Positions 1-34,391 of a stretch of DNA of 34,391 bases are shown piece after piece. Made by a program: the position numbers and the translations under genes. The DNA is taken from positions 1 to 34,391 of the IMG/VR virus record IMGVR_UViG_3300026270_000014; one strand, 5' to 3'. The notes below the pieces were generated by a model. The model searched no databases. It saw only the letters and a program-made list of their open reading frames with translations, and was not told the origin of the DNA. Position 1 is the stretch's first letter. Every line of letters begins with the position of its first letter. This stretch comes from a virus. Its lineage: Duplodnaviria > Caudoviricetes.

Positions 1-62
1 TCCTGAACTGTGTATTGGTTTGGCGATGCCGAATTGTTACTTTTGTTTACTGTGTATGCCAT
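1..62 (-). CDS. N-terminus of a virion structural/tail-fibre-like protein (runs off the window edge)
   Basis: ATG at 62-60, 3 nt after the stop of the 242-aa ORF. Reads MAYTVNKSNNSASPNQYTVQ with no stop; MAYTxNK-type starts are common in structural proteins of large T4-like phages. Not in the ORF track. Confidence 0.65.
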   Translation of the reverse strand, partial: MAYTVNKSNNSASPNQYTVQ

Positions 63-65
63 TTA

Positions 66-794
66 TTAGTATCCAGTATTACTTCCTGAAGTTGTTCCGC
101 TTATTGTGTTTGATGTTGATAATGCTGTTGAACTTGTTTCAGTAAATGTTGTTAATGATTGTATTCTTAAAGTGTAATCAATTTGTATTAATCTGTTTAA
201 AGATTTTTGCACAGGGTGAAATACAACGTGTGTTAACAATTTGTTAGTGCCGCCGTTTTCTGTACCTTCCCAACTTTTTAGTCCTAGTTCATCAAATACG
301 TAATCACCATTGAAATTTGTAGTGTTGTCAAAAGCCGCTTGTCCAGTTGGTTCACCGTAATCTAATGTGCAAGTTACAACAATGTCAGTATACTTGTTAC
401 CTGCTGTGTGTCTTACTTCCATTTTGTTTCTTGTTGTGTCTTTGTTTGTAGATGAATTATCATCTATAACTTTGTAATATGTTTGATTATAAAGTGCGGC
501 ATTCGTGCCTGTTGAATTAGGAGTTAGATACGTAATAACTCCTGTTGTGTCTACAGATGTTCCGCCATTACCCAATGCAAGTTCATGTATAAAACCATTG
601 GATTTGTTTGCTAAAGAATTAGCCAATGCCTGAGACATATTTTCATAGTGAATAGCATTCCTTTTATCCACCATTACTTCACCAGTCTCTGGGTCAAAAA
701 TTTTGATATGCCCCGTCATCATAACACCAGTGTTATCTTGGGGTTTTTTATTTTCTTCTTTTTCCACTTCTGTTTGTTTATTATCCTGTGTCAT
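66..794 (-). CDS. Virion structural protein (baseplate/tail-collar-associated, 242 aa)
   Basis: Sits in the late structural operon. Beta-rich, with GNGG and FDELGL...THVVFHPVQKS motifs reminiscent of tail-collar/baseplate proteins. Ser/Thr-rich C-terminal tail; late-promoter-like AATAAATA 6 nt upstream. Confidence 0.65.
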   Translation of the reverse strand: MTQDNKQTEVEKEENKKPQDNTGVMMTGHIKIFDPETGEVMVDKRNAIHYENMSQALANSLANKSNGFIHELALGNGGTSVDTTGVITYLTPNSTGTNAALYNQTYYKVIDDNSSTNKDTTRNKMEVRHTAGNKYTDIVVTCTLDYGEPTGQAAFDNTTNFNGDYVFDELGLKSWEGTENGGTNKLLTHVVFHPVQKSLNRLIQIDYTLRIQSLTTFTETSSTALSTSNTISGTTSGSNTGY

Positions 795-800
795 CTAGTG

Positions 801-808
801 TATTTATT
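801..808 (-). promoter_or_regulatory. Late-promoter-like element AATAAATA
   Basis: One mismatch to the T4 gp55 consensus TATAAATA; 6 nt upstream of the ATG at 794. Confidence 0.55.
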
Positions 809-3800
809 CAGGTGCATTTGTCGGCTCATCCGCTATGAATCTAGCCTGTTGAGTCGTAGAAGCCTGTAATCCTTTACCATTTGCTGGATTACCGTCTTTA
901 CCCGTGTACCAAACCTGTCCTTTCTTATGTAAGATTTTAACCTGTGTGCCAGATGCTGGAGCAGTGCTTAAAGTAACTGCTGTTGTCGATCCGTCCACAG
1001 AATAGTTAATAGTTGATCCATCCTCGCTAGTAAGCAACAATCGTTGGCCACCAATGAATATGTCTAACTCACTAGCAGAGGCTGGGGTTTGTGATAGTGC
1101 AAACGTCTGTGTACTGCCATCACCTGTGAAAGTGTTGGTGTGTACTGTGTCTGCATAAGGTATGGTTTGAGTACCGGACGCATCTACCACTTCAGCGCCT
1201 GATCCATGTGCCTTAATTCCTGTACCAAGTGTACCACGTCTAAGTTGTCCTAAACGATTGTTTGTCTTGGTGAAATATTCAATTCTTTCTTTGTCGATAA
1301 AGATTACACCTGGTGCATTGGCTGTTATGTCAGGTGTGGATAATATGCTTCCATCTTTGACCACTATTGTTTTATCTCCATCAACTATATCTTGTGTTAA
1401 TTCTGTTGTAGCATTTTTGTTAATACGTTTGTAGAAAGTTCTATTCAACATATCTTTGAATATTCTAAATCCTGTGGCTCCTGTTGCCGATTCCATAGCA
1501 AAATACAATACATCTAATCTATCTGAAGCAACTATCGTTATGCCGTACACTGTGATTGTATTGCCACTTAACATGAAATCCTTACCTTGAATTAATTGTT
1601 GTCCATTCAACCATACATAAGTGTATGATGCGTTCAGTGGTTCAAATCTTAATTTAAATATTCCGTTAGTTCTTCCTTCTAAAACTTCTCTTCTATGTTT
1701 CATTCCAAGTGCATTATTGAATGTTGTGATTGAAAGTTTATCACCTGCTGTTAATGAATAAGGTGTTGTAATTCTGCTTGGAATTAAAATTACAGAAGTT
1801 GGATTAGAACCATCTATAAAATATTGATTATCAACTAATGTAGAAATACAAATAACATCTGAGGATGTCGGCACTGATTCCACAGTGAAAGTTATATTTT
1901 GATTTCCTATGTCAACATCATAATCAGCACCATAGAATTGCGGAGTACCGTTTACAAATACTTCAACTTGATTTTGGTTAGTTATAGTTTTTGCCGGATC
2001 CACTGTTGAATCATCATCAAGTCCCGACACAACTCCGTAAGTATATGTGCTTCCATCACCAATGTAATAAGTGTTGTCAGGTCCTCTTAACACCCTACCA
2101 TTACATTCTACAGTTGTCAAACTAGAGAATGGTCCAATCGCCCCTGCAGGATAAGTCAAATCCATTCTTGTTGTAGAACCATCGTAAGTTAATTCTTCAT
2201 TTCTAATACTTGCATAACTTCTTGTGCTAATGGCCGTTCTGGCAAAACCTGCCACTTGTATAAATGCGTTTGCCGCCGGAGCAGTATTGAATGTTACTTG
2301 CAATCTTTTCGCTACACTTTTTGTTGTAAATTGTGTGGTAGGTACACCGTCTACTGTAATGTAGATTTCAGATGCTGTTGAGTCGAGTGAGAAATCATCA
2401 CTAGTAGCAGTGGTGTAAGTGACAGTGCTTCCATCACCTGTGTATTGATCCAACACTCTATAATTTTCTCCACTTATTGCGAATACTTTTATTGTTACAA
2501 CACTTAGATTTGCAGGCGCAGATCCAAAAGTAATTGTTTTATTTTTTACATCTACTGTATAATGTGTTGTAAGTTTTTTCACAACTCCATCACAACTTAC
2601 TGTTACTGAACCTAATGTGCCTGGTGTGTCACCGATAGCAAACCTTACAGTCGATCCATCACCAATGTAATTGTTTTCGCTTATGAATGGTACACCAGAT
2701 TCTGGTGAAGTATAAACTTTGATATCCACTGTGTCAAACATCTGTCCAGGAACTGTTTCTTCAGGTGCGTAACTTGTATCCGGACTAATAAAATCATCAC
2801 CTTCTAATAATATATCACTAGGAGCATGACCTAAAGCACTTGTAAACAAACCTCCCTTGACTATCGAATCTAAAGTTCTATCGTCAGTCGGTGTTAGTAC
2901 ACCGTCTTCATCAAACGGAATAAATTCAACCAATGTACCATCTGCTGGAGCAGAAGTTAATGTGACCGTTTTTGTAGTACCGTCGCCTCTGAAATGGTCA
3001 ACTGTTGTACCTGAAGGATCTAAAACATTAACTTTGGTACGTGTTTGATTAATTTTTGTATACACTTGATAAACTTTTGTACTATCAGGTGCTGTGCTGA
3101 ATGTAAACTGCGTTGTAGAACCATCACCACTGAATGTTACAATGTTTGATGCTCCATAATTGTCCCATGGAAAATCGTACCAACCTGATCTATCCCAACC
3201 TTGATCTTGTGAGAATAATAATCCTGTCACCATTGTTCCACCGTAATCAACACCTGTCATTACTTGTGATAGTTCATTTCCTGGCATACCAGATCCCGGC
3301 GTGTAGAAACCTTTAGTTCTATCTGCCGCAGTTAAACCTACTTCGTCTCCACGCACTTTGTAAACATTTCCAATGTTATCATCAAAATCTTTTGTCGAAG
3401 TAAAGGCACTTGTTGCTTTGTATAACTGATTGTTATGTCTGATTAGATCTCCATATGCAAAATATGTAGATGCTGTCCAATCTTTTACTCGTGAAGTACT
3501 TGATACTCTATCAAATTTAATTGTTGTATCAAAATCCCTTACGAGATCATTGTTAAGATTTGCGTATGCTTTTGCAGTGTTAGATGGAGTATTCCCATTT
3601 TTCAAACCGCCTGTCAAAATAACTGTTGGTGTTGTTGTGTAATTAGAACCTGTGTCAGTTAAAGTAATTTTTGTTACTTTACCTCCTTGAATTATTGCTG
3701 TTGCTTTTGCTGATGTAGTATTTGGAGCAACATACATTTTGAATGTGCCTGACTTATTGCTTTGTGCATGATTAGTAGAACCTGTTGGCATATAGAATGT

Positions 3801-6800
3801 GCCTGATATATCATCAAACGTATGTGTATGTGCAGTTCCACTTCCGCCATTTTGTGAGTCATATATTTTTGCTTGTTGTTCGCTTGTGAACAATGGATAA
3901 TAATATCCAAAACTACCCGATGTAGCACCGCTTGAACTTGTGCCTTGTATTTGGAATGGACCTGTACTGCCCACTGTGCCGCCTAATATTGTTACTTCTG
4001 GAGCAACCTCATATCCCGATCCTGCACTTGTAATTGTAATTGAAGATACATATTTTTTATGATAATCATTCCACATCTGATGAGGATATTCCGTCAACTT
4101 GTCAGTGTCCACATCAACATTTAATGGTCTAATTTTTTTAGTAGTTGTGTCGTAGAATGGCGGATTGTCAAAGTCACTAAACAAACCATCCTGTGTATCA
4201 CTGCCAGAATATGTAAGTTTGTATTCCCTTAATTTTGTATGGAATGGTTTAACTTCTTTGATGTAACTTTCAATCCAAGCATCTGTGCCAGTTTCATAAC
4301 TTTTTCTCTGATCTAATTCTCTGACAGAGTTTTTAACATTTATAAAAGATGTTTTGAATACCCAATCAACATAAGTTTGCTCTGCAAGGACTTTTCTTAA
4401 ACCAGTAAAGAATAAAGTGTTGTATTCACCAGCAAGATCGTTAATAAACAAGTCATCTCTCAATGCTGTCAAAATCATTCTCGTTTCTTTTGCAGGTTCT
4501 TGGTCAAAGAAATTTTCATCAAAAGTATCTTGGCCTGCGAATCCAGTTGCATCCTGTGAATAATCATAAAGTTTTGTTGATAATCTTATTGTACCGTTTT
4601 CAGTTCCGGTGTTTTCCCATCCTGATGTTGTTTTTGTAAACAATTTCCATCCACCCGTGTCAGCACTTGTTACTTTAACATTTTTGCCCGGTACTAAATC
4701 TAAACCATCTAATTCGTATTCGAAGGTAACTTGTTTATCAATTAGTGTTGTTTCACTATACCCTTCTTTGTACCAATCTGTGTAGTTCCAATAATTAGAA
4801 GTGTTATAAGTCTGTAATTTTGTTCTAGACCATATAGATCCGTCCCAAGTGTATATTGCCCAAAAGTTGTTTGATGTTTCATCTGCTTTTACAAGATATT
4901 TTACAGTGCCCGATAGGTCTGCTGTATTGATATATGTAAGTTCAGCATAAGTGTCAACTATTGCGTCCCATTCTAAACTTTGTGCAGTAGGCTCAGGTTC
5001 TTTCGAATCCAGATTGTCTAGGTTTATCTGTCCAACTAATTGACGTTGTTTTAGAACTGTATTTGCATAGTCAATGATTTCTTTTAGTGCACCAAATCGG
5101 TCAATGTACCAACTTTGCCTTGGACGTATGTTGTTTCCATATCTTTGATTCAATGGTAAGTCTAAATCTGGTACCTTGTCACCAGCACTATTTGAACCTA
5201 TCAGTGAATCCCACCAACGTGTTTCGATTTGTGTTCCGGGTCTATAATCTTTATCTCCCTCTCTAGCAAGTTTCCATACTGAGTGTGAATCACCCTCATA
5301 GTCATTTGATCTTATATCAACACTTAGAATTATATCACCATTGACTAAATTTGCCACGTTCCATAAAATAAATTTGTTTCTATTCGTAATTGCGTAATAT
5401 TTTATATCATATCTTTTTGGATCTCGAATTAGATTTGCAATATATGCCACTGTGTTATTTCTTTTGACAACACTGTCCATTGGCATACTTGCTTTGTCTT
5501 TGACCCAGTAGTAATAATAGTCTACAAATGTATCAAGTCTAGAATCATACTGTTGTTTTACTGTGTATTTGTTAATGTCTAACACTGTTCCTGTTATAGT
5601 GCCACCTGGTGTGTTAGATTGTATGTTATATTGTTCTGGAGTTAAAAGAGATTCTGTCCATTCGTAAATGTCTATACTAGACCCAGGAAAAGTTTTACCC
5701 CAATTATTAATCTTGTATTCTTGAGAACCTTGTTCATACCATAACCATTTAACTTTTGATAGATCCCACCACACTTCACCTAAATGTTCTCTGCCCCATG
5801 GCGTTTTAGTATTGGCGTTATCTCCTGTATTGTATACTGCCGGATCCCAATTGGTTTTAATATTGATTTCTCTGTCTGCTATTCCTAGTATTCTTCCTTT
5901 GATAGGATCATACAGGTCATAATGGTCTCTTATTTCTTTTGATCTATTATCGAATTCAAAAACTTGTCCTACTTTTGAAATATCAATTAACGGAGTTTCA
6001 GTAACAATATTCTTCCATGCATACTTGCCATTTTCTTTTAAATCAAAAATAGTTACAGTTCCGTCGTTCACTATTTTCGTACTTCCGTCTGCTCCTACAT
6101 TACCGTCATCTTTGGGTGCTCCAACAAATACTGAATTGTCTATTGCACATACCCCTCTGCCAAAATCATCCATTGCTGAAACGTTATCAGTCATTAGTCT
6201 ATCATCAATAACAAATTTTGTGTTGTACATAGTGGCTGTGTATGCTCCGCCTGATTGTATATTGTTATCAACCACTGATGTATCTTGTAAATCAAATGTT
6301 GTTGCTCCTGCATCAAAATTCATTTCTCGTGGACTTGCAAAACTTTCAGCACCTATAACTAATCTATTTCCTGCAGGATTTATTGCAAGTGTAGTTCCAA
6401 ACTTCATATTAGTTTGTGAGTCTGGTGCATTAACAGTTTGTTGTAATGTGTAAGTGTTTGTGGAACCGTCTGCATTCCATTTGTAATAATAAATTGCTCC
6501 AGCATCTGCTTGGTCTGATTTATCAACACCTGGAGCACCTATTATTAAAGTGTTTCCATCTTTGCTCATTGCAATCGAGTCACCAAATGCAGTGTTAGCC
6601 GTTGAACCATCTGATGTTACACCTGTAAGTGTTTGAGTTAGAGTAAATGTTGTTGCTGAACTTCCGTCTGCTCCAGATCTTACAAATATTTCTACCTTGC
6701 CTGCATTTCCTGGTGCTAATGAACTTACTGCAAGTACATCGCCGTTATCGTTGGCTTGTATTCTGTGTCCAAATCTTTGTCCGCTACCACCTGCTGGTGC

Positions 6801-9800
6801 TTCTAGTGTGTAATCTTTTGTCCATCTGTCATATGTTGAACCGTCTGATCCTACTCCCCAAGTGTACACATAGACCCTACCTTTATCACTGCTGTGTCCT
6901 GGTGCTGATACAAACAAATATTTTTGTGCTGTATCTCTTGTAGAACTTGTGCCAGACTCTGTAATTTTATGTGCCCAACCAAAATTCTGTGAGGCCGCAT
7001 CTACTGGCGGTAAAAGTGTTGACAATGTTCCGTATTTGAATGTGCTTGGGTTCCAAACAAAAGTTTTTATTAAACCAGCATCTGCAAATCTTGTGCTACC
7101 ATCTGATCCTAATGAATTTGTGTACGGTCCACCTGCAACAACAAAGTTTTCATCTGTACTCATCGACAGAGATTCTCCTAATTTTCCTGTGGAATCATTT
7201 CCAGCAGTAGTTGTGATTGTTGACTGCGTTTCAAACACACTGCCTGATGTTGCTTCTCTTCTAAATAAGAAATTAATTTTTCCTTGCCCGTCACCAGGAG
7301 ATGATACAACTACTGTTCTTCCATCATTCCTAGCAACAATTTGTTGTCCAAAGTTTTGTTCCGCTGTTGAACTATCAGGCGATAACTGAACTTTTATATT
7401 GTATGGATCTTGTTTTTGATATACTCTCCATAAACCTGAATGATCAGCATCAGTCCAAATTCTGTCACCAGTATATCCTACCGCAGGTTTTTCATCTTGA
7501 TAATCACTGTATTTTAACAAATCATTTACATTATCTATTGAATTAAATCTTACCGAAATAAATTTATAAACATTTCCAAAAGAATCTGCTGTGGATTCAT
7601 CTGAAACATTTTCTACAAATGGAGTGTTTAAGGCAAAATCTATCACAATCGTTTTGTGATCTACAACAGAAAATACTTCGTATACTCCATTTAAGGACGG
7701 AGTTTTTGCGTTTGTTATTGCAAAATAGTCTGCTAAACTTGTTGTTGTTCCTGCTGATAGGCCATGTGAATCAGTAAATGTAATTTCTAATTGTGTAGCA
7801 TCGTTAATTCTTTGTAAATTTTTAATTTTGTAATCTTGATTCGTAAGTCTATACACGTCCCAATCATTGTTAGATTTGTTTGCTACCCATATCAATTCAT
7901 TTTGCGTAACTTTAGTAACATCTAGTTTCAATAGATCCACTTCATTAAATGCTGTGTGGTGCACGTGTTCAACTTGTGGATATCCCGCAGTTTTGTAAAC
8001 CTGTGCATGGTCTCTTGTGACTCCTTCTTTTGTGTAGTCTAATCTGCTAAAAGTTTTTGATGCATCATAATCTACAGGCTTGTAGAACATATCGCTTTTA
8101 ACTATTGCATCTGATCTAGCATATTCAACTGTTTCATTGGAAGTGTTTAATAATTCAAAACTGTTTGGATTTGCTGTAATCTTATCGTCATCTAAACGTA
8201 TTTGGATATTTTCAATCCTATCAACGTTTCCAAATTGTCCTGTTTTCAACATCCATTCTGGATATAAATCAAGACTAATGTCTTGTTCTTCATATTTGGC
8301 TTTAAGTAATCTATCTATTGCGTTTTTTGTACCTTTTTCTCTGATATATCCTTGATAAAATTTATACTGAGATACATCATTTACAAAAAGATTTTCTAAA
8401 TAATCTCTAGATTGATAACCAATAAGTCTTTGTGCTAACTTCTGCTGAGATTCATCAAAGTTGTTTGTTTCTAAATTATAAAAATCATTAAACTGTGATA
8501 TCTTATAATCAAAGTTTGGTATTAATTGTGCTCTTGGTTTAGCATTTTTCAATATCCAGTTTGCGTTATCAAATTTGTTACCCGATCCATGATTAATTTT
8601 TGCAACGTAAAACTTGCCTTGATATTCTACGCTGTCACCTATCTTGTAATCCGTGTTTGCTGTCCAGTATGTAACGTTTGCCGAATCAAACATAAAACCA
8701 GGAGCATAGTAATCGCCATTCCATCCGCCTGTTTTCCAACCTACAACTTTTAATCTTTGCTGTCTAAAACCTGTAGTAGGTTCATGTATAATATCTGCAA
8801 ACACTGTTTTATTATCAAAAATAATAATGTGTTCTTTTTGAACGGTATTCAATATTATATTGTATAGTCCAGTGTTTTCATCTTTGATTTCAATATCAAA
8901 AGTTTTACCTATTCTTTTTGTTGATACTTGTCTTATTGGAATTTTTCTTCCACCTGCATCTAGTAATGAATAGTCACCTGCTAAATTTCTAAGTTTGCCA
9001 ACAATCGAATTCTCTGTATCTAATTCAAAACCTTGTGCGGCAGGTGAAACTGTAATTGCAGATCCAGGTGCCCATTCTTGCGTAGTCCAAAATAAAAATT
9101 CTTTTACAGCGTTTTGCCAATTTAATGTTTCTTTGATTTCATTTGAGTACTTGTTAAATTTAAATCCTTGCTCTTCTAAATAAGATCCATAACCTAAAAG
9201 AAAGTCTGCAACTTCCTGAATTGTATCGAAAATGTAACCGTAAGGTATTGTTTGAACAGTATCTTTAAAGTCATTGTAAGTTACAACCTCTACAGATCCT
9301 TCTACTTTTAGTTTGTTACCAATTGATGTTTTAACAGGATATTTAAATTTGAAATATGGTTTTACTGTTGAGTAACCTAATACCTTGTATCCACCAAGTA
9401 ATGTCGAACCGTCATGTGAAACATCTGTGTTCTTTTCTATAAGCACACCGGAATACGTAAAAGACTGTACCGGATTAGATGTTCTAAATAATATTTTGTA
9501 GTTTTCATCTGGAATAAATTTAGATCCAGATGTTGATCCAGGTGATACAGAATCTGTCAATACTTTTAAATTATCTTTATCTGTAAAGCCACCTAATTTA
9601 TACGTAAGTTGTGTTGTAATGTTTGACATTTTTTTATAATAAAAAGTGTCTGCATCTAAATTTTTTGAAATTAGATAGTTTACAATAATAGGTTGATAGC
9701 CTGCTGTGAGATATGTTGTTGTTTCTCCAGTTGCATTATCTGTGATTGTCTGCAAATGGTATTTTGCATTCTTAAGGCTTCTTCTAATCTCAGTTTCCGT

Positions 9801-12800
9801 GTCAATTTGGTTACCGGCAATGTTTGTTGACTGTCTAGACGGATCAAACATATTTGAAAAGAATCTTGCAGGTTGCGTTAAAGCCAATGTTTTCATCACA
9901 GTAAATGGATAAGCGGATGATCTTATCCAAGCAGTTTCTTGTGGTGCTTGGTCACCAAATTTCCAACTTGATCTTCTGCCTGGAATATCTAAAACATCTA
10001 TCAATCCGGCGCTGATAGGATCTAATAAATTTCCTGAAGCATCGACTGGCAAATAGTTTTTAATATCTGGCTTGCCATATCTTCCTGTTTTTGTTGCAAT
10101 AGCAGTCCACAATACATCGTTTCCTGATGTGTATGGTGCAGTGCCATAAGTTTTATCCCAATTACTAGGTTTCTCAGAATGACCTAACATCTCCCATGGT
10201 CTGACATGGGGTGCATCTGTGTCATAGAAATATTTGTATATCGCCCTCCAGTACCCCGGTAATTTTTCTTTTTTAATTCTGTCGGTACTGTTTGCATAAT
10301 TGTATGTAAAAGGTGAACCTTCTGAAAACGTGGTGTTGTTAATGTATTGGACATTGTTACGTCCTGCCCATACATGGAAATCTGATGCCATCACATCATT
10401 TATTTCACCAAGTGTAAAATCTGTAGAAGTAAACACACTTGGCATCACATCGGATATGTTGGTCAGTGTGCTATCATATTCAGTTTTAATATTGTTGTAA
10501 ATTCTTCTTTCTAGTTCTATAATTAAATCATCTCTCTCATCACCGTATGCTTTAATAAATGATCCGTCATGCCTTCTAATCATGTTTGTTGTTGTAATGT
10601 ACGTGTCATCTGAAATTATTTCTGGTTTGTATTTCGGATACATACCTAGTTTTGTAGGAGAAGGTGGCAAGTAACTACCTTTTGTATCTGAGTAGTCCTT
10701 AATTACAATTTTATCTCCTTCTGCTAGTGATCTAGTAACTGTTATACTATCATCTACTGTACTGAATGTGTAATCTGTTCCTAATATTAAAAGTTCATCA
10801 TTTAGATAAATGTAAACCGCTCTATTGCTTAATTTTGTAATGTCGAATTGCGAATCAATAGCATAATCAGTTTGAGATGATCCTGCAACAGTATGTGTTC
10901 TTGTTGAAACATTTTCTCCCCAGCCTAACATATCTTCGTAGAAGAATGGAAAAGAACTTGTTCTGCCTTGCGTGATTGCTGTGACAATTTCGTCTACTCT
11001 ATCTCTTGCAACTCCTTCATATGCTGTATCTGTAGCATGAGTTAAAAATGCACTATACCATTTTTCGTATTCTAAATTAGCATAATCTATTGCTGAAACA
11101 AAATTAGATTCTCTATCTACCAAACTAAAAATAGCCGGAATCAATGATCCCTCGTGTTGAAGTATTGTTCCACCTTTTAATTTTGCATCAGGTTTGTCTC
11201 TTAGATTAGATGTGCCAGGTATTTGGCCAGTTACATCTTGATTTTTATCAAAGATATCTTGGACGTGTTTTAATATTTGTCCATATGTAAATGTACCTAA
11301 TGATGCGTTTTCACTGTTTATAGATAAGTTTTCCGGCACTTCATAAATGCCTTTGTCTTTTATTTTTTTTGCAGAACTATATCCAGCAATTCTTATTTGA
11401 TCACCTTCTGTTAATTCTTTATTAAATTTTACATATTTGTTTGTTGTTCCATCTACCAGTGTGTAATCAGTGTTTATTGTTTTTCTGACGCCATTTACTT
11501 TTACTGATACTTCTAAGTCAGTCAATGACGAAGAATCTTTATAAAAATCTATTGCAAATAATTGCGTTTCTGTAGAGTCAACTATGTATGTTCTAATAAC
11601 TCTTTGTTTGCTTTTGCTTGTTCTTTTTACCCAAGGTCCCAGATAGTTTGTTACTTTTGCCAAAGTTGAATAGTGCAAATGTCCTGACGCTAATCTTTTG
11701 GATACCGTGCCTTTTCCTAGTTTGTAAGTGAAAGAATCGGACGTATGATCAGATTTGAAAACTATATTTCCTACATTATTAATTGTTTCATATTTTACTT
11801 TGATTCCAAGCACTGTATCTTCAACAGCAGAATCGCTTGTAGCAAATGAAAATATTTCTGCTCCAGCAAAAGTAGAACTTGGATATTTTATCGGATCATC
11901 TAGATCTACGTGCTGTTCATCATGCAAATTAAACAATGGCTGTTGATTTAATTTTGTTTTTTGTTGTGCATCCGCCCAACGGCTTGTACTATCATCGTAA
12001 TATAAAGTTTTGCCTTGGTGTGCTGTACCAAACTCTATAAAGATAGAATCGTTTGCAGAAGGTGTACCATCTGTTGCTTTGGTAAGCGAAATCACTTGCG
12101 TGGAATCTCCCGCTGTAACAAAAGCCACATCATAAATTGTTCCATTCACTAGTGGATCTGTGTCGTTGGCGAAAATTACTCGCATACCATCCGCAAGTGC
12201 AAGTCCATCAACAATATAACCTGTTTGTTTTACAACCTGTGAAAAAGCGTCTGTTGTAGTTGTGTCATATAAAGTTACAGACTTTTTAGCAACCTTACCG
12301 TGATTGTATAGTTCTAGTCCAGAATCGAATTCAATAATTGGTCTTTTCGCTCTGTCATTTTCATCTAGGACAGGTGTGTACCCACCAACCCTTGCTGTTT
12401 CTTCAATAACAGATTTGTGAAACCATCTATTATATCTCGACCAAGCATTTTGATCACGTGAGTCTCTTTTGATTGTAATGTAATCTTTATCCTTAGGAGT
12501 ATAAAATGATTTCGCATATGGCCTTGTGTCATATCCTACTGTGTCATAAAGTATTGTGGTTTCTTCAGAATATGATGCTGGTGTAATTAAATCATCTACG
12601 TCTGTAAGGGTAATGTTTTCTCCCACACCTTCCACATAGTATTGTTTGTCTTTGTACTCCGGAGCAACTATGTTGTCATCAAATTTTATTTTCATTCCAT
12701 TTGATAAATCTAATGTTCTTAAACTGTAATTTTTTACCCCAACGATATCATCTTGTGGTTTTATTTTCGCAGTAGATGTTACGTCTTTGATTTGTAATAT

Positions 12801-13661
12801 ACCATACATAGAATCATGATTGCCGCATTGGTAGTACAATGTTGCAGGTCCAGTTGCAGGAACTGTGAATGTTACAGTACCATAGTCTGTTCCGTTGTTT
12901 GTTACACCAGTTGAATAAATTGTTGACGTCGAACCGTCTTCACTAATTTTTGATTTATAAGGTTCTGTCATTATCCATAAAGGATGACCTTTTGCGTTTA
13001 CTTCAAATTTATAAGTGTTTCCTCTGTATAAAGTTAATATAGGATTTCTTTCATTCTCTCTGTGTGGCAAGTGCCAAGCACCTAATGAACTACCATCATC
13101 AGGCCATGCTTCAACTTTATATTCTGCAACTGCATTCGGTCCAACTGAATCTAATGATATTACACTAGGTCCAATCGGCATCCAATAGTATTCTCTGTAA
13201 TTGATTAACTTGTCATAATCTATTGCTGGATTCCAAGAGTAAACATTTTCTTTTGATATTCTATCATGATTATCTATGTTACCACCTAAAAATTTTATTT
13301 GATTAATATAATCGTCGTATGTTCCTGTAAACTTGACTTGGTCCTCAGGATTAAGTGATGTTGTATCTCTATCTGTGTAAGTTACCGCTGGCTCCAATTG
13401 ATAAGCCATTCTGTCTCTTGACGTAGCAGAAATATATCTGTCTGTTTCTTTCCTTGTGCTGGCATCTTGTCTGCCTATGAAACCATCAAGTCTTTCTAAT
13501 GCTCCTTTTTGTACTAGAGGATCTAATGTACTTCCTAAAAATCTTTGGTTGGAGTCTGTTCTATAAAAGGCAGGTAGATGTTGTACAGTTCTTTTGTATT
13601 CATTCTTGCCCTGTTTGACAACTTCGTTATTTGTTAATGAATTGATTTGTCTATCTGCCAT
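804..13661 (-). CDS. Giant multidomain virion/baseplate protein (4285 aa) with cupredoxin-like domain, FG-GAP-like beta-propeller and GDGST-type repeat modules
   Basis: Uninterrupted 12.9-kb ORF directly after the gp6-like wedge (the gp7 position). FG...GAP repeats at ~6030-7385. GHP...YYQCGNHDSM at ~12790-13046. Repeated (F/Y)xGDGSTxxF...V.VNG modules at ~900-3140. Confidence 0.8.
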   Translation of the reverse strand: MADRQINSLTNNEVVKQGKNEYKRTVQHLPAFYRTDSNQRFLGSTLDPLVQKGALERLDGFIGRQDASTRKETDRYISATSRDRMAYQLEPAVTYTDRDTTSLNPEDQVKFTGTYDDYINQIKFLGGNIDNHDRISKENVYSWNPAIDYDKLINYREYYWMPIGPSVISLDSVGPNAVAEYKVEAWPDDGSSLGAWHLPHRENERNPILTLYRGNTYKFEVNAKGHPLWIMTEPYKSKISEDGSTSTIYSTGVTNNGTDYGTVTFTVPATGPATLYYQCGNHDSMYGILQIKDVTSTAKIKPQDDIVGVKNYSLRTLDLSNGMKIKFDDNIVAPEYKDKQYYVEGVGENITLTDVDDLITPASYSEETTILYDTVGYDTRPYAKSFYTPKDKDYITIKRDSRDQNAWSRYNRWFHKSVIEETARVGGYTPVLDENDRAKRPIIEFDSGLELYNHGKVAKKSVTLYDTTTTDAFSQVVKQTGYIVDGLALADGMRVIFANDTDPLVNGTIYDVAFVTAGDSTQVISLTKATDGTPSANDSIFIEFGTAHQGKTLYYDDSTSRWADAQQKTKLNQQPLFNLHDEQHVDLDDPIKYPSSTFAGAEIFSFATSDSAVEDTVLGIKVKYETINNVGNIVFKSDHTSDSFTYKLGKGTVSKRLASGHLHYSTLAKVTNYLGPWVKRTSKSKQRVIRTYIVDSTETQLFAIDFYKDSSSLTDLEVSVKVNGVRKTINTDYTLVDGTTNKYVKFNKELTEGDQIRIAGYSSAKKIKDKGIYEVPENLSINSENASLGTFTYGQILKHVQDIFDKNQDVTGQIPGTSNLRDKPDAKLKGGTILQHEGSLIPAIFSLVDRESNFVSAIDYANLEYEKWYSAFLTHATDTAYEGVARDRVDEIVTAITQGRTSSFPFFYEDMLGWGENVSTRTHTVAGSSQTDYAIDSQFDITKLSNRAVYIYLNDELLILGTDYTFSTVDDSITVTRSLAEGDKIVIKDYSDTKGSYLPPSPTKLGMYPKYKPEIISDDTYITTTNMIRRHDGSFIKAYGDERDDLIIELERRIYNNIKTEYDSTLTNISDVMPSVFTSTDFTLGEINDVMASDFHVWAGRNNVQYINNTTFSEGSPFTYNYANSTDRIKKEKLPGYWRAIYKYFYDTDAPHVRPWEMLGHSEKPSNWDKTYGTAPYTSGNDVLWTAIATKTGRYGKPDIKNYLPVDASGNLLDPISAGLIDVLDIPGRRSSWKFGDQAPQETAWIRSSAYPFTVMKTLALTQPARFFSNMFDPSRQSTNIAGNQIDTETEIRRSLKNAKYHLQTITDNATGETTTYLTAGYQPIIVNYLISKNLDADTFYYKKMSNITTQLTYKLGGFTDKDNLKVLTDSVSPGSTSGSKFIPDENYKILFRTSNPVQSFTYSGVLIEKNTDVSHDGSTLLGGYKVLGYSTVKPYFKFKYPVKTSIGNKLKVEGSVEVVTYNDFKDTVQTIPYGYIFDTIQEVADFLLGYGSYLEEQGFKFNKYSNEIKETLNWQNAVKEFLFWTTQEWAPGSAITVSPAAQGFELDTENSIVGKLRNLAGDYSLLDAGGRKIPIRQVSTKRIGKTFDIEIKDENTGLYNIILNTVQKEHIIIFDNKTVFADIIHEPTTGFRQQRLKVVGWKTGGWNGDYYAPGFMFDSANVTYWTANTDYKIGDSVEYQGKFYVAKINHGSGNKFDNANWILKNAKPRAQLIPNFDYKISQFNDFYNLETNNFDESQQKLAQRLIGYQSRDYLENLFVNDVSQYKFYQGYIREKGTKNAIDRLLKAKYEEQDISLDLYPEWMLKTGQFGNVDRIENIQIRLDDDKITANPNSFELLNTSNETVEYARSDAIVKSDMFYKPVDYDASKTFSRLDYTKEGVTRDHAQVYKTAGYPQVEHVHHTAFNEVDLLKLDVTKVTQNELIWVANKSNNDWDVYRLTNQDYKIKNLQRINDATQLEITFTDSHGLSAGTTTSLADYFAITNAKTPSLNGVYEVFSVVDHKTIVIDFALNTPFVENVSDESTADSFGNVYKFISVRFNSIDNVNDLLKYSDYQDEKPAVGYTGDRIWTDADHSGLWRVYQKQDPYNIKVQLSPDSSTAEQNFGQQIVARNDGRTVVVSSPGDGQGKINFLFRREATSGSVFETQSTITTTAGNDSTGKLGESLSMSTDENFVVAGGPYTNSLGSDGSTRFADAGLIKTFVWNPSTFKYGTLSTLLPPVDAASQNFGWAHKITESGTSSTRDTAQKYLFVSAPGHSSDKGRVYVYTWGVGSDGSTYDRWTKDYTLEAPAGGSGQRFGHRIQANDNGDVLAVSSLAPGNAGKVEIFVRSGADGSSATTFTLTQTLTGVTSDGSTANTAFGDSIAMSKDGNTLIIGAPGVDKSDQADAGAIYYYKWNADGSTNTYTLQQTVNAPDSQTNMKFGTTLAINPAGNRLVIGAESFASPREMNFDAGATTFDLQDTSVVDNNIQSGGAYTATMYNTKFVIDDRLMTDNVSAMDDFGRGVCAIDNSVFVGAPKDDGNVGADGSTKIVNDGTVTIFDLKENGKYAWKNIVTETPLIDISKVGQVFEFDNRSKEIRDHYDLYDPIKGRILGIADREINIKTNWDPAVYNTGDNANTKTPWGREHLGEVWWDLSKVKWLWYEQGSQEYKINNWGKTFPGSSIDIYEWTESLLTPEQYNIQSNTPGGTITGTVLDINKYTVKQQYDSRLDTFVDYYYYWVKDKASMPMDSVVKRNNTVAYIANLIRDPKRYDIKYYAITNRNKFILWNVANLVNGDIILSVDIRSNDYEGDSHSVWKLAREGDKDYRPGTQIETRWWDSLIGSNSAGDKVPDLDLPLNQRYGNNIRPRQSWYIDRFGALKEIIDYANTVLKQRQLVGQINLDNLDSKEPEPTAQSLEWDAIVDTYAELTYINTADLSGTVKYLVKADETSNNFWAIYTWDGSIWSRTKLQTYNTSNYWNYTDWYKEGYSETTLIDKQVTFEYELDGLDLVPGKNVKVTSADTGGWKLFTKTTSGWENTGTENGTIRLSTKLYDYSQDATGFAGQDTFDENFFDQEPAKETRMILTALRDDLFINDLAGEYNTLFFTGLRKVLAEQTYVDWVFKTSFINVKNSVRELDQRKSYETGTDAWIESYIKEVKPFHTKLREYKLTYSGSDTQDGLFSDFDNPPFYDTTTKKIRPLNVDVDTDKLTEYPHQMWNDYHKKYVSSITITSAGSGYEVAPEVTILGGTVGSTGPFQIQGTSSSGATSGSFGYYYPLFTSEQQAKIYDSQNGGSGTAHTHTFDDISGTFYMPTGSTNHAQSNKSGTFKMYVAPNTTSAKATAIIQGGKVTKITLTDTGSNYTTTPTVILTGGLKNGNTPSNTAKAYANLNNDLVRDFDTTIKFDRVSSTSRVKDWTASTYFAYGDLIRHNNQLYKATSAFTSTKDFDDNIGNVYKVRGDEVGLTAADRTKGFYTPGSGMPGNELSQVMTGVDYGGTMVTGLLFSQDQGWDRSGWYDFPWDNYGASNIVTFSGDGSTTQFTFSTAPDSTKVYQVYTKINQTRTKVNVLDPSGTTVDHFRGDGTTKTVTLTSAPADGTLVEFIPFDEDGVLTPTDDRTLDSIVKGGLFTSALGHAPSDILLEGDDFISPDTSYAPEETVPGQMFDTVDIKVYTSPESGVPFISENNYIGDGSTVRFAIGDTPGTLGSVTVSCDGVVKKLTTHYTVDVKNKTITFGSAPANLSVVTIKVFAISGENYRVLDQYTGDGSTVTYTTATSDDFSLDSTASEIYITVDGVPTTQFTTKSVAKRLQVTFNTAPAANAFIQVAGFARTAISTRSYASIRNEELTYDGSTTRMDLTYPAGAIGPFSSLTTVECNGRVLRGPDNTYYIGDGSTYTYGVVSGLDDDSTVDPAKTITNQNQVEVFVNGTPQFYGADYDVDIGNQNITFTVESVPTSSDVICISTLVDNQYFIDGSNPTSVILIPSRITTPYSLTAGDKLSITTFNNALGMKHRREVLEGRTNGIFKLRFEPLNASYTYVWLNGQQLIQGKDFMLSGNTITVYGITIVASDRLDVLYFAMESATGATGFRIFKDMLNRTFYKRINKNATTELTQDIVDGDKTIVVKDGSILSTPDITANAPGVIFIDKERIEYFTKTNNRLGQLRRGTLGTGIKAHGSGAEVVDASGTQTIPYADTVHTNTFTGDGSTQTFALSQTPASASELDIFIGGQRLLLTSEDGSTINYSVDGSTTAVTLSTAPASGTQVKILHKKGQVWYTGKDGNPANGKGLQASTTQQARFIADEPTNAPE

Positions 13662-16600
13662 TAGTATCCTGCCCCACTACTGCCGGAACTTGATCCCGAA
13701 CCTGATGTAGTAGAGCCTGACACTGTTGATCCTGTAGAAGTGTTTGTAGTAGTTGTTGATGTGCTTGTGACTACTGTACCAGAAGCAGAAAGTTGATTGG
13801 CTCCTAGTGCTGAAATAATCGAAACATCATTAACGGTGGCCCCACTAATAAAAATTTCATCTGCCGCTGAATCTATCTGGAACAGAGACCCAAAACCCTG
13901 TCCTGATTGATTTGGCACTATCACCACTGTAAGTAGATCTGGCGCTAGTGCGTTATGAACATAAGCGGCTAATTCTGTAAAATAAAAAGTATCTCCAAAG
14001 TCCCAATTATCTAATGCGAAAAATTCATTTATCGCGGCAATCACTCTTGTTTTTATGACTGCATCTGTAACATTTGTTTTTAAATTTTTAACAACTTTAA
14101 AAGTTGCTTGTAATTCTTCATCAGCCTGTGTTCCAAATAATATTTTGTATTTTACAGGGTGGTAAATTATTTGATCTGACAATGATTTCAATGGGTTAAG
14201 TATACCTGAATAACTTATCCTCAATTGATTAGAAGTCGACGGCGTTGGCAATGTGCCACCATCCTGTAACCATATTCTATATAAATTGTCATATGTTCTT
14301 TCAAGCATATACACATCAATAATATTTGATACACTAGGGTCTATCCTAGTTTCCTGTCCAGCATTATGTTTGTATTGGAAATCAATACTGCTTCTTCCTC
14401 TTCTTGCTATGTAATCTGTTGTTGTTGATAATGTGTTTGATGTTGCATCATATTTTTTAACAACATCCTCTGCAGAATCATAAAAATAAAACAACTGTCC
14501 GTCTGTATAAGTCGACGTGCTTAATGTAATGTCAGACTCATTTTGAGTTGTAACAAAATTTGATGATGCATAAGGTCTAAATCTTGATATGTTATTGTAT
14601 GAAATGTATTTTTCTTGGAATATAAATTTTGTAGAAACACTTGTATCAGGTTCAACAATTATGTCAAATATTTCAGGATTGTCTACAACACCATCGTCAT
14701 CGTTATCAAAAAATCCTACTTTAACTTTTCTATTGTCCTGGAACCCATCTGATTCTGTAACAGTATCTACTACTTGCCATTTGATTGGATATCCAACTGC
14801 ATTTCCTGTAGAAACAATCGAATTTGTTTTTAAAATTTTAACTGTGTCCTTAACACTAGTTCCTAATTTGTAATCATAAATTTTTTCTTGTGCATCATAA
14901 TGAAACTTATTTTGCGATTCTGATTCAAAGATGTAATCTAACTTTCTGTATTGAACAGTGTAAGTATTTCCATCATTTGTAAATTTGAACCACCAACTTG
15001 CATCTGCGTTTGTTCCTGCTGTCGACCCTTGGTTAGTTAAGTCAAACACAGAACTTGAACTTAGGTTTGTTGACGTTATAACTTTCCATGTTTCTGAATC
15101 CCAATCATATCTCAATCCAAATTCTTCATATGCTTCTATTCTGTCAAGCATATCTGTTTCTAAATCCGATGAAAAAGAAGTTGTAAAGTTTGGAATTATA
15201 GCATTAACAACTGCACCATTCGGTACAATATTATTCAGTGTTACAGGACCTGCACCTGACTCTAAATTTCCTACACCACTGTTTGCTCCATCTCCTACCA
15301 CTGCACCAATTTTTGCCCATGATCTATCCTCACTATCTTCAGTTGTTGATGTGACCAACACACCATTCAAAAATCTTCTTGTATCAGGAGATGTAAATTT
15401 TATTAATGCACCTGTCTTAGCATATTTTAAGTTAGAAGTTGCAAAGTCTCCTAGCACCAATGGACCACTTGATTTGATGTACCCAGTATTAGTGTTTGTT
15501 GCTGTTGTTGTACTGTTCCAAGTTGCAGATAGTGTGCTTACATCTTTTGTGCCGTATTTGAAATAGTAGAATTGTCTAGCATATGGCGTTTTTAATTTTG
15601 CTTCAACATTAGAGTCTAATGTAGATTGAATATCGTTCCTGTTATTAAATGTAAAAGTAAATTTTTGTGTCGATTCTTCTCTGTATAATATACCGTCCTC
15701 AGCGAAAACACTTACATTTGAATAAGCACCTGTTGGATCTAAAACTTCTTTTGCTCTTGAAATACCTGATGCAGATCTGTTTACAGATTTAACTTTAATA
15801 ATTTCCTGAGACGCTGAAAGAGGTACAACTTGATAATCTTCAGCAGTAATCATTCTGTTTTGTGAATAGTATACTTGTCCTGCTTTTTCTTTAATCGAAT
15901 CATTGGATTCAGATGCCGCGGCATTGTATACAGATGCTTGTAAACTTAATGTAATTGTGATTGTTTGTTGTCCACCATTTGCATCTATGTAAGGTATTGC
16001 AACAGTTATGTTTTGCATATCTGCCGGTTGTATAGCAAATTTGGCATTATCACTTGTTCTGTAAAATGTTTTAAACGATCCTAAAGGTAAATTTGAAAAA
16101 TTTCCATCACCAAATACTAAATCTACTCCATCATTGGCTTTGGTTACAACATTGTAAATATTTCTTTCAGATTTGGACAATGAATTATAAATTGCGTTGT
16201 TGCCAGATAAAGATGGAACTTGTTTCCATTCTCGTGTGATTTGTCCAAATTGATCCAATTGATACAACCAAACGTCACTGTTGTTGATGTTTGATAAATC
16301 CAAAGGTTGAATATAATTTGTTATAGCAGTATCAACTGTAAAACTTTGTTGTTGCATTCTTCCTTGTTTGAACAAGAAGAAAAATCCTGTGTTATTTGAA
16401 CTGTCACCTGATCCATCACTTCTGTAAGTGTAAGTAATGCCCGTTCCTTCTACTGGTCTCGCTTCATAAATTGATTCTGACTCTTCAATTGTAGATGACA
16501 CAATTTCAAAATCTCTGTTGACTCCACCGACGCTCGATGTAAAATTAAACATTGGCAAATCTACTTGATTTGAACTTAACGTATAAACTTCTGTGTCAAT

Positions 16601-17143
16601 GCCTCCGATTTTTTTTGACTCTCTTGGATTTCCAAAAAGTTGTCCCGACTGGTTTGCCGCATTTAATATTGAAATAAATTGTTCTCTGTAATTTGAATTG
16701 GCCGAATCGTTCCATAACACTGTTTGATTTGATAGATTGGCTCCTGACGAATCTCTAACATCTTGCGTTGTAGATATAGCATCTATTTTCAATAGTCCAG
16801 TTGCTGGTTGGTTTCTTTTTGCATTATAGTTTATTAATCTTGCCAATCGTAAAATAGAATTTCTTCTTTCTGCTGTTTCTAGAAAGTTTTCTCTGGCATT
16901 TAAATCAACTCTAAAAGATAAAGCCTGTGCTATGTAGGCGATCAAATCTAATAGTGCAACATATTCAGAACTTTCAACAAAATCATTGAAATCATCTGGA
17001 TAATTTTCTTTGAGATATGCCACCATTGTCCTACGAAGTGTTTCAAAATCGTAAGATTTGAAGTCCGCTTGTTGGAAAGATTGGTAAATTTTTCGCCAAT
17101 CCTCGGCAACTAATAATCTGTTTTGTCTATCTGTTGTGGCCAT
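13661..17143 (-). CDS. Baseplate wedge subunit, T4 gp6-like (1160 aa)
   Basis: N-terminal DFETLR...DFNDFVESSE...LLDLIAY...NARENFLETAERRNSILRLARLINY, plus FGDG and QNRMITAEDY motifs typical of gp6/baseplate-J proteins; follows gp25. Confidence 0.85.
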   Translation of the reverse strand: MATTDRQNRLLVAEDWRKIYQSFQQADFKSYDFETLRRTMVAYLKENYPDDFNDFVESSEYVALLDLIAYIAQALSFRVDLNARENFLETAERRNSILRLARLINYNAKRNQPATGLLKIDAISTTQDVRDSSGANLSNQTVLWNDSANSNYREQFISILNAANQSGQLFGNPRESKKIGGIDTEVYTLSSNQVDLPMFNFTSSVGGVNRDFEIVSSTIEESESIYEARPVEGTGITYTYRSDGSGDSSNNTGFFFLFKQGRMQQQSFTVDTAITNYIQPLDLSNINNSDVWLYQLDQFGQITREWKQVPSLSGNNAIYNSLSKSERNIYNVVTKANDGVDLVFGDGNFSNLPLGSFKTFYRTSDNAKFAIQPADMQNITVAIPYIDANGGQQTITITLSLQASVYNAAASESNDSIKEKAGQVYYSQNRMITAEDYQVVPLSASQEIIKVKSVNRSASGISRAKEVLDPTGAYSNVSVFAEDGILYREESTQKFTFTFNNRNDIQSTLDSNVEAKLKTPYARQFYYFKYGTKDVSTLSATWNSTTTATNTNTGYIKSSGPLVLGDFATSNLKYAKTGALIKFTSPDTRRFLNGVLVTSTTEDSEDRSWAKIGAVVGDGANSGVGNLESGAGPVTLNNIVPNGAVVNAIIPNFTTSFSSDLETDMLDRIEAYEEFGLRYDWDSETWKVITSTNLSSSSVFDLTNQGSTAGTNADASWWFKFTNDGNTYTVQYRKLDYIFESESQNKFHYDAQEKIYDYKLGTSVKDTVKILKTNSIVSTGNAVGYPIKWQVVDTVTESDGFQDNRKVKVGFFDNDDDGVVDNPEIFDIIVEPDTSVSTKFIFQEKYISYNNISRFRPYASSNFVTTQNESDITLSTSTYTDGQLFYFYDSAEDVVKKYDATSNTLSTTTDYIARRGRSSIDFQYKHNAGQETRIDPSVSNIIDVYMLERTYDNLYRIWLQDGGTLPTPSTSNQLRISYSGILNPLKSLSDQIIYHPVKYKILFGTQADEELQATFKVVKNLKTNVTDAVIKTRVIAAINEFFALDNWDFGDTFYFTELAAYVHNALAPDLLTVVIVPNQSGQGFGSLFQIDSAADEIFISGATVNDVSIISALGANQLSASGTVVTSTSTTTTNTSTGSTVSGSTTSGSGSSSGSSGAGY

Positions 17144-17159
17144 AATACTTTAATAATGA

Positions 17160-17185
17160 TATTTATAGTATTAATTATATGCGTA
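17160..17185 (-). promoter_or_regulatory. Tandem late promoters TATAAATA (17160-17167) and TACGCATATAATTA (17172-17185)
   Basis: Exact T4 late consensus plus a one-mismatch variant in the gp25-gp6 intergenic gap. Confidence 0.7.
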
Positions 17186-17187
17186 CT

Positions 17188-17601
17188 TTAAGATAGGCGT
17201 AACAACGAGTTTTCGTCGAAGTTAAAGGATAGTTTTTCTGTGATGTTAAGTGGAACATACGTGATAGAAGCCTGTATTGCGATTCCTTTATCGGCTTCTC
17301 TCACAGTGATTTCATTGGTAGATATACGAGGATCAGCATTCAAATTAGCAGTAACATCTTCAAGTATTGCGTCTTTGAGTGATTCCGTAAATGGTTCAAA
17401 TATTGCATCATAAATGATAGTGCCAAATTCTGGATTTTCAACACGTTCACCCTTACGCACTGAAAGTCTATTAATTAAATCTTGTTTTGCAACTTCAAAA
17501 TCATATATCTTAAAATTTTGTTGGTCCGCTCGAGACGAAAACCCTTTGAACGTTATCGTTCCCCCGCCTTTGCTATTTGATGAATTAGAACCGTATGCCA
17601 T
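17188..17601 (-). CDS. Baseplate wedge subunit, gp25/GPW-like (137 aa)
   Basis: KQDLINRLSVRKGERVENPEFGTIIYDAIFEP...DPRI matches the gp25 signature (GER...P.FG...LFEP...EPRI). Confidence 0.9.
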   Translation of the reverse strand: MAYGSNSSNSKGGGTITFKGFSSRADQQNFKIYDFEVAKQDLINRLSVRKGERVENPEFGTIIYDAIFEPFTESLKDAILEDVTANLNADPRISTNEITVREADKGIAIQASITYVPLNITEKLSFNFDENSLLRLS

Positions 17602-17607
17602 TTGTAA

Positions 17608-17615
17608 TATTTATT
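17608..17615 (-). promoter_or_regulatory. Late-promoter-like element AATAAATA
   Basis: Lies 6 nt upstream of the gp25 ATG at 17601, the same spacing as at 801-808. Confidence 0.55.
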
Positions 17616-19520
17616 CTACCAAAATTTCAATTTTTTAATGAAACTACCTGCACTTTTAATTGCTGTGGATAATCCTGATGGATTTCTGTACATATTAGCA
17701 GGTCCAGTTTTAGACCCTAAAAAGAAACTTTCTGCAACATCGGCATATTTTTTTATTTGGGCCACACTTTCAGTAATGTTGCCTGATGTTATACCTTGAA
17801 CAAAAGACAGAGATTCTTGTTTGATTATTGCTTCAATGTTTTTACCTGCATTAACTATTTCAGTAATATCCTGTACTTTTAAATTTACCTCGTCATTTAA
17901 TGCTACAAGTTTTTTGACCTGCGTTGATACTCCGTTAATTGTTTTGTTTGCCATCAATGTTTCTCTAATTTCTTTTAGTTTTGCATCTGATAGATTTGGA
18001 TTGTTTTCTTTAATTTTTTCTATCACACCGCTAATATATTTTTTCTTACGTTCTTGACTGCTTTGCCTTGCATATGGCTCATGGGTAACAAAGTCTGATA
18101 CTGTTGTCCTCACTTTTATTGTGTTTGGCTCACCGCCCTCTTTAATTGGTTTTTCTACAGATATATCGTTAGCATCTGTTACAATGATTGCCACGTTTTG
18201 GTGATCTGGTGTTAACCAACTACAACCCCAGGAAGGATTTTGTTTACTGCCTGAGTTTAGATCAATCCTGCCACCTTTTAAGTTATGTGCACCACTGGCA
18301 CTGTGCAACTGTGCTCCAGCATGTGACATTATTCCGTCTCTAGCAAAACTTTGTATAATTCCTTGCTGTGAAGAATTAAAAATTCCTGCTTCTCCCATGT
18401 TGTATATTCTTGGTGAACTGTTGGCAATGTTTATGTCACTGACCATTCTAATTCTCTGTTTGGCATGGAAATTAATATCCATGTCTGAGTGTACGTTAAA
18501 GTCTCCTCCGGATCTTATGTTAATGCCTGATGCAGAAAATATACTAACTGTTCCATCACTGGCCATTTCAATGAATGCTTTACCCGAACCATTAGCGAGA
18601 TATATTACACCTTCAGTGTCATGCATCAACAATTGATGTCCCGATGCTGTTCTTAACCTTGCTAGTTTATTGTTTCCAACTTTGTCTCCGTCATCTAAAA
18701 CAAAACAATGTCCCAGATCCCTATCCACTTGTATTGGTGTGTTGTCTAAACCAATGTTAAGTGTTCTCGACGTTTCACTTGTGGCACCCGGAGTGTTCCA
18801 ACCAAACACTTGGCTTGGTGATTCTCTTCTGGCACTAGATGATGTTGTACCTCTTATATCGTCCTTTATCAATCCTTCTTGGAACAGTTGTTCCGCTAAT
18901 ACATCATTGACAGGAAATCTCCATTTGTCTAATCCTTGTAAAGATTCTCCACCTTGGTATGACTTTTTATTTTTTTCTTCGACAGGTAAAAAATCTGTTC
19001 CATAATTTTTCAGTTTAACTCCTGCGTTTGCACCTATCTGTCTTTCTCTATTAGTGATCTGTTCTGTGTTATTCACAGTAAATTCTGATGATCCCATTCC
19101 AGGCACGTTCTGATTTGTTAAAGGCTCTTGTATACAACCCATCCAGAAAGCGTTACGTTGGCCTTTTTCGCCCTTTGCGAATATAACCATCACATTGGTA
19201 TCAACGTCTGGTGGAATCGCCCACATACCATATGAACGTTGCTGTGGTCCGCCCGTCTGATCCATTGTGTTTGCCTTGAAAGGTTTGGCTCCGTAGAAAG
19301 GCGACAAGTACTGGCACCATATAACTTGATTAGCAGTTATATCTTGTCCATCTGTCTTTGTGAGTGCAGGAATGACAACACCCAGTCTGCCCATTTTTAA
19401 AGGATCTATAGTATTCTTTACAACACCGATATAAGGACCTGCGTCTTTGGCATTGGCCTTTTGATCATAATTTTTAAGATTGTCGTGTGTGTCTGCGAAT
19501 CCGCCTGATAATATACTCAT
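17616..19520 (-). CDS. Baseplate central spike, gp5/VgrG-like (634 aa)
   Basis: N-terminal OB-fold motif (GVVKNTIDPLKMGRLGVVIP...YGMWAIPPDVDTNVMVIF...FWMGC), then RLRTASGHQLLMHD and beta-helix-like repeats; located between the hub gene and gp25. Confidence 0.8.
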   Translation of the reverse strand: MSILSGGFADTHDNLKNYDQKANAKDAGPYIGVVKNTIDPLKMGRLGVVIPALTKTDGQDITANQVIWCQYLSPFYGAKPFKANTMDQTGGPQQRSYGMWAIPPDVDTNVMVIFAKGEKGQRNAFWMGCIQEPLTNQNVPGMGSSEFTVNNTEQITNRERQIGANAGVKLKNYGTDFLPVEEKNKKSYQGGESLQGLDKWRFPVNDVLAEQLFQEGLIKDDIRGTTSSSARRESPSQVFGWNTPGATSETSRTLNIGLDNTPIQVDRDLGHCFVLDDGDKVGNNKLARLRTASGHQLLMHDTEGVIYLANGSGKAFIEMASDGTVSIFSASGINIRSGGDFNVHSDMDINFHAKQRIRMVSDINIANSSPRIYNMGEAGIFNSSQQGIIQSFARDGIMSHAGAQLHSASGAHNLKGGRIDLNSGSKQNPSWGCSWLTPDHQNVAIIVTDANDISVEKPIKEGGEPNTIKVRTTVSDFVTHEPYARQSSQERKKKYISGVIEKIKENNPNLSDAKLKEIRETLMANKTINGVSTQVKKLVALNDEVNLKVQDITEIVNAGKNIEAIIKQESLSFVQGITSGNITESVAQIKKYADVAESFFLGSKTGPANMYRNPSGLSTAIKSAGSFIKKLKFW

Positions 19521-19523
19521 GTT

Positions 19524-22007
19524 TTAAAATAAATCATCCTTCCAGTTGCTCCATGGCGTTTTACCCAATATTGCATCTTTCTTGCCTAAGTTGTCCATCT
19601 TCTCATCCTGTTCCTTGGTAAGTCCCGATGATACTTCTTCTGTAATACCGTACATCCTATTCCAACCAGTCACCTCAGTTTCAGTCTTTTTACCATCTAT
19701 TTTTTTAGCATCTGCTTTAATGTTAGTTACTATCGTTCCTACTCCAGTACCTTGTTGTTGGTTCAACCTTACACAGTGCAGTGTTTGTAGAAATTGGCCG
19801 TTGTTAATCTTAGAATCCACTTTGACAACCTGATATATGCCAGTGAAGAAATGACTTCTTGATCCTTCGTCTGTGGTCGAATGTGTCAACAAGTTATAGG
19901 TACCTTTCACATCATTAATGTCCGGTGGCGTAATAAAATCTAATTGTATCAACGGTTGGAAATTCTCTGAATTAAAACTTCGGAATCTTTGACTTACTGC
20001 TGAATTACCTATACCGTTTGCTCTGTTCTTACTTCTGTTTTTATGAATTGGTATGTATTGGTCTTGGCAGATAAACGCTGGATCTCCCAAAATCTCCATC
20101 TCAATCCTTATCATGTCAGCCTGCGGATTGGTGATGTAATCATAGAACTGCTGGGTTTTGTCTCGTCCTGCTATCATCGTGTTACTGCCCTTTTGGATAC
20201 TAGCCTCCTGCCTTAAAGGCGCCACAGGCTCTCCTGCATCTTGTCCAAATATTTCTATTAAATTTTTTTCAAAATCTCTGTATTTCCCGTCTTCCTTGCT
20301 GTCCTTATCAAACGGTCTCACATTTCTCAAATAATATGCAGTCTTGTAATTGATTCTCAAATTTTGTATATCTACGTTCTCACCTGTGTAAATGTATTTG
20401 TATTTTTTCCTTACCCATTTGGACCAATCTACAAACCCCAATGTCACACCAGGTGGAAAAAATTTCAGTACGTGTATTTTTTTTGGCACTGCTTTGAACA
20501 CTATCCTTTTTGGACTTACTTTCCTTATGGAGTCGATTACATCAGGTTTTATGTGTTCAACAGAAACTTTTATTTCAAACCAATCAATCCATTGATTATT
20601 TTTTGCGAGATCTTTAAAGTCTTGACTCTTATAAAAATCTAATAAATCGTCTCCTTCTTTGAATGTAGTTGTTTCTGCTCCACCGTCAGTCACGAACTTG
20701 CCCGATTTGTTAGTGGCGTTTCCTCCTGTGGCTGTCATTCTCATATGCCAATGTTGCCAGAATCTGTCCACAATATCTGAGAAGCCTCCGCCTATCCTTA
20801 TGGCATCTTCAAAAAACTTCACTATACTTGTCTGTCCATTAATGTTTGCATCTGCCAATTTGATCTCTGGATTTTGAGCACCTCCTAACCATCTTTGTAT
20901 CCAATTCTTGTTTGATTCTGCTATTACCGTGCTGTAAATATTGTTGTACTTGCACAAAGCCTCTACCTCAGAAGAAAGCACAAATTCATATTCGTCAAAT
21001 AATTCTCTTTTCTTTTCTGTTTTTTCCTGCTCCATTATTTCGTTCAGTTGTTCTTTTACTTCCTTTACCCATTCACTTATGCTGTTCACAGTAAGGTTAA
21101 GTGATCCTCTCGGATATTTGAATCTATCGTCGTGTGCTAGGTCACCAAATGGCACAGCGATAACATTGTAAGTTGTTCCCGCTTCGTTGACATCAAATTC
21201 AACTCTAACGATCAATATAGGAATCTTCCTTATGAATGCCTTATCCGATGATGCACCCAACGGGCGACCATTCTCGTCTGTTCCTTTAAACTCTATAGTC
21301 AACAGCAAAGGTGCGTCTTGAAAATCTCTGTAACCGTTTATGAACGTGGCCGCTTTGACTTTTTCCACAAATGAAACACCAAACGGTTCGGACAGTTCAA
21401 AAGACATTTTGGTGAAGTTTGCCAATCCTCTCTCAGGATTTGGTCCAACTGTGCTTAACATATCCAAGTTCTCGAAAAACAAGTCATGCCCCTTCGATAG
21501 AACTTTGACCGATTCTTCCGGATTATAATTGTCATTGTATTTCATAGTACCTGAACGGTTCTTTTCTCTTATATCTGCTCTGAGTTTGTCGTTCTCTTCT
21601 TTGTATCGTCCACCGCTGATGTTGGGATCACCTATGCCGCCCGACCTAGCAATCACATCATGTATTGGATTTTCTAGGAAAGCGTGAGTAGTTAATTCTT
21701 CTTCGCTTATTCCACTCAATGTAAAAAGTGTGTTATAGGTAGCAAATTGATGTAACCCATTTGTTTTTAATAAATCAGGATGACCTGTGTCTTCTAAGGA
21801 AACATCAGACACCACAGTGCCTTCAAAGCCTGCCGCATTGTAGGCCTTATTTTTCATCCAAGCATCTAATTGCTCGTTGTATTTTTTCCGTATGTTTATT
21901 GCACTACCACCATAGAGGTATTCGCCGTCTTTTCCTTTTTTGAATGCGTTAAAAATTTCCTTAGACTTCCGTTTAACGCCAAATTTATCGTTATCGAACA
22001 AACCCAT
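19524..22007 (-). CDS. Putative baseplate hub protein, gp27/GPD-like (827 aa)
   Basis: C-terminal MEILGDP...FTGIYQVVKVDSKINNGQFLQTL motif typical of hub proteins; synteny between the gp53-like and gp5-like genes. Confidence 0.6.
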   Translation of the reverse strand: MGLFDNDKFGVKRKSKEIFNAFKKGKDGEYLYGGSAINIRKKYNEQLDAWMKNKAYNAAGFEGTVVSDVSLEDTGHPDLLKTNGLHQFATYNTLFTLSGISEEELTTHAFLENPIHDVIARSGGIGDPNISGGRYKEENDKLRADIREKNRSGTMKYNDNYNPEESVKVLSKGHDLFFENLDMLSTVGPNPERGLANFTKMSFELSEPFGVSFVEKVKAATFINGYRDFQDAPLLLTIEFKGTDENGRPLGASSDKAFIRKIPILIVRVEFDVNEAGTTYNVIAVPFGDLAHDDRFKYPRGSLNLTVNSISEWVKEVKEQLNEIMEQEKTEKKRELFDEYEFVLSSEVEALCKYNNIYSTVIAESNKNWIQRWLGGAQNPEIKLADANINGQTSIVKFFEDAIRIGGGFSDIVDRFWQHWHMRMTATGGNATNKSGKFVTDGGAETTTFKEGDDLLDFYKSQDFKDLAKNNQWIDWFEIKVSVEHIKPDVIDSIRKVSPKRIVFKAVPKKIHVLKFFPPGVTLGFVDWSKWVRKKYKYIYTGENVDIQNLRINYKTAYYLRNVRPFDKDSKEDGKYRDFEKNLIEIFGQDAGEPVAPLRQEASIQKGSNTMIAGRDKTQQFYDYITNPQADMIRIEMEILGDPAFICQDQYIPIHKNRSKNRANGIGNSAVSQRFRSFNSENFQPLIQLDFITPPDINDVKGTYNLLTHSTTDEGSRSHFFTGIYQVVKVDSKINNGQFLQTLHCVRLNQQQGTGVGTIVTNIKADAKKIDGKKTETEVTGWNRMYGITEEVSSGLTKEQDEKMDNLGKKDAILGKTPWSNWKDDLF

Positions 22008-22008
22008 T

Positions 22009-22308
22009 CTATACTCCTAAATCACTAGAAATATTTTCTGCTTTGGGTAATTGGATTGTTACTCCTGGTTTGAAGTCATATATTGGATCTTCGATTTCGT
22101 CTGGATTTCTCTGTGCAAACACCCACCAAAGTCTTGGTGTACCATAAAGGTCAAAAGCCAACAGGTCCGGTCTGTATGCATAAGTTCTTTCTATCGTGTA
22201 AGTCTTATCGTCCGCTTCGGCAGTTATTGATCTCGGCACATACATTTCTAAATTAATTTCATTCTGTGGAGTAGCATAGTAGGGTGATGTGTTTGAATAT
22301 TTTGCCAT
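22009..22308 (-). CDS. Baseplate wedge protein, gp53/LysM (tail X)-like (99 aa)
   Basis: YAYRPDLLAFDLYGTPRLWWVFAQRN...FKPGVTIQLP matches the gp53/LysM-like pattern. Confidence 0.8.
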   Translation of the reverse strand: MAKYSNTSPYYATPQNEINLEMYVPRSITAEADDKTYTIERTYAYRPDLLAFDLYGTPRLWWVFAQRNPDEIEDPIYDFKPGVTIQLPKAENISSDLGV

Positions 22309-23141
22309 TATACTAATCCTATTCCTCTTTCTGTGTCTAAAGAACCATCAGCAAATTTTCTCAGTGAAAATTGTCGTAACGTCTCTCTGCTGTAGATTGG
22401 AGTCACCATGCAAGAAATTGTAGATATCGTTGGTGCCCAAGATGAATCCTCAACTCTATTTTCGTCTATGATATAATTGTCAAATTTATCAACACCTATT
22501 GCCTCTGATGATCCGTTACTTTGGTTTGTTGATATGTAATCGATGCCTGGTCTTAGTTCAACACTAAATTGGCTTATCACGACAGGAACTTTATTGTACA
22601 CGTGATCTCCATAACCTGATAGATGTACTATTGGTGGAGGTGAACCTCTAAACTTGCTTTGACCAAAAGCCATTTTGGTCATGGTTCTTAAAAATTTTAC
22701 TGTGGCTATCCAATGTTTGGCATCATCGGAGTTTTGTACTGGAAACTCTCCCACTATACTGATAGTGTCAACTTGTGAATTTTGATATGCTTGGAAAGGA
22801 TAGTTGCTGTGCGTTTGTGCAAGTGGATTGTAGTTTGCAGAGTTCTGTACGATCACGGCAGGTGTTACTGGCCAAAACACACCTCTGGATTTTTCCAACG
22901 GTGCAAGTAATTCGTTGTTGTCTAACAAATACTTAAAATGTGACTCATTAGGAAGTTGTAATCTTACTCTCCAATCCTGTGCACCTGATCTTCCAGACCA
23001 TTTTGCTTTGGCTGACTGTATACGGCTATCGTCGTCAATACCAGCACCTTTAAGTCGTGCTATGGTCTTGTTTAGGATGCCAGTTCCTAGGTCCTTAAGT
23101 GTTTTACCTAAAGTAGGTTTTTGTGGTACGTTAAATGTCAT
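22308..23141 (-). CDS. Tail tube initiator / baseplate-tail junction protein, gp48/gp54-like (277 aa)
   Basis: WPVTPAV...ANYNP...HSNYP...GSPPPIVHLSGYG...VPVVISQFSVEL resembles tube-fold initiator proteins; first gene of the baseplate operon. Confidence 0.6.
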   Translation of the reverse strand: MTFNVPQKPTLGKTLKDLGTGILNKTIARLKGAGIDDDSRIQSAKAKWSGRSGAQDWRVRLQLPNESHFKYLLDNNELLAPLEKSRGVFWPVTPAVIVQNSANYNPLAQTHSNYPFQAYQNSQVDTISIVGEFPVQNSDDAKHWIATVKFLRTMTKMAFGQSKFRGSPPPIVHLSGYGDHVYNKVPVVISQFSVELRPGIDYISTNQSNGSSEAIGVDKFDNYIIDENRVEDSSWAPTISTISCMVTPIYSRETLRQFSLRKFADGSLDTERGIGLV

Positions 23142-23150
23142 ACTAAATGG

Positions 23151-23179
23151 TTGCTTTCCTTTTCATAATTTTGTATACT
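23151..23179 (+). promoter_or_regulatory. Host sigma70-type promoter for the gp55-gp47-gp46 operon
   Basis: TTGCTT (23151-56), 17 nt, TATACT (23174-79). Confidence 0.65.
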
Positions 23180-23187
23180 ATAAAGTA

Positions 23188-23195
23188 TATTTATA
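23188..23195 (-). promoter_or_regulatory. Late promoter TATAAATA for the baseplate operon
   Basis: Exact T4 late consensus, 46 nt upstream of the ATG at 23141. Confidence 0.75.
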
Positions 23196-23284
23196 GGCAC
23201 AATAATAGGCGCATTTAATTACCCTTAAGGCACGATTCAACAGACCTGTTTGTGGTCAATTTTACACTAATAATTTGGAGAAAC

Positions 23285-24265
23285 ATGAAAAGAGTAAAGT
23301 ACCTAAACAACCGTGATCTGTTGGCACAAATACACGCCAGCAAAAACACTTATTGTTCGTATGTGAGCGATGATGACTCGCAGTACGATCTTATAGTGCC
23401 TACACTAAAAAAATTAAATGCCAGTGCGGTAGCACAGGCTAGAAAAGCCAAAGCAAAAAGGCTCACACAAGAAGCATGGGAAGAAGCAAAAGCGGCAGGT
23501 CTCAAAAAAATTAAACTTTCAGATTACACAGTAAGTCCAAGAAAAATTGAAAAAACAGATTTAGTTTTTAGGGTGATGATGTTCGATCATATCCCAATGG
23601 ATGACGACAGAAAGAAGAATAAAAAAACAACTGCTGATCATCATGCAAAAATTAACTTTCCACCGTTCCAACATTATAGATTAGACAAAAAAGGCAAACC
23701 AGTATGTGTGGGAAAATCACATTGGGTTGGCGGTATGGAAAACGGCAACTTTAGTTGTGACCATGGCAAAATAACAAACAGTTTAGCACTGATGTTTATG
23801 AAATTGTGTGAAAGATACGGCACAAGATCAAACTGGAGAGGTTACACTTACAATGACGAGATGCAGTCACAAGCACTGATGCAACTGTCACAGATTGGTT
23901 TACAATTTGACGAGAGTAAATCAGAGAATCCATTTGCATATTATACAGCGGCAATAACAAATTCATTTACAAGAATACTAAACATTGAAAAGAAAAATCA
24001 AGCAATCAGAGACGACTTGTTAGAAGTAAACAATATGATGCCTTCGTTTACTAGGCAAAACGAGAATGATGCTAATTCTCCCGCATACAAAAAAAGAATG
24101 AAAACTGTACACGGAGAAGTGCGTCAAGTTAATAAAACTGGTATTGCAAAATTAAACAAAGTATTAAAGAAAAAAGGAAAAATCACAGAAGAAGATTTTG
24201 AAAGTGTAAACTCACGAAAAGTTGATATGACTAATCACAAACCAATTGTAAAAAAGAGATGGTAG
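23285..24265 (+). CDS. gp55: Late-transcription sigma factor, T4 gp55-like (326 aa from the ATG at 23285)
   Basis: YLNNRDLL N-terminus and NWRGYTYNDEM...FDESKSENPFAYYT...FTRILNIEKKNQ core. GGAG RBS just before ATG 23285, preferred over the track's GTG at 23252. Synteny with gp47/gp46. Confidence 0.85.
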   Translation: MKRVKYLNNRDLLAQIHASKNTYCSYVSDDDSQYDLIVPTLKKLNASAVAQARKAKAKRLTQEAWEEAKAAGLKKIKLSDYTVSPRKIEKTDLVFRVMMFDHIPMDDDRKKNKKTTADHHAKINFPPFQHYRLDKKGKPVCVGKSHWVGGMENGNFSCDHGKITNSLALMFMKLCERYGTRSNWRGYTYNDEMQSQALMQLSQIGLQFDESKSENPFAYYTAAITNSFTRILNIEKKNQAIRDDLLEVNNMMPSFTRQNENDANSPAYKKRMKTVHGEVRQVNKTGIAKLNKVLKKKGKITEEDFESVNSRKVDMTNHKPIVKKRW

Positions 24266-24269
24266 TATA

Positions 24270-25292
24270 ATGGCATTTTTTAAAAAAGTTGCTTGTTTCA
24301 CAGATATACATTTTGGCATGAAAGGTAATTCAAGAGTACACAACGATGATTGTGAGCAGTTTGTAAAATGGTTTATAGAAACAGCAAAAGCAGAAGGTTG
24401 TGAAACTTGCATATTCTTGGGAGATTGGCATCATCACAGATCCTCAACAAATGTTTCCACAATGAACTATACAGTTTCCAACATGGAACGACTGGGTGAG
24501 GCATTTGAAAAAGTTTATGTGATAATGGGCAATCACGATTTATTTTACAGAGAAAAAAGAGAAATTAATTCTATGGAATTTATAAGAAATATTCCTAACG
24601 TTCATATTGTAAATGAATGGCTTGTTGAGGATGACGTTGCAATTATTCCGTGGATTGTGGGGGATGAGTATAAAAAGATTCAAAAAATGAAACAACAGTA
24701 TGTGTTTGGACACTTCGAACTGCCATACTTCAAAATGAATGCAATGGTTGATATGCCTGATGTTGGCGGAATACAAACTGATCATTTTGCAGGTTGCGGA
24801 CAGGTTTTCTCAGGACACTTCCATAAAAGACAGCAAATGAAAAATGTAACTTACATGGGTAACGCATTTCCACACAATTACGCAGATGCTTGGGATGAAG
24901 ACCGAGGCATGATGATAATAGAATATGGCGGAAAACCTAAATATATCAATTGGCCGGAAATGCCGAGATACATCACCATAAAGATAAGTGAACTATTAGA
25001 GGATCCAGAAAAATATTTAAAACCTAAAATGTATGTAAGGGTAACACTAGATGTAAAAATATCATACGAAGAAGCAAATTTTGTAAGAGAAACATTTATC
25101 GACAAGTATGAATTGAGAGAATTACAACTAATACCTGAACAGATTGATCAAGCACAACAACCAACTGTAGAAGTACAAAAGTTTGATAGTGTTGATCAGA
25201 TTGTAATAAAACAACTACAAGGAGTAGATTCTGAAACGTATGACAAAAACATACTTACAGCAATCTATAATGATCTAGATGTCACAAGTTAG
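24270..25292 (+). CDS. gp47: Recombination endonuclease subunit, gp47 (Mre11/SbcD-like)
   Basis: Metallophosphoesterase motifs DIHFG, GDWHH, GNHD, GHFE, SGHFH. Confidence 0.92.
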   Translation: MAFFKKVACFTDIHFGMKGNSRVHNDDCEQFVKWFIETAKAEGCETCIFLGDWHHHRSSTNVSTMNYTVSNMERLGEAFEKVYVIMGNHDLFYREKREINSMEFIRNIPNVHIVNEWLVEDDVAIIPWIVGDEYKKIQKMKQQYVFGHFELPYFKMNAMVDMPDVGGIQTDHFAGCGQVFSGHFHKRQQMKNVTYMGNAFPHNYADAWDEDRGMMIIEYGGKPKYINWPEMPRYITIKISELLEDPEKYLKPKMYVRVTLDVKISYEEANFVRETFIDKYELRELQLIPEQIDQAQQPTVEVQKFDSVDQIVIKQLQGVDSETYDKNILTAIYNDLDVTS

Positions 25293-25452
25293 TAAGAAAA
25301 AATTTTGGGAAGCGTTAAAAAAGGAACCAGACAAAGAACATTCTATTTTTGAAATATTCAACAAACCTATCACACAGGAAGAATGGCTAAAAGGCTACAA
25401 GCAATGGAAAAAACAACAACAAAATGTTAACAATAAAAGAACTAACAGTTAA
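25279..25452 (+). CDS. Small hypothetical protein (57 aa) bridging gp47 and gp46
   Basis: Read by hand: MSQVSKKKFWEALKKEPDKEHSIFEIFNKPITQEEWLKGYKQWKKQQQNVNNKRTNS*. Fills the 131-nt gap and overlaps both neighbours; shorter than any ORF in the track. Confidence 0.5.
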   Translation: MSQVSKKKFWEALKKEPDKEHSIFEIFNKPITQEEWLKGYKQWKKQQQNVNNKRTNS

Positions 25453-27199
25453 AAATTTCATGAGCGTGGGAAACCAGGCTCAAGCAATAAACTTCGCTAA
25501 CAAAAGCCTCGTGCTTGTGATTGGTGAAAACATGGATTTAGGCGGTGATGATGCTGGTGCTAGAAATGGTACTGGTAAGACTACAATTATTAATGCATTA
25601 TCATATGTGTTCTTTGGCGAAGCATTGACAAACATAAGAAGAGATAACCTTGTAAACAAGACAAACGAAAAGGGTATGTTGGTTAGTGTTAAGTTTGTAA
25701 AAAACAATGTTGAGTACACAATAGAACGTGGGAGAAAGCCGCAAGTATTTAGATTTTATGCAAACAACATTGAACAAAACTTAGAATCAAACGAAGCACA
25801 AGGTGAAAACAGAGAAACACAACAAGAGATAAACAAACTTATGGGCATGACCCATGCCATGTTCAAAAATATAATTGCACTAAACACGTACACACAACCA
25901 TTCTTATCCACAAAAGCAAACGAACAAAGGGAAATAATAGAACAGTTGCTTGGTATTACTCTACTTTCCCAAAAAGCAGATATATTAAAAGAGAAACAGA
26001 GAACAACAAAACAATTATTAACCGAAGAAAAATTAAAAATAGATGCCAAAGTTGCATCAAATGAAAAAATTAAAGAATCAATAGAAAGTTTAAAAATAAG
26101 ATCAAGTGCTTGGCAAACACAAAAAGAAGAAGATTCAAAAAACTTCGCAGAAGCAATAGCAGAACTAGAGAAAGTAGACATTAAAAAAGAACTTGATGCA
26201 CACAAACGTTTGCAAAAACACAACGAAAACTACATTAAATTATTAAGTTTACAAAAAGAAAAAGCGTATCACGAGGATTCATACACAAAGGCAAAAAGTA
26301 CAGTGGACAAAACTGTCTCGGACTTGGAATACGCAGAACAACAAAAATGTCCAACTTGTGAACAAGAATTACATGATGACAAGCATACTCATCTTGTAGA
26401 CAAACTAAAAGCCACATTGACTGAATCTAAAGAGTACAGTTCAAAACTTGAAAGTGATCTTGCAAAAATACAACAGAATATAGATGCTATTGGCGACTTG
26501 GGTGTTACGCCAGACACGTATTATGATACAATGGACGAAGCATACAATCACAAAGGATCATTGAAGGACCTCAACAGACAACTAGAACAGAATGAAAAGA
26601 AACAAGATCCATATGCTGAACAAGTAGAAGAATTAACTAAAACAGCAATACAAAAAATTGATTTTGAAAAGGCAAACGAACTAGAAGACTTGCACAGACA
26701 CCAAGAGTTTTTATACAAATTATTAACAGCAAAAGATTCTTTTATTAGAACTAGAATTATAGAACAGAACTTAACATACTTGAATCAAAGATTGGCGTGG
26801 TTCTTGGGCAAAGTAAAACTGCCACACACAGTAACTTTCCAACCAGACTTGTCTGTGCGTATTGAAGAACTAGGTAGAGAACTGGACTTTGATAACTTAT
26901 CCAGAGGTGAAAGAAACAGATTGATATTAAGTTTGAGTTGGGCGTTCAGAGATGTATGGGAATCATTATATCAACAGATCAACTTGTTGTTTATCGATGA
27001 ACTTGTAGATGCTGGTATGGATATATCGGGTGTTGAAAGTTCTATGTCTGTGCTTAAAGACATGAGTAGAACACAGAAGAAAAATATATTTTTAATATCA
27101 CACAAAGACGAATTAGTAAGCAGAGTAAATTCAGTACTAAAAGTTGTAAAAGAAAATGGATTTACAAACTATGCTAATGACGTAGAATACAAAATATGA
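25424..27199 (+). CDS. gp46: Recombination ATPase subunit, gp46 (Rad50/SbcC-like)
   Basis: Walker A (NGTGKTT), coiled coils with CPTC zinc hook, signature LSRGE, Walker B LLFIDE, ISHK switch. Confidence 0.93.
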   Translation: MLTIKELTVKNFMSVGNQAQAINFANKSLVLVIGENMDLGGDDAGARNGTGKTTIINALSYVFFGEALTNIRRDNLVNKTNEKGMLVSVKFVKNNVEYTIERGRKPQVFRFYANNIEQNLESNEAQGENRETQQEINKLMGMTHAMFKNIIALNTYTQPFLSTKANEQREIIEQLLGITLLSQKADILKEKQRTTKQLLTEEKLKIDAKVASNEKIKESIESLKIRSSAWQTQKEEDSKNFAEAIAELEKVDIKKELDAHKRLQKHNENYIKLLSLQKEKAYHEDSYTKAKSTVDKTVSDLEYAEQQKCPTCEQELHDDKHTHLVDKLKATLTESKEYSSKLESDLAKIQQNIDAIGDLGVTPDTYYDTMDEAYNHKGSLKDLNRQLEQNEKKQDPYAEQVEELTKTAIQKIDFEKANELEDLHRHQEFLYKLLTAKDSFIRTRIIEQNLTYLNQRLAWFLGKVKLPHTVTFQPDLSVRIEELGRELDFDNLSRGERNRLILSLSWAFRDVWESLYQQINLLFIDELVDAGMDISGVESSMSVLKDMSRTQKKNIFLISHKDELVSRVNSVLKVVKENGFTNYANDVEYKI

Positions 27200-27675
27200 C
27201 GATACTAATCACTGGCGGAAATGGATTTCTAGCAAACAGTCTAAAAGCATACATAGACGGTGATTACTATGGCAAAGATATGCTGGATATAACCGATAGG
27301 AATTGCATACGTAACTTACAAACTTATGATGTATTGATACACACAGCAACAGGAAGTCGTACTATAAATGATAATTTGCCATTACTTTTCTCCAAAGCAA
27401 AAAAAATATTTGCGTTTACAAGCAAACAAGGGACATTCGTGAACTGGCAGAAATCCGGACCTATTGATTATGGTTTGGAAAAGTTAACATTAAATTTTTT
27501 GACATACAGGCACAACATGGAAAACCATAATGCCCAAATTTTTGAGCCTGGACATATGGAAACGCCAGAGCAATACAATGCAATCGCTAAAAAATTTAGT
27601 GATGTTTACTTGGACTGGTCTTTTGAAAAAAATATGATTTATGATCTATCCACAGATAGATACGTTGCTTATTGA
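27196..27675 (+). CDS. Minimal SDR / NAD-dependent epimerase-dehydratase-like protein (159 aa)
   Basis: ILITGGNGFLA Rossmann motif, LDIT, DVLIHTA, candidate catalytic S (FTSK) and YxxxK (YGLEK); ATGA overlap with gp46. Confidence 0.7.
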   Translation: MTILITGGNGFLANSLKAYIDGDYYGKDMLDITDRNCIRNLQTYDVLIHTATGSRTINDNLPLLFSKAKKIFAFTSKQGTFVNWQKSGPIDYGLEKLTLNFLTYRHNMENHNAQIFEPGHMETPEQYNAIAKKFSDVYLDWSFEKNMIYDLSTDRYVAY

Positions 27676-28214
27676 TATCTAACGTACAAACTAGTTCTTC
27701 CGTCTTCCTCAACTTCTTCCACACCATGATAACTGTATGCACCATTGTACAATGCATATCCATAATTGACCTTGAATGGAAAAGTATATAACAAATCTCC
27801 CTGTGGATTGTAAAGTGATGTTCCCTCATTGTTGTTGCTGAGATAAACTTGCAGATGTAATTTAATTCTTTTATCGTCAAGATGTGGTGGTAGTTTATAT
27901 CCTTTGCTATCTATCCAAACATCAACAGAATCAAATTTTAGATCTGTCCTAAATTTTTTTTCAAGTGCTTGAGTAATGCTAGAGTTCATAAAAAACACAG
28001 TTAGTTTTTTCATGACTTCATCATCTTTGGACAATTTCAAACGGTTCAAGTTGGTTTGATTTTCTAATTTTTCAAAATTTTCTTTCTTGCCAAAGTCAAA
28101 ATCAAAGGTATTACCAAAGAAGTTAGGATACTTTTGGTAAATTATTCCATGTTTGATTTCCAATTCTGCTTTTTCAATTGACAGAACCACTTCTTTTGTG
28201 CTTAAATGTAGCAT
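27669..28214 (-). CDS. 2OG-Fe(II) oxygenase (prolyl-hydroxylase-like, 181 aa)
   Basis: HxD (PHLDD), LQVYL, GTSLY, distal H (YHGV) and RxS (RTSLY). Confidence 0.8.
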   Translation of the reverse strand: MLHLSTKEVVLSIEKAELEIKHGIIYQKYPNFFGNTFDFDFGKKENFEKLENQTNLNRLKLSKDDEVMKKLTVFFMNSSITQALEKKFRTDLKFDSVDVWIDSKGYKLPPHLDDKRIKLHLQVYLSNNNEGTSLYNPQGDLLYTFPFKVNYGYALYNGAYSYHGVEEVEEDGRTSLYVRYQ

Positions 28215-28222
28215 ATGTTAAT

Positions 28223-28235
28223 TAATTATATCGTA
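28223..28235 (-). promoter_or_regulatory. Late-promoter variant TACGATATAATTA
   Basis: TATAATTA 8 nt upstream of the oxygenase ATG, with a TACG extension as at 17172 and 32133. Confidence 0.45.
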
Positions 28236-28261
28236 TACGAATAAGAAGGAGAAAAAAACAT

Positions 28262-28453
28262 ATGTCACAGACACACGAAAGTATCATGAGTGAGATCCAA
28301 GCATACTCTGAAGAGAACGGAAAGTTCACAGAGAAAGGTGTTAAGGCTTCTGCAACTAGAGCCAGAAAAGCACTTGCTAATCTTTCAAAATTGATCAAGT
28401 TAAGAAGAAAAGAAATTCAAGAGGCTAAAAACGCGGCGAAGACAGCGGCGTAA
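28262..28453 (+). CDS. Histone H1-like (Hc1-family) small basic protein (63 aa)
   Basis: KFTEKGVKASATRARKAL...K..RKEI resembles the Hc1 N-terminal pattern (KF.EKGNKAAG.RARK.S). Strong AGGAG RBS at 28247-28251 and its own terminator. Confidence 0.75.
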   Translation: MSQTHESIMSEIQAYSEENGKFTEKGVKASATRARKALANLSKLIKLRRKEIQEAKNAAKTAA

Positions 28454-28477
28454 TCAATAATTGAATTGCAATTCTAT

Positions 28478-28511
28478 AAACCCTCGGCTTTAACCAGTCG
28501 GGGGTTTTTTT
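28478..28511 (+). terminator. Rho-independent terminator after the Hc1-like gene
   Basis: Stem AAACCCTCGGCT/AGTCGGGGGTTT (12 bp including two G-U) with a T run at 28505-28511; lies between convergent genes. Confidence 0.85.
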
Positions 28512-28917
28512 ATGACTTGAGGATTCCTTTACCGTGTACTCTCACACGTATATGACCATTATAATAATCGTTTGATTCTAAAACCTTACGTGCAAACTGT
28601 TCACGTGCTTCTACATAGGATAATTCTGCTTTTGACTTGCAGTAGAAAAGTATTTCTCTTGTGAATTTGTCTTTACCAAGTTTGTTGACATCGATTGTCA
28701 AATCATCACTAGATCCATAATAGTCCTGCCAGTCAGAATCAACTTTGTATCTACGCTTGTTCTTTCTGCCTTTTAGTGGTGGACGAGATCTTTTGAATCT
28801 TGCTAGTTTTTTCCCAATGTACTTCCTACCGTTGGTTGTATTTGTTATGAGATAAACAAATCCCACAACATCTTCCGGCATATTGGTAATTTCATTTCCT
28901 TGGTATGTCCAATGCAT
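28510..28917 (-). CDS. Stand-alone GIY-YIG endonuclease (135 aa from the ATG at 28917)
   Basis: GFVYLITNTTNGRKYIGKK, YYGSS, FTREIL, candidate catalytic E (YVEAREQF) and YYN. The ATG at 28917 (MHWTYQG) lies 5 nt after a TTTAAATA late-like box and is preferred over the TTG at 28935. Confidence 0.85.
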   Translation of the reverse strand: MHWTYQGNEITNMPEDVVGFVYLITNTTNGRKYIGKKLARFKRSRPPLKGRKNKRRYKVDSDWQDYYGSSDDLTIDVNKLGKDKFTREILFYCKSKAELSYVEAREQFARKVLESNDYYNGHIRVRVHGKGILKS

Positions 28918-28940
28918 AACGGTATTTAAAGCCAAAAAGA

Positions 28941-28971
28941 TTGACCAACATTTTTATCTGTGTTATATAGT
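28941..28971 (+). promoter_or_regulatory. Sigma70-type promoter pointing into the non-coding structured region
   Basis: TTGACC (28941-46), 17 nt, TATATA (28964-69) preceded by TGn (extended -10). Confidence 0.6.
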
Positions 28972-28974
28972 AGT

Positions 28975-29402
28975 TGAAGGGCAACCGTATCCTTCCGCCA
29001 GGCACAACAGGCAAACAAATTTCAAATAGGCAAACATAGCATCGCAACCAGTGAGCAGGGAAATGCGGCTAACAAGCGACAGGTGAATCCCTTGATGCAC
29101 ACAGCAAAAAATGATGAGGCTCTGAGAAACAGCAACCTCAGGTTTACTGTAGATTATCATACAAAGATGCAGTAGGCTCGCGTTGGATAGTATAAGTTAA
29201 CGGGTACAGCACAACCGCCCGGCGATAGCAACGATGTATGGTGACTGCGAACTCAGTACACGGGTTAAAGTCGATACTGCTAGAAATAGCAGTATTGTGA
29301 CTGCTCATCTAGTACAGCAGGCGCATACGTTAAAAAAATGCGTTTGCGTAAATTAAAAAAGGAAACGAGCGTAAGCGAAGTTTCAGATGACGTAAGTCAT
29401 CT
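28975..29402 (+). ncRNA. Putative large structured non-coding RNA (~430 nt), class unassigned
   Basis: No credible ORF; visibly more GC-rich than the flanks; at least nine stems; GNRA loops (GAAA, GUAA x2); several G-U pairs that work only on the + strand; upstream promoter. Confidence 0.65.
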
Positions 29403-29425
29403 CACAGCATGAATTAAGTACTTGC

Positions 29426-30199
29426 ATGGAACTACTTTTCGATCACACTTTCGGCAAACAGGAACAACAGGATCTAGTAATATGTAGACCCATGGCCATA
29501 GTTGATGAGGATGAAGAAGCGGAAGCCATCGACAAGGGTTGGCTCGCATTGGATCATCCTGTGGCCAACAGGCCTGAAGTTTTTTATCAATCACGTAGCA
29601 CACGAATTGACCTAGACAAATTCCGTCCTCGCTACAAATCGCACACCCACAACGGCAAAGAGATCGGCGTAAAAGTTATCGACGCAAGTGAAATGGTTAG
29701 GCTTTTGGGACTGCCGCAAATATACAAGCAGTACATGGAGAGAAAAAAATTTGGCGCGGATTACAATCCTTTCGGCCACTATCACAAACGTGATCAGTTC
29801 ATGCTGTTCTACACAGGCACAGCAGATAACATCATAGGATTTACCAAACAGAAACGATACAGATATCAAGAAGAAAACTATTCTACCATAGACACATATG
29901 ACTCCCAGGATCTTGCCGGGTTGGAGAGTGTCATCCATGCCAACACCGTTCCCGTATCAGACATCACGTTGGATTTGGAGATCCAGTGGGCCAGCAACAA
30001 TTATGTGAGATATTTCTACATGGGATCAGGCTATGAACAGTCATCTGAATACAAAGCCAATTATCGAGGATTCGAGTGGTGGACTGGCACAGAATGGAGC
30101 ACCAATAAAAAACAGTACAAACGATTGTGTAGGAGGGACAGTAAACTTACTGATTTTTCTTCTCTCGGAAACCTTTCACTGATTCCAGATAATCTTTAG
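29426..30199 (+). CDS. Arginyl-tRNA-protein transferase (ATE1)/Bpt-like aminoacyl transferase (257 aa)
   Basis: N-terminal AIDKGW...YQSRSTRIDLDKFRP resembles ATE_N (L..GW/F...RI....F.P). C-terminal YFYMGSGYEQSSEYKANYRGFEW resembles ATE_C (Y.YLGY.I.....M.YK..F.P.E). Confidence 0.65.
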   Translation: MELLFDHTFGKQEQQDLVICRPMAIVDEDEEAEAIDKGWLALDHPVANRPEVFYQSRSTRIDLDKFRPRYKSHTHNGKEIGVKVIDASEMVRLLGLPQIYKQYMERKKFGADYNPFGHYHKRDQFMLFYTGTADNIIGFTKQKRYRYQEENYSTIDTYDSQDLAGLESVIHANTVPVSDITLDLEIQWASNNYVRYFYMGSGYEQSSEYKANYRGFEWWTGTEWSTNKKQYKRLCRRDSKLTDFSSLGNLSLIPDNL

Positions 30200-30698
30200 A
30201 CCAATTTTTGTAGTAAGGTCCCGCTTCCAACATCTTGGCGAACTTGTTCAATTTGGATAGACGTTGTGCTAGTATCAATGTGTATGAACCATTGTTCAAT
30301 TTGACTGTGCCCACGTGTTCCGGATCCTCTGGATGGTCTTCCAATATGACAACATCCTTGCTCATGAAATAATTGTTGAGATCTTCTGCTATCTTTTTGG
30401 TTTCCTTCAGACTAAAATGATCCGGTTGTGCTATCTGCACCAATACATCGATCTCATCAAAGTCTGCTTCTGTTATGTGTTGGTACACTGTGGCATAATC
30501 GGCCACACTATCCAGTTCTAAAAATTTTACTTTGTTTTCCAACATGGCCTTCCTGGCAAACGGGCAAGGTGGCAAATCGCCAAACACAGGATTAGGTTTG
30601 GTCACAAAGTCGTCGATCCACTGTGTTATAAACTCAGTAGGACTATTCGCTGTCTTGTTCTGTGTCTTCTGGTTCTGTTTTTTCTGTTGAGTCGTCAT
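30147..30698 (-). CDS. DUF1415-like hypothetical protein (183 aa)
   Basis: WIDDFV...LPPCPFARKA and EDHPEDP motifs resemble the DUF1415 W...V...LCPFA / FHP pattern; start uncertain. Confidence 0.55.
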   Translation of the reverse strand: MTTQQKKQNQKTQNKTANSPTEFITQWIDDFVTKPNPVFGDLPPCPFARKAMLENKVKFLELDSVADYATVYQHITEADFDEIDVLVQIAQPDHFSLKETKKIAEDLNNYFMSKDVVILEDHPEDPEHVGTVKLNNGSYTLILAQRLSKLNKFAKMLEAGPYYKNWSKDYLESVKGFREKKNQ

Positions 30699-30960
30699 GT
30701 ATGCCTTTTAATCTTTCTAGAGCCTCCTCTAGCAGTTTTTCTTTTGTTTCTAATTTAGCCTGGAGGTCTGAGATAACTTTATTTTGATCACCTATCTTGT
30801 GTCCTAAACTTTGCACATCAGATGTGGCGTGTTCAAGTTTGATTAACACCTGCTTCATCCGTGACTCTTTGCTTTTCACTTTCGCAAGAGCGTCATCCCT
30901 GTCCTGTGTGAGATCAGCGATGGCGGATTTTAGTTCTTTGACTAGGTCTTTTTCAGACAT
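30643..30960 (-). CDS. Coiled-coil hypothetical protein (105 aa)
   Basis: Heptad-rich sequence with an acidic tail; TATAATTA box 8 nt upstream (30969-30976). Confidence 0.7.
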   Translation of the reverse strand: MSEKDLVKELKSAIADLTQDRDDALAKVKSKESRMKQVLIKLEHATSDVQSLGHKIGDQNKVISDLQAKLETKEKLLEEALERLKGIHDDSTEKTEPEDTEQDSE

Positions 30961-31010
30961 ACAGTTTGTAATTATACATATTTTCTAATACCATTATAGT
31001 ATACTATATT

Positions 31011-31232
31011 TTAGAAGAAAGGTTGACCAGTTTTTTTGGTTGTTTCGAGGTTGTCCTTGACTAAATTACCAATAATCTCACGTTCTGTAGGACTCATAGC
31101 ATTGGCCTCATCATACGTGACACCACCTCGCATATACCAACATATCTTAAGTAGATCAAATTTAATTTCCTTTTGTTGTTTCTCCATATCATTTAAAGTT
31201 TTCATGATATCAGATTCCGATTGTGACAGCAA
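31011..31232 (-). CDS. gp51-like small hub/tail assembly chaperone domain (probably the -1 frameshift extension of the upstream ORF)
   Basis: LLKICWYMRGGVTYDEANAMSPTEREII resembles the gp51/gpT-like (S..E...M.P.ER) pattern; no clear RBS; frame open back through the TTTTTTC site. Confidence 0.65.
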   Translation of the reverse strand: MLSQSESDIMKTLNDMEKQQKEIKFDLLKICWYMRGGVTYDEANAMSPTEREIIGNLVKDNLETTKKTGQPFF

Positions 31233-31234
31233 GG

Positions 31235-32089
31235 TTATACGAAAAAATTTGCAGTATCAAAAGTAATAGGAACTTCGTAAGTTGCAGGAGCACCTTTTTT
31301 GATCTGCTCTTCTGTGGCTTTTAATTTTAGAGGTTTCACTGCACCTTGTGATCTAAGTGCAATTATTTTATTTTCAATCTCTTTGATAATTTTTGCATTT
31401 GCGTTTTCCATGAATTCTTTTATCTGGGCAGGGTCGGTCACCGTGGTACCATCTTGCATCGTGATAGTAGAAATATTTTTTAACATTATCGAACTGTTTA
31501 GATCAGTCAATGCTTTGAAACTTTCATTGAATCTCTTTGCTTTATCATCGTCCGACAGTTGAGAATCTTGCACAGCACTATACATTTTTTGTTGTGTGAA
31601 TGTTTGCTGTGACGCTGTCGTCATGTCTTTGTATGTCAATGGTCTAATGGCAAATTTTAATCCGTCCTCAAGCACGAATTCATCCTGTATCTGAGTGTTT
31701 TTGATTTCGTCCAGTAGTGCCGGTAAATTTTGTGAGTGTGTAACCTGTTCATTTGCACCAGGAACAGTAAAAGTAAAGTCCATTGTTTCACCATATGTTG
31801 CAATTCTGATCGCTATTAATATAGTGTCAAGGTCATAACTTTTTACCTGCCATGCATCTTTGATCTGTGGCACACAACTTTGTATTACTTCTACAACTCC
31901 CTCACCATTCATTAGTGCATCTGGAGTCTTAAACCTAATCTCGTCTTTGGCAGTCATTGGTTGTACACCTATTTCACCGGATTGTGATTGCTGTAACACG
32001 TGCGGAGGGTATGATGCTTTGGACGGCAACGTAACATAAATGCTAGGTTGTCTAAAATACTTGTTTAGTGGGTTACTATTTTCTACCAT
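31235..32089 (-). CDS. Baseplate hub assembly chaperone, gp26-like (284 aa)
   Basis: YVTLPS...QPMTAKDEI...DLDTILIAIRIATYGE...IRPLTYK...ITFDTANFF matches the gp26-type pattern; adjacent to the tape measure gene. Confidence 0.75.
   Translation of the reverse strand: MVENSNPLNKYFRQPSIYVTLPSKASYPPHVLQQSQSGEIGVQPMTAKDEIRFKTPDALMNGEGVVEVIQSCVPQIKDAWQVKSYDLDTILIAIRIATYGETMDFTFTVPGANEQVTHSQNLPALLDEIKNTQIQDEFVLEDGLKFAIRPLTYKDMTTASQQTFTQQKMYSAVQDSQLSDDDKAKRFNESFKALTDLNSSIMLKNISTITMQDGTTVTDPAQIKEFMENANAKIIKEIENKIIALRSQGAVKPLKLKATEEQIKKGAPATYEVPITFDTANFFV
31241..31247 (-). promoter_or_regulatory. Candidate -1 programmed ribosomal frameshift heptamer T-TTT-TTC
   Basis: In-frame X XXY YYZ slippery site with one codon (GTA) between it and the gp26-like stop; the -1 frame continues into the 73-aa ORF. 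Confidence 0.65.
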
Positions 32090-32099
32090 TTTTTTATTC

Positions 32100-32146
32100 T
32101 ATAAATATACACTAGTTGCGTATATGTGTCAATATTTATATGCGTA
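32100..32146. promoter_or_regulatory. Face-to-face pair of late promoters: TATAAATA (+, 32100-32107) and TACGCATATAAATA (-, 32133-32146)
   Basis: Two exact T4 late consensus boxes in the 81-nt gap between the divergent chaperone and tape measure genes. Confidence 0.75.
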
Positions 32147-32170
32147 TAAAAAGGGGCAAAATAAAGTCGT

Positions 32171-34309
32171 ATGGCTACATTAGAACAGATTATTAAGGAC
32201 TTACAAGCAATAGCAGACAGTGGTACTACGGGCGGTGCATCGACTGGTAGAAGGAAAGCCGCTGAAGAAAGTGCAAGACTCCTTAAATTAGCCAAAAACA
32301 TTAACAAGATTGACGACGAATCATTAAAGCAAAAACAGAGACTTTTGGAACAAGCAAGGAACCAATTCAAAATTGGTACCAAAGAGTACAGGCAGATTGA
32401 AGAACAGGTCAAAAGCACAGAAAAATTAATTACCGCCCAAGAAGATTTAAGAAACGTAACCAAAAAAGTTGGTGAGTCTTTCGTAGGATTAGGCAAGGCG
32501 GCATACAGAGGAACTGGTGCCTTCAGTGATTTCACAGATAATATTTTAGGTCTACAAACCATTGGTAGAGTATTTGATACAAACCTTGAAACGTTTAGAC
32601 AACTTTCAATGGTTGGTGGAAACTTTGGAAAAAGCATAGTCGACTTAAGACTGGCGGCAAGATCAGCGGCACTTCCCTTAGATGATTTTGCAAAACTAGT
32701 CGGAGGCAACGCAGAACAACTTGCGGCATTGTTCGGAAGCACAACACAAGGTGCACAAGGTATTGCAAGACTAGGTGCGGCGACAAGAGAATTTGGTTTA
32801 GACAGATTAGCACCACTAGGATTCACAGTAGATGAAATCAATGAAACACTATTGTTGAACTTAGATTCACAAAGAAGAACAGGAATACTAAACCAACTCA
32901 CTGACAGACAAAGAGTGCAAAGTGCAATTAATTTTGCAGAAGAATTAGATAGACTTGCAAAACTTACAGGTCAGCAAAGAGATGAATTAAGAAAACAAAT
33001 CGAACAACAACAAGCGAATGAAAGATTCCAAGCGTTCTTGCAAGGAGCGACAGACGAGACACGTCAAAGACTTCAAGCATTTGCGGCAACGGTTGGTGGA
33101 ATATCACCTGACCTAGCAGAAGGCTTCCAAGACTTGATTGCTAACGCAGGTGTGCCAGTAACTGAATCAGCACTTGCACTTGTTCAAAACATTCCGGGTG
33201 CTAGAGCAGTTATAGATGATCTAATTTCCGGAGTAACAACAAGTGAACAAGCACTTGTAAGGATAAGAGATCTTTCAGCGGGTAGCGTTGACAGATTTAG
33301 ACAAGCAACTGTTACCGGACAGGTAGAATTTTTAAGATTACAAGGTGGAATCATAAACTTGGGAAGAAGAGTTACAGATACCGGTGCTGTTTTAAATGAA
33401 CAAAACAAATCAGCAACTAGTCTTGTAAGCAACTTGACATCATTTGAACAGGCAACTAAAGTTTTATCAAGCCAATTCCAATCAATTGAAACAGGATTAT
33501 TACAAGCATTTGGTCCTGCCCTTGGAAAACTAGTTGGCGGCATACAAAGTATCATGAGTGGGTCGGGAACAATAGCCACCGCACTTGCAAACTTGCCTGG
33601 ACTAACAGCAGGATTATTCATTGCAGGACTATCAGGAAAATTATTATTTGGTGCGGCTAAACAAACATCCATTATTGCCGCTGGTACTAGAATAGGTACA
33701 GCACACTTGAAAGGTGGCATGGGTGGATTATTTGGCAAAGGTGGTGCGGCAAGGACAGTAGGAGGCGTTGCCGCTAAAGGTGTTGGCGGACTTGCAGGAT
33801 TAGGAATAGCCGCAGGAGGATATTCACAAGCCGCGACTGCAGAAACAACAGGCGGCAAAGTGTTAGGAGTGGCACAAGGTGCGGCAGGTGGTGCACTTAC
33901 TGGTGCTATGATAGGATCAATGATACCTGTTGTGGGAACAATGATTGGAGCCGCAATAGGTGGAATACTTGGTGCAGGTTCATCTTTATATGCGGCGTCA
34001 CAAAACAAAAGGGCATTTGGTGGCCCGATGGCAGAAGGGCAAACATACCTAGTGGGTGAAAGAGGACCTGAAATGGTTACAGCAGGAACGGCCAGCACAG
34101 TCACAGCAAACCAAGATCTTGCAAAAACATTTGACACTTCAGCATTAGAAACTAAAATGGCATCAATGGTAAATGAATTAAACAGCGCCAACAAGACCCT
34201 AACAAGTATGGTAAATGGCGTAAATACCCTTGTAGCAGTTGAAAGCCGGGCCTTAAAAGCAGTTGAAACATCCGCTCGTAAAGATGTAAATCAAGTAGGC
34301 ATGGTTTAG
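32171..34309 (+). CDS. Tail tape measure protein (712 aa)
   Basis: Long Ala/Gln-rich helical protein with Gly/Ala-rich hydrophobic segments and the RAFGGPM...YLVGERGPE motif typical of tape measure C-termini; next to the chaperone genes. Confidence 0.8.
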   Translation: MATLEQIIKDLQAIADSGTTGGASTGRRKAAEESARLLKLAKNINKIDDESLKQKQRLLEQARNQFKIGTKEYRQIEEQVKSTEKLITAQEDLRNVTKKVGESFVGLGKAAYRGTGAFSDFTDNILGLQTIGRVFDTNLETFRQLSMVGGNFGKSIVDLRLAARSAALPLDDFAKLVGGNAEQLAALFGSTTQGAQGIARLGAATREFGLDRLAPLGFTVDEINETLLLNLDSQRRTGILNQLTDRQRVQSAINFAEELDRLAKLTGQQRDELRKQIEQQQANERFQAFLQGATDETRQRLQAFAATVGGISPDLAEGFQDLIANAGVPVTESALALVQNIPGARAVIDDLISGVTTSEQALVRIRDLSAGSVDRFRQATVTGQVEFLRLQGGIINLGRRVTDTGAVLNEQNKSATSLVSNLTSFEQATKVLSSQFQSIETGLLQAFGPALGKLVGGIQSIMSGSGTIATALANLPGLTAGLFIAGLSGKLLFGAAKQTSIIAAGTRIGTAHLKGGMGGLFGKGGAARTVGGVAAKGVGGLAGLGIAAGGYSQAATAETTGGKVLGVAQGAAGGALTGAMIGSMIPVVGTMIGAAIGGILGAGSSLYAASQNKRAFGGPMAEGQTYLVGERGPEMVTAGTASTVTANQDLAKTFDTSALETKMASMVNELNSANKTLTSMVNGVNTLVAVESRALKAVETSARKDVNQVGMV

Positions 34310-34310
34310 G

Positions 34311-34339
34311 TTGCTCAAATGAATAAAAAAGTGTAATAT
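34311..34339 (+). promoter_or_regulatory. Sigma70-like promoter upstream of the final ORF
   Basis: TTGCTC (34311-16), 17 nt, TAATAT (34334-39); ATG at 34345. Confidence 0.45.
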
Positions 34340-34344
34340 ATAGT

Positions 34345-34391
34345 ATGGCTTGGAAAAAATATTTTAAAGATGCAAATATGTCTCCCATAAG
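34345..34391 (+). CDS. N-terminus of the next gene, probably the portal vertex protein (gp20-like); truncated
   Basis: MAWKKYFKDANMSPI... open to the window end. I recall M(S/A)WKKYF as the start of portal proteins in this kind of phage, but only 15 codons are visible. Confidence 0.45.
   Translation, partial: MAWKKYFKDANMSPI

What the first reader, a model, noticed from the sequence alone, without database searches (positions are those of the whole stretch)
28975..29402. Unassigned ~430-nt structured non-coding RNA with its own promoter
Seen in the sequence: this is the only long ORF-free gap in a tightly packed window, and it follows a TTGACC-17-TGnTATATA promoter. It folds by eye into consecutive helices: GAAGG/CCTTC (28976-95); GCATC/GATGC enclosing AGGGA/TCCCT (29039-98); TGAGG/CCTCA (29115-40); an 11-bp GGTTTACTGTA/TGCAGTAGGCT with four G-U pairs (29141-78); CGTTG/CAACG enclosing CGGGT/GCCCG (29181-233); GATACTGCTA-GAAA-TAGCAGTATT extended by AGTC/GACT (29269-302); a 10-bp GCAGGCGCAT/ATGCGTTTGC with two G-U (29317-47); GAAAC..GC-GTAA-GC..GTTTC (29362-84); and AGATGAC-GTAA-GTCATCT (29385-402). 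The G-U pairs would be A-C mismatches on the other strand and the loops are GNRA, which points to selection on a + strand RNA. It lacks the hallmarks I know for tRNA, tmRNA, RNase P RNA and group I/II introns. Inference: a possibly undescribed large phage ncRNA (ribozyme, scaffold, guide or sponge), or an RNA II-like replication pre-primer.
Basis: partly seen in the sequence, partly recalled or inferred. Interest (0 to 1): 0.88.

Follow-up and report, generated by a model that had tools for sequence, protein, structure and literature searches.

The report
Jumbo-phage knotted RNA, origin-primer-like
This gene-free gap evolves as a doubly knotted non-coding RNA that many giant bacteriophages carry, often in several copies, and that matches no Rfam family; it likely pairs back onto its own DNA to start genome copying, much as the primer RNA of ColE1 plasmids does.

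Summary
No Rfam match. It runs promoter, knotted core, a twin 6-9-nt motif around a hairpin, an AT-rich stretch, then a tail. Across the family the twin copies match each other while the motif itself drifts (43 variants), has no partner inside the RNA, and differs between two copies in one genome (G001, G003). The tail follows single-stranded-DNA hairpin rules, like the motif just past the ColE1 origin. The same anatomy sits in cultured giant phages: five evenly spaced copies in GAP32, and a paralog of PA5oct's syntenic gap is its published ncRNA004, which ends before the tail. It also occurs in a 39-kb phage and an E. coli island. Best reading (0.55): an RNA-primed, R-loop replication origin. 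It works like ColE1 RNA II but is not detectably homologous. Skew tests gave no support, and nothing is shown by experiment. This scan noted the same family and the same idea before, on other DNA.

The parts
28941..28969 (+). sigma70-type promoter-like site, TTGACC-17-TATATA with extended TG
   Evidence: Sequence. TTGAC kept in 37 of 42 aligned rows, with two different spacer/-10 types. Activity not shown.
28976..29038 (+). variable 5' leader with an optional hairpin (28976-95) and AGGCA repeats
   Evidence: Hairpin in 14 of 42 rows; two or more AGGCA in 39 of 42
29039..29098 (+). 5' helical domain (GCATC/GATGC enclosing AGGGA/TCCCT); replaced by other folds in distant members
   Evidence: 97-100% of cells paired, 2 of 5 inner pairs compensatory
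29110..29140 (+). conserved helix TGAGG/CCTCA with AATGA entry and GCTCT..GAAA loop
   Evidence: 99.5% paired; motif recurs in distant members and in PA5oct
29141..29178 (+). 11-bp hairpin whose loop (29156-29163) forms pseudoknot 1
   Evidence: 10 of 13 pairs compensatory
29182..29232 (+). pseudoknot 2 (GTTG 29182-85 with CAAC 29212-15) and the helix carrying the most conserved motif GGTACAGCACAACCGCC (29203-19)
   Evidence: The variable pair of pseudoknot 2 is a standard pair in 156 of 171 distinct loci (G-C 114, A-T 30, G-T 9, T-A 3)
29235..29242 (+). 3' strand of pseudoknot 1
   Evidence: 8 pairs, 99.7% of cells paired, 4 compensatory
29243..29262 (+). module 1 with twin motif copy 1 (AGTACA, 29255-60); inferred DNA-invading loop
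29269..29302 (+). hairpin between the two twin modules
   Evidence: 97.4% paired, 3 compensatory pairs
29298..29316 (+). module 2 with twin motif copy 2 (AGTACA, 29311-16); its template strand is the inferred target
29317..29361 (+). variable, AT-rich stretch (candidate unwinding element and RNA-to-DNA switch)
   Evidence: 72% AT in the 40 nt after copy 2, against 61% for whole loci and 56% for the core; 205 loci
29362..29402 (+). two mini-hairpins, the first with tandem G.A (GA-GC-GTAA-GC-GA at 29367-78); candidate single-strand initiation signal
   Evidence: Only + strand instance in the window; motif in 102 of 157 family tails, 10 antisense, 0 in the core
28510..28935 (-). SegE-type GIY-YIG gene; usual but not obligate neighbour
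   Evidence: PF19835 E 9e-37; orientation varies and G001's 311-kb copy lacks it
29426..30199 (+). ATE_C/GNAT-like gene; neighbour only in this subclade
   Evidence: ESM Atlas lead only; no Pfam or PDB hit; downstream gene is on the opposite strand in 60 of 151 loci

Best explanation
This is a promoter plus a conserved two-pseudoknot RNA that likely serves as the pre-primer of a phage replication origin: the folded transcript likely presents twin-motif copy 1, which would pair with the template DNA strand under copy 2, seed an R-loop in the AT-rich stretch, and leave the displaced strand to fold into DNA mini-hairpins predicted to load helicase and primase. Shown here: the fold, both pseudoknots, the twin motif matching within each element, the change from RNA-type to DNA-type hairpins after copy 2, and multiple co-oriented copies per genome. 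Inferred: transcription in this phage, RNA-DNA pairing, the R-loop, priming, and what the tail loads.
For: Twin copies agree: 56 of 85 distinct pairs are perfect 6-mers against 1.7% for another locus's 6-mer, with 43 different 6-mers in the family. No complementary partner inside the RNA (15 of 67 against a 28% null). Two elements in one genome carry different twin motifs: G001 ACATGA and AGATAG, G003 ACGAAA and GACAAG. Mismatches at positions 0-5 are G in copy 1 over A in copy 2 in 25 cases and never the reverse, as rG.dT wobble would allow. Tail against core stems: G-T pairs 4.0% and 14.4%, GNA triloops 36 of 99 and 1 of 120. GCGNAGC and GCGNNAGC are unusually stable as DNA, much less so as RNA, and occur at priming sites (PMC13037366, passages). 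The only GA-NN-GNA-NN-GA motif in ColE1 lies at 1332, on the RNA II strand shortly past the origin. Terminator-like site in only 35 of 151 tails; downstream gene on either strand, 88 same and 60 opposite. GAP32 has five co-oriented copies 53-84 kb apart, p = 0.0045 for the smallest gap. [quoted passage not shown] Whole units occur in a 39-kb phage and an E. coli island in which no initiator gene was found or annotated. In Phosso the syntenic gap is followed directly by an annotated RNase HI gene.
Against: Fourfold-site skew tests did not place an origin at the element: mixed signs in G001, G004 and G005, terminus-like sign in G002 (t = -5.3), and no better than rotated positions in GAP32 (29 and 18 of 119 rotations as strong). 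The family profile does not hit ColE1 RNA II. In 17 of 22 G/A cases the copy-1 G is predicted paired in its own stem, so that asymmetry is largely confounded, and the other wobble (T over C) is absent at positions 0-5. In GAP32, BF and 121Q all paralogs share one twin motif, and it differs between genomes, which hints at a shared trans factor or gene conversion. The tandem-GA tail motif is missing from 88 of 205 loci. The three PA5oct copies found are not evenly spaced. The link to the GAP32-type and PA5oct elements rests on synteny, topology and short motifs; profiles do not cross-detect them.
Confidence: 0.55

Rival explanations
1. A trans-acting scaffold or sponge: the twin modules are two binding sites for a dimeric phage or host protein, and the pseudoknotted core builds a ribonucleoprotein.
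For: Pseudo-symmetric modules around a hairpin; the same motif in all paralogs of GAP32, BF and 121Q; AGGCA repeats in the leader; contigs of marine metatranscriptomes hold the region.
Against: 43 different 6-mers, changing between close relatives; different motifs within G001 and within G003; does not explain the DNA-type tail or even spacing; PA5oct ncRNA004 is scarce.
Confidence: 0.17
2. A transcription-activated DNA site for another transaction (recombination hotspot, genome positioning or packaging), using the same self-pairing R-loop but without priming.
For: Same evidence for self-pairing and a single-stranded-DNA tail; usual position beside the gp47/gp46 and resolvase genes; skew does not mark an origin.
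Against: The order promoter, RNA, AT-rich stretch, mini-hairpins parallels ColE1 and T4 oriF/oriG (PMC4412123 section 3; PMC3016281 passages). G001's 311-kb copy is far from gp46.
Confidence: 0.12
3. A tRNA-binding RNA with two codon-like (T-box-like) or anticodon-like (decoy) loops, possibly serving the neighbouring aminoacyl-transferase-like gene.
For: Copy positions 0-4 are the least paired in local folds; several triplets read as codons or anticodons; the ATE_C-like gene is adjacent in this subclade.
Against: The match between copies spans 6-12 nt rather than a triplet; no fixed reading frame across families; no invariant U before the triplet; no T-box Rfam hit; most family members lack the ATE-like neighbour.
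Confidence: 0.07
4. A new ribozyme (self-cleaving or processing) whose conserved two-pseudoknot core is the active site and whose twin motifs are its cut sites.
For: Compact double-pseudoknot core with a near-invariant loop.
Against: No internal guide complementary to the twin motif; no similarity to Rfam ribozymes; the tail and spacing are unexplained.
Confidence: 0.06

Closest known systems
ColE1 RNA II pre-primer with ssiA (n'-pas)
   Same: Promoter, long folded RNA, no initiator protein needed; an RNA segment pairs with template DNA (rG with dC in ColE1; PMC4412123 section 3); single-strand signal downstream on the displaced strand (PMC5043065, PMC3167613, passages); GA-GC-GTA-GC-GA motif on the same strand.
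   Different: No profile match. The twin motif is a variable 6-9-mer about 56 nt from its partner, not a G run. Two pseudoknots. Several copies per genome. No antisense RNA I was looked for.
T4 R-loop origins oriF (uvsY) and oriG (34)
   Same: T4-like phage context; promoter followed by an unwinding element; several origins per genome (PMC3016281, passages).
   Different: T4 R-loops are reported not to depend on specific sequences, whereas this RNA has a strongly conserved tertiary fold and a self-matching motif.
PA5oct ncRNA004 (PMC7318152, Table 1)
   Same: Probably a distant member: paralog of the gap at the syntenic site, shares the AAAGGATG..GCTCTGG..GAAACAGA motif, and has an AT-rich stretch and tail.
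   Different: 619 nt; not detected by the family profile; in the passages read, the paper gives it no structure, family or function.
Large ornate ncRNAs (GOLLD, ROOL, OLE, HEARO; descriptions recalled)
   Same: Large, pseudoknotted, phage-associated RNAs of open function.
   Different: No Rfam match for the window or five relatives; different neighbours; DNA-type tail.
T-box riboswitch (RF00230)
   Same: An exposed short variable motif in a folded RNA.
   Different: No Rfam hit; not a leader of one gene class; the match is between two copies over 6 nt or more.

Membership tests
ColE1-type replicon (RNA II) | Sequence homology to RNA II | tested here: not met
   Profile of 37 diverse members finds nothing in the ColE1 origin; best E 2.1 elsewhere. 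No plasmid blastn hit of note.
ColE1-type replicon (RNA II) | Overlapping antisense RNA I | tested here: inconclusive
   No Rfam hit, including RNAI; no dedicated search for an antisense promoter or transcript.
ColE1-type replicon (RNA II) | RNA segment able to pair with downstream template DNA | tested here: inconclusive
   Twin motif is self-matching and has no internal partner; the pairing itself is inferred.
ColE1-type replicon (RNA II) | Single-strand initiation signal downstream on the non-template strand | tested here: inconclusive
   Strand-specific DNA-type mini-hairpins in 102 of 157 tails; that they load a primosome is not testable here.
ColE1-type replicon (RNA II) | Persistent R-loop, RNase H processing and priming | not testable with these tools
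   Needs experiment.
T4-type R-loop origin | Promoter plus downstream AT-rich unwinding element | tested here: met
   (sequence features only).
T4-type R-loop origin | Replication starts at the site | tested here: inconclusive
   Skew tests mixed or not significant.
Rfam large ncRNAs and ribozymes (RNase P, group I/II introns, tmRNA, GOLLD, ROOL, OLE, HEARO) | Covariance-model match at gathering score | tested here: not met
T-box riboswitch | Leader of a same-strand gene, with Stem I specifier and antiterminator | tested here: not met
   No Rfam hit; downstream gene opposite in 60 of 151 loci; terminator-like site in 35 of 151.

The most novel reading that the evidence does not exclude
A whole lineage of T4-like jumbo phages (marine, freshwater and cultured enterobacterial) starts replication at several spaced origins, each programmed by its own self-targeting, double-pseudoknot RNA whose 6-9-nt address can be rewritten; small phages and chromosomal islands have captured the unit to be copied by the giant phage. 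That would be a third RNA-specified origin design beside ColE1 and mitochondria, and a possible programmable R-loop tool.
Probability: 0.3. Interest if true: 0.93.

Novelty: new variant of a known kind. Interest (0 to 1): 0.8.

Why it matters
How these 300-470 kb phages start DNA replication is not described in the papers my searches returned. The element is abundant in sea and lake viromes and has counterparts in cultured phages of E. coli, so the question can be tested at once. It also gives a structure and a hypothesis to a published but unexplained phage transcript (PA5oct ncRNA004) and a lead for how small islands could exploit jumbo phages.

Tried and rejected
Rfam, tRNA and tmRNA scans: nothing. 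blastn of the window RNA against cultured phages and plasmids: only short chance hits. Bacterial chromosomes: of 8 GTDB pattern hits, 5 are small MAG contigs carrying the phage genes and 3 lack the other motifs. Rows dropped as chance by eye before the counts: 14 viral loci, those 3 chromosomal loci, and the duplicate of the window (L081); L237 was also left out; 7 loci could not be parsed and 7 off-register rows were dropped. Small ORFs: not conserved. Leader of the ATE-like gene or guide of the GIY-YIG protein: neighbours vary. Internal partner for the twin motif: none. Homology to ColE1 RNA II: a few look-alike motifs by eye, not confirmed. GC/AT skew: follows the coding strand or is not significant. 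Metatranscriptome runs are contigs only, so they show presence but not strand, ends or level. Four long metagenome contigs were not held for whole-record search. A strict architecture scan found the window's, G004's and one G001 copy but missed other known copies. No covariance model was built.

Full report
Setting. The window is a fragment (9% complete) of a T4-like jumbo phage: late sigma, gp47, gp46, an Hc1-like gene and a SegE-type GIY-YIG gene lie left of the gap, and baseplate genes lie on both sides. The nearest cultured relatives by late sigma are PA5oct/MIJ3/Paride (48%), Phosso, Atu_ph07 and the Asteriusvirus group.

Observation. The helices and promoter-like site are as described. 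The + strand folds at z = -2.72 and the - strand at -1.84. Rfam, tRNA and tmRNA scans are blank. Of 80 loci fetched through the GIY-YIG protein, 78 hold the element at 72-98% identity. On 42 full-length copies a structure of 80 pairs, including two pseudoknots, is paired in 97.2% of cells, with 29 pairs changing on both sides; 0 of 500 shuffles reach this and slid controls give 30-39%. The structure was derived from these sequences and they are related, so this is strong but not a probability. Pseudoknot 1 (29156-63 with 29235-42) has 4 compensatory pairs of 8. The variable pair of pseudoknot 2 is standard in 156 of 171 distinct loci; 10 of the 15 misses come from my pattern catching an earlier match. 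The overlapping short ORFs are not conserved.

Range. Motif scans gave 119 viral stretches (about 240 estimated), 114 more with a different outer pair (14 judged chance), and 120 metagenome stretches, of which 72 carry gp46, GIY-YIG or Hc1, 14 carry other jumbo-phage genes and 34 are loci of 1500 nt or less with no match. The usual site is just after gp46, but the upstream gene is on either strand (93 same, 57 opposite) and so is the downstream gene (88 same, 60 opposite, 3 none, of 151). It is therefore not a leader, and not bound to the GIY-YIG or ATE-like gene. One complete-looking homolog lies in a 39-kb, 61% GC phage record with terminal repeats (G002); among 21 of its 36 ORFs scanned in PHROGs and 8 ORFs in Pfam I found terminase, portal, capsid, an SNF2 helicase and a resolvase, but no polymerase, primase or Rep (CheckV rates it 51% complete).

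Twin motif. The 3' domain holds two similar modules around a hairpin. In 367 parsed loci (7 failed) there are 85 distinct copy pairs; 56 agree perfectly over six bases, against 1.7% when another locus's 6-mer is fitted, and 43 different 6-mers occur, some with uncertain register. No complementary segment in the RNA tracks them (15 of 67, null 28%), so the partner is outside the RNA, or is a protein. At positions 0-5 the transitions are G over A 25 times and never A over G, C over T or T over C. That fits RNA copy 1 pairing with the template strand of copy 2, but 17 of 22 such G are predicted paired in their own stem, so only about 5 cases are free of that confound. The better test is within genomes. 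G001 has elements at 130.9 and 311.6 kb with twins ACATGA and AGATAG; G003 has them at 92.6 and 217 kb with ACGAAA and GACAAG. One protein or one tRNA per genome does not predict that; self-matching does. Against this, all paralogs in GAP32 and BF use CGTCAG and those found in 121Q use CGTCAA.

Tail. After copy 2 comes an AT-rich stretch (72%, against 61% for whole loci) and, a median 62 nt on, GA-NN-GN(N)A-NN-GA mini-hairpins: 102 of 157 tails on the RNA strand, 10 on the other, 0 in the core, 2.25 in shuffles; in the larger set 117 of 205. Distinct tail stems have 4.0% G-T pairs and 36 of 99 GNA triloops; core stems have 14.4% and 1 of 120, with 36 GNRA loops. GCGNAGC and GCGNNAGC are extraordinarily stable as DNA, far less as RNA, and occur at G4, ssiA and N4 priming or promoter sites (PMC13037366, passages). 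In the ColE1 record the only such motif is at 1332 on the RNA II strand, about 135 nt past the origin (the origin position near 1196 and the identity of this site with ssiA are recalled, the role of ssiA is from PMC3167613 passages). A terminator-like site is found in only 35 of 151 tails.

Cultured phages. At the syntenic site PA5oct, Phosso and EJP2 have gene-poor gaps; I found none in the Atu_ph07 stretch read. The EJP2 gap matches 62 phage records. Nine aligned examples show the same order: promoter, hairpin loop pseudoknot, GTT/AAC pseudoknot with co-varying outer pairs, twin motif around a hairpin, AT-rich stretch, GNA tail. GAP32 has five copies, all on +, at 35.5, 99.1, 177.8, 261.8 and 341.0 kb; random placement gives so large a smallest gap with p = 0.0045 (91% of its genes are on +, so co-orientation alone says little). 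PA5oct's gap has paralogs at 12.9 and 246 kb; the latter is ncRNA004 of PMC7318152 (Table 1 and passages read), a scarce early-biased transcript that ends at the AT-rich stretch, before the tail. Two of 5426 E. coli genomes hold the GAP32-type element; the one read lies in an island of about 10 kb at ffs with integrase and resolvase genes and no annotated initiator, and keeps promoter, twin motif and tail. Profiles do not cross-detect the marine, GAP32-type and PA5oct families (best E 0.012), so their kinship is argued from synteny, topology and motifs.

Mechanism. The anatomy parallels ColE1, where a promoter makes a folded RNA, an rG stretch pairs with a dC stretch of the template, a persistent hybrid forms, and the displaced strand loads the helicase (PMC4412123 section 3; PMC5043065 and PMC5935869 passages), and T4 oriF/oriG, a promoter plus unwinding element (PMC3016281 passages). 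I commit to an RNA-primed origin at 0.55. It is not a ColE1 family member: the profile misses RNA II. Skew gave no support; T4-like recombination-driven replication may erase such signals (recalled), but G002's sign points the wrong way.

Novelty. No Rfam family for the window or five relatives. Nine literature searches (mostly listings and abstract starts) returned no description of this RNA family or of these origins; the library lacks most subscription papers, and I opened no supplements, where screens for viral structured RNAs may list fragments. My origin idea was noted, before I saw that earlier notes of this scan propose the same for lake phages and GAP32-like phages; those are unchecked AI notes, not independent evidence. 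An earlier tRNA-binding reading of the same family is not favoured here.

Noticed in passing
window 29426-30199 (+): 257-aa protein whose nearest Atlas clusters carry ATE_C/GNAT families (aminoacyl-tRNA:protein transferase-like); no Pfam, PHROG, PDB or cultured-phage hit. Often near the 183-aa gene at 30147-30698.
   Followed up: partly
window 28262-28453 (+): Hc1 (chlamydial histone H1-like) protein, PF07432 E 2e-12, conserved beside gp46 across the clade, followed by a strong terminator-like site at 28478-28507.
   Followed up: no
window 28923-28928 (-): TAAATA just upstream of the GIY-YIG gene, overlapping the RNA's promoter region; resembles a T4-type late promoter (recalled). 27 of 42 relatives have TATAAACA in place of the TATATA box on the RNA side.
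   Followed up: no
L001-L080: Many contigs end inside or just beside the RNA, as expected for a conserved or repeated element that breaks assemblies.
   Followed up: no
L495:8259-9660 (phage Phosso): 1-kb gap at the syntenic site, then RNase HI; it shares the stretch CGTGCATGCCAG with the G002 element, and several of its mini-hairpins read as GNA on the opposite strand.
   Followed up: partly
G005:C1:102749-103130 and 12922-12997: Permuted tmRNA (tag ANAANDEVFALAA) and a CUA-anticodon tRNA in a related jumbo phage with a near-complete tRNA set.
   Followed up: no
G001:C1:130520-131010: Variant core with GCAGGT/ACCTGC in place of the GTTG/CAAC pseudoknot, invisible to my main motif; the family is larger than my counts.
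   Followed up: partly
L564:3959-13858: E. coli island at ffs with the RNA, an IS3-interrupted integrase, DUF4326/DUF488/dual-OB genes and a resolvase.
   Followed up: partly
window 804-13661 (-): 4285-aa virion structural protein with FG-GAP and CBM5/12 matches.
   Followed up: no
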